Origin: a virus | Lineage: Duplodnaviria; Caudoviricetes | Length of the DNA stretch: 64,000 nucleotides | Reading direction: 5' to 3' (one strand) | Virus record (IMG/VR): IMGVR_UViG_3300025912_000012 | Span: 1-64,000 of that record | Shown: positions 1 through 64,000 of the stretch, one piece after another | How the letters are laid out: each line of letters starts with the position of its first letter | How positions within the stretch are numbered: position 1 is the first letter of the stretch | Notes under the pieces: model-generated | What the model saw: the letters and a program-made list of their open reading frames with translations, nothing else | The model's database searches: none | What the model was told of the DNA's origin: nothing | Translations under genes and position numbers: made by a program

Positions 1-892
1 CTTGGGTTTGATAGTGTTTGGGGTGTTGGTCAGCACGGCCGCCAGCACGGCGGGAGCGGATACGCCGCTCGCCTCAGGAGAACATGCGCCACGTGGATGT
101 ACATGGTCCACGTGCCACCGCCCCGATGGGCTGGCGCAGTGGACACGCTACGGGTGAACTCTGCCCGTAGGTCAGACCCAGGCATCTATATCCACGCCTG
201 GGGGACACTGGAGGGTGATGTGCGGGACGGTCCCGTGACCTCTAGACAACCACGTAACACGTGCCAGGCACGCGATTACCTTGGCTATATGCCCAAAATC
301 GGTACCTGATCCTAGGTATCAGTCGGTAATCACTGAGTAACACGTGGATGCGTAAAGCGACGACAGTCCGCCCCAGACCTTGATGGGCATCTGTCTCACG
401 GTAGGGATACCGGGATTCAGAAGAATGCTCTGTGAGGCAACGGGTGACACGTCGGGGACAACTTTAGCAACGGTGTAGCCAGCACTTTGACGCTGGTGAA
501 CCGTATCCCCGGTAAACGTGTCATCTCGCGCTAGTGGGAATGGGGGACATACGGAAAACGGTTGGGTTGCGGGTAATTCCCGTTAGGCGAGATGCCTAGT
601 CACTAAAAGCATATCGTTGCAATTGGCAAAGCTTGCCGATCCTGCGAATTGGGTGAGGGTAAGCGATGCGCGAATAGCTTGCTATACGCGTTGCAACGCG
701 AGATGTTTCGCGTCCAAGAAATCACAAGTTGCCAGCGTAACCACGGTGGAGTATGCGTCACGGGAGTGAGAGCGACGATATGTAGGCTGGCATTGAACGC
801 GCCAGCGACGATTGAGCTACGCCCTAGCTCATTGTCAGCATGCACCCAACGCGACAGTTGACAGATGTCGCGAGTGGGAATCCCGTCACCAA
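1..892 (+). ncRNA. candidate large structured non-coding RNA / structured leader
   Basis: No convincing ORF. Continuous hairpins with G.U pairs on + strand (e.g. CTACGGG/CCCGTAG, CGCGAATAGC/GCTATACGCG, TGAGCTA/TAGCTCA, CGCGACA/TGTCGCG). Family unknown. Confidence 0.5.
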
Positions 893-898
893 GAATGG

Positions 899-1140
899 GT
901 GATGGTGCGTGCCATCTGATTAGCGGAGAAAGTGAGTCATCAATGGATGCACTGGCTAATTCGCAAGTTGTACTAGCTGTCGTTGAGCACGATAACGGCA
1001 TCGTAGAGCAGCGCATTAACGACAAAGGCTGGATAATCCAGACCCTGGAACCTGACGTTATACGCGTCACGTTCCCGCTGATTCTCCACAACGCTAACTA
1101 AGAACACTAATTCCGCTAGTCAGATGGCATGCACCATTAC
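899..1140 (+). repeat. gene-enclosing inverted repeat, unit A (arms 899-927 / 1112-1140)
   Basis: 29 contiguous pairs, three of them G.U. Confidence 0.92.
943..1101 (+). CDS. small hypothetical protein (52 aa) in unit A
   Basis: ORF MDALAN... fills the loop between the arms. Confidence 0.7.
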   Translation: MDALANSQVVLAVVEHDNGIVEQRINDKGWIIQTLEPDVIRVTFPLILHNAN

Positions 1141-1173
1141 ACTTACGGAACCGTTCGCTTTACGGTGACGGAT

Positions 1174-1306
1174 AAGCGCATTACCTGATGTGCTCTGTGC
1201 ATGCGGTGATTATCTGTGTCCCTAAATCCAATGTTTACCTGGTATAGGTCGGGACGATTTACCAGCAGATTTCACCGTTTGCCTGAACACATCGGGTGAC
1301 GCGCTT
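1174..1306 (+). ncRNA. stem-enclosed non-coding unit B
   Basis: Arms 1174-1192 / 1288-1306. Inner helices CGGTGA..ATCTG/CAGAT..TCACCG and GTCCC/GGGAC. Confidence 0.6.
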
Positions 1307-1309
1307 TAC

Positions 1310-1649
1310 GGGTGCATGCATGCACACTTGCCTACCGGGGCAAGGGAGACACCATGCTTGAGAGTAGCGTGTATCAGTACCTGCTCAGTGAGAACGTAGG
1401 GCACAGCGTTATTGCGGGAATGATCGCGGAAGCGCTTATACACGGGAATTCCAACGGGTATCACGGATTCAAGGTCATCACGACCAATTCGGGATTCCCT
1501 GCGGAATTCCGGATCGAACGCATCGGGAAGCATCACGCCCCGGAACATCTCCCGGTTACCCCCGGGATCGTGGCACTATCGGACCTGATTGAACTAGTCG
1601 CCAGTAAGTGACAACCACTCCCGGTAGGTTAGCGTGCATGCATGCATTC
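1310..1649 (+). repeat. gene-enclosing inverted repeat, unit C (arms 1310-1339 / 1620-1649)
   Basis: 30-bp stem, 2 mismatches, G.U pairs. Confidence 0.9.
1354..1611 (+). CDS. hypothetical protein (85 aa) in unit C
   Basis: SD AAGGGAG; ORF fills the loop. Confidence 0.8.
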   Translation: MLESSVYQYLLSENVGHSVIAGMIAEALIHGNSNGYHGFKVITTNSGFPAEFRIERIGKHHAPEHLPVTPGIVALSDLIELVASK

Positions 1650-1651
1650 AC

Positions 1652-2132
1652 AGGGTGCATGTGCTCTCTTTTGGTCCCATGGGATATCCACTACCACAAG
1701 AACAGAAACTCAAGGATAAGGACAATCCCATGGCACAGCAGTCAGGTAACAACGGTCGCACGGGTCGCAGCAACGGGAGTCAGGTCAAGACTCCCCCGCC
1801 CGTGCAGGCTCCCACGGTCCTCGCCGTCACGCTCCCCAGCGATGACGAGTGGGACACGGGACACTACGCGATCTTGGAGCCCGAAGACCTCCCCAGCGAC
1901 GTGATCCTCGTGGCGCTGCGCGCCCAGGACATGCACGTCTCGTCCACGGGCAAGACGGTCATCCGCGCCAACGCCCAGTTCGAGCGCATCGACAGGACGA
2001 ACACCCTGTCGCTCACGCTCATGCGGAAGGCGACGGTCGGGGACACGAACAACCCCCAGCTGGTCAACCCGAAGAACAACGACAAGTAACAACCCGCATT
2101 CCCGTGGGATCAAATGAGAGCACATGCATTCT
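1652..2132 (+). repeat. gene-enclosing inverted repeat, unit D (arms 1652-1684 / 2100-2132)
   Basis: 33-bp stem, 1 U.U mismatch, 4 G.U pairs. Confidence 0.92.
1730..2089 (+). CDS. hypothetical protein (119 aa) in unit D
   Basis: SD AAGGA; strong GC3 codon bias. Confidence 0.85.
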   Translation: MAQQSGNNGRTGRSNGSQVKTPPPVQAPTVLAVTLPSDDEWDTGHYAILEPEDLPSDVILVALRAQDMHVSSTGKTVIRANAQFERIDRTNTLSLTLMRKATVGDTNNPQLVNPKNNDK

Positions 2133-2280
2133 TGCCTGTGAGTGCCTTTGAAAGGCACGGTAATACGCTTGTATACGGTAGTGAGTAGGCGTGAGCACTA
2201 ACTCTCGGTTGAGCTATGGTAGCCGCCCAAAGCACAGTGACCCAACGTAAACCGTGTCTTCCATAGGCACTCACGGGCAA
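2132..2280 (+). ncRNA. stem-enclosed non-coding unit E
   Basis: Arms 2132-2161 / 2251-2280 (30 bp, 2 mismatches) around ~90 nt without an ORF. Confidence 0.65.
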
Positions 2281-2282
2281 AA

Positions 2283-2618
2283 GCACATGCTGTACGTACT
2301 TAGGTGACGGATGTCTCTTTAAGGAGACATCATGCATGGTGAGGAATACAAGATATCCGGGTTGGCTATGAACGCTCCCTACGCTTTCGGGGTTTCCGCG
2401 ATAAGCGAGGAGATGTTTGAGGTCACGGTCAACCACATGATCGTGGGTTACGTTCTGCACAAGAAGAACGGGCGTTACGCCTGTCTCACCCGTGACGGGG
2501 TTTCCCTGAGCACGGGTGAGGGTACCGTCAACTTCCAGCTTTCCGTGCTGCGGGTAGTGAACCACTACCGTAACAACTAGCTGAGATCATCCGTCACCTA
2601 AGCGCGTACAGCATGTGT
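2283..2618 (+). repeat. gene-enclosing inverted repeat, unit F (arms 2283-2313 / 2588-2618)
   Basis: 31-bp stem, 1 mismatch, G.U pairs. Confidence 0.92.
2332..2580 (+). CDS. hypothetical protein (82 aa) in unit F
   Basis: SD AAGGAG; ORF fills the loop. Confidence 0.82.
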   Translation: MHGEEYKISGLAMNAPYAFGVSAISEEMFEVTVNHMIVGYVLHKKNGRYACLTRDGVSLSTGEGTVNFQLSVLRVVNHYRNN

Positions 2619-2625
2619 GTTCAAC

Positions 2626-2962
2626 GGTGCATGCATTCCGCAGGCTGCCTAGGGATAGGCAGGAAACAATGCCTCCTCGTAACAGTAATCGTGAAGAGCG
2701 TTCACCCGTATCTCTCACGGTGCCCGATAGTGACACTTTCTGCACGATCACGCTGGAAGGTCACCCCGAGTACACCGAGAAGATCTATGACGCGATCATG
2801 GCGGTTGCCGAGCCACGTCTGAAGATCGGGCGGGGTTCCGGGCAACTGGAACCGTCCCGTACCCCCGGGCTAGTCGGGGTACGGTATCTCTCCCTGGTGA
2901 TCCACAAGTCGGACCTGACAGAGTAACAACCACGTCTAGGCAGTCTGCGGTTTGCATGCATC
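2626..2962 (+). repeat. gene-enclosing inverted repeat, unit G (arms 2626-2652 / 2936-2962)
   Basis: 27-bp stem with one 2x2 U.U internal loop. Confidence 0.9.
2669..2926 (+). CDS. hypothetical protein (85 aa) in unit G
   Basis: SD-like AGGCAGGA; ORF fills the loop. Confidence 0.8.
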   Translation: MPPRNSNREERSPVSLTVPDSDTFCTITLEGHPEYTEKIYDAIMAVAEPRLKIGRGSGQLEPSRTPGLVGVRYLSLVIHKSDLTE

Positions 2963-2964
2963 TG

Positions 2965-3860
2965 AGATTAGTCATCATATGTTCACGACTATTCAGTCAG
3001 GAATCATGATGCGGTTTCGAACATAGCCTCTGACTAGCAGTCAGGGGCTTACCGTCTGTTCTCAGTTAATGGCAAGCAGATATGCGAGCCAAGACCCGGA
3101 CAGCCGCCAACCTACCGGCGCAAGCGATCCGGGAGTATGACGTGTGATCACGGATAACACTCGTCTTAAGAATGAAGATTAACCGTGAAACCATTGTTCC
3201 GGAAAGCGAGACTCCAGGGCACATACGCTCTGGCGGAATTCCCGGAAAGCCAGCGGTAATACGCGGCTGGCAAGCTGGAACCGTCCCCAGAGGGCTGGAA
3301 CGCAAAGGGGAGTAGCGCGGGATGCGCATCCCTACCGGGTAAGGATGGAAGACCGTGCGTTCGCGAGTCCGCTCACTCTTAGGGTGAGACATCCCGTAAG
3401 ACAATGGCTTTAATCGCTTTGCCTGAACGATCCGTGACATCACCTCTGTGCGGTAGTGCATCGTGATTCATCGTGATCCCCACGCGATTCAGCCATCTTA
3501 CGGGATATCTGACTCTAAGAGAAAGGGAAATAGCGGTGAGTTATTTATCCTGATGTAACACGGTGATCTCTCATTCCTTGATTATTAACCGGGAATGAGA
3601 GTGTTCCCTGCTAGCGGGTTTATAGCTAGGTTGCCCGGTCCGTTGTCCTAGGTTTGGCGAGAGTCAATTACTCTCGCCATTCCTGGTATCACGGAAAGGA
3701 GGATATCGCGGTGCACAGCTAGCCAAAGGTGCCTATACCTGATCCGACTCTGATTAGCCGATGAGGCATAAATGAATGTGAGGTTTGTGGAGAGTAGTCA
3801 CAGAAACCCCCCACGGGTACTCTCCGCATTCCCCGATTCGCATATGCCATATCCGAGGAG
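2965..3860 (+). ncRNA. candidate large structured non-coding RNA(s)
   Basis: No credible ORF. Many hairpins and a long stem 3376-3409 / 3491-3521. Confidence 0.55.
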
Positions 3861-3865
3861 GAAGA

Positions 3866-4072
3866 ATGAACCTGTTCCCTGCTACCGCTGCGATACTCCT
3901 CCGGGAGCGTACGTGGCTGAGTGATGCCGCCATCGAGAACTGGCTCCGCAACTACGGGCGCGGCGGTCACTCCGAAGGTCACCCGCTGTGGGTGAATACG
4001 CGGGACGGTAGCGGAGCCATGTACAAATTCCGGTATGTCAGCGGACTATGGCGGTTCGTTAAGGAGAAGTGA
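3866..4072 (+). CDS. hypothetical protein
   Basis: SD GAGGAGG; first of a run of coupled genes. Confidence 0.75.
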   Translation: MNLFPATAAILLRERTWLSDAAIENWLRNYGRGGHSEGHPLWVNTRDGSGAMYKFRYVSGLWRFVKEK

Positions 4073-4248
4073 TGAAGAAGATCGTGATCGTGGCGCTTAT
4101 CGCGGGAATTCTGGGGGTCACCCTGGGATACGCGATAGCGCAAGTCACCCGCAGTCAGGTGACATCCGTTGCCTGTCCCACGGAAGACTCCTGCAACGTG
4201 GACTACTACGGGGGAGCCTGGCACATCGTCCCCGGTCGTCCCAGCTAA
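4072..4248 (+). CDS. small membrane-anchored protein (CPTEDSC motif)
   Basis: Read by hand: MKKIVIVALIAGILG...; coupled to upstream stop. Confidence 0.7.
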   Translation: MKKIVIVALIAGILGVTLGYAIAQVTRSQVTSVACPTEDSCNVDYYGGAWHIVPGRPS

Positions 4249-4259
4249 AGGAGGGAAAC

Positions 4260-4493
4260 ATGCCGCGTAAGACAATCCCGGTGGAACGGGTGAAAGAACT
4301 CGTCAACGGGATGCTGGAACGCTCAGCGGATGACGTATCCCCGGACAGTCGCCTGATGGTGGCGAGTCTCCTCGAAACCATCCTGATGGAGACGGGCAAT
4401 TACCACGGGTTCGGGTACCTCCCCGGGGTTATCGACTTCGACAAGAACCCCCCGGAGGTCATCGGGGATGAGTCGCGCAGGAGGTACCACTAG
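4260..4493 (+). CDS. hypothetical phage protein
   Basis: SD AAGGAGG. Confidence 0.8.
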   Translation: MPRKTIPVERVKELVNGMLERSADDVSPDSRLMVASLLETILMETGNYHGFGYLPGVIDFDKNPPEVIGDESRRRYH

Positions 4494-4626
4494 TGAACGA
4501 GCTATGCCAGTACTCGGCACGGCACAACCACGAAGGTGTCCTCGCAACGGGCACCATCGACTGCGGTCCCGTGGGGATCATCCCCGCGTGTGACAAGTGC
4601 ATTCAGTTCTACGAAAGGATGAGCCA

Positions 4627-4953
4627 GTGAAACTCTCCGATTTCCCGGACGGGACCCGCGTCTACTCCGCGAAGCACAAGACGCACGGGACAGTGGATCA
4701 CCCCGCAAGGAAGCTGGTCCACGTCAAGATGGACAACACCGGGCAGGTCCGCGCTCTCCCGGTGGATGACCTGTCCATCGTCACGGAGTCGCGCCCCCAG
4801 CGGGAATTCCGCGAGACTCCCCCGAAGCTCCGCAGCACGCGGTTCAACCGCAAGGTCCCGAAGGCTGATGTCCCGGTGCCTGCGCATCTGGCACGCGTCC
4901 GCAGGCGTTCCAGCGGGTACACGAACCTGTCCCGCATGATGCTGGTGCGGTGA
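4627..4953 (+). CDS. hypothetical protein (SH3-like N-terminus possible)
   Basis: SD AAAGGA, GTG start. Confidence 0.7.
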   Translation: MKLSDFPDGTRVYSAKHKTHGTVDHPARKLVHVKMDNTGQVRALPVDDLSIVTESRPQREFRETPPKLRSTRFNRKVPKADVPVPAHLARVRRRSSGYTNLSRMMLVR

Positions 4954-5135
4954 TGAAGATCCTCAGATGGCGGTCCCGTAAGGGGTGGCTGCGATGGTTC
5001 GGGGTGGCCTCCTGGGATACAGGTCTGGAATATCAGGGGCTCCCTATCAAGACATGCACCCGCTGCGGCTGCTCGTTCACCCAGGACAAGTGTCCCTCGT
5101 TCATCTGCTCTCCGGAGGACATTCTCCCCACCGTC

Positions 5136-5164
5136 TAGACAAGCACGGCAACACGTACTAGAGT
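5136..5164 (+). promoter_or_regulatory. sigma70/HrdB-type promoter
   Basis: TAGACA-17-TAGAGT upstream of gene 5185. Confidence 0.6.
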
Positions 5165-5184
5165 CACCCTCGAAAGGAGTGATC

Positions 5185-5526
5185 ATGACACGGAACACAG
5201 CCAAGCGAGCCGCTAGCGAGATCGCACGGGAGATCATCGAGGCTGCCCGTAACTCCGGGGGTGACCCTATCGCGTGGGTCACGGGGAACGCAATGATGCC
5301 TCCACTACGGTGGTTCGATGCTGCGGAACGCATCTGGCAGCTTCCCGGGAACAGCTTCGACGCGTGGGAGTCGATGACGGAACGCCTCGAAGAACTGCTC
5401 TCCGAGGCGAACGTGGCACTGGAATCCCCTGAGTATGACAATTCCCTGTACGCGGTGGACCTGTCACGGTGGCAGTATACCGAATCGGACGGGGACACGC
5501 TGCAGAGTGAATGGATGGAGGTCTGA
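5185..5526 (+). CDS. hypothetical acidic protein
   Basis: SD AAAGGAG. Confidence 0.8.
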   Translation: MTRNTAKRAASEIAREIIEAARNSGGDPIAWVTGNAMMPPLRWFDAAERIWQLPGNSFDAWESMTERLEELLSEANVALESPEYDNSLYAVDLSRWQYTESDGDTLQSEWMEV

Positions 5527-5527
5527 C

Positions 5528-5746
5528 ATGCGCAAGCTGGTCAGTCACGAGAAGGACATGCTCATCATGTGGATGCTCACGCACATGACGAGTGAGCAGC
5601 GACGGCAGCTCATGGGTGAGCTTCCCAGCATCTACAAGATCCTCTATCCATCGGTGAGTGACGAGACACTCGCCCTCAGGATGACGCAGCGTATCCGCCA
5701 GGTGGAGGGACAGTCAGACATTATCCCCCACAACGTGAACCTGTAA
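5528..5746 (+). CDS. hypothetical protein
   Basis: SD GGAGG; operon packing. Confidence 0.75.
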   Translation: MRKLVSHEKDMLIMWMLTHMTSEQRRQLMGELPSIYKILYPSVSDETLALRMTQRIRQVEGQSDIIPHNVNL

Positions 5747-5755
5747 GGAGGGAAC

Positions 5756-6055
5756 ATGAGCGATTACGAATACACCGTCATAGTCCCCAAGATGCTGCTC
5801 CCGGAATTCTCGGAACCGAGGATCACGATCAGCGTGTCCAAGGTGGGAGGCGGCACCCTCGGGGAATCCTACGAAGGTCTGTGGGAGTACAACGCGACAT
5901 GTGACGGGAAGCCTGTGATGTTCGGAGCGGACCTGTATACCGGGACCGCTAAGACGCATGAGCAGGCAGCGCGTATCGTCGCGGGGTTCCTGACCGAGGG
6001 GTATGTCCCCGAGGATCAGAACGACAGGCTGTCTGAATTCGCAGGTGATGAGTGA
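5756..6055 (+). CDS. hypothetical protein
   Basis: SD AAGGAGG. Confidence 0.8.
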   Translation: MSDYEYTVIVPKMLLPEFSEPRITISVSKVGGGTLGESYEGLWEYNATCDGKPVMFGADLYTGTAKTHEQAARIVAGFLTEGYVPEDQNDRLSEFAGDE

Positions 6056-6354
6056 TGCACTGCCATGCGATAAACGCGAGCAACGGTGACCTGGTAGATA
6101 TCATCCCGCTGTGCTCGAATTCGTGTCACCTCGATTACGATCGTGAACGCGGACTCAAGTACGAGGGTCGCAGTGACATTGATTCCCCGGATTACAACGC
6201 GTACTGTGCGCAGTGCGGAGTGATCGCGGCGTGCGGTCCGGAAGCCTGCGAGCATCAGCGGGAAAACATCGTGGTCAACCGGTTCCTCAGTCAAGATGGG
6301 GAAGTGTGTGAGCACGGGAACTGGATACAGGTCCCGGAAAGGATGCTGAAGTGA
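6052..6354 (+). CDS. Cys-rich hypothetical protein
   Basis: 4-bp overlaps with both neighbours. Confidence 0.7.
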   Translation: MMHCHAINASNGDLVDIIPLCSNSCHLDYDRERGLKYEGRSDIDSPDYNAYCAQCGVIAACGPEACEHQRENIVVNRFLSQDGEVCEHGNWIQVPERMLK

Positions 6355-6560
6355 GAACGCCGCAAGGATATGACGGGGTTGAGCATGACAATGGTGTCGT
6401 GCATGCCATCGACCTCGGTGAGCTGTCCGAGGATCGTCCACTGTGGCGGGAGACCCCGGTCTGCGGTGCAGCTACCGGGGTGTCCTCGGATGAAGCGGGA
6501 CCCTACGTGATCCATCAGCGTGAGATCACCTGTAATGACTGCACAGGAATCCTGGGGTGA
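6351..6560 (+). CDS. small zinc-finger-like protein (H..C..CxxC)
   Basis: VVHA...PVCG...ITCNDC. Confidence 0.65.
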   Translation: MRTPQGYDGVEHDNGVVHAIDLGELSEDRPLWRETPVCGAATGVSSDEAGPYVIHQREITCNDCTGILG

Positions 6561-6564
6561 TGAC

Positions 6565-6870
6565 ATGAGGTACACCATGAGAACGTCTTTGATTGATGTA
6601 CTCGGGGTGATCTGGATGCCCCCGGTACCCGCCGCAAGCCAGCTCACGCTGACCAATCACGACGTGGACACCATCCGCATGCACGGGGAAGGCAGGATCA
6701 CCCGTGAATCCGTGCAGTCGTGGCTGGATACGCACGCCGCAGATTTCCAGTCAATCACGGATTTCTGCGCAAGCATCGAATCGGGGAATGACACGATCGA
6801 CATCCCCTGGGATTCGGAAGACAACGAGATGACCTACGGTGATCTCATGTGCTCATCGGAGGAATGGTGA
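6565..6870 (+). CDS. hypothetical protein
   Basis: Operon packing. Confidence 0.7.
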   Translation: MRYTMRTSLIDVLGVIWMPPVPAASQLTLTNHDVDTIRMHGEGRITRESVQSWLDTHAADFQSITDFCASIESGNDTIDIPWDSEDNEMTYGDLMCSSEEW

Positions 6871-7418
6871 ACAGGAATCAAGTCCGGATGCTGGCAACCG
6901 CAATCGCCACCCATCTCCCTGGGGAATGGTCCGCGAGATGGGAGGAGCACACAGTCGGAGCGTTCCTGGTTAGCGGGGACATGAGCCTGTTCCTGTCCGC
7001 GCAGACAGGGTGGGGATATCGTCCCGGGATGGTGCGGATATCCCCGCAGATCCCCAGTGACCGCAACGTGGGGGAGCGTGAGGAGAACAAGACTCGTCCC
7101 ATCTACATCGGGGAGACCCGGGGAGCGGAGGCGTTCGCCAGGGAGATTAACCGCAGGATCCTGGTGGGACAGGATTACGCGGCGAAGGTGGCACGGCAGG
7201 TAGCCGCGATCAAGGCTTATGAGGATGCCGATAATGAGGCTCACGCGGTTGCGATAGCACTCGGGGCTGTGCTGGGGGCTGACCCCCGGGGCAGTACGGA
7301 GATCAATGCCCATCCTCACGGGACCTGGCGGGCATCCTCGGATTCGGTTCACCTGGACATCTACCTGCCTGTCCAGGTGGCACTCAAGGTAGCAGGAATG
7401 ATCAGGGAGGAAATGTGA
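6867..7418 (+). CDS. hypothetical protein
   Basis: SD GGAGG; overlap with upstream gene. Confidence 0.75.
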   Translation: MNRNQVRMLATAIATHLPGEWSARWEEHTVGAFLVSGDMSLFLSAQTGWGYRPGMVRISPQIPSDRNVGEREENKTRPIYIGETRGAEAFAREINRRILVGQDYAAKVARQVAAIKAYEDADNEAHAVAIALGAVLGADPRGSTEINAHPHGTWRASSDSVHLDIYLPVQVALKVAGMIREEM

Positions 7419-7621
7419 GCACGTACCTGTACAAGATCGTCCGCAAGTACGCGGACGAGAACAAGGGCGATGAGGTTATCGCGGAAGGGCTCACCTATGA
7501 CGAGAAGGTGGCCCACACGAACGACCCGGAAACCTCGTCATCCACCGCAACCACCCCGGAGGCGCTTGAGCATACCGCGCTGCACGGGGCGTGGTTCGAT
7601 GTGTCCTATCCGGAGGAATGA
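7415..7621 (+). CDS. hypothetical phage protein
   Basis: SD GGAGG. Confidence 0.75.
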   Translation: MSTYLYKIVRKYADENKGDEVIAEGLTYDEKVAHTNDPETSSSTATTPEALEHTALHGAWFDVSYPEE

Positions 7622-7815
7622 TGTCCGTACAGCAGAAATCCCCCGCGTCCAGCGGGATCATCGCGGCGAGGGTGATAGGGCTGGTCATCCTCGTCATCGC
7701 GGTCATCGGATGGTACGCGGGGACACATCAGACCGTGCAGAGCTACGACTGCAACCCGGTGCTGAACACGTGCACCGTGACCGATATCCCGGTGACCAGC
7801 ACGACGGGACCGTAA
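7621..7815 (+). CDS. small membrane protein
   Basis: One hydrophobic helix. Confidence 0.7.
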   Translation: MSVQQKSPASSGIIAARVIGLVILVIAVIGWYAGTHQTVQSYDCNPVLNTCTVTDIPVTSTTGP

Positions 7816-7994
7816 TGGCACTCGTGATCTCCCTGGCAATCCTCGCGATATGGGTATCGCTCGCGGGAATGTGGTGGAGCTGGAGGAAACGAAGGGACAC
7901 GTACCGTTAACATCGTGTCCCGGGAAACAGGGACACGGTGTTATGGGTACCGTACCCAGAACGCGAGAGCGGTTAAATCGAAGGAGAACAGAAA

Positions 7995-8342
7995 ATGAGC
8001 ACCATGACCGTACAGCAGGTCGCGACCGCTGCGGGAGACCGGTACGCGACGATGCAGAGCGCTGCTCAGTACCCGGTGCGGGTCGTCACCCCCAGCGGGA
8101 AGGTCCGCGCCGTGACCGGGGCTGGCTTCGGGTCGCGCCTGGTCCTCCGTACCGGGGGCGACAGCGACACCAGCACCCTCACCGTGGAGCAGATCGTCCG
8201 TCAGGCGGGCGGAGACAGCAGCATGTCCGTCACCTCCCACGGGAACGTCGAGGTGACCGTCATCACCCGCACCGGGAAGACCCGGCGCGTCGTGGATGCC
8301 CGGTTCGACGGGCAGGGCGTGGTCCTCACCACCGCCAAGTGA
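7995..8342 (+). CDS. hypothetical protein with internal two-fold repeat
   Basis: SD AAGGAG; the two halves are similar. Confidence 0.85.
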   Translation: MSTMTVQQVATAAGDRYATMQSAAQYPVRVVTPSGKVRAVTGAGFGSRLVLRTGGDSDTSTLTVEQIVRQAGGDSSMSVTSHGNVEVTVITRTGKTRRVVDARFDGQGVVLTTAK

Positions 8343-8441
8343 CCTGACCCAGCTCCGGGACCCCTGAGTGCAGCGTAACCCGGAGCTGAGGTGAGGTCAC
8401 CGTGAACGGTTCACGGGATTTCTGAAGGAAGGGAAAAGAAA

Positions 8442-9038
8442 ATGACGCAGACCCTGGACATCTCTGGTGGCGTCTCCGAGGAGCAGTACCGGACAGTGCT
8501 GGAGAAGCTGCTGGATGCGTTCGAGATGTGGCGGCAGGACAACCACTGGTGCACCGACCTGTACCTGACGGTCTCCCCGCTCACCCGCTCGTTCCACTGG
8601 GACCCGGACGCCAGCGGGTGGTACTCCGGGTATGACGGGCACATGGAGGTCATCCCCGCGTATCACACGGACGAGTCTCGCGGGATGGACCTGCGGGACA
8701 TCCGTGGTCGCATCCTCAAGTATGCGAACGACCGGACCGACGTGTTCTCCCTGCAGAAGGCGAACGAATTCCTGTCCTACGCGGGTCTCCCCCCGTACGT
8801 CCCGGAGACCCCCAAGCAGAACCAGTTCTACGTGGATCTCACGGGGATCCTCGTGACCGAGCTGACCGAGGAGCAGCTCCGGGAGAAGTTCGGGAAGTGG
8901 ATGCGCCGGAACGGGTTCACCCAGAGCAGCGCCAGGCAGTACTACGAGAACCAGACCCCGTACCAGGTCATCCGGGTTCCCGAGTCGGAGCTGGCAGAAC
9001 TCGTCCCCGGGGTGGGACGCCCCACGGCACGCCCGTGA
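8442..9038 (+). CDS. hypothetical protein
   Basis: Strong codon bias, SD. Confidence 0.85.
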   Translation: MTQTLDISGGVSEEQYRTVLEKLLDAFEMWRQDNHWCTDLYLTVSPLTRSFHWDPDASGWYSGYDGHMEVIPAYHTDESRGMDLRDIRGRILKYANDRTDVFSLQKANEFLSYAGLPPYVPETPKQNQFYVDLTGILVTELTEEQLREKFGKWMRRNGFTQSSARQYYENQTPYQVIRVPESELAELVPGVGRPTARP

Positions 9039-9264
9039 CCTGCCCTGAGTGTTCCCGGAGATTCCACGGGATCTTCCGCAGGTTCCGGTGGATGGCTCAC
9101 GGGATCACGGATCACTGCGTCAGTTAGGAGTGACGATGAAAAGCAAGCTGTACACGATCCCCCGCAACTCGTTCCGGAGGGTCACCCCCGGACAGGGCGC
9201 GTTCTTCGCGGGTCTGTTCATCATGTTCGGGCTTATCGCCCTGGCGATAGCGCTCTGATAAGCC

Positions 9265-9408
9265 AGGGGTGAGCGGGAGATCCCAGCCCGGCACGTGCAG
9301 AACGTTGCATACCGAGCGGGCGAGGTCATAGCTGTCGGGTTTGTGCTTGACAGTCAGGCTGGGATTTAAGAACGAGGCGACTCTGCGCGCCTACTCCTGC
9401 TCACCCCT
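9265..9408 (+). ncRNA. candidate structured small RNA
   Basis: 15-bp closing stem with nested helices in an intergenic gap. Confidence 0.55.
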
Positions 9409-9423
9409 ACCCAGGAGGGAAAC

Positions 9424-9603
9424 ATGACATTCTGGAAATCAGCCAAAGAGCTTTTCCTGTGGCTGCTGGTCATTGTCAAGTTCGCGGGGATCATCGCGGG
9501 CTGCTACGGGATCGCGCAGGCTTTCGAGCACATCGATGACATCCATCACGACACTCACGTGATCTGCCTGCAGGTCACCCACAACTCGCATAGCTGCAAG
9601 TGA
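9424..9603 (+). CDS. small membrane protein
   Basis: SD AGGAGG; MTFWKSAKELFLWLLV... Confidence 0.7.
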   Translation: MTFWKSAKELFLWLLVIVKFAGIIAGCYGIAQAFEHIDDIHHDTHVICLQVTHNSHSCK

Positions 9604-10010
9604 TGCGACGCTTCAGGCTAAGGCGCACCCTGCGCAGGCTGTACGGGAAAAAGTCAGGTATCGAGTGGGTGTTTCATGCTCCCGCTGGTCAGCCCTGCCC
9701 CGCATGCCTGGTGCTGAGCATCCACGAGCCGCCATGCGGATGCGGGCATTGTCCCGTGCCAGTCACAGAGGTGATACATAAATCCCTCTCCGAAAGAATG
9801 AAAGAACTAGGACTGTAAGGAAAAGGATCATGTTCGCAGCAATACTCCGTAACAAGTGGATCACGGTAACGCTCTGCTCGTACGAGGTTGCCGCGATCCT
9901 GGCACGGACAGAAAAGATTCCCCCGATAACAGCAGTCGTACGGAAACGCCCGTGGGTGGGTGCTGTCCTCACTGCTGCCATGGGGTACCACTTCATAGAG
10001 GAGATAAGAA

Positions 10011-10760
10011 ATGGGCAAGTTCAGGCGTCGCGGACGTAAGCACCGCAGGTCCGCGACGATCACCACTCCCCCGGAATGGCTGGATTACCCGAGGGACTAC
10101 GGGACCGGGAACCTGGGGCATGTTGTCCTGATGGGTGACTCCATCCTCGACTGCAAGCACTACACGAAGAATGACCCGGACGTGGCGCAGCGGGTCTACG
10201 AGGAGCTGGGGGAAGACTGGAAGGTCACCCTCACGGCAGTTGACGGAGCTACCACGCGCTCCCTCGGGTGGCAGATGAAGGACATCCCGTCCGATGCCAC
10301 CCGGATCATCCTCTCCATCGGGGGGAATGACGCGATGGGGGAGTCGGGGATCCTCACCGACAAGCGTGAGATGAGGATCGTGGATTCCCTCTACGAGCTG
10401 GCGCTCATGCGGGAGATGTTCAAGTACAGCTACGAGGATGTGGTACTCCCCATCCTGGAGCTGGGAATCCCCGTGACGGTATGCACCATCTACGACTGCG
10501 ACTGGAGCGACGCGGAGAAGGACGCGATCCTCACCGCGCTCTCGCTGTTCAATGACGTGATCATCCGTTTCGCGGACGAGCATGATCTCCCCGTGATTGA
10601 CCTGCGCTCCCTGCTCACCTCCCCCGAGGACTACGAGCTGACCATCGAGCCCTCCGCGATCGGGGCTGCGAAGATCGGGGCACGGATCGGGCGGCATGTG
10701 CTGGCGAATGCTCCTGCCCGCTATGACAACAACTGGTACATGGAGAATCACCAGCCATGA
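10011..10760 (+). CDS. SGNH/GDSL-family hydrolase
   Basis: Blocks VLMGDSILD, AVDGA, SIGGND, IEPS. Confidence 0.85.
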   Translation: MGKFRRRGRKHRRSATITTPPEWLDYPRDYGTGNLGHVVLMGDSILDCKHYTKNDPDVAQRVYEELGEDWKVTLTAVDGATTRSLGWQMKDIPSDATRIILSIGGNDAMGESGILTDKREMRIVDSLYELALMREMFKYSYEDVVLPILELGIPVTVCTIYDCDWSDAEKDAILTALSLFNDVIIRFADEHDLPVIDLRSLLTSPEDYELTIEPSAIGAAKIGARIGRHVLANAPARYDNNWYMENHQP

Positions 10761-11119
10761 GCGAATCACAGTTTGACCTGGCATTCGACTGGGACGGGAC
10801 ACTCACCTCAGCGGGTGCTGCCCCCGTCGGGCGTGACAATCCGGGAGTGAGCATCGATCTCACCCCGGTGAGAATGGCCCTGTCCCGTGGATTGCAGGTC
10901 GCGGTGATGACCTGTAACGACGTGGGCTATGTCGCGGCTGCTCTCTACAGGCACGGGGTTCTTGGCTACCCCGATCACGAGATGCAGTACAAGATTCCCC
11001 CTGTGTTCCTGGGTGGGTATGTGCTGGTGACAAACCGGAAGGTGCTGGCACGCAAGTACATCGATGACCGGGGGATGCACTGGCAGTTCGGGGATGACCC
11101 TGAGCTGATCTTCGAGTAA
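10757..11119 (+). CDS. HAD-superfamily phosphatase-like protein
   Basis: FDWDGTL ... YIDDRG. Confidence 0.75.
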   Translation: MSESQFDLAFDWDGTLTSAGAAPVGRDNPGVSIDLTPVRMALSRGLQVAVMTCNDVGYVAAALYRHGVLGYPDHEMQYKIPPVFLGGYVLVTNRKVLARKYIDDRGMHWQFGDDPELIFE

Positions 11120-11288
11120 GGAGAAACGATGAACGAGAAAGAGCTGGAGATTCTCACGGACATCCTCTGCGGGGATGAATCCAACGAGAGTAACGAGGTG
11201 ATCATCGACCTCGGGAACGTGTCCCACGGGGTGATCATCACTGATCGCAGTCACCCGCAGTACAACGCCTACCTGCTGGGAATGTGAC

Positions 11289-11987
11289 ATGGAATTCCTG
11301 GCACAGATGAACATCCGCTTCCCAGGGGTTCCGCATGACCAGATCGTGCGGCTCCTCGAATCCGAAGCTCTTGCCGCGAAGCCCTACCTGGAGTCAGGGG
11401 AGTTCACCCGGGCGTGGCGCTCCTGGGGTAACCACGAAGGTGACCACGGGCACGTGGCGCTGTGGACCGCTCCCAGCTCCCAGTGGGTGCGGGACAGGTA
11501 CGAGGCGTTCCCCCTCGTCAAAGGCGGGTACACGGATACCCTGGTCATCACCCCCCTGATGCACAACCCGAACGATCCTGGTCCTCACCCGCTACATATG
11601 GCGGATGCCCCGTTCCCTCTGACGTACGAGAACCTGAACAAGCATCTGGCTGAATACGGGCGGAACAGCACGGTCACCAACGAGGGTGCTACGGCAACCC
11701 TGGTGACCGGGGTTACCATTCACGATCACCCGCATTCAGGTCGTTCCCGTGAGATTCACTTCATGGTGTTCGGGCAGAAAATCGCGGAGATCGGACCTCC
11801 CACGATGCATGAGGGTGACGAGGTTGCCCCCAGGTATATCGACCTCCTCGCGTACTGGGACGGTAAGCCGGTGCATCACGATGCGTGGAAGAACCGCATC
11901 CTCGCGGACAACGGGCTGCTGTTCGATGACTACGAGAGCGCCAAGGCCGCACCCCGGACCCGGCACATCCTCGCGAGCAACCCGTGA
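11289..11987 (+). CDS. muconolactone delta-isomerase-like N-terminal domain fused to an unknown domain
   Basis: MEFLAQM...SGEFTRAWR...FPL...ITPLMHNPND resembles the CatC family. Confidence 0.65.
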   Translation: MEFLAQMNIRFPGVPHDQIVRLLESEALAAKPYLESGEFTRAWRSWGNHEGDHGHVALWTAPSSQWVRDRYEAFPLVKGGYTDTLVITPLMHNPNDPGPHPLHMADAPFPLTYENLNKHLAEYGRNSTVTNEGATATLVTGVTIHDHPHSGRSREIHFMVFGQKIAEIGPPTMHEGDEVAPRYIDLLAYWDGKPVHHDAWKNRILADNGLLFDDYESAKAAPRTRHILASNP

Positions 11988-12193
11988 TCGTCACGCTGCT
12001 CACGATAGCAGCGGTCATTCTTGCCATCGAGGCGGGGATGGTCATGGGCTGGTCCCTGACTTTCCGGGAATGTCACCCGTTCAACTGGCGGGTTTTCCTC
12101 GGACCATGGGTTTACAGGCAGTGGGCATGTAACCACTGACAGGTGAATCCGCGCAAGAACAAAGAAAATCTCACGGATCGGAACTGAAATGTA

Positions 12194-12952
12194 ATGTCAA
12201 AGATGTGCGCCTCCTACCTCAGTCTCGCGGGCAACCCTCACGGGAAACTCCCCAGGTTCTCCGCGATCGAAAGGGCGAAAGCAGCCCACGCCGCTGGCAT
12301 CCCCAGCATCGGGGTCCTGTGGAACGAGCCGCTTGACCCTGCCATCCTCAGGTACGTGCAGGTCCCGGAAGCTGAATGGTTCGACCTGTCCGAGGTCCCC
12401 GGGATTGCCATGATTGACGCGATGCGGGTGCTCCGGAACGACTACGGGGTCACCATGATCAAGACAGGGCTGTGCGCCGCTGGGTTCCCCCTGGACGACG
12501 CTGCCCGCAACCTGACCGACCTCATGGGGTTCGCGGCTACATGCGGTCTGACCGTGGCTGTGGAGCCTGTAGCGTGGGGTTCAGCCCCGTCCCTGGGTGA
12601 TACCCTCGCCCTGATGCGCGCTGCTGGTGTGGACAATCGTAGCGACGTGGGTGTCTGTTACGACCTGTGGCAGCTCGTGTACGGGAGTACTATCTCCGAG
12701 CGGTACTACGTTCCCTCCCTCGCGAAGATCGAGGTCTCCGGGGTGAGCTTCCCTGACGGGACCCCGCTGCAGGAAGCCGCGATGGACCGACCGCTGCTCG
12801 CGGATTCGATGTACGACACGCGGGGATGGGTGAGCAGGATCACCGCCCCCCGGGGTGTCCCGGTCACGTACGAGGTCCCGAATGCGCATCTACGGAACAT
12901 GCCCCTGCTCGAAACCGCTCAGGCTATCGCCATCGACATGGAAATGCTGTAG
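12194..12952 (+). CDS. sugar-phosphate isomerase/epimerase (AP endonuclease 2 TIM barrel)
   Basis: VAVEPVAW, VGVCYDLWQ, TYEVPN motifs. Confidence 0.7.
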   Translation: MSKMCASYLSLAGNPHGKLPRFSAIERAKAAHAAGIPSIGVLWNEPLDPAILRYVQVPEAEWFDLSEVPGIAMIDAMRVLRNDYGVTMIKTGLCAAGFPLDDAARNLTDLMGFAATCGLTVAVEPVAWGSAPSLGDTLALMRAAGVDNRSDVGVCYDLWQLVYGSTISERYYVPSLAKIEVSGVSFPDGTPLQEAAMDRPLLADSMYDTRGWVSRITAPRGVPVTYEVPNAHLRNMPLLETAQAIAIDMEML

Positions 12953-12964
12953 GAGGGAAAGCAC

Positions 12965-13237
12965 ATGGAAGAGAACGAGACGAACGCTATCTCCCTTGAT
13001 GCCATCCGCGCTGATCTGGTCACTGAGATCAGGGAGGCGTGGCACGAGGAGGAGACGCAGCGCAAGGCTGATGAATCCCTGCTTGAGCGTCACCTGGTGG
13101 AAATCGAGCTGGGAACCGTGTTCATCGCGGTCATCGCGATCGTCATCATGCAGCGGATGCACCTGGAAGGGCTGTGCGAGGTCGGAACCCTCGTCCCCAG
13201 CGGGCTGCTGGCTATCTTCCGGATCGTGAAGCACTGA
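12965..13237 (+). CDS. membrane protein
   Basis: SD AGGAGG; hydrophobic C-terminal half. Confidence 0.7.
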   Translation: MEENETNAISLDAIRADLVTEIREAWHEEETQRKADESLLERHLVEIELGTVFIAVIAIVIMQRMHLEGLCEVGTLVPSGLLAIFRIVKH

Positions 13238-13548
13238 TGACCATGCACCTCGGATACTCCAACTACCTGACCGCGATGGTAGCGCTGTGGTTTGATAACA
13301 ACCGCAAGCACCACGATGCGGTACGCGGTCAGGTGGAATACTTCCGCGTGATCAGCACGCACTCCGGGAAAGAATACGGGGAGGCGCGGTTCTCCGAATG
13401 GCTGGAGCGGTATGTGCGCAGGTCGATGACCGCGACATTCGAAGCCACCGGGAACGATGACAGCGTAGCCTCCACGATCCTGGAATACGGGATGGGGCTC
13501 GTGGACTGGCTCCAGCTAGCCAGGAAATACCTGAAAGGGGAATCATGA
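13237..13548 (+). CDS. hypothetical protein
   Basis: Coupled start. Confidence 0.7.
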   Translation: MTMHLGYSNYLTAMVALWFDNNRKHHDAVRGQVEYFRVISTHSGKEYGEARFSEWLERYVRRSMTATFEATGNDDSVASTILEYGMGLVDWLQLARKYLKGES

Positions 13549-13921
13549 TACTACTCAGCGGACAAGACCGGGCGGGCAGGAAGGTCGTCCTGACGCTCAG
13601 CCAGATCGACGGGCAGCGTAACCCGTTCATCGACATCTTCGAGAGCACAGGCGGTCCCGCTACCAACCTGGGGGAACGTCTCGCCTCCTTCGAGCTGACC
13701 GAGACCAATCGGGCTGAACTGAAAAAGTGGCTGTGATGTACCGGCTCATCGCAGACGGGATCCCCTGGGTTGACGGGGACGGGAATGATACCTGGACCTG
13801 TGCGGAGGCTAGTGCTCTAGCTGACATGCTGGAAACCAGGATGGGTTACACCGTGGATATGGTCCCGGTATGAGCTATCCTCGGGTCTCCTGGCGGGTCT
13901 CCTGAGAAAAAGACAGAACAA

Positions 13922-13959
13922 TCCCCCTGGGATGACTATTGCTAATCATCTCAGGGGGA
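13922..13959. terminator. strong hairpin, probable terminator or processing stem
   Basis: TCCCCCTGGGATGA/TCATCTCAGGGGGA. Confidence 0.55.
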
Positions 13960-13969
13960 CTACCAGGGA

Positions 13970-14340
13970 CTATCCTACGGGGTTGCTCTGTATGGGGTAG
14001 CTCTGCCGCAAGAGGACGCTTGCGGTCGCCAGGTAGCTTTCACTCGGGTGACAGTGCCTGTTCCTCCCTCGTAACGTGAGGGTTCCGCAGATGCTAAGGG
14101 AGTGCCGTCTCGCATCAGTACAGGCTCGCCTATGGTTTCGCTCAGGCTGCACTAAGCGCCAGCGAACAGCCGACATCGCTTGTTCTCGCTGGAGAGTGAG
14201 AAGCTACCTTCCGAGGGACCCGACTCACGGCGGGGAGTTTTTATAGAGGTCACCGCCCTCTTGACAGGAAATACAACTTAATGATAGCGGTAAAGCAAAG
14301 AACCTCGCCACTGTCACGGGACGAGGTTCTTGCCTGCGGG
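13970..14340 (+). ncRNA. candidate structured ncRNA
   Basis: Non-coding gap; multibranch domain closed by 14031-14045 / 14194-14209. Confidence 0.55.
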
Positions 14341-14389
14341 TTAGGGTTGCCGCATCTCAGCGCTGGTAACAGAAAGGATATCACAGTAA

Positions 14390-14680
14390 ATGAACTACAT
14401 CGACCAGACCTCCGCACTACTCGCGGAGAGGATTGCAGAACTACCCCCGCAACAGGCTGAATGCCCTCCTGAGCTGCTGCGTCTCTACACGCTGCTCGTA
14501 CTCACCACGGGCACAGGGACCACCCTGGAAAACGTTCACGACGCCTGGGCTATCTGGCGGGCAGAAACCCGACCGGATCACAAGGACCTAGTGTGGTTCT
14601 CCCAGCTCAGCCAGGAGACACAGGAGTGGGATCGTCCCTACATGAACGCTATCCGCGAGGTAGCGCAGGAGCTGTCATGA
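14390..14680 (+). CDS. conserved phage protein (RyR-domain-like HxxW...H..LV..L...D motif)
   Basis: VHDAWAIW...PDHKDLVWFSQLSQETQEWDRPY. Confidence 0.75.
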   Translation: MNYIDQTSALLAERIAELPPQQAECPPELLRLYTLLVLTTGTGTTLENVHDAWAIWRAETRPDHKDLVWFSQLSQETQEWDRPYMNAIREVAQELS

Positions 14681-15123
14681 ACGTATCAGACCCGAACTAC
14701 GAGATCCTCGGGGACGAAAACATCATCAATGTCTCGGACGTGAAAGAGCGGATCAGGAGACTGAAGCCCTGGCACGTGGAAGACCAGGAGGCTGGTCGCG
14801 ACCTGGGTTCGTTCGCATCTGAGCGCGGGGCGATCGGGTTCATCGGGGAGAGGTCACACCTGGTCGCGGTGGTGTACAGCGACGAGATCGATGAGCTGAC
14901 CGCGCTGCAAGCGCTCCTGAACGAGCTGGGAGACATCAGCGATGACTCCTACCTGGTCCACGATGACTACCTGGAAGAGTACGCTGAGGGAGACAGCGAG
15001 CTGCCTGCTGACAGTCCCCTGTCTCCGTACGTGGACTGGAAGAGGGTCGCGGACGACAACTACCGGGGGAACTACGCCTCGGTGTCCCTCCGTGGGGGCA
15101 CATACTGGGTGGTGACGCGATGA
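14677..15123 (+). CDS. acidic hypothetical protein (antirestriction-like C-terminus possible)
   Basis: D/E-rich; YVDWKRVADD. Confidence 0.7.
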   Translation: MNVSDPNYEILGDENIINVSDVKERIRRLKPWHVEDQEAGRDLGSFASERGAIGFIGERSHLVAVVYSDEIDELTALQALLNELGDISDDSYLVHDDYLEEYAEGDSELPADSPLSPYVDWKRVADDNYRGNYASVSLRGGTYWVVTR

Positions 15124-16457
15124 GCGAGAGGCGCAGGTTCGGGGATCAGCGTTCCTGCGGGACGTGCCAGAGTGATATCGAATTCCACGGAAAAGCTGCA
15201 GGCTGGCTGGATCGCGGAAGTAGCACATTCTGTGACACCTCCGGTCGCAAGTGGATGGATGCTGACGGGATCCCGCGAGAGTATCCGCACAGGAAGCACC
15301 GCCCCGGGTCCGTATTCACCCTCCCGGAAGGAGCACGACGGCGATGACAGCACGCAACGACTGGACTCTCGCAGGAGCCATTCAGCAGATAGCTCACGGG
15401 GATCCTGTAGCAAGGGAAACTGCGGACTCCCTGAAAACCGCAGATGCGGAAATGTGGATTTACGGATTCATCGCGGATGAAGTGAAAGACAGGCATCCGC
15501 TGATGCTGGGAGCTATCGCGGAATCCCTACTCGATGCACTGATGGGAAGAACATGATATTCGGTGAGCAGATTACCACCACCCGCATCAAGCACAGGAAA
15601 ATCCTGACCAATCAGGACGACGGGGAATGGAGTTATTATCAGGTGCAGATGCTGGTGGACCGCATCAAGGCAGAATACCTGCTGCACTTCCCGGGTCCCG
15701 AGATACCTGATGACGCCATTACGTTCACCAGTGACGGGAGTTCGCTGGTCGCGTCGTTCACCGTGGAGGAGACCAGATAGGAGGATTCATGGATATCAAG
15801 CCAGTCAGGATCAGGTGCAGGTGCAACACTTGCGGCAAGAGGTTCGCCATCATGTCCTCGATTGGACGCAGTGATATCTGTGATGACTGCGCTGATATCC
15901 TCCTGGAGATCATCTTCGGGGCGAGGTTCCGGGATATCTGCGTACTGAGGAGGAAAGCATGACAGATATGTTCCTGCTAGGGGTCGCGGATGCGGAACAG
16001 GACAGGGACTCCGGATTCGGGCTGCCCCTGGTCATCCTAGGGGAATCGCTGTACGATGACCGTTACTTTGACGGGTATACATCGCAATGGTTCCCCCTCG
16101 AAGGCGGATTGATCTCCTGCGGGAATCGCAGGGATCTCCCGAAAAAGCAGCGCATTCACGACTGGATGTGCCTCGGGTTCGACACTATGAACAAAGGCGA
16201 GAAAGGCATCTGCGAGGTGCTCGTATTCGCGTGCACTAGATGCGGAAGGGACTGGCGAGGGTGAACAGAAACGCTTGGGAGGTCGTGATCTGCCTTTCCC
16301 TGATCTCAATCGGGGTCAACATGCTCACCCACTCTCATGACGTGACTGAGATAATCCAGTTCTTCGGGGGCTGGGCAGTCACCACGGGATTCAGTATCAT
16401 CGCTGCGGAATGCTTCATCAGGGCATTCGCTGAATGGAAAAAGGAAAAGTGAGGATC

Positions 16458-16943
16458 ATGGAAAAGAACAATGAACTGCACACCTGGATCGTCATCGACC
16501 AGGATGGTGACCGCCACGAGGTGACCGCGCATTACATCGCGCAGCCGACCACGGGAGGGTATACGAATTTTATCATCGACGGGGAAGCGAATCTGGGCAT
16601 CATGTACTCGTTTTACTGCCCGAAGTCGATAACCCTGAAAGAGCCCCAGGAGCTGTCGGGTTCCTGGGAGAATTACCCGATCACGATCTCAGCTCCCCCG
16701 AGTCACGTCAACGGGTTCCGTGTCCTCGCGTGGGCTGAGAAGAAGCGCCGGGACGGGGAATACCCGAGCGGCATCGTGCTCGTGTACCGTCCGGACCATT
16801 ACCCGCACCCGTACGTCACGTGGGAGGCGTACACGCGGGACGGGGGAAAGACCTGGCTTGCGAGTGACGGAGGTTATCACGGGACTCCTGAGCGCGGGTG
16901 GGCTCGTTTCACGGAGCGCGCCACGCGTCTGGCGGAAAAGTGA
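16458..16943 (+). CDS. hypothetical protein
   Basis: SD GAGGA; operon packing. Confidence 0.7.
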   Translation: MEKNNELHTWIVIDQDGDRHEVTAHYIAQPTTGGYTNFIIDGEANLGIMYSFYCPKSITLKEPQELSGSWENYPITISAPPSHVNGFRVLAWAEKKRRDGEYPSGIVLVYRPDHYPHPYVTWEAYTRDGGKTWLASDGGYHGTPERGWARFTERATRLAEK

Positions 16944-17212
16944 GCGAGTCACGCACATCGCGGGAGCAGCGTTCTCGCGATGTGCGTTCCGCAGTCACGC
17001 AGTACGCGCTCTGGCTGCGCCCGCATATCCGGGAGACCAAGCCAGACCCCGACACGGAGGCGCTGAGCTGGCTGTATGTCGCCAGGGCTCATCTGGAAGC
17101 CCTGATCCGGATCGAGGAGCAGCGACTCGAAAGCAAAAGCGAAAACACTCCTCAAGCTGGAGGTTTGGAGTCTGGATGAGAGCGTGTTAGGATGCTTGCA
17201 GGAAGGAGAACG

Positions 17213-18454
17213 ATGAACGAACAGAACGAGCCAGCGAGTGCGGCGCTGCTAGACGAAATCCGCACGTGGTTCGAGGCTCATGTCGTCGCGGGCAGGAACC
17301 AGGTCACCGCGATGATACTCTACGCGGCAGCGGCATGGGCAGGAGGCGTGAACGGGGCTCTGATCACCATGCCCCGGATGATCCTGCTGTCCGGACCTGA
17401 ATCGGGCAAGACAACCGCGATGAACGTGACAGCGGCACTCGGACCCAACCCTGTTGACGCGGACGGGACGGCTGATGATCTCAAGTCGGCTCTCGCGGAG
17501 GCAGCCAACACCCCGGAGGATTCCCTGCGGATCTTCTTCTTCGATGAGATCGGGGAGGTGTACGGGGATGACGGGACCAACAAGGGCAGCAACCGGACGC
17601 TCAACAAGCTGCTCCGCAAGGGATACAAGCTGGGCGCGATGGACGGGAGGTCCCGCCAGGGAGTTTCCCGCAAGTTCTCGATATTCTTCCCGCTGATCAT
17701 GACCGGGAGGAATGTCGCGATCCCCGTGGACATCCGTGGTCGCACCATCGTCGTGCGGATGATCGCGGGCACCCCGGAAAGGTATTTCGATGCCCGCGAA
17801 TCGGAAAGCGAAGCAGGGGATTACGCATCCCTGCTGGGGGGTGCTGTCCGTGAGCATCTCAGCGAGATCAGGGAGTTTCGCGGACGCGGGTATCACCCGA
17901 AGCTGACGATGCGCAGGCTGGAAGTCTGGGAGCCGCTGATGGCGGTTGCGAAAGCCCTGGGCGGGCAGCGCTGGCTGAACATGTGCATGGACGCGTTCAT
18001 GGAGCTGGCACTGTCCACGGATCAGGTGGTGCTCACCCCGCGCCAGCGGTTCCTCCAGGACGTGACCAGCATCCTCGATAAGGTCGCGTTCACGCTCCCT
18101 GACGGGAGGATGTTCGCAGGCGGGGAGGCGCTCGCTGATGAGATGCGGCACCTGGATCCGGAGCGGTACGGGGACCTGGGGATGACTCAGGTGGTGGCGC
18201 GGAACATGCGCCCCGACATGTCCCCCGTGCAGGTCCGTATCGGGCAGGCGAGGACACGCGGGTACTACGCGGATGATATCCGGGCTCTGTGGGAGCGGAT
18301 CGCCCCCGAAGAGCTGCGGGCACTCGAAGAGCCAGCAGTCGAGGATCCGTTCGATGTCACAGACGGTCTCGGAGATGACTCGGAGTTGGTGTTCGAAATC
18401 TCGCCGCCAGCTGCGGCTGTCACGAAGTCACGGAGTTCGGGAGCGAAAGGATGA
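17213..18454 (+). CDS. P-loop NTPase, DUF3631-like replication-associated protein
   Basis: Walker A SGPESGKTT, Walker B FFFDE, WEPL motif. Confidence 0.75.
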   Translation: MNEQNEPASAALLDEIRTWFEAHVVAGRNQVTAMILYAAAAWAGGVNGALITMPRMILLSGPESGKTTAMNVTAALGPNPVDADGTADDLKSALAEAANTPEDSLRIFFFDEIGEVYGDDGTNKGSNRTLNKLLRKGYKLGAMDGRSRQGVSRKFSIFFPLIMTGRNVAIPVDIRGRTIVVRMIAGTPERYFDARESESEAGDYASLLGGAVREHLSEIREFRGRGYHPKLTMRRLEVWEPLMAVAKALGGQRWLNMCMDAFMELALSTDQVVLTPRQRFLQDVTSILDKVAFTLPDGRMFAGGEALADEMRHLDPERYGDLGMTQVVARNMRPDMSPVQVRIGQARTRGYYADDIRALWERIAPEELRALEEPAVEDPFDVTDGLGDDSELVFEISPPAAAVTKSRSSGAKG

Positions 18455-18463
18455 CGAGGAAAC

Positions 18464-18760
18464 ATGACGACAGTTAACCTGTGGACGATCGTCCAGCACT
18501 CCGGGTACGGATACGCGGGCAAGGACGGTTTCCGTCACGCAGTTGAGGTGCGTGCCGTGCGTAATCTCGGGGAAAAGGAGCGCGTGGAGAAAGCGGGAGG
18601 GCTGCTGTTCGATAGCTACTCCGAGGCTGACGCATTCACCTGGACCGCTAACTACCCGGAGGGAACGCAGGGTATCTACCCTGCCGCGAAAGGTACTTTC
18701 AGCGACAAGGAAATCGATGAGCTGAAAATCTACCTCCCGGTAAGGACAGCAACCGGATGA
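18464..18760 (+). CDS. hypothetical protein
   Basis: SD GAGGA. Confidence 0.75.
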   Translation: MTTVNLWTIVQHSGYGYAGKDGFRHAVEVRAVRNLGEKERVEKAGGLLFDSYSEADAFTWTANYPEGTQGIYPAAKGTFSDKEIDELKIYLPVRTATG

Positions 18761-18954
18761 CCGGGAAAATCCGCATCGTAGACACGAACGAGACCGCGCT
18801 GGAGGTCACTCTCGAAGAGGGTGGCTTCCTGCGGTTCATCACGGACGCGGACAAGCTGCCCCAGGGTAAGGGCGTGTGGCTGACCACGGATGACGTAGCT
18901 GATCTTATCACGAAGCTCGCGGGACTCTGGGATCAGGTGCGGAAAGGAGGATAA

Positions 18955-19242
18955 ATGGAACCGATCCCTATCGGGACTGTCGTGGACTATCACGGGAGTC
19001 ACACACACGGACGGTACGTGGTCACCGATCACTACACGGTCACTCCCGAGCTATTCAGTCAAAGCGAGATGCGGATCATGGAAGAGAACAGCGTCAAGCT
19101 AGACGAGAGCTACCCGGATGGAGTGATGTATGTAATCTGGAGGCAGGGGGTTCTCAGGAAGTTCGGGAATCGCATGTACATGATCGCCAGGGTTCGCCGC
19201 CAGTCACTCACAGTCACGGATGAACCACCAGAAGTAGTCTAG
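18955..19242 (+). CDS. hypothetical protein
   Basis: SD AAGGAGG. Confidence 0.7.
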   Translation: MEPIPIGTVVDYHGSHTHGRYVVTDHYTVTPELFSQSEMRIMEENSVKLDESYPDGVMYVIWRQGVLRKFGNRMYMIARVRRQSLTVTDEPPEVV

Positions 19243-19250
19243 GGGAATCC

Positions 19251-19280
19251 TAGACAAAACCTGCTGCGATGGAATAAACT
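19251..19280 (+). promoter_or_regulatory. sigma70-type promoter
   Basis: TAGACA-18-TAAACT. Confidence 0.55.
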
Positions 19281-19330
19281 CAGCAGCATGCAGGTTGCAG
19301 CAGCACAAGAACACGAAGGAAGGAAAAATC

Positions 19331-20434
19331 ATGGCACTACCGAAGCTCACTGCCCCCACGAACTATGACATCGCGGAGAAGTCGCAGGAGACGATGCGCT
19401 GGCTCCGCGAGAATATCCTCGTAGGGTACACGGACCAGCGCGGACCCGCGTGGTGGGCACAGCTCGACCAGGGAAACATGCCTAAGGAAAGTCATTTCCC
19501 GGGGGCGGTCCCCATGCGGAGGGTCATCAGGCTGCTTGATGTCAAGCTGACCAAGGGTGTCGCGTACGTTGAGTACGAGGATGACGAGGGTCACAAGCAG
19601 GTCGTGAAAGACGACAGCAATTTCCCGATCGTCAATCAGCGTTCCGGGCAGATCTTCGGGTACCCGAAGTCAGGGTACACGATTCACCCGTACCTCCCCA
19701 CGCTCAAGGGATTCATCGACAAGATCCTAGACGATGACTCCGTGGGTGTCGGGAGCGCAGGTCTGCTGCGCAGCGGGGGTGTCGCGTTCCTGTCCGTGGT
19801 CATGCCCGAGACATACGAGGTGGAAGGGTTCGGATACGTCCCTTACGTGAATGCCGCCACGTCCGCTGACCGCACCAGGAAGACCACGTTCCACACCGGG
19901 ATCATCGCCCCCATCTGCGACAATACCTACAACAGCTCCGTCCTCGGGGCATACACGATTGCCGGGGTGCGGCATTCCAAGAATTCCCTCCCCACTGTCG
20001 CAACCCTGCGGGATCGCCTGGGGATTAAGCTGGCTCAGACCGCTGAGGAGGCTGCCCTCGGGATCGAGAATCTCGTCAAGGTCGATGTCACGGATCGCCA
20101 GTTCGGGCGGTGGCTGGACAAGATGGTGCCGCTCGTGAATGACGACGGGACCCCCAAGGTCAAGAACGGACTGACCATCGCGGAGAAGAAGCGCGACGAG
20201 CTGTCCACGCTGTGGAGCAGCGACGAGAAGGCGTCCAAGTGGAACGGGACGGCTTTCGGGGTGCTGCAGGTGGCGAACACCTGGGACACCTGGAACGGGC
20301 TTGTCCGTGGCGCTGACGGGGGCAGGATGGAGCGCAACTACACGCACGCCCTGCTGGGGAAGAGTGCCGAGAGCGACTCGCAGGCGCTGCTCGCGCTGAG
20401 CGAGGTGCTGCGCAAGAAGCTCGTGGCTGCATGA
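19331..20434 (+). CDS. DUF932-family (phage/plasmid-like) protein
   Basis: SAGLLRSGGVAF, ICDNT, GTAFGVLQVANTW motifs. Confidence 0.8.
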   Translation: MALPKLTAPTNYDIAEKSQETMRWLRENILVGYTDQRGPAWWAQLDQGNMPKESHFPGAVPMRRVIRLLDVKLTKGVAYVEYEDDEGHKQVVKDDSNFPIVNQRSGQIFGYPKSGYTIHPYLPTLKGFIDKILDDDSVGVGSAGLLRSGGVAFLSVVMPETYEVEGFGYVPYVNAATSADRTRKTTFHTGIIAPICDNTYNSSVLGAYTIAGVRHSKNSLPTVATLRDRLGIKLAQTAEEAALGIENLVKVDVTDRQFGRWLDKMVPLVNDDGTPKVKNGLTIAEKKRDELSTLWSSDEKASKWNGTAFGVLQVANTWDTWNGLVRGADGGRMERNYTHALLGKSAESDSQALLALSEVLRKKLVAA

Positions 20435-20820
20435 GTTGCGGTCAACCGTGCTGGTTCTGCGGGGAGCCTATCCCCGCAGAACGGCACAGTCTCACCGTTA
20501 TGCAGCGGGTCTTCTGCTCTGATGAATGTCAGGAGAATTTCCGCGATCATAAGGAGAAAAATAAATGACCCTGGTGAATATCACCCTGGATGAGGATGAG
20601 CAGATAGTCATACTCAAGATCGCGGATGAGGTTGCGGCTGATCGCGGTATCCTCACCCCGTGGGAGAGGATTGCGGATAAGATCCGCAAGGCACGCGACA
20701 GCTCCCTGTTCGAGGTGTATTTCCCTAACACCATTGACGGGGATCACCGCTACACAGCACTTGCGAAGGTCGCGGATGATCGAGAGGCTCAGTCACCTGA
20801 GCACACGGAAAGGACTGCCG

Positions 20821-21069
20821 ATGCCAGTCAGGATACCCGATGACGCCCCTATCCGGGCTAAGGTAAGCGCGGATGATTTCCCCTGGGATGACTGGCTGAT
20901 CCCGGGACAGCGTGTCGAATTCCATAAGGACACCGATTTCCCGGACAGCAGCATGAGCACATTCAGGCAGGCGCTGCGCAACGCGATGGGGCGCAGGGGA
21001 TTCAAGGGGAGATATCACACGCTCAAGATCGATGAGAACACTTTCGAGCTAGTCTGGAAAAACACATGA
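20821..21069 (+). CDS. small DNA-binding-like hypothetical protein
   Basis: FPWDDWL...DF...FRQALRN. Confidence 0.65.
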   Translation: MPVRIPDDAPIRAKVSADDFPWDDWLIPGQRVEFHKDTDFPDSSMSTFRQALRNAMGRRGFKGRYHTLKIDENTFELVWKNT

Positions 21070-21392
21070 GCACCTATCTGGTCAGGACTGAGGCTGACCC
21101 GCATTTCCCGAGCAGGCTCACGATGTTCACTGATGATGATGACGGATTCAGGAACATGACCAATGAGCAGAAGCTGGTCGCGTACCTGACGCATCTCATC
21201 CTGCTGAATCACTACTCAGGACTGGGACCGCTACTCAGGGGGATGTGGCAGTGGAACAGCAGCGATAAAGTCAGGGAACTCGATTTGGAACACCTCCGGG
21301 ATATTCCTGAGCTTGATAGCGTTGACCAGGAGTACCGCGTGGTCACGAAAGACACGGGAACAGAAATCACGAGATTCAGGGTAAGGATATGA
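21066..21392 (+). CDS. hypothetical protein
   Basis: 4-bp overlaps. Confidence 0.7.
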   Translation: MSTYLVRTEADPHFPSRLTMFTDDDDGFRNMTNEQKLVAYLTHLILLNHYSGLGPLLRGMWQWNSSDKVRELDLEHLRDIPELDSVDQEYRVVTKDTGTEITRFRVRI

Positions 21393-21766
21393 GCGAGCAG
21401 ATATACACCTATAGTGAGCTGGAAACGGCAGCCAGGAGGCTAGCGAGGAGCACCTCGTTCCGGGCGATCATGCAGGAGGTGGAAGCCCTGCGCAAAGCTG
21501 CGGATTCTGCTTCGGACAACGGGTACCTTTCCTGGGAGGAGCTGGAAAAGTACTATGCCGATACTTTCGGGTATTCCTCGAACAGGATTCCCGCAGTCAA
21601 GAAGTTCGTCCTCGAACACCGGGAGCCTGCGTATCCTGCCAACACCGTCGTGATGGACGCGGATGGTGTCTGGTATCGCAGGTTCAGTAACGGGTGGGCA
21701 GTGTTCGGGAGCAACGCGATTACGCATCTGGACTACCCGAAGCGCCCCCTGAAGGTGATGGGGTAA
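21389..21766 (+). CDS. hypothetical protein
   Basis: 4-bp overlap, SD. Confidence 0.75.
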   Translation: MSEQIYTYSELETAARRLARSTSFRAIMQEVEALRKAADSASDNGYLSWEELEKYYADTFGYSSNRIPAVKKFVLEHREPAYPANTVVMDADGVWYRRFSNGWAVFGSNAITHLDYPKRPLKVMG

Positions 21767-21767
21767 G

Positions 21768-22379
21768 TTATCCAGGGGAATCCTCCTGGGAGATAACCTC
21801 CGCCTCGTAATACCCCTCATAAGACGAGAGATCAAGGACTTCCCCGTGCTCCAGGAGCTTGTCAGCGAGCCGCTGACGATCGCTGATGAGCTTCTGGACG
21901 TACGCTATCTCCTCGTTTACCGCGTCCTCGTCAATCATGTCACGCTGCGGACGGGCATCAGCACCGCGCAGTTTGGACAGCCTGTCCAGCAGCGGGGACA
22001 TTGCCTTCGCGGCATCAAGCTTAATCGTGTCATCGTAAATGGGGTTGTCGAAATCGGATGTCCTGCCGCTGGGGTCGTCAGGGTCCGGGTAGTACATGAC
22101 TTTCCCGCCAGCGGACACTTTGATCGGGGAGTCTTTCAGGAGGATTTTCGTGATCTCCCGGAGTGCCAGCTCACCCTGAGATGCGAGAAACGCACGGTAT
22201 CCCCCGAGGGAAACTTCATCGTCCAGTTCTTCCAGGATCTGAGACACGCGGGCTTTACTCAGTCCTACAGTGTCCGCGATCACCTGCATCGTGCGTCCCT
22301 CATCCCGCATCTCGCGGATCATGCGGTTACGGTCCGCGAGGTCAAGGTCTTTGGATTTCGGCACACAACTCCTGAACAT
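21768..22379 (-). CDS. HTH DNA-binding protein (terminase small subunit-like)
   Basis: HTH TMQVIADTVGLSKARVSQIL; RLSKLRGADA motif typical of actinophage TerS-like proteins. Confidence 0.7.
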   Translation of the reverse strand: MFRSCVPKSKDLDLADRNRMIREMRDEGRTMQVIADTVGLSKARVSQILEELDDEVSLGGYRAFLASQGELALREITKILLKDSPIKVSAGGKVMYYPDPDDPSGRTSDFDNPIYDDTIKLDAAKAMSPLLDRLSKLRGADARPQRDMIDEDAVNEEIAYVQKLISDRQRLADKLLEHGEVLDLSSYEGYYEAEVISQEDSPG

Positions 22380-23256
22380 GCAATCGAATAAGTACGGGGA
22401 AAGCTATGTTCACTATACAAGCTTAGGAAAAGAAATGCCACGTAGCGGAAAAGGATTGCCACGTAGTCTTTGTTCGGGGTTGCAGCACGGATATCCCTGC
22501 GGAAACCCGGCAGTTTTCGCGGTGTATATCAAACCGGAAGATGCCGTAGGGACATGCGGAAAGCATCTCGCTAAGGTCACGTCTGCGCGGATCGCGGGCA
22601 GTGACGTGGGATTCGTGAAAGTATGTGAGATCTGATGTGCGAGAAATGCACCAGGATGGTAGAACTCCTGGAACAGACCCGCAGCGGGCATTCCTGGGTG
22701 GAAGCATCCTTCCCGTACGGGGAGGCGCGGCTGATGGTTCGCGACAATGACGGGAACGTCAGTGATCAGGCTCCCCCGCAGGACTGACTATTGGATAGCG
22801 GCGAACGCCCCTAACCTGTACACGCTATTGTGGTTCTGGGGGATGGTACGAAACAAACCGCCAGAGGAGAATGATGAAAATCCTGCTGATCCGCTATGAC
22901 GCGGACGGGAGTACGTTCTACGCAACGTACAACGATGATGTCGCCTCGCAACAGCTGATGACGGGAGCTGTCCTGGCGCATCTCAACACCCTCGGGGTGA
23001 CGAAACTGGAGCTGATACCCGTGCAGAGGATGGGGCAGTGAACATCGAGCTGATTGAGGCCCTTCGGGACTGGATTCCCCGGAGGGATCACCAGTACGAC
23101 AATTACTACTGGAGAGGGGAGCAGCGTAAGAAAACCGTTTACCAGTCCCCGAACTGGAAAGTGTGGGTTTCCTTCGGGGGGGATATCTACGCGTTCCATC
23201 TCAATATCGGGAAGCTGAGCATCGCATACGAGAGTGATGAGCTGGGGAGGTAGGAA

Positions 23257-23499
23257 ATGAGCTGGAAAGACGGGCTCAACGCAGCCTTGCTGAAGTTCCT
23301 GAAAGAAGAGATGGGCAAGACTGACGCGACAGAAATAGTGGACTTCCGGCCTGACAGGCAGGAGCGCGGTTACTGCGATACGTGCGCATACTCGGTCACG
23401 GTAGTCGAGATAAGCTACCGCACTGGGGGTAACCAGCGGACGAAGACAGTCGAATGGGAAGGCGAATTCTCCGACCTGATCAGCAGGCTAGGGGAATGA
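23257..23499 (+). CDS. hypothetical protein (CxxC)
   Basis: SD; GYCDTC. Confidence 0.7.
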   Translation: MSWKDGLNAALLKFLKEEMGKTDATEIVDFRPDRQERGYCDTCAYSVTVVEISYRTGGNQRTKTVEWEGEFSDLISRLGE

Positions 23500-24619
23500 C
23501 GATGACCGATCACACGGAAGAGACAGCAGGCAAGCACCGGGAGCACAGGATCCAGGTAGAGCAGCTCCCCGAGGGAACGCACATTCTCTGTACATGCGGA
23601 GCTTTGTTCGAAAAGCCAGGTCTGCCTGCGCTCCTGATTTTCCTGGAAGAACATTCACGGTAACCGTTGACAAGCCTCTCCCTGGCTGGTACCGTTGCCC
23701 AGGATCAGCCTCCAGGGAGGGAAACTTGCAGCTCATCCGCAAGATCAGGTCACGGAATCGTAAAACCCCTGACACCACGATCGAACCAGTCTACACTACC
23801 CAGTCACCAGGTATCACAGACATCACGTACATCCTAGACGAGATCGATGAGTGTCTCGAAACGAACGAGGTTACCGATGAGTAAGTGCCCGCGCTGCGGA
23901 GCAAGGCTGATGCGGATGCGCCGCATGGCGCGCAAGCTAGGGCTCTGGAGAGCATGGGTGTGCTCCAGTCTTAAATGTAACTATACGGCATCGAAAAAGT
24001 ACATCTTCTCACGGAGGAACGAACTGTGAAAGTACACGAAGCGGTAGCAGAATTGCTCAGGATGCCCCAGGATCACGAACTCCTGGACGAGTACGCGGAA
24101 AACGAGGTCTCAGGGTTCGAGGTGTCCACGTACGAGGATGACAGCGGGGACGTGGAATACGTCAAAGTGGAATTCTCCGAGGTTATCGGGTAGATGTCCG
24201 AGCCGCGAAGGAAGCCCAAGCCAGAACCCAAGTCACTATGGAGCGGACCATGGGTGAAAACCTTGTGCGTGCTGATCGTGCTCACGGCAGCAGCACTAGT
24301 GATCGTACTCTACGCGAGGCACTGATCCTTGCGGTAACCACGGAGACTCTTGACTCTAAGTGCGTCTGCAAGTGGAGTCATCGCCTCGGGAGCGCAGGAT
24401 GGACGCGGAGCCACCCGCACCCAGGGTGCTCAGTTCACCCCGCGCTAGCGCTCACGATGGCTCCAGCAGCCTCTCAGGAGGCTGCGCGATGAAAGAATGC
24501 CCGTCCTGCGGGGACCCGTGTCCCGCTCGCCTGCTTGCCTGCTCAGCTGCATGCATGAGGATCGAGCGGTTCCGGATGATTCTCGCAGGAGAAGGTGACC
24601 CGTTCAAGGAAGGAAAAGA

Positions 24620-24889
24620 ATGACACTCCCCAACCCGGAGGATGTTACCAGCGCGACCCTGGTAAGCACCATCTCGAAAAACTCGTGGGTGAAAGCCCGC
24701 GCCAACCTCATCCGCGACTATGCTATCACCGAAACCGCGCTGAAAGCCGCTGACGAGGTTGAGGCGCTCATCGAGACGGAAACCGAGCGCATCATGATGG
24801 AAGGGGACCCGCTCCCGAAGCTTTTCACCCTCCTCGAAACCTGGATCAAGGTAACCAGGGAAACCGCAAAGCCAGAGGAAACCCCGTGA
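24620..24889 (+). CDS. hypothetical protein
   Basis: SD AAGGA. Confidence 0.7.
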   Translation: MTLPNPEDVTSATLVSTISKNSWVKARANLIRDYAITETALKAADEVEALIETETERIMMEGDPLPKLFTLLETWIKVTRETAKPEETP

Positions 24890-25751
24890 TCCAGCCTGGC
24901 GATTTCACACCCCCGTGCGTCAAGTGCACGGGGGTGAACGGAATACACTACCTGACCTGCCCCGTGGTCAACCTCCCCCCGGGATACAGTCACGAGGAGG
25001 ACCGGCATGAGTGATACGCTGCTCACGTCCCTGATCCTGCTTACCGCAGGCTGCCTTCTGATCCTGTTCGCGGCTATCGTGCGTGTCAAGACCCCCGGGC
25101 TCAGGATATTCCTCTTCGGGGCAGGGTCGATCGTATGCTTCCTGTCCTTTTTTGTCATGATCACGGGAGGCAAGTAATGGGGGTCGCGGCACTGATCCTC
25201 ATCATAACGGGATTCCTGTGCATTTTCTGGGCGATCGTTTTCGCAGGACAGGTACAGACACGCATCATAGTAAACGGGATAGGGACTGTCCTGTGTGCTA
25301 TCGGGACGATCCTCGCTTTCATAGATTGAGTGCAACATGACCGCAAATGACATTATCGCAGGTATCCCGCTGGTCGCGGGGACTCTGCTTATCGTCCTCT
25401 CAATTCTCCTCCCGGTTCCTTACAGCAAGAAATGGAAGATCAGCGCTATCGGGGTTGCGCTATGCCTGGCGACATTCCTGCTGGCTGTCTCCCTCCCGAG
25501 ATAACAAAGAGAAAAGAAAGAGAAAACAATGCATCTCGTTCATCACCTCATCCACATCATCCTGGGAATCCTCGGGGCAGGCATCGTCATCGGGGTCATC
25601 GGGGATGAGATCGTCTCCACGATCGTCCGCAGGATCCGCAGGCGCAAGGCTCGCAGGCTCACACAGTGACGTTCTACTGGATTGCCGCAGCCCTCGGGCT
25701 GGCAATCCTCATCGCAGCCATAAAACTGATAAACCGGCAAGGTAAAGGAAA

Positions 25752-26210
25752 ATGAACAAGACAGTAATCGCGGCATCTGCCGCTGTCATCGCGACAGTTC
25801 TCGGGGCTTCCGGGTGCGGTCACATCAAGGCTGGCGACTCAGCTGCTGCCCAGGCGTCCGCTAAGGCGCTCGCCACTGATCCGGCTGTCATTCATGACAA
25901 GGCAGTCGCGGCGGCTCTCGCCAAGAAGTGCCTGCCCGTGAAGGCGAACATCGTCAAGCAAGTCAAGTACGCGAGAATTTTCGTCGCGGGCAAGAACTCC
26001 AAGTACGCGGACCAGGGCAAGGCTGAGCGGAATGCTCTCGCGGACTGCGCAGGCATCCCTGAGAGCCAGCGTCCCGCGTTCTACGACGCTCTCAAGACAT
26101 CCGGGGTGAATGCTCTCGGGGAGTACGTCAAGGGCGACCACAAGGCCATCAAGACGTGGTTCCTGACGACAGCTCCCGCGACGATGGTCAAGTATCAGAA
26201 GAAGTCATGA
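25752..26210 (+). CDS. lipoprotein
   Basis: Signal peptide and lipobox ASGC. Confidence 0.8.
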   Translation: MNKTVIAASAAVIATVLGASGCGHIKAGDSAAAQASAKALATDPAVIHDKAVAAALAKKCLPVKANIVKQVKYARIFVAGKNSKYADQGKAERNALADCAGIPESQRPAFYDALKTSGVNALGEYVKGDHKAIKTWFLTTAPATMVKYQKKS

Positions 26211-26851
26211 CCCCCGAGGAACTTGCCGCGCAGATAGCGTACGTGCTTAGCAGTGAGTTCGCTAACTCGTCATGCCTGGTCAGTGACGCCTACGGTAACG
26301 AATTCTACGTGGATGTGCATCAGCCAGGGGAAGGTAATCAGCGGTTCTCCGTGACCGTCGCTGATTGCACCGACATCCGAACCTAGGAGAAACCCCGTGA
26401 TCTGGATAGCCCGTGCTCTCGTCGTGGCAGCGTGGATCATCCGCAGGAAGCGCAAGAAAGGCAAGCGCAAGTGAGGAAAAGCAGGATAATCGCCGCATTG
26501 TTCTTTTTCGCGGTGTATTTCGCGCTGGTTTTCCGCGCCACCATCACCTACGAGAGCACGGGTCACGCTCCCGAGGTTTATCTCGCGGGTGCGCTGGCTG
26601 CGTTCATCCCGTTCACGATGATCTTCCTCATCGGACTTACCCGGTGGTCGCGGAAAAGATTCCCCCGGAAGGTCTCACGGAAATGAAAACCTGGGTTTTC
26701 CTGACAGGAGTGTCCGTCCTGTCGATGTATATCGTCCTTACCCACTACAGCAATAGCGGGGAATGGCTTGCCGTTCTCGGTATCGACACTCTCATTCTCG
26801 CGTACATGATCATGATGCTCATTCTCTCAATACGGAACAGAAAGAGAAGAA

Positions 26852-27712
26852 ATGGCTAGACCCGTCCCTCTCTCCGAGGGGGAGAATGTCGCTCCCGCAA
26901 AGGGAAAGCGCAAGAAGCAATATCCCCCGCTTATCAGCGGGCATCCGGTCAGGTTCCGGAGATCCCAGAAACTCCTGTGGGTCGGGATCGCTGCCGCCCT
27001 CGGGGTGGGGTTCATTGCCGGGCTGTACTGGTACGGATTCCAGCAGGATTACCATAACATCTTCCCGTTCCTTCCTAAGGGAACCTCCCTGAAAGCATGG
27101 TGGGACAACGGGATGGGGTTCATCCACTCGGAAAACTGGAAGAACGGGATCTGGCGGCACGGGGTCCGCGATAAGGCGCAGCCTGAGACGTGGGCAATTT
27201 TCGGGGGTGTCCTGCTGGGGGCTGCCCTCCCTCGCCGTCCTGTCGGGATGGTATGGCTGATCCTGGGTGCACTGGTAATGTTCGCCCTGGTTATCGCAGG
27301 TGCCCTGGCGATCACCTGGTTCACCGTGTTCGGTCCGGGCAAGCATCTCCCTGACCCGTTCAACGCGCAAGACTTCGTCCTGGGGCTGCTCGTGGGGCGG
27401 ATACTGCACTACCTGTGGCTGCCTCTCGCGTCCAGCGTCCGGTATCATCTCACCCGCAACGCCGGGAAAGGGGGAGGCGTCCCGCTCTGGGTGACTCTCC
27501 CGCTCGCGCCGCCTGCATGGCGGGAATCATGGTCTGTCTTGAAGAGGGACGGGAAGATCAAGCTCCGCTCGTCCGAGAAGACAGACAAGTTCAAGCAGTC
27601 CCGGATTTTCGTCCCGCTGGGAGTGCTTGTATTCCTGGTCATCGCGTCCACCGGACTGCTTGCGAAGTACGGGTTCGCGCACGGTCTGCACGTGGCGCTG
27701 CTCAACCCGTAA
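26852..27712 (+). CDS. multi-pass membrane protein
   Basis: About five hydrophobic segments. Confidence 0.85.
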   Translation: MARPVPLSEGENVAPAKGKRKKQYPPLISGHPVRFRRSQKLLWVGIAAALGVGFIAGLYWYGFQQDYHNIFPFLPKGTSLKAWWDNGMGFIHSENWKNGIWRHGVRDKAQPETWAIFGGVLLGAALPRRPVGMVWLILGALVMFALVIAGALAITWFTVFGPGKHLPDPFNAQDFVLGLLVGRILHYLWLPLASSVRYHLTRNAGKGGGVPLWVTLPLAPPAWRESWSVLKRDGKIKLRSSEKTDKFKQSRIFVPLGVLVFLVIASTGLLAKYGFAHGLHVALLNP

Positions 27713-27716
27713 GCGA

Positions 27717-27750
27717 CTGGAGGGGAGGCTCTCACGGGTCTCCCCTCCAG
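27717..27750 (+). terminator. terminator-like hairpin
   Basis: CTGGAGGGGAG/CTCCCCTCCAG just after the stop. Confidence 0.6.
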
Positions 27751-27962
27751 GGAGGAAAAGAAATCATGCTGAGCAGGAAAGGGTGGGGCTCGTGGCTGAG
27801 CGTACTGGTCATAGTATGCCTCTACGGGCTGATCGTCAGGGCGGATGCCACTTACTGGACAACTCTCGCCATCGGGATGACCGTGGGGCTGATCCCCCTC
27901 TGGGTTACTGACAGGATCGCGCTCCGGATGGAGAAGCGGAAGGAAATCGAGAGGAAAGGGAA

Positions 27963-28277
27963 ATGAGAAAGGTCATTCTCACGGGAATCCTCGTGGGGTT
28001 TTCCCTCGCAGGATGCAGTACCGCCAGCTCTGTCCCCTCCCCTGATGTCACCGGGTCGTATTCAACAGCGAATCTCCTCCCGGAGAAATGCCATCACACA
28101 GGTCCCGGATGGGTGACCGAACCGTCAGAGCTGACTGACGGGGTATCATTCCGCGTGAGAGACCTGTACTACTGTGACAATCTCACCGGGGGAGTGATCA
28201 CCCCGGGCACGGGAGACAAGTTCAATATCTACGTCCCGGTTACGTTCAGCAAGACGAAACCGAAGGAAGGTTCATGA
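27963..28277 (+). CDS. lipoprotein
   Basis: Lipobox LAGC. Confidence 0.75.
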   Translation: MRKVILTGILVGFSLAGCSTASSVPSPDVTGSYSTANLLPEKCHHTGPGWVTEPSELTDGVSFRVRDLYYCDNLTGGVITPGTGDKFNIYVPVTFSKTKPKEGS

Positions 28278-28606
28278 ACAAGAGACTACTGCTGCTCGCG
28301 CCTGTAATGGCGCTGGCAGCGGGGTGCGCGAACGGTCCCGATATCGTCACCATGACCGCATCCCCGAGCTGCTCAGCTCCCCAGACCGGATGGGTGACAG
28401 TGGAAAGCGCGGGCAATCATTTCCAGCCCCCGGTACACGGGTCTGCGCAAGTATGCAAATCCGGGATGACCATCACCCGCCCGGGTACGGGGGTGAGCAG
28501 GTACCCGGGACCTGTGCTGATAATCACCTCCTCAGGCAAGCAGGAGATCATCCCCCTGACCGGGTTCGTCAAGTACGCGGTGACTGACAACAAGCCGCTT
28601 TCCTGA
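28274..28606 (+). CDS. lipoprotein, paralogue-like to the upstream gene
   Basis: Lipobox AAGC; shares C...GWVT...C...IT.PGTG pattern. Confidence 0.75.
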   Translation: MNKRLLLLAPVMALAAGCANGPDIVTMTASPSCSAPQTGWVTVESAGNHFQPPVHGSAQVCKSGMTITRPGTGVSRYPGPVLIITSSGKQEIIPLTGFVKYAVTDNKPLS

Positions 28607-28618
28607 AAAGAGGAACAT

Positions 28619-29017
28619 ATGAGTGATCCTGTCCAGCCACACCAGGTGATGGCTAAAGGATTCCCCTGGATTCCCGTGATCGCAGCTTTTGCAGTCCTGC
28701 TGGGATTCGGGATCTGGGCTATCGTGCAGTTCGGGTTTTTCGTGGACACCGCGAATCAGCATCACCAGGTCAAGGTCAAGCAGATCCAGGCATCCGCGTA
28801 CAACAACAACATAGGTGTCCAGCAGTCCGATATCCAGGCGATGGAAACCGCGATCGGGGATATTGACGAGTCTGACCCTGCGCATGCGGCAGCTGACGCG
28901 AGGACCGCATGCAGCTGGGCATCGAAGATCATCTCCATCCCCCCGGGGGATAAAAGCTGGGTGACAGCTAACTGCCTTGTCGGGAACCTATCCCCGAGTA
29001 GCAAGTACGGGAAGTGA
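28619..29017 (+). CDS. membrane-anchored protein
   Basis: N-terminal TM helix. Confidence 0.8.
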   Translation: MSDPVQPHQVMAKGFPWIPVIAAFAVLLGFGIWAIVQFGFFVDTANQHHQVKVKQIQASAYNNNIGVQQSDIQAMETAIGDIDESDPAHAAADARTACSWASKIISIPPGDKSWVTANCLVGNLSPSSKYGK

Positions 29018-29018
29018 C

Positions 29019-29741
29019 ATGATAACCATAAACTACAGGAAATGGCTGGGAAGCTGGAAAGCCCGGGGAATCGCGGGGTTCCTGCTCGCGATCCTCGGGT
29101 TGATCGTGGTTGCCGCATGCACGAGCAGCTCGCAGGGTGCCGGGGTGCGTGCGGAGAATAACGTCTCCAACACTATCCAGGATCACTACAACGAGGTACA
29201 GCCACTCCTTCAGCCAACCGGGAAAAGCGAGTACCGCCAGGTTCTCACCTTCGTTGAGGCATCACGTATCCTCGGGCTGAACACGTACACGTTTTTCCTG
29301 CGCAAAGGCGGGCAAGGGGGTCCCATGTTCGAATGCCCGTCCCTGGGCACGGCGGTCCCCAACACCGCTGAGCTGTCCAACCCGGAGCAGATCGTGCGCA
29401 CGCCCAACTCGGGGAACGATCCCGCGTGGCTCACCCTCCCGAACATGGACCCGGACGGGGTGCACCCGCCCCCGGACAGTGCCGGGACCAATGTGGAATG
29501 CGTGTTCCGTAACGGGAAGCCCTATATGGTGATGTCCGAGCCTGATGTCCTGCAGATCAACGTGTCCTCCGCTCACTGGGACGCTAGCGCTTACGGGGGT
29601 CAGGGTGGTATCGTGATCACCGGGGCACCTCAGATGCCCGTGTGCCAGGTACGCACGACGCAGGTTTCGGTCACGGACAGCAACGGGAACACCTCCAATC
29701 AGCCTCAGCAGGTCACCAACTGCAAGAAGCCCAAGAAGTGA
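29019..29741 (+). CDS. lipoprotein / secreted protein
   Basis: Hydrophobic leader ending VAAC. Confidence 0.8.
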   Translation: MITINYRKWLGSWKARGIAGFLLAILGLIVVAACTSSSQGAGVRAENNVSNTIQDHYNEVQPLLQPTGKSEYRQVLTFVEASRILGLNTYTFFLRKGGQGGPMFECPSLGTAVPNTAELSNPEQIVRTPNSGNDPAWLTLPNMDPDGVHPPPDSAGTNVECVFRNGKPYMVMSEPDVLQINVSSAHWDASAYGGQGGIVITGAPQMPVCQVRTTQVSVTDSNGNTSNQPQQVTNCKKPKK

Positions 29742-29796
29742 TCGTGACCCTGGTGTCCTCTCGTGCAGGGGACACCAGGGTACAGGAAAGGACCAG

Positions 29797-30888
29797 ATGA
29801 GCAACACTGCGATTTACTATTCCTCCGGGGATGAGCCAGACCAGGTTTACTGGGAACACGCGGACGGGATGGTATTCCACGGGGGACGTGCTGTTTCCAC
29901 GAAATGGGATGTCGCGAAAGTACTCGCGGAGCTGAAAGAATTCAGCCTCACCCCCCTGTTCGTCCGCAAGGACCCGAATGACAAGAGCATCGTCTCGTAC
30001 GTCGCGGAGATCGACGCCCCCACCGGGGAGTACGGGGTCCTGCATCTCAAGTACTACGGAGAGCGGAACAGCTTCTGGGGTCATGTTTCCGCGAAACACG
30101 AAAACGACCTGACGCTTTTCCTCGAAAAGATCTTTGCGAATATCGAGGAATACGAGAAAGTCCCGGAAAGGGAAGACGGGGTTTTCCTGCACTACACATT
30201 CCAGGGGGAATACGGTCCGGATACGATCACGCGGGAAATTTCCGCTCCCAACTGGGGGGAGGTCCGGGAGAACTACGCACCCTCCGTCCAGGGGAAACTC
30301 CAGGGGATTATCGAGGCTCACCCGAGGGATCTCCCCGGGAAGGTGGGGATCATCCACGGACCTCCGAGGACAGGGAAAACCTACTGGCTGCGTTCTCTTG
30401 CCAGGGCGTGGAGCGAGACCGCGCATATCACCTATGTCGTGGACTCGCGGGAATTCTTCCAGGACGCAGGGTACATGATGCGGGTGCTTCTCGATGCGAG
30501 GCACGGGAAAGACATCTGGCATGTCCTCATCTTCGAGGATGCGGAAGAATACGTGACCGCTGCCGCGAAGGCAACTGTGGGACCTGCCCTGTCGAAGCTG
30601 CTCAACCTGGGTGACGGGCTCCTCGGGCAGGGACTGAATATCCTGTTCCTGTTCACCACGAACGTGACCGTGGACAAGCTGCACGAGGCTCTCACGGGTC
30701 CGGGGAGGTGCTTCGATGTGATCGAGGTCCCCCTGCTGACACAGGACCAGGCGAACCGCTGGCTGCGGGACCACGGGAGCAAGGTTCTCGTGTCCGGGGA
30801 CCAGCCGGTGGGGGCGCTGTACCGGATTCTGTCCAAGGGGGAGCATGACGGGGGTTCCGCGTACGACATCAGCGCGCCCTACCTGTAA
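29797..30888 (+). CDS. AAA-family ATPase
   Basis: GPPRTGKT, LIFEDAE, LLNLGDGLLGQG, TTN, PGRC. Confidence 0.9.
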   Translation: MSNTAIYYSSGDEPDQVYWEHADGMVFHGGRAVSTKWDVAKVLAELKEFSLTPLFVRKDPNDKSIVSYVAEIDAPTGEYGVLHLKYYGERNSFWGHVSAKHENDLTLFLEKIFANIEEYEKVPEREDGVFLHYTFQGEYGPDTITREISAPNWGEVRENYAPSVQGKLQGIIEAHPRDLPGKVGIIHGPPRTGKTYWLRSLARAWSETAHITYVVDSREFFQDAGYMMRVLLDARHGKDIWHVLIFEDAEEYVTAAAKATVGPALSKLLNLGDGLLGQGLNILFLFTTNVTVDKLHEALTGPGRCFDVIEVPLLTQDQANRWLRDHGSKVLVSGDQPVGALYRILSKGEHDGGSAYDISAPYL

Positions 30889-30896
30889 ATGTTACA

Positions 30897-31343
30897 GTGG
30901 ATGATATGGCTGGATATCATCGCAAGGCACGTGCCCCCAGGGCAGCATGGCAGGTTATCATTCCTGTCTTCACCCTGGGGGCACTGCTCTGTCTCGGGAT
31001 AGTGACTGCCGTTCTGGTGCACTCAAGAGGGAGTGCCGCTCCTAAGGCGGTAGCAGCAGCTCCCTCCCCGAAAGTGCACCAGGTGGTCACCACTCCTCCG
31101 CCAGCTAAGCCCGTCCCCAGCTCCCCCGCGTACTACACGGTGGCATCAGGAGACTCGTGGTGGAGCATCGCAGTGCAGTACTGCAACTCAGGGGATGCTT
31201 ACGTGACGCTCGCGAACAGGAATCATATGCCGGTGAACGCGGCGCTCCCGATAGGGAGGAAGATTGTCATCCAATGCCGTTTAGGAAATCATCTGCTGAC
31301 GCGCAGAAAAAATACCGCGACAGCCATCCTGCATATCAGGTAA
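30897..31343 (+). CDS. membrane-anchored LysM-domain protein
   Basis: TM helix, Pro-rich linker, YTVASGDSWWSIA. Confidence 0.85.
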   Translation: MDDMAGYHRKARAPRAAWQVIIPVFTLGALLCLGIVTAVLVHSRGSAAPKAVAAAPSPKVHQVVTTPPPAKPVPSSPAYYTVASGDSWWSIAVQYCNSGDAYVTLANRNHMPVNAALPIGRKIVIQCRLGNHLLTRRKNTATAILHIR

Positions 31344-31683
31344 CCGAGGCTATGCGAGTGAAAGCCCGATATAGGGCAATGGCGGAGCTGGCGAGAAGGT
31401 ACCCGAAGATATACCGCAGGCTATACGCGGCTGAACTGGAAAAACTCAGAAGGGAAGAAAAATGAAAAAGTTCAGGAAAGTCAAGATCGGGGCTGGGGAT
31501 GTTGCTTTCTTTGTCATGAAACCCACTCGCAAGGACCGTACTGTGCGGAGACGTATTCGCAAGGTCTTGCGACGCAAAGCCAGGTGATACGTAAACCGCC
31601 CGGGACACACCAGTCGCTGGGAAGACTGGTGTGTGACCGGTGCGGGCATAAGGAATCGTTCACTATCTCAGGACGGGATATTA

Positions 31684-31974
31684 TCAGGCGGCATCTTGCG
31701 GAATGCGGCGCATCTGCATCCGGACCCGCTGACGGGTTGTCCTCCCGCCCCTGATCCCGTGCTTCTCGTTTTTGCTCATCGCCTCTTCGAGGCATAGCTC
31801 CCGTACAGGGCAGTGCGCGCATATCCACAGCGCACGTGCCGTCTTTATCCGTGCCTTCTTATCTCCCGGCTCAGGGAACCACAGGTCAGGGTCGCGATAT
31901 CCCCGGCAGGAGGCATTTTTGTGCCACTCGGGGATTATGATCATGTCGAGGGTGTCTCTGATATCAGCCATCAT
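31684..31974 (-). CDS. whiB: WhiB-family transcription factor
   Basis: W..ASC..DPDLWFP, C..CPV..C, HGIRGG. Confidence 0.9.
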   Translation of the reverse strand: MMADIRDTLDMIIIPEWHKNASCRGYRDPDLWFPEPGDKKARIKTARALWICAHCPVRELCLEEAMSKNEKHGIRGGRTTRQRVRMQMRRIPQDAA

Positions 31975-31978
31975 TCCA

Positions 31979-32473
31979 TCATTCGCTGTCGTTAAGGGTT
32001 TTGTCAAGACAGGAAAGGCATTTCAGTGGCTTACGCGGATTCATCCTTTTCTCCAGGGGAAAGTCCAGCGGGACTTTCCGTGTATCGCATTTCGGGCACA
32101 GCCAGCCGCCACGACGTACATCTGACGCGCTCTCGGGGAGCTTCCTCCCGGGGTTGCGGCAGTCCCGGCACAGTACCTTATGTCCTGTAGGGTGATGCTT
32201 GTCAACATGGTAGTCATCCCACCTGCGCACCCTCGTGCACCCGACGCAGCAGGTGACTTCGAGCGCCACCGACCATTCTCCCGGTTTGAGGGGGGTGAAC
32301 GAGGGGGCGACGGGATCGGGGACATCCTCAAGATCATGTTCCTGCGTCTTGCGTGCCACCTGCAGCGCGTACACCTCGATGAGGCGCATCATCCCGGACA
32401 GCTCACGCGGGTTTCTCACCCCTGACGAGTACAGCTTCGCCCTGAGGTCTTCCCGTCCCACTATCGACGGCAT
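31979..32473 (-). CDS. Zn-binding hypothetical protein
   Basis: Four CxxC pairs. Confidence 0.7.
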   Translation of the reverse strand: MPSIVGREDLRAKLYSSGVRNPRELSGMMRLIEVYALQVARKTQEHDLEDVPDPVAPSFTPLKPGEWSVALEVTCCVGCTRVRRWDDYHVDKHHPTGHKVLCRDCRNPGRKLPESASDVRRGGWLCPKCDTRKVPLDFPLEKRMNPRKPLKCLSCLDKTLNDSE

Positions 32474-32483
32474 ATCCTTCCTT

Positions 32484-33575
32484 TCATGCTGTTCTTCTCG
32501 GCTGTACCAGGTATCTCACATCCCCGCAGGTGATGAGGAATGCTCTCCCGGTGTAGGCAAGGGAAATGTCATCCCCGAGGGATATCCCGTCAAGAAGGTA
32601 CCTGGGGGTGAAGTCGAATGATCTCTGCTCCCTAGTCACCCCTGCGATTCCCTCATCCCCGAGGGCTTCCCATTCCAGCTCGCCACGATACCCTGCGTCC
32701 TGGGATGCCGAAACCGTGAGCACGTCCCCGAAGGAGAGTTTCACGGTCCCCCTGTCTCCCGCCGCAAGGGTTGCCATCTTCACGGAGGAGGCAAGCTCAG
32801 CCCCGTTTACGGGTATCTCAGGGGGGTAGTCGCGGGTGATCATCTCCCATCCTTTCGCGAACTCTCCTGACACCTGGGGCGCAGTCACGGTGAGTCCCTC
32901 GGTGGCTACCCCTGCAAGGGAGGCGTTCCACCCGAAAGACACCTCATTCCCGAGGACGTGGCTGAAACGCTCCAGGACGCTCGCGGGCACCAGGAGCGGC
33001 CCAGGAGACGAGACACCCGCCTTGAGGGTCACAGCGGTGAGCTGAGGGCTCGCCAGCGCCATCCGCGATCGGTCCGTGGACACCATCAGTAGTTTCCCGT
33101 CGATAATGTCCACACGGATAGCCCGCAGAACGGGGTCATTCCTCGCGGCTGCCATGTTCACGATTCTCACCGCATCCGCGAAATCTCCCGAATCGAGCTT
33201 TCCCAGCACATCGGGGAATTCGAGCCATTTCGGGAATCTGCTCCCAGGGGACGCGGACAGCGAAAACTGCGATTTCCCGGAAGTGACCGTAGCGCTGGTC
33301 CCGTCAGATTCGAGGAAAATGCTTTTCCCGAAATATTTCGAGAATTCGGAAAACATCCTCCCCGGGATGATAACGGAATCTTCGGATTTCACGTCTGCTT
33401 CGCAATCTGAGGTGAAAGTCACCTGACCGTCAGATGCGGTGATGCTGATTTTCCCGGATTTCGCGGATACGAGCATTCCCGCATGAATCGGGTTTACGGG
33501 TCTTGACGGAAGACCCGCTGCTGCTTTCGCAATCGCAGCAGCGAGGTCTTTCCCGTCAGCGGTGAACGTGAGCAG
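32484..33575 (-). CDS. dnaN: DNA polymerase III beta sliding clamp
   Basis: LPSRP, ASDG, IPGR, STDRSRMA, FTPRYLLDG. Start placed at a CTG after SD GAAAGGA. Confidence 0.88.
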   Translation of the reverse strand: MLTFTADGKDLAAAIAKAAAGLPSRPVNPIHAGMLVSAKSGKISITASDGQVTFTSDCEADVKSEDSVIIPGRMFSEFSKYFGKSIFLESDGTSATVTSGKSQFSLSASPGSRFPKWLEFPDVLGKLDSGDFADAVRIVNMAAARNDPVLRAIRVDIIDGKLLMVSTDRSRMALASPQLTAVTLKAGVSSPGPLLVPASVLERFSHVLGNEVSFGWNASLAGVATEGLTVTAPQVSGEFAKGWEMITRDYPPEIPVNGAELASSVKMATLAAGDRGTVKLSFGDVLTVSASQDAGYRGELEWEALGDEGIAGVTREQRSFDFTPRYLLDGISLGDDISLAYTGRAFLITCGDVRYLVQPRRTA

Positions 33576-33857
33576 CAGAATATCCTTTCGAGTCTTTACG
33601 TGTTAAGAATCTCCCCCAGCGGGAACGCGGGATATTATTCCAGGGGATTTTTTTAATACTAGTGACGATTATGCCACCATGCTGCGATGAAAAACGCGAG
33701 CACTCCAACCAGGAGCAGCCCCCCCAGATATTCGAGCAGCGTAAAACTCATCTCTTATCCTCGGTCATCATGTTTCCGCAGACCCCGCACCGGGGCTGCC
33801 GAACCGAGACTATCGCATTCCCGTACCTGCACGAGCACTTCCAGACTTTCGCGGAAG

Positions 33858-34958
33858 TCACCTCATGACCAGGACTCTCGTCCCTGGTACGAGCTTGCGG
33901 TTGTTGCTCGTGCTCAAAATGTAAACCTTGTAACCCAGCCCTGTCCATTTCCCGGGGGAGACGCGCACCTCGCCTGTCTCGGGGAGACCCAGCTTGGCGC
34001 GGACCTGCGGTCCCACGTACACGCTCTCCGTGTTCGTGGAAGGATCCCATACCGCGACCGCGATCTTCTTGTACTCCTGGATCCTTTCCCGCTTGGTCAT
34101 CTCGTAGTAAGCCAGCCCGGGGGCGTACTGCTTTCCCGTCTTGGCTTCCATGAACTGATCGATGCGGGCGTTCTGGATTCCCGCGAGATCCTCCGGGTTC
34201 ACGTTCTCGAAGTAATAGGACCCGGGAGTCATCGGGACGAGGGACTTCTTGAGATCAGACGCCTTCGGGGCGTTCATCTCGAACAGGTTCTTGACACTTG
34301 ACGCGGTACCGCTGCGGACTGTTGCCTGATAGCTCTGTGTCGCAGCTGCTACCGCGTACCCGATCTCCTCGATAGCGTTCTCCTGCGTCGGATCCCAGAT
34401 GGAGATGTTTCCCTGCGGGAACCCGTAACGGGTGAGGAAATGCTTTCCCTGCGCATTCGGGGTGAACGCCGCGATCGTGTAGTAGTCAGGGAGGCGGGAG
34501 ATTTTCGGGGCGAGGCTTGTCTTGCCCTGGTGAGTGGAATGCAGCTCCTGCCCGTCTGAGATGAGCCACAGCAGGTGGAAATGCTTCCCGTACTTGACCG
34601 GGAGGGCTTCCAGGTCATTCAGCGTACGGATCACGTTGTCGCACAGTGCGGTTCCCCCGGAGATCCTGTACATTCCCTTGATGCTGGGGACCCGCAGGAC
34701 ATCCATGTCGTACAGCAGGCACTCGAAATCGACATGCCCGAAGCCAGGGGAGCTGAACTGGAAGACCGATACGCGGGTCTCCTCATTCGGGTGGTTCCTG
34801 CTGTCGGAGGCGAGTGCCTTGATGTGCCCGTCCAGCACCTCGGGGACCGCGCTGCGGTGCGGGAGCATTGACCCGGACGAGTCGAGAAGGAACGTGTGAT
34901 GATGAATCGTGTTTTCCACGGGATTCCTCTCAGGGAAGAGGCGGAGTTTCATTGTCAT
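33858..34958 (-). CDS. von Willebrand factor A domain protein
   Basis: MIDAS LLDSSGSM, GGTAL, ISDGQE. Confidence 0.85.
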   Translation of the reverse strand: MTMKLRLFPERNPVENTIHHHTFLLDSSGSMLPHRSAVPEVLDGHIKALASDSRNHPNEETRVSVFQFSSPGFGHVDFECLLYDMDVLRVPSIKGMYRISGGTALCDNVIRTLNDLEALPVKYGKHFHLLWLISDGQELHSTHQGKTSLAPKISRLPDYYTIAAFTPNAQGKHFLTRYGFPQGNISIWDPTQENAIEEIGYAVAAATQSYQATVRSGTASSVKNLFEMNAPKASDLKKSLVPMTPGSYYFENVNPEDLAGIQNARIDQFMEAKTGKQYAPGLAYYEMTKRERIQEYKKIAVAVWDPSTNTESVYVGPQVRAKLGLPETGEVRVSPGKWTGLGYKVYILSTSNNRKLVPGTRVLVMR

Positions 34959-34963
34959 TTCTT

Positions 34964-35362
34964 TTAGAACGGGGGCTCGTCGTTATAGTCAGCGCCCTTA
35001 GCGGGAGCCTTGCTGCTGCTGTTCTTGGCAGGCCACTTGAGGGAGCGTCCGAAGTCATCAAGGGTCATCTCTGCGGAGTACCCTGTCTTCCCGTCCTTCT
35101 CGTACTTGCGGATCTTCAGGATTCCTGATGCGATTACCAGCTCACCTCTCTGAAGGTCCGCTTCCGCGATAGCCTCTGCCATCTGACGCCACGCGGTGAA
35201 CCGGATGAACGAGGCGTCCCCGTCCTCCCATTCTCCTGCTGCGTTCTTCGTGCGTTCGCTGACTGCGATGGTCCCGTTCAGGACCGCGATCCCCTGCGGA
35301 GTGAAACGCAGCTCCGGGGCATCGACAAGCCTCCCGTGCAGGGTAAGATCAGAGTTACTCAT
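34964..35362 (-). CDS. ssb: single-stranded DNA-binding protein
   Basis: GRLVDAPELRFTPQG; acidic tail DEPPF. Confidence 0.95.
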   Translation of the reverse strand: MSNSDLTLHGRLVDAPELRFTPQGIAVLNGTIAVSERTKNAAGEWEDGDASFIRFTAWRQMAEAIAEADLQRGELVIASGILKIRKYEKDGKTGYSAEMTLDDFGRSLKWPAKNSSSKAPAKGADYNDEPPF

Positions 35363-35391
35363 GCTGCTCCATTCGTCTTGTTCCTGTCCTT

Positions 35392-35799
35392 CTATTGTAC
35401 CAGATTTTCGGTGTCTTTGCTGGTCAGCGGGCATAGATGCCGGTCTCTGGCTCTCTCCAGGACCCCGATGAGAAGCTCCTCTCCGCCCCACTTCGGACCG
35501 TAGATTTCCCCTGTTGCGCTGTTGTAATACTTCACCCCGAGAGTGTCATCGCGACCTTCCACGACGAGGATCGCGAGACATCCGTGCCCGTAGTGTTCCG
35601 CGTGCCTGCGGATGTACTCCCATTCCCTGTCACTTACGAGAATTCCTTTCGACTCGCAGAATGCCGTGGGATGCAGGCACTTGCGGCAGTACTGCACGTA
35701 GTCGATGTCAATCCCGCGTACATCCTCTACTCTTCTCGCGATCCTGGAAAGGCTCGTGACTTTCCGCTTCCCGGTGCGCTCAATATTTCTCGCAGTCAT
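35392..35799 (-). CDS. hypothetical protein, possible PD-(D/E)XK nuclease fold
   Basis: DIDYV...AFCESK. Confidence 0.6.
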   Translation of the reverse strand: MTARNIERTGKRKVTSLSRIARRVEDVRGIDIDYVQYCRKCLHPTAFCESKGILVSDREWEYIRRHAEHYGHGCLAILVVEGRDDTLGVKYYNSATGEIYGPKWGGEELLIGVLERARDRHLCPLTSKDTENLVQ

Positions 35800-35952
35800 A
35801 AGCTCAACGGTAAACGGGGAGCCTGCGACCTCGCCACCATCATCGCAGGGTACGCCAGCCCCGGGGCAAGCGCAAGCACCACCTCGATTTGACTCCCCTG
35901 CTGAGCGCTGGTACTCTCGCCGCCAACCCCTTTTTTTCCTGCTGGAAGGAAC

Positions 35953-36963
35953 ATGTACATGGAAAGAACGTTCGACATCCGGACCCTCCTCGGGGGGACG
36001 CTGCTCAAGGAAGTCATCACCGATGACTGGCGCATCAGGCTGGACCCGGAGGTGGCTCACGTACTGCTGTCCACCGCGCTGCTCCCCGGGAGGAATTACC
36101 GCAAGCCTAACGGTGAGCTGATGTTCTCCAGGCTGTCTGGCGCGTTCAGGAACCGCAGGATCGACGGGTCGCGGATACGCACCTACGCCCAGAAGATGGT
36201 CACGTACGGAGCTGACGGGACCTGCGAATGGAAGGACCGCATCACCGAGATCGGAGTCTCCCCCGATGGCATGCTGTCCATGGGATTCCATACCTGCCTC
36301 GCGGTGATCCTTTCCGGAACCTCGCACGAGGTGCGCCTGCTCGCGAACTTCACTGAGTCAGAGCGCAACTCCGAGGGCACGGGACGCAGGCAGGACTTCG
36401 GGGATGTCCTCCACCTGTACGGGGTCCCCAGCTCCAGGTCCACGGCGGCACTGATCCAGCTCATCGTCAACCACCGCCGTACCCTGTCCCCGCTCAACTC
36501 CATCACCCCCGGGAGCACCCGGAACACGATGACTGAGCTGATGACGATCGTGGACTCGGACGAGATGCCTCTTATCACTGAGGCTGTCGCGTACGGGAAG
36601 CGCCTGTCAAAGAGGTTCTGCTCCACTCAGGGCAAGTACAAGAGGCGTTCCGCGATTGCCCCCGCGATCGTGGCTCACCTGTACCTGGAATGGATGGAGT
36701 CTCATCCTGCGCAAGCCACGGAGTTCTTCCAGGGACTGGAAACCGGGGAGGGTATCTCCGGGGTGGTCCTGCTACTGCGGGAGCGCCTGATGGCTATCGC
36801 AGGCGGGGGAGGTACCGCAGTGGACGCGCAGCTCGGGGTGTACGCCCGGACCGCCTCCCTGTTCGGGTTCGCGTGGCGGCACTACCTGACTGGCAGTGAG
36901 CTGGCGAAGATCCAGCTGTCCAACCCTCCTGCCCCGGTGTGGTGCGAGAGGCACCGCCCGTAG
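35953..36963 (+). CDS. ParB/DGQHR-like protein with degenerate motif
   Basis: NRRID..RIRTYA..M...W...GMLSMGFHTCLAVI. Confidence 0.65.
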   Translation: MYMERTFDIRTLLGGTLLKEVITDDWRIRLDPEVAHVLLSTALLPGRNYRKPNGELMFSRLSGAFRNRRIDGSRIRTYAQKMVTYGADGTCEWKDRITEIGVSPDGMLSMGFHTCLAVILSGTSHEVRLLANFTESERNSEGTGRRQDFGDVLHLYGVPSSRSTAALIQLIVNHRRTLSPLNSITPGSTRNTMTELMTIVDSDEMPLITEAVAYGKRLSKRFCSTQGKYKRRSAIAPAIVAHLYLEWMESHPAQATEFFQGLETGEGISGVVLLLRERLMAIAGGGGTAVDAQLGVYARTASLFGFAWRHYLTGSELAKIQLSNPPAPVWCERHRP

Positions 36964-36977
36964 GGTAGGTTACTCGG

Positions 36978-37023
36978 GAACCGGGGGAGGTTCCACCGCC
37001 ACTACCTCCCCCGGTTCCTTTTT
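36978..37023 (+). terminator. intrinsic terminator between convergent genes
   Basis: GGAACCGGGGGAGGT/ACCTCCCCCGGTTCC followed by TTTTT. Confidence 0.75.
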
Positions 37024-37283
37024 ACTGTTCTTCTTTAGGAATTTCCATCCCTGCTGCATCGAGTGCTTTAAGAATGCTGCTCCGCGTGTACAGCTTGTCC
37101 ACCAGCTTGCCATTCGGGGTCCCCGGGTTAGATGACGCGGTAATGCACACGGTGTCATTGTTCACGTAATGGTCAATCCTGGGGACTCCCCCGGTGGATT
37201 CAAGGTAAACCCGCAGGGTTTCGGTGAGCCTGTCAACGTCCCCGAGGGTGAGCGGTTCCTCCGTGGACACCCACACCGCCAAC

Positions 37284-37568
37284 TCAACCCACGACTTCAT
37301 CGGTGACCTTCTTCTCAGACTTGATTAGGATCTTGCGTCCTGCTTCGGTAACCTGTAGCGTGCGCGGGCATCCCGGTTTGCGAGTGACTAGCCCGCGTGC
37401 CTCCAGGGTGTCCACGTGGTGAGCTACGCTCGACGTGGACTTGACTTGCAGGGCATCCCGCATCTCCAGGTATGTCGGGGGGAAGCCCTGCTCAGCGGTG
37501 CTCTCATAGATGTACCGCAGGACCATGCCCCAGGTGACGAACGCATTCGGGGCGCGTGTGTTGCTCAT
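37284..37568 (-). CDS. LexA-like winged-helix repressor (DNA-binding domain only)
   Basis: GFPPTYLEM...STSSVAHHVDTLEARG...RTL. Confidence 0.85.
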   Translation of the reverse strand: MSNTRAPNAFVTWGMVLRYIYESTAEQGFPPTYLEMRDALQVKSTSSVAHHVDTLEARGLVTRKPGCPRTLQVTEAGRKILIKSEKKVTDEVVG

Positions 37569-38251
37569 GACGAAAATGATAGCATACATGTTCGATGAAA
37601 GAAGGATGAGATGCCTCCGAAAGGACCAACGTGCTCATGCTGGCATACATACTGCTGCTTCCCTCCGCTATGGAAAGTCTGGGGAGGGAGACATTGCGGG
37701 GATGTCAGCAACGGGTGCCGTTTCCCGAGGGGAACCTCGACGCTGCGTAAGCGAAGGGGTCCGCGTAAAGGATCACGCACGGGTTACGGGAAATAGAATT
37801 CGAGATTGAATTCCCTCATGCGAAATAGTTTTCGAAGATCAGGAAAAGTTACAACCAGAATCTTGTTTAGCGCTTGCACGGGGGGTACATTCCTGGTATC
37901 GGGTCCAGACCTAGCCCGTTGTCCTCGTGTCGAAGGAGTAAAGACATGAACGCACAGGTCACACTACGATCCGGAGATGACCAGGAGATCGTGAACACCT
38001 CCCGTCCCCCGGAGGTGGGGAGTCACGTGAAGCACAACGGGAAGCTGTGGCTGGTCACGGCATGTGAGTACCAGCTGAGCCACAGGATCATCCCGTTCTC
38101 GATGATCGTGCCCAGAGCATCATGATCTCCGGGCTGAGCACCTGTCCTCGGTGTCATCACCCATTCTCCTGGGTAATAATGAGACCCAGGAGATGCCCAG
38201 CCTGCAAGTGCAGGTTTAAAAGACGAGTACGGAGGAAAGTAACGGGGAAGT

Positions 38252-38294
38252 GAGAAAGGACCAGCCTTCGGAGGGGAGAGGCTGGTCCTTTCTC
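38252..38294. terminator. bidirectional terminator
   Basis: GAGAAAGGACCAGCCT/AGGCTGGTCCTTTCTC. Confidence 0.75.
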
Positions 38295-38295
38295 G

Positions 38296-38643
38296 TTAAG
38301 CTACAGAGGTGAGGACCGCAGTGCCCGCGAACGGGGGACCGCCATCCGCGAACACGTTGCTCACGACAGTCCACTCGCCAGGGCGAGGGTCGGTTGCGCT
38401 GACAGTGACAGGGTGCGGACCATTCCCCGGGGTGGCAGTGTTAAACGAGGGGAAGTTCCCTGACTCGTCACTGCTCTGGGATGCGTCCGGGGATACCCCG
38501 TCAGACAGGGCGACAGTCACCGCAGTCGCGACCTCGGATGCGTCCGCGACATCATCAGAGGTGTACTGGACAGTGAGGGTAACAGGTGCGCCGGGAGCGT
38601 AGCTCGCAGCGTCAAAAGCCCATGAGGTGAAAGCAAGAGCCAC
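38296..38643 (-). CDS. beta-rich hypothetical protein (possibly virion-associated)
   Basis: SD AAGGGAG; Ala/Thr/Val-rich. Confidence 0.7.
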   Translation of the reverse strand: MALAFTSWAFDAASYAPGAPVTLTVQYTSDDVADASEVATAVTVALSDGVSPDASQSSDESGNFPSFNTATPGNGPHPVTVSATDPRPGEWTVVSNVFADGGPPFAGTAVLTSVA

Positions 38644-40014
38644 AAAACTCCCTTAATGATGACGACGATGCTTATGTTTCTCAAGTCGATAGTACACGAT
38701 TTTCTTTCGCTTGTGAATCCCCGTGGAGATAGTTACATTCACCGGGACGAGGATCTCCTGGTACCACCACCAGCGATTGCGGAACCAGAGTCGCAGCAGG
38801 ATCATTTTAATCCCTCTCACGCCACCTGTGGTAATGGGGGGTACTGTACGCTATCGCGAAGATGAGCCCGACGATGAACATGACAACCCCTGCTGCATGA
38901 ATATTCAGCCAGGGAAGCCATCCGATTCTCGCGGTCGTCTTCACCGCGAAGGTAATAATACCCCCGAGGGTTGCCACGATCAGTGCGACTATCATAGTCT
39001 TCCTAGTGTAGCATATTCCTGCTACCTTTTGTACACCTGTATCATTCCTGCTTTGAGCAGCTGTTCTTTCGTGGCGGGTGGTCTCCCGCTCCCGGAGCAG
39101 GCAACCATGGCTCGCCTTGCCCTGCTCCAGCGATTATGCGGGAGCATGATGCCTGCCCTGGCTTTCTTGCTGAGAAAGCATCCTGCGCAGGTCGCGTATT
39201 TTATGTTACTGCCCATGAGGCTGATGCAATCCTGTCGCGGAACGAGTGCACTTAGGCGGGGGAATGCTCTTCTGGTCTGTTACCCATACGTTCCGCCCGG
39301 TAAGCCAGATAGGTTTACCGCAGTGCCTGCACTTACGCTTGGTTTCCATTATCTTTTCCTATGCTTACCCGAAGGAAGGGAGCAGGGTATATCCTGAGGG
39401 TTTTCCTGCTGCGATCAAGATACACTCCGAGTACCATGTAGCGCAAGGAAAACTCGGCTCTCATTTACTCTTCCCTTTTGATCTGGGCTTGCACCAGTTT
39501 CACAAGCTCCCTGACCTGATCCTGCGTCAGGGACAGTCCCGTATTAATGTGCACTTCCCGGGGGGCTGGGGTGAGCAGTTCCCTGATGCGCTTCAGCTCA
39601 TCCCTGATCTCCATCAGGAGTTCGGTCTCCCATGTCATTCAGCAGCCCTGCCTCTCGTAGTGCGTCGGTTATCTTCCTGACCAGGGACAGTCCCGCGAGA
39701 GGTTCTGCCTCTCCTGCCATTACCTTATGACTATAGGTGAAATGGTCGTCTAGCACCTTGCTGACGATGCGTTCCGCCTCGCCCCAGGTGGCTGGGTTTT
39801 CCATCAGCTTCCTTTCAGTAGCAGGTCCCCGTGCCCGAGGAGCAGCAGCGTCAGGACTACGACCAGGATGATTACCACAGCAATCCCCAGTGCTCTCATC
39901 TCTCCCTGCATCTCCTGCCTGGGCAGAACGGGCAGTACATGACTTTAGGATCTCTCGTGTCTTCGTGCAGCTTAAGCGGGTGACTGCACATGGAGCAGTT
40001 GATAAGCCTGGTTG

Positions 40015-40524
40015 TCATTTAAGCCGCAGTTCCCGCATGAGCTGGATGATCCGCTCGAAAGCCTCCACGTTCCCCATCGCGTCGTTGACAGGGTTGTGGT
40101 CGTGTGCTGTCTTGCGGTATTTCTTCCAGGACTGAGTGTCACTCCAGTTCTGGTTGACCCCAGCCCAGAAGTCGCTGATCCTGCGGGCTGAATGACCGAA
40201 AGGGTTAGGGAGTCCTGCGTAGTCGTACATCCCCGCGATCCACATGAAGTCATACGCGGGATTGTCTGACACCATGACAACTCTCCCGGGGCATACCTCT
40301 GCAAGCCACTCAGACAGTCGTGAAGCCACTACCGGCTCAGTGCTGACACGTTTCCCTATGACAGGGATCGCGGGGTTCTCAGGGTCAGGTGAGCTTTCGA
40401 ATAGCTTCCCGTGGAAGCTGACCCTGGACAGGTAGTGGACTGCCCCGAATTCCGCCAGGGTTCCTTTCACGGGGGAGGTTCCCCTCGCCTCGCAGTCAAC
40501 GAACACCAGGTTGGTCAGGTTCAT
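40015..40524 (-). CDS. DEDDh 3'-5' exonuclease (RNase AS-like)
   Basis: FVDCEA, SDNPAYD, HDHNPVNDA. Confidence 0.85.
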   Translation of the reverse strand: MNLTNLVFVDCEARGTSPVKGTLAEFGAVHYLSRVSFHGKLFESSPDPENPAIPVIGKRVSTEPVVASRLSEWLAEVCPGRVVMVSDNPAYDFMWIAGMYDYAGLPNPFGHSARRISDFWAGVNQNWSDTQSWKKYRKTAHDHNPVNDAMGNVEAFERIIQLMRELRLK

Positions 40525-40615
40525 TTCACCGCCCCCAGCAGGGTGAGGATGATCCCGAGAATGAACGGGGTCATCAGCAGGAGAGCGACGATGGTCAGCC
40601 TGTCTGGTCCGCGTG

Positions 40616-40762
40616 TCATGCCCTCCCCTTCAGGATACTCTTGCACTGAGGGCAGGTCACTTTGTCTTTCCTGGGTGAGGTTGTCTCCTCGAAGAGGAGG
40701 CGTCTCCTGCATGCCGTCAGGTACATGCTGTCGGTCTTGTAATGCACTTTCTGTTCGCTCAT
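40616..40762 (-). CDS. small zinc-finger protein, tandem copy 2
   Basis: VHYKTDSMYLTAC...VTCPQC. Confidence 0.75.
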   Translation of the reverse strand: MSEQKVHYKTDSMYLTACRRRLLFEETTSPRKDKVTCPQCKSILKGRA

Positions 40763-40911
40763 GCTCTCCCCTTCAAGAGCAGGATGTTCCTGCACTGAGA
40801 GCAGGTAACGTCTTTCCTGATCGAGGTTACGCCATCGAGAGGGGAACGTTTCTTGCATGCTGTCAGGTACATGCTGTCAGTCTTGTAGTGCACTCTTATC
40901 TGTTCGGCCAT
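40759..40911 (-). CDS. small zinc-finger protein, tandem copy 1
   Basis: Read by hand: MAEQIRVHYKTDSMYLTAC...VTCSQC. Confidence 0.75.
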   Translation of the reverse strand: MAEQIRVHYKTDSMYLTACKKRSPLDGVTSIRKDVTCSQCRNILLLKGRA

Positions 40912-41617
40912 CGCAGCAGGATACCAGATGCTCACCCTCCGCGCAGCATCTCCTCAACTGCGGTCAGCTTAGCCAGCAGCTCACCGAGAGTGAGCTTCCC
41001 GTCACGAGAGCAAGCCTCCAGCATCTTCACCTTCTGCATCAGGGGAAGACCATCCCAGTACTTCGTGCAGATGCTCTCGTAATCATGCAGGCAGGAGTTA
41101 CACACTCCTGTGCTCACAAGGTCGCCAGAATACCAGCGTGCATTTCAGCGTGCGCTTACGAGAAGGACCATGATCGCGGTCCTCGATCCAGCGGATTGCA
41201 TCCACGTAAGGATCGAACGGGGGTATCACCTGGTCAGCCTGCTTTTTGGGCGAGGGTATTCCATCGTGTACCCGCGAACTATGACATCCGCGCTTGTCTC
41301 GCAGTTCCAGCACCTGACTGCCTGCCGCCTGTTCTTGACCGCATTCCTTCCCTCAACCTCGCACTTAGTGCATTTCCACCAGGCTGTCAGGACTGACGCT
41401 GCCATTGTTTTCCCCTGTTCTTTTCTTTTTTTGCCGCGAAAGGAATGAGTAACTCTAAGTGACGAGGAAGGTGCAAGTTAGCTTTGTCCCCTGCACCCGC
41501 AGTTGCATCTCCACCTGCGCTTACCCCAGTGATGCCTGTCTCGCAGGCATCTCCTGCACTGTCCTGTCGCCTTAGATACCCTGCGCAGGGCTTTGCGGTC
41601 AAGACGGTGCTTCCTGA

Positions 41618-42079
41618 TCATGCAGCTACCCGGGTTTCCAGTAGTCCTCTCACTTGCTCCCGGAGTATCTCCAGGGCAGCTTCCTCGCTGTCAGCCTCGA
41701 TATCAGCAGACAGGCAGATCGTATCGTCATAGCTGCTCAGCATGTAAATCCCGTCAGGGTCCCTGTCAGACCACCACTCGAAAGAATAACCCTGGTCAGG
41801 GACCTCAACAGAGACACGGAAACATCCAGGATGCTCTATTGCGTAGAGATCCTTCCCGATTTCCTCAAGCAGCCACGCCTTTCTTCCGTCAATCAGGTCA
41901 GCCATCTTCGCGGTCAGGGACAGCTCCTGCTTCTCCTGCTCAGTCCAGTCCCCGTCAGAGATGCTTTCCAGGGATATGTCCAGCCATAGTTCCGGATCAG
42001 GACCAGGAGAACAGGAGCTGTTCATGTCCCTGGCAGTACGGAAAAGGAGAATGTTCCCCAGGAATTCCAGATGATCCAT
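41618..42079 (-). CDS. acidic hypothetical protein
   Basis: ORF in - strand block. Confidence 0.65.
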   Translation of the reverse strand: MDHLEFLGNILLFRTARDMNSSCSPGPDPELWLDISLESISDGDWTEQEKQELSLTAKMADLIDGRKAWLLEEIGKDLYAIEHPGCFRVSVEVPDQGYSFEWWSDRDPDGIYMLSSYDDTICLSADIEADSEEAALEILREQVRGLLETRVAA

Positions 42080-42487
42080 AAGGGAAGCATATCAGGAGCT
42101 TTCCTTATTCGCTGGGATGCTTTTCCTGATGGCGGATCAGGAAGTCTGCCAGATCCTGGCGTGCTGTCCTGTTCTTCTTGTTCTTGCCTAGTTTCGCGGA
42201 GATCCTGACGTTCATCGTGCCTGCTTTGCAGGTGATGTCATAGAAGGTCCCATGCTTAGACCGTACGACCTTCCATCCTGAGCTGCGCAGTGCCCGCAGG
42301 CGTGTCTCTACCCAGGCATCAGGGTGCCTGTCTACTGCTGACATCGTGTTCCTTTCGTAGCTTCTGGTCGGTGACCTTGCAGTGTAGCACAGGACGGAGA
42401 GCTGTCTGCAAGACAGACCTCTCCCGGTATTCACTGAACAGTGAACGCTTGTTAGCGTTAACATATTCCCGGTTGGAGAAGAAAAAA

Positions 42488-42517
42488 AGAAACCCCCTGA
42501 TTTCTCAGAGGGTTTCT
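42488..42517 (-). terminator. terminator downstream of primase-helicase
   Basis: AGAAACCC../GGGTTTCT hairpin with an A-tract on its left. Confidence 0.65.
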
Positions 42518-42525
42518 AGGCAAGA

Positions 42526-44334
42526 TTAGAATGGGGGATTGTTCGGATCGAACACGTGATCATCACGTGTTGTCACGTGTTCGTCACGTGATGATCTCAT
42601 GGGCAGGGACCACAGGGTTTCATGTCCGTGACCTACCTCGCACCGGTCCGCATACCCGTCATCAGCCAGCTTGTTCAGCTCCCGGGAGCGAGTCTCCCTT
42701 TTCAGGGGGATTCCCCCAGCCTCTACGATCTTGTCCACCAGTTCCTGGGAGGTCTGCGGGGTGCTAGTCAGCTGCTCGTACAGGGAACGCCTCGAAGGTG
42801 GCCATGAACGGTCGGCAATCCTGTCTCCTGGCTGCTCAGGATCGTCTCGGGTGAATGCAGGGTCGATCAGACCGCCCCCTGTGTGCACATCGACATTCCA
42901 GAACCGGTGCAGCCAGCCACGTCGATCCTTCGTGATGACAACCTTAAGGTTGCCCTCTTGCTCCCGGGTGAATGCAGTGACCATCGTGACCTTGAGCTGC
43001 ACGTCAAGGGCAGCCAGTTTGGCTCCGGAACCCCTGGCATACCTGCTGGCTTCTGATGCTTTAGTGTCGTGGTCAATAACGACTACAGCTGCCCCGACAT
43101 CCCTGGCAATAGGGGTGAGAACCCTGCTCCACCAGTTAGTCACCGCAGGAGCACTGTTCTCGTCCAGCCCAGCCCGAGCCAGGAAGGCAGCACTGCTATC
43201 CACGAGCATCATCGCCGGGGAAATATCCTTAGCAAAGCTAATGAGTTCCCCGATGTCCTCATCGTCCCAGGATCTCCCGGGGAACGGGACATAGGACATG
43301 TTTTCCAGCTCATCTACGCTGGAACCCAGGGCTTGCATCTTCTCAGTGACGATCTCAGCTCCGCCCTCCTCGTCCAGGAACAGGACGTTCTTGCCCTGGC
43401 GGAGTAGCTGTACTGCCCAGAACAAAGCCAGTGTCGTTTTCCCGCAGTCAGGAGCCCCGGCTATGGAATGCAGTCCCCCCTCGTAAATGAGTCCGTCACA
43501 GAGCAGTACGGGTGCGGCAACGCCGCGTTTCATTGTCTCTGCGAGGGAGACAACCCGATAGGGACGCACTCTTTTTCCTTCCGTGAACGGGATGAGCTGA
43601 TCGAGATTGTAGCCTGCGTCCAGATGATCGGAGATGTCATCCCCGTGTCCAGTTGTCCGGGACTGGAGGATGCGAATTTCCGGGACGATCCCTTTCAGGT
43701 GTGCCGCGATCCCCTTGGCGTGAGCTATGCCAGCCTCATCCCGGTCAGCCACGATGTTGACGCACCCGACGCCATGCAGAGCCTTCGAATACTCGGGACG
43801 CCACTTGGTTTTCCCGGTGCCAGCACCCTCAAAGTTGCAGGTAGCAGTGATCCCCAGGGAGGTCAGGCGATCTACATCTTTCTCCCCTTCGGTGATCCAG
43901 ACTGTCTCTCCTATTTTACCAGCTGCCAGCACAGCAGGGAGATTATACAGGACTTTTTCAGTGCCTTCCGCGATCCCGTTAACCCACCCGTTACCATTGG
44001 GATGCTTAATAGAGAATCTCTTGGGGACATAGCGGAGTTTCGCGAACAGAACCTCGCCATCCCCGGAGACATACTTGTAGTAATGTGGTTCGCTTACAGC
44101 GAGCGGCTCATCGAACATATCGTCCCACTTAAGGTCCAGCGCTGACATGATATCTTCAGTTTCGCACCCCAGATGGCAGCACAGGACTACCTTGCCGCTT
44201 TTGTAGTCAACGGAGAGGCTGGGTTTCACGTCCCCGTTGTAATGATTACCCGTAGGGCAGTTCCAGTTGCCACCGTGCCGCTGAGAGCTTCCGGCAGCAT
44301 GAAGCGCAGCAGTAACCTTGTCAAGCGCACTCAC
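42526..44334 (-). CDS. DNA primase-helicase (Zn finger + TOPRIM + RecA-like helicase)
   Basis: CPTGNH..PSLS..CHLGC; EGEKD; DRDEAG; GAPDCGKTT; DHDTK; RGSGA. Confidence 0.9.
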   Translation of the reverse strand: MSALDKVTAALHAAGSSQRHGGNWNCPTGNHYNGDVKPSLSVDYKSGKVVLCCHLGCETEDIMSALDLKWDDMFDEPLAVSEPHYYKYVSGDGEVLFAKLRYVPKRFSIKHPNGNGWVNGIAEGTEKVLYNLPAVLAAGKIGETVWITEGEKDVDRLTSLGITATCNFEGAGTGKTKWRPEYSKALHGVGCVNIVADRDEAGIAHAKGIAAHLKGIVPEIRILQSRTTGHGDDISDHLDAGYNLDQLIPFTEGKRVRPYRVVSLAETMKRGVAAPVLLCDGLIYEGGLHSIAGAPDCGKTTLALFWAVQLLRQGKNVLFLDEEGGAEIVTEKMQALGSSVDELENMSYVPFPGRSWDDEDIGELISFAKDISPAMMLVDSSAAFLARAGLDENSAPAVTNWWSRVLTPIARDVGAAVVVIDHDTKASEASRYARGSGAKLAALDVQLKVTMVTAFTREQEGNLKVVITKDRRGWLHRFWNVDVHTGGGLIDPAFTRDDPEQPGDRIADRSWPPSRRSLYEQLTSTPQTSQELVDKIVEAGGIPLKRETRSRELNKLADDGYADRCEVGHGHETLWSLPMRSSRDEHVTTRDDHVFDPNNPPF

Positions 44335-44575
44335 ACATCACCGTTACCTTTTAAGCAGCGCGTTATGGCACGTGCAGAAGCAGGTGATACCCCAGGTGCA
44401 CTTCTTATGCCTGCGGGCGATGCATGCTGCTGACCTGAACCTCTGTATCATGTCTTTTCCTCAGCATCCGAAATGGCATTTGTAGTTGTGTCTCCAGCAG
44501 TGAACCCTGACTGTTCCCCTTCTAGGGGTGCAGTCACTGCATACGCAGGCGCATTGCTTAGGGGTGCATGTCTGG

Positions 44576-44923
44576 CTAGTCATCTTCAATCAGCTCCAGG
44601 ATCAGCTGCCCGTATTTAACACGCGGGAGATTATCACCGCGCTGAAGAGTAAAACTCGTGACGAACTTGTCATTGTCGTCGTGGATAACCCCTGCATCGA
44701 CCAGCCCGTCAAGGATTGCCTTGAAGCTGGGATACAGGTTGGCTGTGTCTCTTATCCGGTTGTCAGGGGCGCGGAAAATACACACCACCTGAACCTTCCC
44801 GAACGTCATAGGGTGTTTCCCGACAGTCCGGAAAGCCTCTGACCTCAGTCGTTCAGTTTTCTTAGCCCGCTGCTTGTAGTGGATGCGGTCGTTGGCGTTG
44901 AGCAGCTCCAGCCCCGGGGGCAT
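44576..44923 (-). CDS. RusA-like Holliday junction resolvase
   Basis: RDTANL..SFKAILDGLVDAGVIHDDN. Confidence 0.85.
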   Translation of the reverse strand: MPPGLELLNANDRIHYKQRAKKTERLRSEAFRTVGKHPMTFGKVQVVCIFRAPDNRIRDTANLYPSFKAILDGLVDAGVIHDDNDKFVTSFTLQRGDNLPRVKYGQLILELIEDD

Positions 44924-45369
44924 TTCGACACGGAGAATCCTCTGCTCGACACAACCACCTACTCACTTGCTCCAGGGAATTTCACTGGCTCTGGCGGGTC
45001 AACCACGTCTATCTGATCATACATGTACCGTGACATGTAGATCCTGTTGTCCTTGATGTCCGCGATCACCTGGTATAGCACACCAGGGGAAACGCTCACG
45101 TACTGATCTTTTGCCGTGATAGGGGAACGGGTAGCGCAGTTTTCCACGGGCACGAGGACCAGTTTGTATTCGTTTTTCACATCTCGTCCAGGATTCTCAT
45201 GACCTTCTCCTTGAACCTGATAGCAGCATCCTCGTGATCGAACTCCCCGGTAACCTCCACCATGTACGGGGGGAAGCTTTCTTCCATCCGCTCCCCGGAA
45301 AAGTAATACAGGGGATTCCAGTTCCGGGATATGTTGACACTCCACTTGATCAGGTGGGTTGTCTTGTCA

Positions 45370-45675
45370 TCAGAAGTCATATTTTCCTTTCCTCGGGATT
45401 TCCCCTGGCTCATCCCAGCTGTGCACAAGCCAGCCATCGGTGTAAGATTGCGCGGGGTTGGCGTGTACATGACTGTGACACTCCCGGCACAAAGCCACAA
45501 GGTTCGCAAGCCCGAAAGCAATTTCCTCATCGCTTGTCCCGCCCATGCCTTTCACTTTGCGGTGATGAACGTCAGTCGCAGGGCGAGAGCACCGCTGGCA
45601 GGTCTCCTCGTCACGTTCCAGAGCCCCCCTGCGTGCCTTATCCCAGGTTAGTTTGCCAGTGTCCTGATACGCCAC
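45370..45675 (-). CDS. HNH endonuclease
   Basis: RD..CQRC..DVHHR..NLVALCRECH. Confidence 0.88.
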   Translation of the reverse strand: MAYQDTGKLTWDKARRGALERDEETCQRCSRPATDVHHRKVKGMGGTSDEEIAFGLANLVALCRECHSHVHANPAQSYTDGWLVHSWDEPGEIPRKGKYDF

Positions 45676-46487
45676 ACGATAGCCGCCGCTATGTCCCGCT
45701 GATCCTGGTCAAAGCCAGGGTGATCGTTGATCTCCTCAAGCCAGGTGTCCAGCTCACCTTCCCCGACAATACGTCCATCCGGGAAGGTGAGGATGTATTC
45801 CCCCGCATTAATCACATGACTCCCTGTCTGAGAAAGTACCGCACCATATGCACCCGGGAGAATTACATATCCCGTGTACGTACTTGCCTTCCGCCAGCTC
45901 CTCCCATTCAAGGGGAGGGTTCACCTTGTTATAGTGGTCCCACTTGACCCGCTCTATCAGCTCCAGCGGGGTTGTCGTCGCGCTCATCAGGCGCTCCCCG
46001 CAGGAACAGGTCACCTCCAGCAGCACGTCTGCGGTGACCGTGATCTCATGGCTCATACGCTCTCCTGGTGCGCTCGTACAGCGTGGCTGATGTCAGACAG
46101 GGGGAGGAACCCCAGGTCATCCCCGGGAGCCTCCATGATGATCACCCCACATTCGCACACGACCTGGACACCTGCAAGTACCTCCCCGTCCTCAGGTCGG
46201 AAGCACGTCTCCCTGGGGTCAGGATCATGCGCGTACGCTGCGACGATGGCTTCGTGGGACATCAGTCTCCCCCCATGACCGACATCCCGGGCAACGCTAC
46301 GTCCAGCCCTGCCTGAAGGTGCTCCGGATCTATCATCGACTCCGCGTGCGGCTCCCCGAGGGCGTCAGTGATATATGTAGCCAGCTCAGGGGTGGCATGC
46401 CACATTTTCGCGGAACACGTATAGTCCGTGTTGAACGTGACAATCTGCACCATGGTCACGGGAAGCACCTCCGGGGGGAACTGCTCC

Positions 46488-46904
46488 TTATAGTCCATTT
46501 ATTTTCTCCAGGTCTGTCAGGGTCTGCTCCCAGCTTTCGAACCGGATGGCACGGTCATCGATGTAGGCAGAAGCCGAGAGCTTATGGTTGGTAACCAGGA
46601 GGATTCCCGCAGTCTGCCAGAACACCCCGTTCCAGTCAGCCCCCGTGTCCTGCTGATCCCAGGTGTCGTACGGGGAATCGTCCGTGGTTACCTCGAACCC
46701 TCGTTCCTTCAGCCATTTCGCGACCTGCCCGGTGTGACGGGAGGTAAAAATGAACACGTTGTAGTCTTCCATCAGCTTACGGAGAGCCTCCAGAGCCCCG
46801 GGCGTAGGTGTCCCGTAGATGCTCCCGTCCTGCCACCCGTTCTCGTAGCTGTGGATAACCCCGTCAAAGTCAACCGCTACTGTCTTGCGGAAAATGTCAG
46901 CCAT
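46488..46904 (-). CDS. HAD-family phosphatase
   Basis: AVDFDGVIHSY...YIDDRA. Confidence 0.85.
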   Translation of the reverse strand: MADIFRKTVAVDFDGVIHSYENGWQDGSIYGTPTPGALEALRKLMEDYNVFIFTSRHTGQVAKWLKERGFEVTTDDSPYDTWDQQDTGADWNGVFWQTAGILLVTNHKLSASAYIDDRAIRFESWEQTLTDLEKINGL

Positions 46905-48914
46905 TTACCGTGGCACCTCACATACATCCGTCGTGCAGTACATTTCACCTTCTGCTTCTGGCAGTTTGTCGCTGTCATAGAGGGAATCCCAGTCGATGGG
47001 ACGGATTCGGCTGCGCATATCCTCCCATATCTCACGGGAAACACGCTGGTAGGGAGCCTGGGCGTAGGTTCCTTCCGCCATCGGGAGGAACGACACAGTC
47101 TTCAGCTGCCCGTCGAACGCACGCAGGACAGCAGGGATTTCTTTCGCCTCATCCTCGCTGAACGTGACTGTAACACTGACAGCGTTGTCTGACCAGTACC
47201 GCTGAGCCTGGGCAGCCAGGGAGGTCTTCTCCCAGACAGACACGTCACGCTCAGCCCGCACGTCCGGGGCTTCCACGGGCATGGAGATGACCACCGTAGT
47301 GTCAGGGTCTGCTACAGACGGCTCCACGGGGTACCCTGCGTCCCGCATAGCCTTCACGAACGGGGAGTACCTGACATCCCTTACCGTCCGGACGTAGTAC
47401 CCTGCCTCTTTCGGGAAGTGAACCCCGGGGGTGACTCCGAATAGCAGGGAGACAGTTCCACTGGGCTTTACTGTCGTGACCCGGATGGACTCGCGGATGC
47501 CCAGCCATTCTGAATACACCTTGTCCCACCTGCGGATCTCTGCGTATCCCCTGTCCTGCCAGCGCTTCAGCTCACTCCAGCCATGCTGTTCCGCGAACAT
47601 GGCAACCCCGGTCATAGAGGTCCCGATCCTGCGGTTCCTTGCCATGACGGAATTAGTCTCCGCCCATTGAGTGGGGAGAAGGGTGACGCTCTTTGCGTAC
47701 AGGTAAGCGAACTTAAGGGTACGCAGGTAATCACCCAAGTCCGTGCAGTTCGTGGGGAATGTTTCCACGAGGGTGCACAGCTCATTGTCTTCCAGTGGCT
47801 GCTCACCGCACGGGTTGAGCCCCATGGTGCGGTATTCTTTCCCGTCCGCAGGGTCACTGAGTCTCCCGTAGTTCTGCACCACGTCTTTCCAGAAGATCCC
47901 CGGCTCCCCATTCAGTGCGATCCTCTTAGCCAGGTGGGAGTAATCCCCCCCGGTTTCCGCGATGACAGAATTGTTGGACAGGTGACCCCACCCGTCAGCA
48001 CCCATTCTCTCCGGGTTGATGTTCCAGTCTTTCAGGTCCAGGAAATCCTCGTCGTCTGCCCTTCCCAGTGCGATCTGAGCTGACCTTCTGACGCTCGCGG
48101 AAACGACACACTTCCCGGTCATGTTCATGATGTCCGCGATGTCCGTTGACGTGAGAGTTTCCCCCTCGCGACCAGACAGGAGCTTTGTCACCTGGTTGTG
48201 CAGCTTTTCCAGCGGGTCAGGACCGCTCGCGATCCCCCCGAAGGTTTTAATGGGAGCCCCGGCAGGACGGACCCGGGAGTAGTCGAACACAGGGAGTCTC
48301 CCCCCGGTGAAGAATGCACGCAGCAGGGTGGCGAGAGATTCGCACCATCCTTCACGGGAATCCCCGACAGAATGAGGGAATCTTCCTTGCGGAGTATGCA
48401 GGGTAACCTTCCCTGCTCCCTCAGTGTCGAACCCGACCCCGACCCCGAGCATGGACATGGACATCATGCGGGTGAACGGGAGGGAGGAATCGGGCATGTC
48501 CGCGAGGGCAGCGGTGGAAATGAACCCGCAATTCTGGAGTGCAGACGAATCCTTGCGCCCGTTGACAAGTTCCGTACCCATAATCCAGAGCCCTCTCCCG
48601 GGGGGACTCCACTTGCCCGCGAAACACCGCTCGTACGCCTCCTGAGCGCTCGCGTGAGCCTGCTCATCACTCCAGGGGAGACGGTTCGCCAGAGCATGGT
48701 CACGCTGGATTGAATACATGCCGTTGATGACACGCTCCAGTCCCTCATAGAACCTCTCGCGTGTCCCGTCAGGCTTCTTCCTCGCGTACTTGGTAATCCA
48801 GCTGTGCTCCCCGAGAGAATTACCTTCTCCCATAGGGAAACCCCAGCGCGGGGAACGATCACGGTACTGATCTACGAATTCACCGCGAAGATGAAACGAA
48901 AGGAAGTCACTCAT
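46905..48914 (-). CDS. nrdJ: class II (adenosylcobalamin-dependent) ribonucleotide reductase
   Basis: SPPGRGLW, NCGF, VRRSAQI, NPCGEQ, LCTLVE, VKPSGTVS, C-terminal CTTDVC. Confidence 0.95.
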   Translation of the reverse strand: MSDFLSFHLRGEFVDQYRDRSPRWGFPMGEGNSLGEHSWITKYARKKPDGTRERFYEGLERVINGMYSIQRDHALANRLPWSDEQAHASAQEAYERCFAGKWSPPGRGLWIMGTELVNGRKDSSALQNCGFISTAALADMPDSSLPFTRMMSMSMLGVGVGFDTEGAGKVTLHTPQGRFPHSVGDSREGWCESLATLLRAFFTGGRLPVFDYSRVRPAGAPIKTFGGIASGPDPLEKLHNQVTKLLSGREGETLTSTDIADIMNMTGKCVVSASVRRSAQIALGRADDEDFLDLKDWNINPERMGADGWGHLSNNSVIAETGGDYSHLAKRIALNGEPGIFWKDVVQNYGRLSDPADGKEYRTMGLNPCGEQPLEDNELCTLVETFPTNCTDLGDYLRTLKFAYLYAKSVTLLPTQWAETNSVMARNRRIGTSMTGVAMFAEQHGWSELKRWQDRGYAEIRRWDKVYSEWLGIRESIRVTTVKPSGTVSLLFGVTPGVHFPKEAGYYVRTVRDVRYSPFVKAMRDAGYPVEPSVADPDTTVVISMPVEAPDVRAERDVSVWEKTSLAAQAQRYWSDNAVSVTVTFSEDEAKEIPAVLRAFDGQLKTVSFLPMAEGTYAQAPYQRVSREIWEDMRSRIRPIDWDSLYDSDKLPEAEGEMYCTTDVCEVPR

Positions 48915-49306
48915 ACTTCTCCTATACCTGACAGTGACAGCAGCGCTTTCTCCCTGGAAAGCAATGATCTTCCTATCTCTACTCTCTTATGCAAAGCCTG
49001 GAGGTTCGCGTTCTGCGTACGCACCCTGCCTTTAGCCTTACCCCATTCGAGATACGCTTCTCTTGCATCTACCTGATAAGACAGCGTGCTCTGCCTGGAC
49101 TGCGCTTTCCTTACCTCCACGCTCCCCTCAAAGTCAAGGAATGCTTTATCCTGAGCCCATTCCAGCGAGGTTTCAGCGCTTCTGTATTCACCTTCCGCGT
49201 CAACAGCGGCTTCCTCAAGTTCCCCCAGGAGTTTCACCTCAGCCTGCAGATCCCTCCCCAGCTGAGCTAGTTGCTGAGCCAGTACTTCTGCATCGTAACT
49301 GCTCAC
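48911..49306 (-). CDS. coiled-coil hypothetical protein
   Basis: 4-bp overlaps in operon. Confidence 0.75.
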   Translation of the reverse strand: MSSYDAEVLAQQLAQLGRDLQAEVKLLGELEEAAVDAEGEYRSAETSLEWAQDKAFLDFEGSVEVRKAQSRQSTLSYQVDAREAYLEWGKAKGRVRTQNANLQALHKRVEIGRSLLSREKALLSLSGIGEV

Positions 49307-50037
49307 GCTGCCAGCACCCCGTCTCTTATCTCAGTTGACCACCTGTGCAGTTCTTTCGCTGCGAGGAATGCCCTGAAATTATCCTCGGAATGATTCACGG
49401 GAACGAATTTCCAGGAGCGGGGTCGGATATGCACTGCCGCAATCCCGTCAATAGCAGGGACAGAGAGTTCTTCACCCTCGGGGGTGATGATAAATTCTCC
49501 GTGGGCAAGAGCAGACAACTGCAATCCCACTTCATCGTGGAGATTTTTCCCCGTCTTGTAATCTATCAGCCACGTTTTCCCCGCGATAATGCAGATAGCA
49601 TCAGCCGTGCCCGCGTAGTCGTGGGTGCGGTTCCACAATGTAACCTCAGTGCGGACAAATTCGGGGCGCTTTTCCAGCAGGAATTTAACGAAACTCCCCA
49701 TGTAAGGATTAACTTCCGGGGGATTCCTGTGCGGAGTTCCTTTGCACCAGTTGTCTATGGCTGAGTGAACCGCAGTCCCGAGGACAGCAGAGGCATCTCG
49801 CTCTCTCTCGTGCGCGTTCTTTATCTGCCGCACTTTCACCCCGGGATTCCAGGTGGACATCTCCCCCCAGTGGTCAACCGCATACTCAGCTGCGATCCGT
49901 GCAGCCCAGCCTGTCAGCAGGGGCTTGTTCACCTGGTTGATGATCGTAGTGACAGAAGGAACCAGCTCGCCTGTAACCGGGTGGCAGTAGGCACGGGAAC
50001 CATCGGGCTGGTCCTGACTGAGTACGGGGTTTGTCAC
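49303..50037 (-). CDS. PD-(D/E)XK exonuclease (Cas4/RecB-like)
   Basis: PSVTTI, GTAVH, YAGTAD, IDYKTG, QLSA. Confidence 0.9.
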   Translation of the reverse strand: MTNPVLSQDQPDGSRAYCHPVTGELVPSVTTIINQVNKPLLTGWAARIAAEYAVDHWGEMSTWNPGVKVRQIKNAHERERDASAVLGTAVHSAIDNWCKGTPHRNPPEVNPYMGSFVKFLLEKRPEFVRTEVTLWNRTHDYAGTADAICIIAGKTWLIDYKTGKNLHDEVGLQLSALAHGEFIITPEGEELSVPAIDGIAAVHIRPRSWKFVPVNHSEDNFRAFLAAKELHRWSTEIRDGVLAA

Positions 50038-50305
50038 ATAGTTCTCCTGCCGCAGATAATGCAGCTGGGAACGATCCCGCGCCAGCGGTCTTCCAGTGCT
50101 TTATCGATGACCTCCTGGGTGAAGATGTCCTCGATCGTCCTGGTGTCTTTGTCATTCATCCGGGTCTCCGTATTCGAATTCGCCGTGGTCAACATACGGG
50201 GCGCAGTCCTCGCACCAGTGATCTTCCATCCCAGGGAGAGTGTCCTGGATCCATTGCTCTTTCTCCAGGAACGGGGTGACGCGCTTGCGTGCCTCCTCCA
50301 GGGGG

Positions 50306-50635
50306 TCAGCGTCTTTCATTTCTCCCCGCATTCTCCCAGGTCAGAGCAGGATTCGGATGCCATTCCAGGTGATTGTGAAAGAAACCTGCGTGACTCGTCT
50401 TGATGCTGTGCTCATGCTCCGCAGCCCCCTCCTCGTCCAGGAGATTGAGCAGCTCGTGGATAACATCGATCAGGTCGTACAGCTCCTCAGGATCACGGTT
50501 CTCCGCGAACTCTCCGTACTCTTCCCCGAGTTTCTTCGTGAGAGCTGACACAGGGTCAGGGGAAATCCTCCACTGCCCGCTGATGTGACCTTCCAGTTTC
50601 TCCTGCTGACGATCACGGACTATCTTCCATCCCAT
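50306..50635 (-). CDS. MazG-like NTP pyrophosphohydrolase
   Basis: KIVRD...KLGEEYGE...EELYDLIDV. Confidence 0.75.
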   Translation of the reverse strand: MGWKIVRDRQQEKLEGHISGQWRISPDPVSALTKKLGEEYGEFAENRDPEELYDLIDVIHELLNLLDEEGAAEHEHSIKTSHAGFFHNHLEWHPNPALTWENAGRNERR

Positions 50636-51477
50636 TACTCAGCACCTGCACTTTCCCCAGGTACATCTCCAGGATTGCTATCGCTTTTCGGGAGCACCAG
50701 TTCGTCGTTCCTCCGGTAGAGGTAATCCTGGACGGTGATCTTCTCCCCTGTCGCAGGCATGAGGATTTCGCTGGGAAGATGACCGGAGGTTCCCGCGATC
50801 ATCCACGCCTCCCGCAACTGCTCAACGGTGGTAGCTTCCGCTATCTTCGTGATCAGCTGCTCCAGTGTCAGGATCTCTTGTGCGGGAGCCTGCACGCGCC
50901 TGCGTGTCCTTGAAGGAAAAACCTTTGGGATCGTCTCTGCGTCCTCTGACTCGGGAGCCTCGGGTGCTATCACCGGGACATCATCAGTATCCGCAGCGGT
51001 GCTCTCAGGACGCACCAGGGTCCACCTGACGATCGCGTCCTGACTCCCCTTGTTATAAAGGGACAGCCCGAACTGGTCACCCAGGTTGATGGCGCATCTT
51101 CTCAGTGCATATGTCTGGGAGTTTGTCAGGGCATTCCCGTGGGCTTCCCCTCGGACAGGATGGGTTGACTCCCCGACGTGAGCCCCGTCGTAAAAGCACA
51201 CCGGCTCCCCGTCAGGAGCGGAAATGGTAAGCCTCACCCGGGTGCGGTACACGACATACCAGGCTTTCTTGCCCTGGCTTGTCTGTGTCTCGTTCTCGCA
51301 GACCAGCTGCTGGTCAAGAGTCTCCTCGTTCCAGCGCCCGAACCCGAACACCCTGGTCAGCTCAGCGCGTACGTCGTAACCTTCAACGTAGGAGAGTCCC
51401 CGTGTGACCGCTACCCGATTCGGGTGGATTGGCTTGAGCAGGAGATTAATCTGATCCTCGGTGAAGTATCCCATCAT
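50635..51477 (-). CDS. Rad52/Rad22-family single-strand annealing protein
   Basis: LSYVE..VFGFGRW..ALRRCA..GDQFGLSLY. Confidence 0.88.
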   Translation of the reverse strand: MMGYFTEDQINLLLKPIHPNRVAVTRGLSYVEGYDVRAELTRVFGFGRWNEETLDQQLVCENETQTSQGKKAWYVVYRTRVRLTISAPDGEPVCFYDGAHVGESTHPVRGEAHGNALTNSQTYALRRCAINLGDQFGLSLYNKGSQDAIVRWTLVRPESTAADTDDVPVIAPEAPESEDAETIPKVFPSRTRRRVQAPAQEILTLEQLITKIAEATTVEQLREAWMIAGTSGHLPSEILMPATGEKITVQDYLYRRNDELVLPKSDSNPGDVPGESAGAE

Positions 51478-51676
51478 TCCTCCGTGTTTCCGGGAACGAA
51501 AAAACCGCTCTCAGGCATGGCGAAGCCTCCGTAAAGAATAAGCTGAGGTCGCTCACGGGAGAGCGGCGATATACTCCAAGGATACGGGATCCAGCCCCGC
51601 CAGTCCAGTACCAGGACCCCTCGTGGCGGTAGCGAGGTCGCCCCAGGTCACGCTATGATCCTCCCCTGGAGGTTCG

Positions 51677-61594: not shown

Positions 61595-61920
61595 ACTATC
61601 TCGCAGTAAGCATCCCCCACACAGGAGACACCTTCGCACAGGCATTCCTGTGGCTTGAAAGGTCTGCACGCGGTCTGGGTGTGCTCACCATCCTGGGAGT
61701 GTTCGTTTTCAGGATGGGAGCTTCCTGGAGGCATCTCCTGGAAATCTTCATCATCCTGATCCTCGGGGTGTGGTTCGTCCCGAGTATGGTCCCCCCGAAA
61801 GCCTCTGCGGTGATCGCGACGGTAAACACGGGGGGTGCTGCCGGTGCCACCGGGGCTTCCTGGGGGATGCTGGCACTGCTGGTCGCGCTGGTCGCGGTAG
61901 TCATATACGCATACAGGTAA
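61591..61920 (+). CDS. membrane protein (paralogue-like to upstream)
   Basis: Three hydrophobic helices. Confidence 0.75.
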   Translation: MNYLAVSIPHTGDTFAQAFLWLERSARGLGVLTILGVFVFRMGASWRHLLEIFIILILGVWFVPSMVPPKASAVIATVNTGGAAGATGASWGMLALLVALVAVVIYAYR

Positions 61921-62071
61921 AGGAACAGAAACATGAGCGGAACGGTAGACCGCAGGGGTACAAGCAAGGGCAGGAAGGTCGCAATCGTCGTGTTCATCTT
62001 CCTCGCGGTCGGGGTTGTCATGGACGGGGCACACCACTGGCATCTGCTGCATCAGTTTCTCGGGCACTGAC

Positions 62072-62227
62072 ATGGACGCGAAGGTTATCGCCGGGTGGCT
62101 TGCGCTCGCGCTGGTCATCTTCTGGGTGGTTCTGAGCCCCACGAGCGCTGCGCATGTGGTGCATAACATCGGAACGTTCCTCAGCAGTGCAGCGGACGGG
62201 ATCATGAATTTTTTCAGCAAAATCTAG
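62072..62227 (+). CDS. small membrane protein
   Basis: MDAKVIAGWLALALVIFWV... Confidence 0.75.
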   Translation: MDAKVIAGWLALALVIFWVVLSPTSAAHVVHNIGTFLSSAADGIMNFFSKI

Positions 62228-62228
62228 T

Positions 62229-62257
62229 TTGACAGCACTCCGGTGGCATGGTATCTT
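62229..62257 (+). promoter_or_regulatory. strong promoter of the tRNA array
   Basis: TTGACA-17-TATCTT with TGn extended -10. Confidence 0.8.
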
Positions 62258-62263
62258 GGTTCC

Positions 62264-62350
62264 ATGACCACCAAGCGTGCGAAACTAGCGACAGGGCGAC
62301 AGTCGTCGTCTTGGTGCGCGTTCACGCATCCTAGGTGGCTCCCTGGTTAG
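62264..62350 (+). CDS. putative leaderless leader peptide (28 aa)
   Basis: ATG 6 nt after the -10; MTTKRAKLATGRQSSSWCAFTHPRWLPG*. Confidence 0.65.
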   Translation: MTTKRAKLATGRQSSSWCAFTHPRWLPG

Positions 62351-62415
62351 GGGAAATAATCCTCTAGACAGGGAGCCCGCCAGGAGAGTAAGATTCTCAC
62401 CTGACGGGCTCTTTT
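62337..62415 (+). terminator. attenuator: antiterminator 62337-62377 overlapping terminator 62373-62415
   Basis: Two hairpins share GAGCC; the second is followed by TTTT. Confidence 0.72.
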
Positions 62416-62428
62416 CAACTGCATATAT

Positions 62429-62500
62429 GGGGAGATAGTTCAACGGTCAGAATTTCCGGCTCCAACCCGGAAGATGTGGGTTCGAATCCTACTCGCCCTG
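62429..62500 (+). tRNA. tRNA-Trp(CCA)
   Basis: Cloverleaf, loop CTCCAAC, GGTTCGAATCC. Confidence 0.88.
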
Positions 62501-62589
62501 CGTTACGCCTCTCGTACAGGCTTGCTAAATTGAAAACTACATCTTTTCAGTACAGGTCGGGGGACGGGTTGTGGTACCGTCCTCCGCAT

Positions 62590-62663
62590 GGGCTGCTAGC
62601 TCCAATTGGCAGAGCAACTCCTTTGCACGGAGAAGGCTATCGGTTCGAATCCGATGCGGTCCA
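62590..62663 (+). tRNA. tRNA-Ala(TGC)
   Basis: Cloverleaf, loop TTTGCAC, G3.U70. Confidence 0.92.
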
Positions 62664-62664
62664 C

Positions 62665-62862
62665 GTGGCAGATAAGAAACTATCAGATGACCTGATTCGC
62701 TGGATCAGGACAGTCAATCTCCCCCAGCGGGTGGTTGCGCACCAGCTGAAACGTAATCACGGGATCACGGTTGACCAGTCACTGATATGGCAGATCAGGG
62801 CAGGCAAGAAATACGCAGACGTTTCAGCTGTCCCCCCGCTTGACACTCTCGGGGATAGCTGA
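62665..62862 (+). CDS. small HTH-like protein within the tRNA array
   Basis: KLSDDLIRWIR...VDQSLIWQIRAGKKY resembles HNH-associated HTH tails. Confidence 0.55.
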   Translation: MADKKLSDDLIRWIRTVNLPQRVVAHQLKRNHGITVDQSLIWQIRAGKKYADVSAVPPLDTLGDS

Positions 62863-62928
62863 TAGATTTCCTCTCGTTCCCCCGTTGACTTGCTCCTCAG
62901 GAGCACTCGGGGTTCTCGGGGGAACACA

Positions 62929-63002
62929 TGCCAGCTCGTCTAACGTAAGACACCCGTCCTGATAAGACGGGAGATGGTGATAGCGTAATTCACCGCTGGC
63001 CC
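62929..63002 (+). tRNA. tRNA-Ile(GAT), atypical T-loop
   Basis: Loop CTGATAA, D-arm and acceptor GCCAGC/GCTGGC; T-loop TAGCGTAAT lacks TTC. Confidence 0.65.
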
Positions 63003-63005
63003 TAT

Positions 63006-63078
63006 GGGGCTGTAGCTCAGCTGGCAGAGCACCTGCATGGCGTGCAGGGGGTCCGGGGTTCGAGTCCCCGTCGCTCCA
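63006..63078 (+). tRNA. tRNA-Ala(GGC)
   Basis: Canonical cloverleaf, G3.U70. Confidence 0.93.
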
Positions 63079-63100
63079 CGCAAAAGCGAAGGAGAAAAGA

Positions 63101-63232
63101 ATGGCTAAGAGCAGGGTCAGGAAATGGCTAGGGACTGACGTATCGCTCCGCAAGGCAATGATCTTCATGGTGTTCGTGATGGTTGCCTTGTTCTTGCTCG
63201 CGGTATTCGGGGTGATACAGCCCAGCAAGTAG
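63101..63232 (+). CDS. small membrane protein
   Basis: SD AAGGAG; one TM helix. Confidence 0.65.
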   Translation: MAKSRVRKWLGTDVSLRKAMIFMVFVMVALFLLAVFGVIQPSK

Positions 63233-63274
63233 TGTTAATCAGGATCGAGGAAGACGGTAATCTGCCGCGTGGAG

Positions 63275-63772
63275 ATGGACACTCACCTGAAGGGCGAGTT
63301 CGCTGTCCTGAAGGTCTTGATGCGAGCGGTAGAAAAAGGCTGGATAGCTAGTCGTCCGACCCGAGAGTGCCGATACGATCTAGTGCTAGATGATAAGGTT
63401 AAGCTCTATCGAGTTCAAGTTAAGTATGCTAATCGGCTAGCATCTCACACTAAAGGAGCGATTCATCTAGCTCTTACGCAAAGTGGAATAAGAAAAAAGA
63501 ATCCCTACCTAGATAGCGAAGTGGATGCACTAATTGTCTACATCGCACCAGCAGACATGTTGATCTGGCTAGAGACAAGTCATTTCCACAAGAAACGACA
63601 GCTCCATATTAGATATGAACCAGGCAAAAATAAGCAGAGGCAGGGAATTCTTCTTGCTGAGAATTACATTTGGTTAGCGGCTTATAGTGTAAGGGTAAGC
63701 GCGCTGGTCTCGGGGACCAGCAGACCAGGTTCGAGTCCTGGTAAGCCGACTAGGCAAGCCACGTGCCTTTAG
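63275..63772 (+). CDS. PD-(D/E)XK homing-type endonuclease (I-Ssp6803I-like)
   Basis: KGEFA...RYDLV...RVQVK...Y...EVD; AT-rich relative to flanks. Confidence 0.85.
   Translation: MDTHLKGEFAVLKVLMRAVEKGWIASRPTRECRYDLVLDDKVKLYRVQVKYANRLASHTKGAIHLALTQSGIRKKNPYLDSEVDALIVYIAPADMLIWLETSHFHKKRQLHIRYEPGKNKQRQGILLAENYIWLAAYSVRVSALVSGTSRPGSSPGKPTRQATCL
63678..63749 (+). tRNA. tRNA-Pro(CGG)
   Basis: Acceptor CGGCTTA/TAAGCCG, loop CTCGGGG, GGTTCGAGTCC. Confidence 0.88.
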
Positions 63773-63817
63773 CTGCCACCCTTGCTAGCAGGTTGAACGG
63801 GCAGCATGTGGCACCAT

Positions 63818-63888
63818 CCGGATGTAGTGAAGGGGTAAAACGCCAGCCCTGGGAGCTGGAGTCGGAGGTTCGAATCCTCCCATCTGGA
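63818..63888 (+). tRNA. tRNA-Pro (TGG by stem register, C33)
   Basis: Acceptor CCGGATG/CATCTGG, stem CCAGC/GCTGG, loop CCTGGGA. Confidence 0.82.
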
Positions 63889-64000
63889 CGCAGCTGAGTT
63901 CTCCCCCCTGTAAGTTCAGCTGTAATATGATGCGCATGAAAAGATCAGTATCCCGGGCGACTCAGTGGAGACTGGAAACGGTCTGTTGAGGCTCAGAGAT

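Follow-up and report, generated by a model that had tools for sequence, protein, structure and literature searches.

A run of small genes at the start of an uncultured soil phage genome lies in the loops of long RNA duplexes, one gene to a duplex, and the question raised by this locus is what such stems do around a gene. The window analysed here covers positions 1-64,000 of a viral record of 135,079 bp, which is estimated to be 88% complete; DNA of the phage was found in soil and rhizosphere metagenome runs. None of the GenBank phages matched the array region, and compared with cultured phages the terminase and primase showed at most 36% identity. The best matches of the RtcB protein were from Actinomycetota (52-59%) and those of the primase mostly from Gordonia, Arthrobacter and Streptomyces phages, so the host is probably actinobacterial. 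The array stands at the head of a rightward arm of small genes and adjoins a non-coding kilobase from the other end of the record, both ends being joined in L004, one of four related metagenome loci (L001-L004). This kilobase (genome positions 134000-135079) contains many TTCGAA sites, CGGACA repeats and three inverted repeats, and is perhaps an origin or packaging end. Further into the window, the early genes at 10011-12952 include host-like enzymes (a GDSL-like hydrolase, a muconolactone isomerase-like protein and a TIM-barrel isomerase/endonuclease), and a strain in DNA run X2 lacks 216 bases at 9599-9816.

An earlier note had described seven nearly abutting stems, five around one ORF each and two around non-coding inserts. 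All seven arm pairs are present (Table 1), the units are separated by 33, 3, 2, -1, 2 and 7 nt, and the division into coding and non-coding loops was upheld. The five coding loops hold an SD, an ORF and a stop codon and little else, with the stop 7-10 nt upstream of the 3' arm. We found an eighth stem, overlooked in that note, which is also present in L001, L002 and L004. When the entire genome was scanned with G.U pairs allowed, the top seven + strand duplexes (scores 19-28) all fell within 899-3521, and outside this stretch the + strand reached 18 at most. Stems scoring at least 19 numbered 7 within 850-3600, whereas 200 dinucleotide shuffles yielded 0.005 on average. The stems measure 26-33 bp, except for about 20 bp in cassette A, and the array shows the helix of about 22 bp or more around the product that is expected of a processing stalk. 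The arms of a pair lie 89-415 nt apart, around the cargo, which rules out local intergenic hairpins of the T7 type. Each arm pair had been said to have its own sequence; the arms do differ from cassette to cassette but are not wholly private, as GGTGCATG opens stems 2, 3 and 6 (three of its four genome copies) and the arms thus share an outer motif.

Table 1. Features at the left end of the window (coordinates of the window; cut products are predictions).
Feature	Position (strand)	Arms	Mismatches	ORF	Predicted product	Remarks
Putative -10 element TAGTGT	12-17 (+)					TG before; candidate host sigma-70-type promoter, start near 24
Structured non-coding RNA	33-787 (+)					~750 nt; first operon unit; without Rfam family
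Conserved linker	838-898 (+)					co-varying hairpin, loop GTTGACAGA; strand 883-890 pairs with about 1163-1170 outside stem 1
Cassette 1	899-1140 (+)	899-927/1112-1140	none	943-1101 (52 aa)		
Cassette A	1174-1306 (+)					non-coding; ~20-bp stem extended inward by structured insert
Cassette 2	1310-1649 (+)	1310-1339/1620-1649	A.C 1326/1633, U.U 1329/1630 (both invariant in 5 loci)	1354-1611 (85 aa)	1329-1632	
Cassette 3	1652-2132 (+)	1652-1684/2100-2132	U.U 1669/2115	1730-2089 (119 aa)	1672-2114	
Cassette B	2132-2280 (+)	2132-2161/2251-2280	2148/2264, 2151/2261		2151-2263	non-coding
Cassette 5	2283-2618 (+)	2283-2313/2588-2618	A.C 2298/2603	2332-2580 (82 aa)	2301-2602	
Cassette 6	2626-2962 (+)	2626-2652/2936-2962	tandem U.U 2636-2637	2669-2926 (85 aa)	2640-2950	
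Second structured non-coding stretch	3070-3375 (+)					no long enclosing stem
Eighth stem	3376-3521 (+)	3376-3401/3496-3521			3389-3510	94-nt non-coding insert

Neither PHROGs nor Atlas yielded a function for the cargo proteins, and the AlphaFold model of ORF 3 was unusable (pLDDT 51). The insert of cassette A has a fold z of -2.5. Its loop CTAAATCCAATGTT (insert at 1196-1284) is kept in L001, L002 and L004, not in L003, and the insert is without Rfam match.

The same abutting array occurs in all four related loci, which are about 75-97% identical over the matched stretches, and these served to examine whether the arms co-vary, as the earlier note had suggested. Both arms varied in 21 of 247 stem columns where 4.8 were expected (P 2e-13, phylogeny ignored), a count that omits cassette A of L002 as well as the outer portion of stem 6, which has slipped. 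All but one of these 21 columns went from one Watson-Crick pair to another, with 95% of cells paired; cassettes 1 and B each have three such changes, and in cassette B a mismatch survives its own substitution (U.U to U.C). One-sided changes mostly stayed paired as G.U when read on the + strand (20/28). Together with the compensatory changes, this bears out the claim that selection acts on pairing in the + strand transcript, and we infer that the array functions on this strand. The related claim that departures from Watson-Crick pairing are mostly G.U was only partly right: with strand-neutral borders, which do not favour G.U, these pairs outnumber A.C, but the bias is weaker than stated (13 vs 6 in the window, 39 vs 22 in the four loci). 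The other mismatches in the stems are mostly conserved and lie mid-stem.

Across the four loci the arms are mostly 88-100% identical, and the cargo has diverged or been replaced. In L002 the arms of stem 1 are 88% identical around unrelated cargo and those of stem 2 93% identical around an unrelated ORF; in L003 the arms of cassette 5 are 98% identical and the enclosed protein 40%. For ORF 3 the protein identity is 73-78%. Whole units have been gained or lost between relatives, and the extra ones sit exactly between neighbours (3362-3926 in L002, 2568-2816 in L004), leaving gaps of -1 to 8 nt. Because they are conserved, the arms may also serve as crossover points for swaps of cargo. Searches of IMG/VR by ORF 3 or by arm and linker patterns found no further arrays, and neither did those of GTDB. 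Terminase relatives (L009-L014) stop short of the array, and in the record G002 an ORF-poor stretch is followed by only about 200 nt of the first gene before the sequence breaks off.

Such exchange raises the possibility that the arms are mainly sites of DNA exchange, as in integron- or PeSL-like cassettes, and that RNA pairing is a by-product. The gain and loss of units at their borders and the unrelated cargo within arms of 88-98% identity would agree with this, as would an ORF at 50635-51477 (-) that resembles by eye a Rad52/Sak-type annealing protein, whose product could use the 30-bp arms for exchange. We consider this explanation improbable. The arms differ between cassettes, unlike shuffling repeats; one-sided changes mostly keep + strand G.U pairs; the conserved mismatches and the RNase III register described below are features of RNA; and no excised or flipped DNA form was found in run X2. 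Integron cassettes have a self-contained attC hairpin between genes and come with an integrase; the arms here pair across genes and not locally.

The mismatches indicate where the stems might be cut. The first mid-stem mismatch other than G.U lies 13-17 bp from the loop in all nine distinct mismatch-bearing stems (stem 1 has none) and is often invariant. In three stems two mismatches flank 2 bp, which on sequence is the dyad of a putative RNase III double cut. In E. coli, G-C at position 4 of the proximal box blocks cutting by RNase III, T7 R1.1 has U.C at this position, and one box set is enough for cutting (PMC1540722). We fixed the mismatch at -3, i.e. at proximal-box position 4, and scored the remaining positions of the consensus WNAGWGNNCWUNNN^ (PMC4357697). 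The outer halves (5' arms) gave 35 matches out of 63, compared with 20 +/- 3.7 under the dinucleotide null (P 0.0001 at the fixed register and 0.0012 over 13 registers; the rules applied are those of E. coli). The six window stems alone gave P 0.002. The pattern W-G-n-n-C was present in five of nine stems at the mismatch-anchored register and in at most one at any other. Stems 3 and B matched 5/7 positions, stem 6 4/7, and stem 2 (3/7) and the eighth stem (2/7) were the poorest in the window. The match to the consensus does not extend to the inner halves (23/63), register +4 is nearly as good (33/63), and most stems taken singly fall short of significance when the mismatch is not used as an anchor. 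At proximal-box position 2, stems B, 5 and X have G-C, which inhibits the E. coli enzyme. The signature of a processing stalk, i.e. the consensus and proximal box with no G-C at position 4, is thus found in the outer halves; the inner halves mismatch it and position 2 departs from it in three stems. L002 has at 2289-2633, upstream of cassette 1, an extra nested double stem around a short ORF, the 5' arm of which matches the RNase III consensus at 7/7 positions at one register.

Cuts at this register would yield products of RBS, ORF and stop codon, or non-coding RNAs, each clamped by 11-13 bp. Long-range stems are cut by RNase III in vivo (PMC6212723, PMC11780869). Neither an RNase III nor a dsRNA-binding domain nor an Rnl1 ligase was found in the phage record, estimated at 88% completeness, and the RNase III would therefore come from the host. 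We infer that RNase III cleaves the stems, and we give a probability of about 60% to the reading that host RNase III processes the array, in the manner of rRNA, into single-gene RNAs with clamped ends.

The same duplexes might instead bind the enzyme to no further end. As a decoy, the array would titrate the host's RNase III or a defence protein that senses dsRNA, and its cargo would be incidental. This suits the placing of eight duplexes where the first operon begins, as well as the several stems in which proximal-box position 2 is G-C or the inner half is poor. That is quite improbable in our view: the tight fit of SD, ORF and stop within the loops and the conservation of the proteins, as in ORF 3, show that the cargo matters, and the weak pair at -3 favours cutting and not merely binding.

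The region is also represented in RNA libraries. Three rhizosphere metatranscriptomes, possibly from one campaign, contain it at 99% identity or more as contigs, in which strong stems can drop out and from which ends, strand and level are not readable. Cassette 3 was recovered in all three runs (1684-2086, 1688-2090 and 1689-2096) and cassette 6 in one (2653-2930). These contigs have their limits 0-5 nt from the loop-side end of the 5' arm and 4-14 nt from the 3' arm; measured from the predicted cuts, their starts lie 12-17 nt inside the 5' one and their ends 18-28 nt short of the 3' one. Their stopping at the stems gives a weak hint of separate RNAs. Another contig (1142-1350) covers cassette A completely and continues for 22 nt beyond the cut predicted in stem 2, and two contigs extend 12-17 nt past the predicted cut of the eighth stem, so uncut RNA (or DNA) exists at stems A, 2 and 8. 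That the crossed stems 2 and 8 are the poorest matches to the consensus would fit selective cutting, which from such small numbers is again a weak hint. Cassettes 1, 2, B and 5 and the stretch 3600-4800 were without RNA cover and were not counted as evidence.

Contigs crossing stem A and the 5' arms of stems 2 and 8 also suit the view that the stems are left uncut and act in an intact transcript as folding clamps, insulators and a switch that permits translation after the whole cassette has been transcribed. Models of the start sites speak for the switch. In most copies of cassettes 2, 3, 5 and X the cost of opening the SD-AUG region falls by about 3-9 kcal/mol when the 3' arm is present, and the cognate arm masks more than shuffled arms in 19 of 21 cases, the copies not being independent. 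Masking reached p 0.01-0.03 only for three of the four copies of cassette 3, in which the 5' arm can pair with its own AUG; cassette 5 has a local SD-masking hairpin, and in cassettes 1 and 6 the effect is weak or absent. A switch of this kind leaves unexplained the stems around non-coding cargo and the mismatch-anchored RNase III match, and a near-perfect 30-bp helix is itself a likely target of RNase III. We therefore regard uncut stems as rather unlikely. According to the folding models, masking of the start site is likely a second role of some of the arms.

The earlier note had proposed that a polycistronic RNA is folded, and possibly cut, into monocistronic or circular RNAs. Pairing in the + strand transcript, presence in RNA libraries and an RNase III-type signal are supported and cutting is predicted; circles were not supported. 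Archaeal pre-rRNA provides the precedent, its cut pieces being ligated into circles, and here the ends of each product would be held side by side in a phage that encodes RtcB (E 1e-107). RtcB, however, requires 2',3'-cyclic-phosphate or 3'-phosphate plus 5'-OH ends, and RNase III makes neither. No T4 Rnl1-type ligase and no ribozyme family match was found, and the contigs of the three RNA runs contained no back-joint, an absence that is weak in contigs. The RtcB gene stands upstream of a tRNA cluster (56582-57751 and 62429-63889), its usual repair context. Ligation into circles is accordingly highly improbable.

The cassettes would follow a large structured RNA in the same transcript. At its start we propose a host sigma-70-type promoter, whose -10 element is kept in L001 and L004; L002 has TTGACC-17-TAGGTT in the same place, and the consensus promoter scanner did not call the window element. 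The leading RNA was recovered in all three runs (33-787, 34-782 and 154-779), with a mean contig depth of 29-34, compared with 2-9 in the remaining contigs and a DNA depth of 5-17 across the initial 7 kb, contig depth being a poor measure of level. Its fold z is -5.2 and that of the - strand is the same, so its strand rests on the promoter and the lower energy. It contains no convincing ORF, and Rfam covariance models (GOLLD, ROOL, OLE, introns and ribozymes) gave nothing above noise in window 1-4000 and L001-L004. The slot between the shared leader (1-59) and the linker, which is 79-98% kept in the four relatives, is occupied by three unrelated sequences, one in the window and L004, one in L001 and L003 and one in L002, so the slot is swapped too. 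Positions 170-630 of the leading RNA are almost identical in L004 and the flanks 80-85% alike, which reflects either strong constraint or recent exchange. The three unrelated RNAs share the hairpin motif GGGTGAAnTCTRCC (window 152-166, L001 257-271, L002 about 1780-1795); 27 loose-motif matches of the long RNA, none with arrays, were judged to be chance. The alternative RNA of L001 (104-119, about 115-535) starts with TTCTTGATAACTCAA, followed by a strand pairing about 400 nt downstream. This sequence presumably resembles an actinobacterial rrn boxA and is absent from the window. Downstream of cassette 6, the region 2963-3375 has a fold z of -3.9, and 3130-3190 is 97% identical in L002. The contigs over the second structured stretch start at 3061, 3095 and 3095 in the three runs; the two starts at 3095 lie just downstream of a co-varying hairpin (3070-3091).

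Taken as RNase III processing, the locus would work as follows. A host-type promoter at the left genome end would drive one early transcript, with the non-coding RNA first and the cassette train behind it. On completion of each cassette its arms would pair into a leader-trailer helix of about 30 bp, which host RNase III would cleave on both strands in the middle of the stem, two base pairs to the inside of the conserved mismatch. Genes and small RNAs would be freed as separate molecules, their ends paired with a 2-nt 3' overhang; the clamp would shield them from exonucleases, and each unit would decay at its own rate. In some cassettes, cassette 3 being the best case, the 5' arm would first mask the SD/AUG and release it on arrival of the 3' arm, and the conserved arms would double as points of crossover for swapped cargo. 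The exact cut sites, the stabilisation and the translation switch are all predicted parts of this scheme. More tentatively, and at well below even odds, the locus may represent the rRNA-operon design reused as a plug-in expression system, with RNase III-cut sockets giving end-clamped, long-lived RNAs, 5' arms holding off translation of a unit until its completion, and phages swapping sockets, cargo and the leading RNA of about 700 nt (at least three unrelated, undescribed kinds) with one another.

If this holds true, the stems would let phages produce mRNAs of one gene each, protected at either end, and exchange early genes unit by unit. The cut sites are predicted exactly, and testing them does not require the phage in culture. 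The sockets could stabilise and insulate genes in synthetic actinobacterial operons, and the locus points to several undescribed RNAs, including the one of about 750 nt in soil metatranscriptomes.

The note had known of no described phage system with this layout, and we likewise found no description of arrays of gene-enclosing stems in phage mRNA in the literature covered, most subscription journals lying outside the search. To our knowledge, leader-trailer helices are known for stable RNAs and not as a general wrapper of messages. The closest likeness is to the helices around 16S and 23S rRNA (PMC10250234, PMC3074117), where complementary arms also enclose each product of one primary transcript; shared too are a helix long enough for RNase III (22 bp), the RNase III box match and a large structured RNA in first place. 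Unlike an rrn operon, the array carries SD-ORF-stop mRNA and small RNAs in eight units that abut one another, lineages exchange both cargo and complete units, boxA is lacking in the window and cleavage is a prediction. The array was not taken for an rrn operon as such, since the Rfam and tRNA searches of 1-4000 found no rRNA or tRNA among the enclosed products.

The sites of T7 early RNA such as R1.1 (PMC8708148, PMC1540722) likewise combine a phage early polycistronic RNA with host RNase III and a weak pair at proximal-box position 4, with cleavage here predicted. However, a T7 site is a local hairpin that lies between two genes, and in R1.1 one strand is cut, whereas in the present array the gene itself forms the loop and cleavage of both strands would leave the two ends of one message clamped together. 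The long-range RNase III targets of E. coli and B. subtilis (PMC6212723, PMC11780869) resemble the array in that the two cuts of a pair can be separated by hundreds of bases (16-1080 nt in E. coli; predicted here), but are scattered single sites and not a modular array bracketing whole genes. In the PeSLs of T4-like phages (PMC4122927), conserved elements also flank small variable early genes and act as exchange points; PeSLs recur as direct repeats of similar sequence, each bringing a promoter and a local stem-loop, while our arms differ from cassette to cassette and are inverted around the gene. PeSL cassettes were rejected, as the array has no such direct repeats and the consensus promoter scan gave no + strand matches inside it. 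In the type I toxin mRNAs aapA3 and hok (PMC6733600), too, the nascent RNA masks the SD until a 5'-3' long-range helix forms, but their final fold stays off, whereas here it would switch translation on. This locus contributes a predicted cut register anchored on the mismatch and the presence of the array in metatranscriptomes.

Follow-up and report, generated by a model that had tools for sequence, protein, structure and literature searches.

Long gene-enclosing RNA stems in an uncultured actinobacterial phage, and the start-site hairpins with which they compete: possibly transient helices rather than a general translational switch

In an uncultured actinobacterial phage, represented here by a window of 64,000 nucleotides (positions 1 to 64,000 of record IMGVR_UViG_3300025912_000012), five small genes each lie within a long RNA stem, the 5' strand of which can alternatively pair with the ribosome-binding site of the very gene that it encloses. 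The question raised by this arrangement is whether the alternative pairing constitutes a built-in switch, as proposed in a first-pass annotation of the locus, in which each 5' arm was held to occlude its own start site until the arm beyond the stop codon had been transcribed. The coding units, and the non-coding cassette lying between D and F, are as follows.

943-1101, plus strand: open reading frame of unit A, 52 aa, with a third-position excess in comparison with relatives; the claimed local partner spans its opening 10 nt, at 943-952
1354-1611, plus strand: open reading frame of unit C, 85 aa, with a codon-position pattern in comparison with relatives
1730-2089, plus strand: open reading frame of unit D, 119 aa, with homologues of 73-78% identity in soil metagenomes and a codon-position pattern
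2332-2580, plus strand: open reading frame of unit F, 82 aa, with a codon-position pattern in comparison with relatives
2669-2926, plus strand: open reading frame of unit G, 85 aa, with a codon-position pattern in comparison with relatives
2132-2280, plus strand: non-coding cassette E, the 5' arm of which has its own internal hairpin, GUGCCUUUGAAAGGCAC (inner 10 nt paired with P = 0.91 when nascent)

The five products (52-119 aa) are soluble-looking and without hydrophobic-peptide character, and none was matched in Pfam or PHROGs; an AlphaFold model of D, at a pLDDT of 44, was too poor to use, and a protein atlas search with protein C yielded no lead. A leaderless start for D at the in-frame AUG at 1679, within the D arm, was considered and rejected, the frame being lost in lineages L013 and L001. 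Within positions 1-4300, an Rfam search returned nothing, a promoter and terminator scan detected no plus-strand sigma-70-like promoter, and the sole terminator-like hairpin (1639-1663) was within chance expectation; no RNase III gene is encoded by the phage. Searches of the region by megablast, blastn and tblastn against the phage collection gave no match, a scan of IMG/VR found no relatives, and a metagenome scan added one new lineage only, L014.

The stems themselves are formed by the following inverted repeats.

899-934, plus strand: 5' arm of unit A, inverted repeat I4, in which the local 5' half claimed for A spans 905-915 and a GGAG occupies 925-928
1105-1140, plus strand: 3' arm of unit A; the covarying pair at 909 is G.U in the window, A-U in L014 and G-C in L013
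1310-1339, plus strand: 5' arm of unit C, an inverted repeat with compensatory changes in L001 and L009
1620-1649, plus strand: 3' arm of unit C, an inverted repeat, compared with relatives
1652-1685, plus strand: 5' arm of unit D, its inner end a palindrome, AUCCCAUGGGAU, that holds the local 5' half (1677-1685)
2100-2132, plus strand: 3' arm of unit D, an inverted repeat, compared with relatives
2281-2317, plus strand: 5' arm of unit F, the last 4 nt of which pair with 2583-2586 over a 1-nt bulge
2583-2620, plus strand: 3' arm of unit F, beginning 2 nt past the stop codon
2626-2652, plus strand: 5' arm of unit G; the pair at 2643 is G.U in the window, A-U in L001 and G-C in L009
2936-2962, plus strand: 3' arm of unit G, an inverted repeat

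Formed by the sequences flanking each unit, the closing helices comprise 27-37 bp with energies of -49 to -59 kcal/mol, and they form both in single-unit folds and in a 2,096-nt fold of the whole array; the stem of unit A, for example, which has 29 contiguous pairs (899-927/1112-1140), forms in each. Stems of at least 20 bp spanning 60-800 nt are almost confined to positions 899-3521 and the adjoining contig end (134021-135028). Each stem is interrupted by conserved internal mismatches, on one side of which lies an outer helix of ~16 bp and on the other an inner one of 10-13 bp that contains the competing bases. Across five lineages the long stems exhibited 19 pairs with double compensatory changes, and G.U cells outnumbered A.C cells by 61 to 17, a record that shows selection to act on pairing in the plus-strand RNA. 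The bias of G.U over A.C argues against a function of the repeats as DNA, and that idea was rejected. Actinomycetia phage DSL-LC01 is a distant relative, its ribonucleotide reductase being 51% identical; no such stems were found in the 50 kb of it that was scanned, and its next 50 kb carries annotated structural and replication genes.

The five local complementarities named in the first-pass annotation were all confirmed, and each local 5' half does indeed lie inside the closing-stem arm of its own unit. In A, GUGCGU-G-CCAU (905-915) pairs with AUGGAUGCAC (943-952) to give 10 bp, including one G.U, with a 1-nt bulge, and in D, CCAUGGGAU (1677-1685) pairs with AUCCCAUGG (1725-1733); the relevant elements outside A are listed below.

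1327-1344, plus strand: local hairpin of unit C, CUUGCC (1327-1332)/GGCAAG (1339-1344), adjoining the SD GGGAGA
1725-1733, plus strand: local 3' half of unit D, AUCCCAUGG, including the AUG at 1730, within a 9-bp helix
2310-2331, plus strand: local hairpin of unit F, GAUGUCUC (2310-2317)/GAGACAUC (2324-2331), over the SD AAGGAG
2645-2662, plus strand: local hairpin of unit G, CUGCCUA (2645-2651)/UAGGCAG (2656-2662)

Folded as excised segments, the hairpins have energies of -15.3 (A), -8.9 (C), -16.7 (D), -11.4 (F) and -9.9 (G) kcal/mol, and the claimed pairs alone contribute -11.2 kcal/mol in D and, as two 4-bp blocks, -4.3 kcal/mol in A. For a chance test, the longest Watson-Crick helix that each arm could form with the start region of its own unit was set against those formed by the same arm with 203 other start regions; this contiguous-helix test replaced a null of arm-versus-start RNAduplex energies, which were uninformative because large interior loops are permitted. 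The resultant P values were 0 for D (9 bp), 0.005 for F (8 bp), 0.025 for G (7 bp), 0.25 for A and 0.32 for C, the C result being an underestimate owing to a test window that clipped the C partner. An arm-to-start helix above chance is present only in D, F and G. A helix of at least 7 bp between the upstream 33 nt and the start region occurs in 12 of the 203 other genes (a baseline of 6%), as against three of the five units, and the folding of nascent leaders relative to dinucleotide shuffles gave z = -2.7 for F and -0.5 to -1.3 for the other four.

These data bear directly on the reading that the local pairings have no function, being products of chance and palindromic content whose halves are conserved for other reasons. 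The chance-level results for A and C are as that reading would predict, as are four of five nascent leaders folding no better than shuffled ones and the origin of the D helix in repeats of the palindrome CCCAUGGG, but the joint excess of D, F and G over the genome baseline and the z value of the F leader are not. Comparison with relatives likewise cuts both ways. No double compensatory change was recorded in any local helix, as against the 19 pairs in the long stems, and the A helix is disrupted by an A.C in L014 and absent from L001. For C, D, F and G, pairing persists in every lineage, all three observed substitutions are wobble-compatible, and loop indels of 1-20 nt leave both halves intact: the C hairpin is invariant save for one U.G-compatible change in L014; the D helix has one G.U-compatible change in L009 and a loop whose length differs by 15-20 nt between lineages; both F halves survive in L009, where the loop has gained 17 nt; and G has lost its seventh local pair in L009, the long-range partner of which is still paired. 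Given these wobble-compatible substitutions and halves intact across loop indels, direct selection on the local helices, to some degree, is possible, and the preservation of pairing by three of three substitutions tells against a complete lack of function. In addition, the 3' halves overlap a ribosome-site motif, GGAGACAYCAUG, which is common to cassettes C, F and X (an extra coding cassette of the relatives) and to A of L013, the arms of which are unrelated. The two halves of the local helices are constrained independently, the 3' halves by the ribosome-site motif and the 5' halves by the long stem.

Local pairing is, moreover, not confined to the coding units: random 30-nt segments are locally paired to the extent of 0.59 +/- 0.18, a figure favourable to an absence of function, and non-coding 5' arms are as fully paired when nascent (E 0.91, H 0.86, R2 0.86) as those of the coding units. 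On balance, a wholly functionless origin for the start-site pairings is judged quite improbable.

Growing-chain folds, which are equilibrium predictions, indicated that in C, D and F the local helix would be present with P = 0.7-1.0 until the 3' arm is transcribed (C 0.67-0.97 in most chains; D 0.9-0.98; F ~1.0), and that completion of that arm would displace it wholly in C and D and reduce it to 0.55 in F. By comparison, the claimed hairpins of A and G were not favoured in nascent chains, with P no higher than 0.17 beyond 100 nt; that of A appeared only at a length of 60 nt and fell to P ~0 past 100 nt. That a local hairpin holds the site until the 3' arm is made is predicted for three units and not for the other two.

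The second part of the proposition, that the long stem frees the ribosome-binding site, fared similarly. On completion, the predicted cost of opening the ribosome footprint (-18 to +10) fell by ~5 kcal/mol in D (13.6 to 8.5) and F (14.7 to 9.2), a gain abolished by shuffling the 3' arm and in the same direction in every related lineage, whereas it rose from 13.6 to 17.7 kcal/mol in A and from 14.1 to 19.9 kcal/mol in C, where the completed long stem lies against the footprint or over it; in the model of G, the site was unchanged. The mean unpaired probability over -13 to +2 changed in D only (0.31 to 0.49). Core opening costs were 9.7-11.3 kcal/mol nascent and 7.1-10.2 kcal/mol in the full unit, the genome median being 7.8. 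As modelled, the long stem would clearly open the ribosome site in D and F only.

One alternative is a switch restricted to a subset, namely D, F and possibly C: on RNA that is nascent or truncated at its 3' end, the local helix would mask the SD or AUG, and the 3' arm would release it, efficient translation then being limited to complete messages. Consistent with such behaviour are the high probability of the local helix before the 3' arm (P 0.9-1.0), the arm-dependent fall in opening cost and its constancy across lineages, the occurrence of helices above chance whose halves survive loop indels, and the precedent of co-transcriptional SD-sequestering hairpins, established in type I toxin mRNAs (PMC6733600). 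However, a drop of ~5 kcal/mol is modest, the local helix of F persists at 55% once the unit is complete, nothing is gained in C or G, with A and C becoming worse, compensatory covariation is absent from the local helices, and the delay imposed would amount to no more than the seconds that transcription of 240-480 nt takes. Cassette X has a start-site hairpin that makes no use of the arm, and hence exhibits no arm-to-start competition. Of ordinary starts with an upstream gap of at least 30 nt, 20-28% cost at least as much to open as the nascent cassette hairpins. Start hairpins of such strength would not, on these modelled costs, be locks. The first-pass annotation had itself named equal hairpins at other starts as evidence that would tell against the switch; the figure for ordinary starts goes part of the way towards that. 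Taken as a group, the cassette starts are costlier to open than those of other genes (Mann-Whitney P = 0.006 and 0.02). We regard a switch confined to this subset as unlikely. As for the wider claim that translation is licensed only on complete transcripts, the unfavoured A and G hairpins, the rising costs in A and C, the match with ordinary starts, the lack of covariation, cassette X and the non-coding arms together leave it unsupported as a general rule.

The explanation that we put forward, with confidence about evenly balanced, is that the local hairpins are mostly short-lived helices, formed co-transcriptionally inside closing stems of the RNase III kind, and not a general switch. The five open reading frames would then be the cargo of a chain of stem-closed cassettes, carried, we infer, on a single long phage transcript of the plus strand. 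Selection would act on the helix of 27-37 bp that closes each cassette, a putative RNase III-type processing and end-clamping element akin to the leader-trailer helices of rRNA. The inner end of a 5' arm still lacking its partner would first meet the ribosome-binding region, which the very short leaders (in A, C, F and G the AUG follows the arm by 8-16 nt) make its first available partner; in C, D and F the local helix would form during transcription, to be ousted seconds later by the 3' arm through strand invasion from the free outer arm. Such helices may briefly slow ribosome loading, which would make it easier for the closing helix to form ribosome-free, and would not act as an on-off gate for translation; once the cassette is complete, its ribosome site would retain moderate structure. 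At most, the start-site hairpins would add a modest, unit-specific kinetic layer, with a 3'-arm-dependent boost to translation possible, on the modelled energies, in D and F only.

A different role for the same competition would be that of a sensor of 3'-end integrity or a stabiliser of the 5' end after processing: after cleavage of the outer helix, and above all after loss of the 3' arm to 3' exonucleases or its opening by terminating ribosomes, the inner 5' arm would snap onto the ribosome site, silencing a decaying message or protecting its 5' end. The stop codons lie just 2-10 nt upstream of the 3' arms, so that the inner helix would be melted by a ribosome terminating there, and the conserved mismatches set off that inner helix of 10-13 bp which bears the competing bases; yet with the outer helix removed in the model, the inner long-range pairs still dominated (P 0.94-1.0 in C, D and G), and this role is considered rather doubtful. 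The suggestion that, in D and F at least, the inner 5' arm shuts the site until the post-stop arm pairs and recloses it on loss of that arm, thereby providing a check on completeness and 3' integrity in a phage early message with a polarity opposite to that of hok and aapA, is likewise thought improbable.

Comparison with known systems places the proposed transient helices in context. In type I toxin mRNAs, including aapA3/IsoA3 of Helicobacter pylori (PMC6733600), aapA1 (PMC5416894) and hok/Sok (PMC9841398), the SD is proposed to be masked during synthesis by short local hairpins, which give way in full-length RNA to long-distance 5'-3' pairing. A like succession of local hairpin and long 5'-3' stem is predicted in the phage for C, D and F and not for A or G; the long stems fold and covary, with F keeping 55% of its local helix. 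There, however, 5'-3' pairing yields an mRNA that is inert until 3' trimming, whereas in the phage models of D and F the site is equally or more open, the predicted polarity being neutral or opening, not closing. Furthermore, the soluble-looking products of 52-119 aa are not small hydrophobic toxins, no antisense RNA was evident in the analyses made, and a single array strings together five units plus several non-coding ones.

A second parallel is provided by RNase III helices, such as the leader-trailer stalks of 16S and 23S rRNA and the five processing signals of the ~7000-nt T7 early mRNA precursor (PMC3867540). In both, double-stranded RNA separates polycistronic units, and as in the rRNA stalks it is the flanks of a whole cargo that pair; the phage stems exceed 20 bp, are formed from flanking sequences, and exhibit pairing selection on the transcribed strand. 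They differ in that the cargo is an mRNA whose ribosome site lies tight against the helix, in that cleavage is putative, and in that the T7 sites are local hairpins between genes. Pairing of the two mRNA ends is also known from icaR of Staphylococcus aureus (PMC3868564) and hbs of Bacillus subtilis (PMC5737220), where 5'-UTR/3'-UTR pairing influences translation or RNase access. The 3' UTR of icaR pairs with the SD itself and represses, whereas the phage 3' arm pairs with an anti-SD segment upstream of the SD; direct contact with an SD-like element is made only by the A helix, which reaches the GGAG at 925-928.

Kinetic control by RNA folding governs the maturation gene of MS2, which is translated only while nascent. 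There, as in the phage, translation would be set by whichever competing structure the growing chain holds, but a switch of the kind originally proposed would operate in reverse.

Were it true that the 3' arm opens the site, the locus would exemplify an RNA-only restriction of translation to complete messages, uncoupled from transcription, of interest to RNA biologists and a possible design principle for synthetic operons. Since the start-site hairpins would contribute a modest, unit-specific layer at best, presenting them as a general switch would be unwarranted. On present evidence the clearer value of that proposal is a negative one, and the striking feature of the locus is its set of covarying, gene-enclosing stems.

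The window covers 64 kb at the start of one virus contig, 135,079 bp in length (GC 57.7%; CheckV completeness 88% in the IMG/VR record), the ribonucleotide reductase of which shares 51% identity with its homologue from Actinomycetia phage DSL-LC01; the remaining best matches of the phage were to mycobacterial and Streptomyces phages, and together these similarities point to an uncultured actinobacterial phage as the source. Positions 1-3860 proved largely non-coding, the exceptions being five small plus-strand ORFs whose differences from their relatives were concentrated at third codon positions, and which were therefore taken to be real genes. Searches of the Pfam and PHROG families with their five products returned no match. 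Within positions 1-4300 neither a sigma-70-like promoter on the plus strand nor any Rfam family was found, and the single plus-strand terminator-like hairpin detected there lay within chance expectation. Each of the five ORFs, together with the non-coding units B and E, was enclosed by two arms pairing as a closing helix of 27-37 bp.

ORFs and arms of the array
943-1101, plus strand: ORF of unit A; 5' arm 899-934, 3' arm 1105-1140
1354-1611, plus strand: ORF of unit C; 5' arm 1310-1339, 3' arm 1620-1649
1730-2089, plus strand: ORF of unit D; 5' arm 1652-1684, 3' arm 2100-2132
2132-2161 and 2251-2280: 5' arm and 3' arm of non-coding unit E
2332-2580, plus strand: ORF of unit F; 5' arm 2281-2317, 3' arm 2583-2620
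2669-2926, plus strand: ORF of unit G; 5' arm 2626-2652, 3' arm 2936-2962

The 5' arm of D ends (1673-1684) in a perfect 12-nt palindrome, ATCCCATGGGAT, within which an ATG (1679-1681) lies in frame with the D ORF here and begins the database gene call (136 aa); the frame is lost in two related phage contigs, L013 and L001, leaving 1730 as the likely start. A GCATGC-type palindrome recurs in two neighbouring arms, 3' of C and 5' of D (1639-1672), which together can form a junction hairpin followed by CTCTCTTTTG; it was flagged as terminator-like and would compete with the cassette stems.

The closing helices were predicted when units were folded singly and again when the whole array (2,096 nt) was folded, with duplex energies of -49 to -59 kcal/mol, and genome-wide such helices were almost confined to the array and the opposite contig end (134021-135028). 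At that end, beyond the window, lie two further long-range stems of 24-30 bp (134021-134141 and 134874-135028). Contigs of relatives read without a break through the corresponding junction; the array therefore probably extends past the contig ends, position 1 not being a true genome terminus.

A search with protein D yielded three homologue groups in soil metagenomes, and a metagenome scan supplied one more contig.

Lineages compared (identity to the window)
The window itself
L014 (97%)
L013 and L016 (84%)
L001-L008 and L017 (83-86%)
L009-L012 and L015 (75-78%)

Across these five lineages, 19 pairs in the long stems showed compensatory double changes and 19 pairs changed via G.U, with 61 G.U cells recorded vs 17 A.C, a pattern which shows selection on pairing at the RNA level, in the plus strand. 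An internal mismatch occupied a fixed place in each stem (e.g. arm position 17/20 of C and of E, 18 of D and F, 11-12 of G), was kept in nearly all lineages despite covarying flanking pairs, and divided the stem into two helices, the outer ~16 bp and the inner 10-13 bp long. The conserved mismatches resemble the internal loops by which cleavage is directed at the RNase III sites of T7. Stop codons ended 2-10 nt ahead of the 3' arms (e.g. 1099-1105, 2578-2583), and a terminating ribosome would therefore need to open the inner closing helix.

Comparison of positions 899-2962 with L001, L009, L013 and L014 suggested modular exchange of the cassettes. Units D, F and G of L014 were identical to those of the window, the A and C proteins being just 81-89% identical; L001 and L009 carried an additional coding cassette between C and D; unit C of L009 had its cargo replaced with arms and leader unchanged; unit E of L001 contained ~100 extra nt; and among relatives the protein identity of F fell to 40% with arms still ~95% identical. 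The structured non-coding region 5' of the array (60-837) was represented by unrelated sequence in L014 (59-726), a contig otherwise 97% identical.

The first-pass annotation had proposed that, in each coding unit, inner bases of the 5' arm hide the SD or AUG in a local helix until the 3' arm is transcribed, whereupon the long stem frees the site. All five local complementarities were present at the coordinates it gave, each with its 5' half inside the 5' arm, and in F the last four arm bases (2314-2317) paired with 2583-2586 across a one-base bulge, so that local 5' half and 3' arm truly compete in this unit.

Local hairpins and ribosome sites (isolated hairpin, kcal/mol; mean unpaired probability of -13..+2, nascent to full length; cost of opening a ribosome-sized footprint, -18..+10, without 3' arm to full unit, kcal/mol)
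A: -15.3 (-4.3 for the two claimed 4-bp blocks); 0.38 to 0.35; 13.6 to 17.7
C: -8.9; 0.48 to 0.48; 14.1 to 19.9
D: -16.7 (-11.2 for the nine claimed pairs alone); 0.31 to 0.49; 13.6 to 8.5
F: -11.4; 0.39 to 0.42; 14.7 to 9.2
G: -9.9; 0.55 to 0.57; 14.3 to 14.7

The cost of opening positions -15..+3 within a -70..+35 context was 10.5-11.5 kcal/mol for the five units, corresponding to the 75th-85th percentile of 208 starts (median 7.8), and as a group they were costlier to open than other genes (Mann-Whitney P = 0.006) and than the 99 genes with an upstream gap of at least 30 nt (Mann-Whitney P = 0.02). Start-site structure of this strength was not peculiar to the array, each unit being equalled or exceeded by 20-28% of ordinary genes with such a gap (n = 99). 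For each arm, the longest uninterrupted Watson-Crick helix possible with the start region of its own unit was set against those that the arm could form with start regions from 203 other genes; by this test D (9 bp, P = 0), F (8 bp, P = 0.005) and G (7 bp, P = 0.025) were above chance, A was not, and C was at chance level in a test window that clipped part of its partner. As a baseline, in 12 of the 203 other genes the start region shared a helix of at least 7 bp with the gene's own upstream 33 nt. Dinucleotide shuffling of whole nascent leaders indicated that F alone folded better (z = -2.7; A -1.1, C -0.5, D -1.3, G -0.5).

When progressively longer chains, from nascent to full unit, were folded at equilibrium, the local helix was dominant before the 3' arm appeared in three units: C, with 0.67-0.97 for most lengths; D, with 0.9-0.98; and F, with about 1.0. 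Once the 3' arm was present it was down to 0 in the first two and to 0.55 in F; the helix of G reached at most 0.17 at every length, and that of A was seen at a chain length of 60 nt only. Release of the ribosome site by the long stem was predicted for D and F; the footprint became costlier to open in A and C, since there the closing helix lies against it or overlaps it, and no release was predicted for G. Shuffling the 3' arm restored the armless costs, and the direction of change was identical in every lineage. With the 5' arm drawn off, the ribosome site of C and G instead paired with codons 2-3 in the folds. In the models, the proposed switch thus worked as envisaged for two units out of the five, and a genuine 3'-arm-dependent gain in translation is considered unlikely even for D and F.

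Local pairing in C, D, F and G was kept almost invariant in all lineages, with three one-sided wobble-compatible changes and zero double changes, and loop length varied with both halves intact: by 15-20 nt in D, by 1 nt in G, and in F by 17 nt in L009 and 1 nt in L013. Such conservation is weak evidence for the local helices because their halves are constrained independently, the 5' half by the long stem and the 3' half by the start site; that of F forms part of a ribosome-site motif, GGAGACAYCAUG (SD, spacer and start), common to several cassettes with unrelated arms (window 1346-1356 and 2324-2334; L001 4697-4707). The local pairing of A was not maintained: in L014 an arm G to A change plus a synonymous GAT-to-GAC change created a local A.C mismatch and turned the long-range pair into A-U, and in L001 the local partner was absent. 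Unit G of L009 had lost its seventh local pair, the long-range partner still pairing via two wobbles. The extra coding cassette of L001 possessed a start-site hairpin with its 5' half outside the arm, so that hairpin and long stem coexist; that of L009 had a weak start-site hairpin only. The inner 10 nt of nascent 5' arms were paired at 0.91 in E and 0.86 in each of two further non-coding cassettes, H and R2, the corresponding values being 0.58-0.98 in coding units and 0.59 +/- 0.18 in random segments; non-coding arms are thus predicted to be as locally paired when nascent as coding ones.

That translation is licensed only on complete transcripts, as had been suggested, is not borne out, the local helices being too weak, in too few units, and conserved in the wrong pattern. 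The closest described logic is that of type I toxin mRNAs, in which metastable SD-sequestering hairpins form during transcription and a 5'-3' interaction follows (PMC6733600, PMC5416894, PMC9841398); the array falls outside this class because it differs in polarity, does not encode small toxic peptides and has no evident antitoxin RNA. In the icaR and hbs mRNAs (PMC3868564, PMC5737220) the two ends also pair with each other, with effects on translation or RNase access; the 3' region of icaR, however, pairs with the SD itself.

The reading with the best support takes the closing helices to be the functional element. From their length, covariation and conserved internal mismatches, and by analogy with rRNA stalks and the T7 early precursor with its five RNase III signals (PMC3867540), we infer that they would undergo RNase III-type processing. 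No RNase III gene was found in the phage genome; RtcB is encoded. The RtcB RNA ligase gene (56645-57745) is followed, a few kb downstream, by a tRNA cluster (62429-63889) of at least five genes (Trp, two Ala, two Pro). The local helices would arise from the closeness of the start site to the inner end of the 5' arm, which is partnerless for a few seconds while the cargo is transcribed; those of C, D and F are plausible transient intermediates, which may briefly keep ribosomes off and so help the closing helix to form.

Follow-up and report, generated by a model that had tools for sequence, protein, structure and literature searches.

The head of the tRNA array of a soil phage very likely carries a cis-acting terminator/antiterminator switch directly before tRNA-Trp, as judged from a clade of closely related leaders. 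We conclude that the attenuator is real and that it is probably read by a ribosome; for the full reading, a ribosome-read transcription attenuator which heads a phage tRNA operon and follows the plan of the leaderless attenuators with three hairpins in actinobacteria, we see even chances. Attenuation is a known mechanism, of which we regard the element as a novel variant; its use on tRNA transcription was not found in print. The window (the whole stretch of 64,000 nucleotides that was analysed) covers the initial 64 kb of an IMG/VR phage record of 135 kb, whose completeness is estimated at 88%. The tRNA array comprises 35 ARAGORN-called tRNAs on a single strand (62429-73402, 11 kb), and the leader stands at its head. 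The element is small (∼190 bp) and self-contained, with the following parts:

62229..62257, + strand: promoter P1, with the -35 element TTGACA (62229-62234), a 17-nt spacer, the extended -10 TG (62249-62250) and the -10 element TATCTT (62252-62257)
62264..62350, + strand: leaderless ORF of 28 codons encoding a candidate leader peptide, MTTKRAKLATGRQSSSWCAFTHPRWLPG, stop codon TAG at 62348-62350
62266..62341, + strand: hairpin A (putative anti-antiterminator, 'regions 1:2'), -35.6 kcal/mol, with ORF codons 1-6 paired with 62325-62341
62342-62372: hairpin B, in the fold of the RNA 62264-62428
62330..62384, + strand: putative antiterminator (extended hairpin B, 'regions 2:3'), with 62330-62345 paired with 62369-62384, -36.4 kcal/mol
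62373..62415, + strand: predicted intrinsic terminator T ('regions 3:4'), stem 62373-62411, -23.1 kcal/mol, U-tract 62412-62415
62416..62428, + strand: spacer of 13 nt, containing a CAACTG box (62416-62421)
62429..62501, + strand: tRNA-Trp (CCA), the first gene behind the switch, 59.7 bits

The TTGACA-17-TATCTT promoter claimed by the original prediction was found in its place; it matches the consensus at 10 of 12 positions, has a TGn extension and is among the two best promoter matches within 58000-64000. By canonical spacing from the -10 element, the predicted +1 of P1 is the A of the ATG at 62264. The coordinates of the leaderless 28-codon ORF and the count of 22 different codons in it were likewise borne out, as was a terminator that ends in TTTT 13 nt before tRNA-Trp. 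A hairpin had also been described at 62337-62377; it exists, but RNAfold gives it 9 + 7 = 16 bp rather than 18. It does overlap the terminator; for the full antiterminator the overlap is 12 nt instead of 5, as nucleotides 62373-62384 (12 nt of the 5′ arm of the terminator) are common to the antiterminator and the terminator. Hairpin A inside the ORF and the full antiterminator (62330-62384), whose helix encloses an invariant inner hairpin at 62348-62366, are additional to the features described before. The 165-nt leader RNA (62264-62428) folds into the three hairpins with -76.5 kcal/mol (z = -6.5), a value that none of 200 shuffles equalled.

We compared six versions of the leader: that of the window (G000), L102, L101, L103 (identical to L104), L105 and G004; all except G004 are referred to below as the five close versions. 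L102, L101, L103 and L105 were found by scanning soil metagenomes with the neighbouring membrane protein, and the same scan returned L100, in which this protein is 100% identical and the leader is identical to that of the window. G004, an 87-kb IMG/VR contig, was found with a ribonucleotide reductase query (71% identity) and has the same tRNA order. The identity of the membrane protein in the relatives is 91, 91, 76, 66 and 35-37% (37% in G004), and all five further leader versions are syntenic, flanked by the same membrane-protein gene on one side and by tRNAs in the same order on the other. Every one of the six has a consensus promoter, ATGAC at +1, an ORF of 26-28 codons, three hairpins, a terminator, the CAACTG box and a Trp(CCA) tRNA. 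The promoter is of the P1 type, with 6 nt to the ATG, also in L102, L101, L103 and L105, and reads TTGACG-18-TACTAT, with 7 nt to the ATG, in G004. The CAACTG box, between the U-tract and tRNA-Trp, is invariant even in the very diverged G004 and may be a processing signal. The Trp(CCA) tRNA behind the leader scores 29, 28.4, 28.4 and 23.8 bits in L101 (2558-2628), L103 (5189-5259), L105 (5208-5278) and L106 (4933-5004), respectively; these four copies are at or below the Rfam tRNA threshold and were missed by ARAGORN, while the copy in the window is canonical.

Two features of the ORF are kept throughout the six versions: it is open from ATG to TAG, and its stop codon comes immediately after the 5′ arm of hairpin B, which is true of G004 as well, although the sequence around it differs. 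Insertions and deletions within the ORF are of -6, +3 and net -6 nt, whereas those in the loops of B and T and in the U-tract amount to 1-2 nt; thus all three events inside the ORF are multiples of three compared to none of ∼5 outside, the pattern expected of a translated frame, with the reservation that the events are few. The encoded peptides are MTTKRAKLATGRQSSSWCAFTHPRWLPG, MTTKRAKLAAGRQPSSWCVFTHPRWLPG, MTTKIAKLAAGRQPSSWCAFTHPGWPLG, MTTKSVKLAAGQQSWCVFMHPRWPLG and MTSKSVKLAAGQQSWCFPFTHPRWLPD, and MTTHAAIQRGTSLPWHAFKQPEDLSG in G004, whose ORF also shows a synonymous change of ACC ACC to ACT ACG. Substitutions in the ORF fall on codon positions 1, 2 and 3 in the numbers 5, 8 and 6; this lack of a third-position bias indicates that the peptide as such is not conserved. 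Frame 2 of the leader is likewise open for ∼22 codons. Judged by the alignment, the ORF is kept as a frame and not as a peptide, which is expected if translation of the leader matters rather than its sequence, and is also compatible with a non-coding RNA.

The case for the switch comes from covariation in both alternative helices. Among the five close versions, 6 of the 14 pairs of the terminator helix show compensatory changes with 100% pairing (alignment A4), and a U-tract of 4-6 is kept. In the antiterminator helix three pairs are changed on both sides and 99% of positions are paired, compared to 41-61% in slid controls. The two sets of changes meet, decisively, on nucleotides common to both helices: L101 and L103 depart from the window at 62373 (G to A), 62374 (A to G) and 62377 (C to U), and the changed nucleotides still pair both with 62341/62340/62338 in the antiterminator and with 62411/62410/62407 in the terminator, in L101 by Watson-Crick changes and in L103 partly by wobble. 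The changes at 62340-62341 disrupt the last two pairs of hairpin A, indicating that selection favoured the antiterminator there. Hairpin A itself is present in all six folds, but its 28 pairs show no compensatory change across the five close versions. Independent events behind the covariation are few, and two sub-clades share the B-arm variant, which recombination may explain. When the first 40 nt are masked, the antiterminator state differs from the terminator state by +1.2, +1.5, -3.9, -0.8 and +0.4 kcal/mol in the five close versions, so the two states are predicted to be nearly isoenergetic. In G004 the ORF and an analogous terminator are present, but hairpins B and T do not overlap and there is no sharing with an antiterminator.

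We then asked how the position of a ribosome would affect the fold. The ribosome was modelled as a 30-nt footprint masked along the ORF, and the RNA was folded. In the window, the terminator probability is 0.81 without a ribosome. With a ribosome on codons 1-10 it is between 0.03 and 0.43, and at most 0.13 at eight of these codons; once the ribosome is at codon 22 or beyond, as far as the stop, it is 1.0. The same three states appear throughout G000, L102, L101 and L103 (0.81-0.94 unmasked, at most 0.15 at most of codons 1-10, and 1.0 from codon 20, 21 or 22 on, according to the version), and when the RNA behind the ribosome is also blocked the range of read-through extends to ∼codon 19. When the upstream 109 nt were replaced by dinucleotide shuffles, such three-state behaviour arose in just 3 of 300 cases. 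The trp-style logic of the original prediction is therefore reproduced in silico in four of the six versions, but not in L105, where the terminator dominates at equilibrium and the three-state pattern is absent, nor in G004, where the probability of T is at least 0.56 at every ribosome position because B and T do not overlap there. Termination enforced by a ribosome at the end of the ORF is the robust prediction of these folds. In folds of the growing transcript the antiterminator is partly formed even without a ribosome, which makes the outcome in the absence of translation uncertain.

According to the model that we prefer, the P1 transcript would begin at the A of the AUG at 62264, which would make it possible for a 70S ribosome to load with no need of a Shine-Dalgarno sequence. 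Leaderless initiation could, however, be hindered by hairpin A, in which nt 3-9 of the transcript are paired. If no ribosome loads, hairpin A would sequester region 2 (62330-62345), the terminator (62373-62411 plus UUUU) would form and the transcript would stop 13 nt upstream of tRNA-Trp. Fast translation would also lead to termination, with a ribosome at the last codons or the UAG (62348-62350) covering region 2. A ribosome that lags or stalls within about the first 10-19 codons would open hairpin A and free region 2, which would pair with 62369-62384 and take up 12 nt of the 5′ arm of the terminator; with the terminator disabled, RNA polymerase would proceed into tRNA-Trp, tRNA-Ala and the remaining array. 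As the leader ORF has no run of regulatory codons, the signal sensed would be slow translation in general and not the shortage of a single amino acid. The start site, the translation of the ORF, the coupling to polymerase and the physiological trigger are parts of this model that we infer, and translation of leaderless mRNA by the host is assumed in it.

Could the same features arise without a ribosome reading the leader? The strongest competitor, which we consider unlikely, is a real RNA switch in which hairpin A is a sensor arm that a protein of phage or host, an RNA (e.g. a tRNA) or a small ligand stabilises or opens, or else a finely balanced terminator whose constitutive leakiness fixes the level of read-through, the ORF being a structural by-product. 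The covariation that backs the two alternative helices is silent on the trigger, the peptide sequence is unconserved without a third-position bias, and regulatory codons are absent, all of which would suit such a switch, as would the invariance of GAAACUAGCG in hairpin A and of the inner B hairpin in the five close versions. The leaky form in particular fits the energy balance and the partial antiterminator seen without a ribosome. What the ribosome-read attenuator accounts for better is the joint retention of an ATG at +1, the frame, indels in multiples of three in the ORF only, and the position of the stop codon in all six versions including G004; moreover, no Rfam family, the T-box included, matches the leader in the window or in the relatives. 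Somewhat less probable still is a self-contained small gene, consisting of a promoter, an RNA of ∼150 nt (an sRNA and/or a micropeptide of 26-28 aa, W-x-[AV]-F-x-[HQ]-P) and its own terminator, with the tRNAs transcribed by residual read-through and from the two further promoters within the array, P2 and P3. The layout of promoter, hairpins and terminator is typical of sRNA genes, G004 lacks the switch yet keeps the ORF, the hairpins and a terminator that is unconditional, the clades have W..AF..P..L.G in common, and action in trans is known for attenuator RNAs and peptides (rnTrpL/peTrpL; PMC6614838, PMC7968998). However, a plain sRNA gene leaves unexplained why selection should act on an antiterminator helix that destroys the gene's own terminator, tRNA-Trp lies 13 nt past the U-tract with no promoter of its own, and the peptide evolves almost freely in the close clade.

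Two further explanations have little weight. In phage lambda, PR′, 6S RNA and tR′ form a unit in which a strong promoter gives a short terminated transcript ahead of a long operon, and antitermination by Q is brought about by a trans-acting protein that modifies the polymerase. The phage leader could be a unit of this type, with a constitutive promoter giving a short terminated RNA until a processive antiterminator of the phage modifies RNA polymerase: the phage operon, 11 kb on one strand, likewise opens with a strong promoter that is followed ∼150 nt downstream by a terminator, as in the PR′/6S RNA/tR′ layout. We hold this to be very improbable, since the covarying antiterminator helix that the phage leader has in cis would be superfluous; in addition, neither PF06530 nor PF03589 has a match (E up to 0.1) in the 135-kb record, which is weak evidence because the record is 88% complete and other antiterminator families exist. 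The least probable explanation, to which we give almost no credence, is chance, i.e. a promoter-like site, a fortuitous ORF and hairpins unrelated to one another, the terminator being that of the genes upstream. In its favour, promoter-like and terminator-like sites are not enriched across the region, and the upstream gene has its stop at 62227 without a terminator of its own. Against it, the whole unit is conserved in six diverged sequences with covariation, the z-score of the fold is far from that of shuffled RNA and switch-like shuffles are rare (3/300).

Among known mechanisms, that of the leaderless three-hairpin leader-peptide attenuators of actinobacteria is the closest. The ilvBNC operon of Corynebacterium glutamicum has a leaderless three-hairpin leader-peptide attenuator in which boundary nucleotides are common to the antiterminator (AT) and the terminator (T), and for which a "rapid low-energy transition" was described (PMC11857589), in line with the small energy differences of the phage leader. 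With ilvBNC and the enterobacterial trp, his, leu and thr attenuators, the phage leader shares a promoter-proximal short ORF at the 5′ end of the RNA, three hairpins corresponding to an anti-antiterminator, an antiterminator and a terminator, boundary nucleotides common to AT and T with states that are nearly isoenergetic, and a stop codon set so that a terminating ribosome would cover the 5′ arm of AT. It differs from them in its putative targets, which are phage tRNAs and not amino-acid biosynthesis genes, in having neither a run nor a conserved pair of regulatory codons, and in its longer peptide (26-28 aa), which is largely embedded in hairpin A.

Attenuators that sense a general inhibition of translation are also known, for example bmrB-bmrCD of Bacillus subtilis (PMC4191407) and, for mef/mel, leader peptides that respond to antibiotics (PMC4335068). 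Like these, the phage leader combines a short ORF with a terminator and an antiterminator, and the signal that we propose is a slowed ribosome rather than a specific amino acid; unlike it, they control resistance transporters, have ORFs led by a Shine-Dalgarno sequence and respond to drugs. Slowed ribosomes are reported to be sensed without amino-acid-specific codon runs by bmrB (PMC4191407) and by mycobacterial leaderless sORF attenuators (bioRxiv 10.1101/834739). The polycysteine leaderless sORF attenuators of mycobacteria act on translation by sequestering the RBS and have runs of Cys codons (bioRxiv 10.1101/834739). The sORF as the first cistron, the actinobacterial setting and, as proposed here, the selection of alternative RNA structures by the position of the ribosome are common to them and to the phage leader, whereas the phage switch would act on an intrinsic terminator and has no codon run. 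T-box leaders (RF00230), which report tRNA status, also switch between a terminator and an antiterminator, but they control synthetase and amino-acid genes and not tRNA genes. The phage leader has no match to RF00230 (E up to 10 in 61500-64000; E up to 1 in L101, L103, L105 and L106), and no specifier loop or T-box sequence was seen in it.

Phage tRNA arrays are usually discussed as aids to codon usage or as a counter-defence against tRNA-cleaving nucleases, and little is known about the control of their expression. Only one accessory array has been studied well, the trn operon of Anabaena PCC 7120, a long tRNA array that is silent until translation is impaired and is co-regulated with rtcB (PMC8421152); the repressor TrcR binds direct repeats at its promoter (PMC10272220). 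In both systems accessory tRNAs lie near or are co-regulated with RtcB and their expression is tied to translational stress (in the phage, as proposed here), but the Anabaena array is under a promoter repressor, and the words leader and terminator are absent from the text of PMC8421152. In agreement with the original prediction, whose author was not aware of such an arrangement for phage tRNA clusters, our full-text literature searches found no attenuator described before phage tRNA genes. If true, the model would widen the range of attenuation, known from amino-acid operons, to include the decoding machinery, and it provides a testable model for "tRNAs on demand".

The genome setting bears on this idea. 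Upstream of the array are genes for small membrane proteins, an SLT-like transglycosylase and an RtcB RNA ligase (56582-57751; PF01139, E = 1e-107), the last on the same strand 4.5 kb upstream of the array, and this proximity fits a module for tRNA repair and resupply. The best isolated-phage matches of the ribonucleotide reductase are those of actinophages, namely Actinomycetia phage DSL-LC01 (51%), which has 3 tRNAs only, and Mycobacterium phage Gaia; together with the relatives from soil metagenomes, these matches make an actinobacterial host likely. It is a tentative and rather doubtful further step to regard the leader as a translation-speed sensor by which the phage would open its own tRNA transcription only when host decoding falters, e.g. 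after tRNA cleavage by an anticodon nuclease or upon starvation, jointly with the upstream RtcB; on this reading it would be a virus-encoded sensor that couples damage by defence systems to the resupply of tRNAs.

The original prediction had gone further and seen in the ORF a broad codon sampler that monitors the tRNA supply of the host. This part did not hold, as codon diversity, codon rarity and the match of amino acids to the array are all within chance. At least 22 distinct codons occur in 31.5% of the 28-codon windows of this phage's genes, so the count in the ORF is ordinary, and its CAI-like value (0.65 compared to a gene mean of 0.74) is at the 14.5th percentile; on these grounds a 'rare-codon sampler' was rejected. 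The first 20 tRNAs of the array cover W, A, P, F, G, K, L, Q and T, a set that includes 19 of 27 ORF residues (binomial p = 0.033). With a correction for the choice of array prefix, however, an equally good match is found in 7.2% of random stop-free windows, and we rejected the idea that the ORF mirrors the codons or amino acids of the array. The ORF lacks D, E, N, I, V and Y, as do 0.9% of windows; this was not accepted as evidence, the residue set having been picked post hoc. Any ORF would 'sample' an array in which nearly all amino acids are represented by tRNAs. In the earlier reading, both the codon sampler and the link to anticodon nucleases are speculation.

Next, we considered how far along the array the switch could reach. 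Three further features matter here:

62590..62664, + strand: tRNA-Ala (UGC), the second tRNA behind the switch, with no other ahead of the next promoter
62840..62868, + strand: promoter P2, TTGACA-17-TAGATT, inside the array
genome 71769-71797 (L003 11770-11798): promoter P3, TTGACA-17-TAGGGT, inside the array

Sites of the form TTGACN-16..18-TANNNT number 8 in the whole 135-kb genome, and three of them (P1, P2 and P3) are within the array. P2 has no ATG at +1 and no terminator behind it, and the +1 of P3 is ∼5 nt before tRNA-Met (71809). Being inside the array without an ATG or a terminator, P2 limits what the switch alone controls: only tRNA-Trp and tRNA-Ala(UGC) rely on P1 alone, and P2 and P3, as predicted promoters, can express most of the array regardless of the switch. 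Thus, of the proposed control of the tRNA array, the location of the switch before tRNA-Trp stands, but control over the whole array is doubtful, as P2 and P3 lie downstream of the switch.

Similar leaders, which the original prediction had suggested seeking before other actinophage arrays, were found in five versions in soil metagenomes and IMG/VR, but isolated phages gave matches of tRNAs only when 62000-62700 was used in blastn, and no match of the neighbouring membrane protein in tblastn. A covariance model built from the five close leaders found no further copy, either in the window or across genome 60000-78000, a region that includes the array. The model did not reach the G004 leader, so that its homology rests on synteny, the promoter, ATGAC, the TGG..GCGTTCA.GCA.CCT block, TAG and CAACTG. 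Within IMG/VR, none of the loci reached with the SLT-like protein and with RtcB was syntenic, a pattern of the hairpin stem returned 8 unrelated hairpins, and two leader patterns returned G004 only or no match. The GTDB genome contigs yielded no relative, and Rfam recognized only tRNAs in the leader regions of the window and its relatives, with no family for the leader.

Several minor observations concern the first part of the array. In G004 (L097 9310-9490), the second promoter, TTGACA-17-TAGGTT, is followed by hairpins and by a terminator-like sequence, CCCCGCC..GGCGGGG CTTTTCT, directly before tRNA-Ile; this region may be a second promoter-leader-terminator unit, which is absent from the window. 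At 62930-63000 the window has a cloverleaf whose anticodon loop, CUGAUAA (tRNA-Ile GAU-like), is 7 nt long and whose T loop is 9 nt long, preceded by a strong hairpin at 62876-62925. This cloverleaf was missed by ARAGORN and Rfam, while its counterpart in G004 is called tRNA-Ile by ARAGORN (L097 9492-9563). A 65-aa ORF (62665-62862) without a Pfam match starts directly after tRNA-Ala(UGC), and its end overlaps P2. Finally, an ORF for a PD-(D/E)XK endonuclease (63269-63772; PF11645, E = 7.5e-21) lies within the array and is AT-richer than its flanks; its frame overruns tRNA-Pro(CGG) (63678-63750), and it is probably a mobile insertion.
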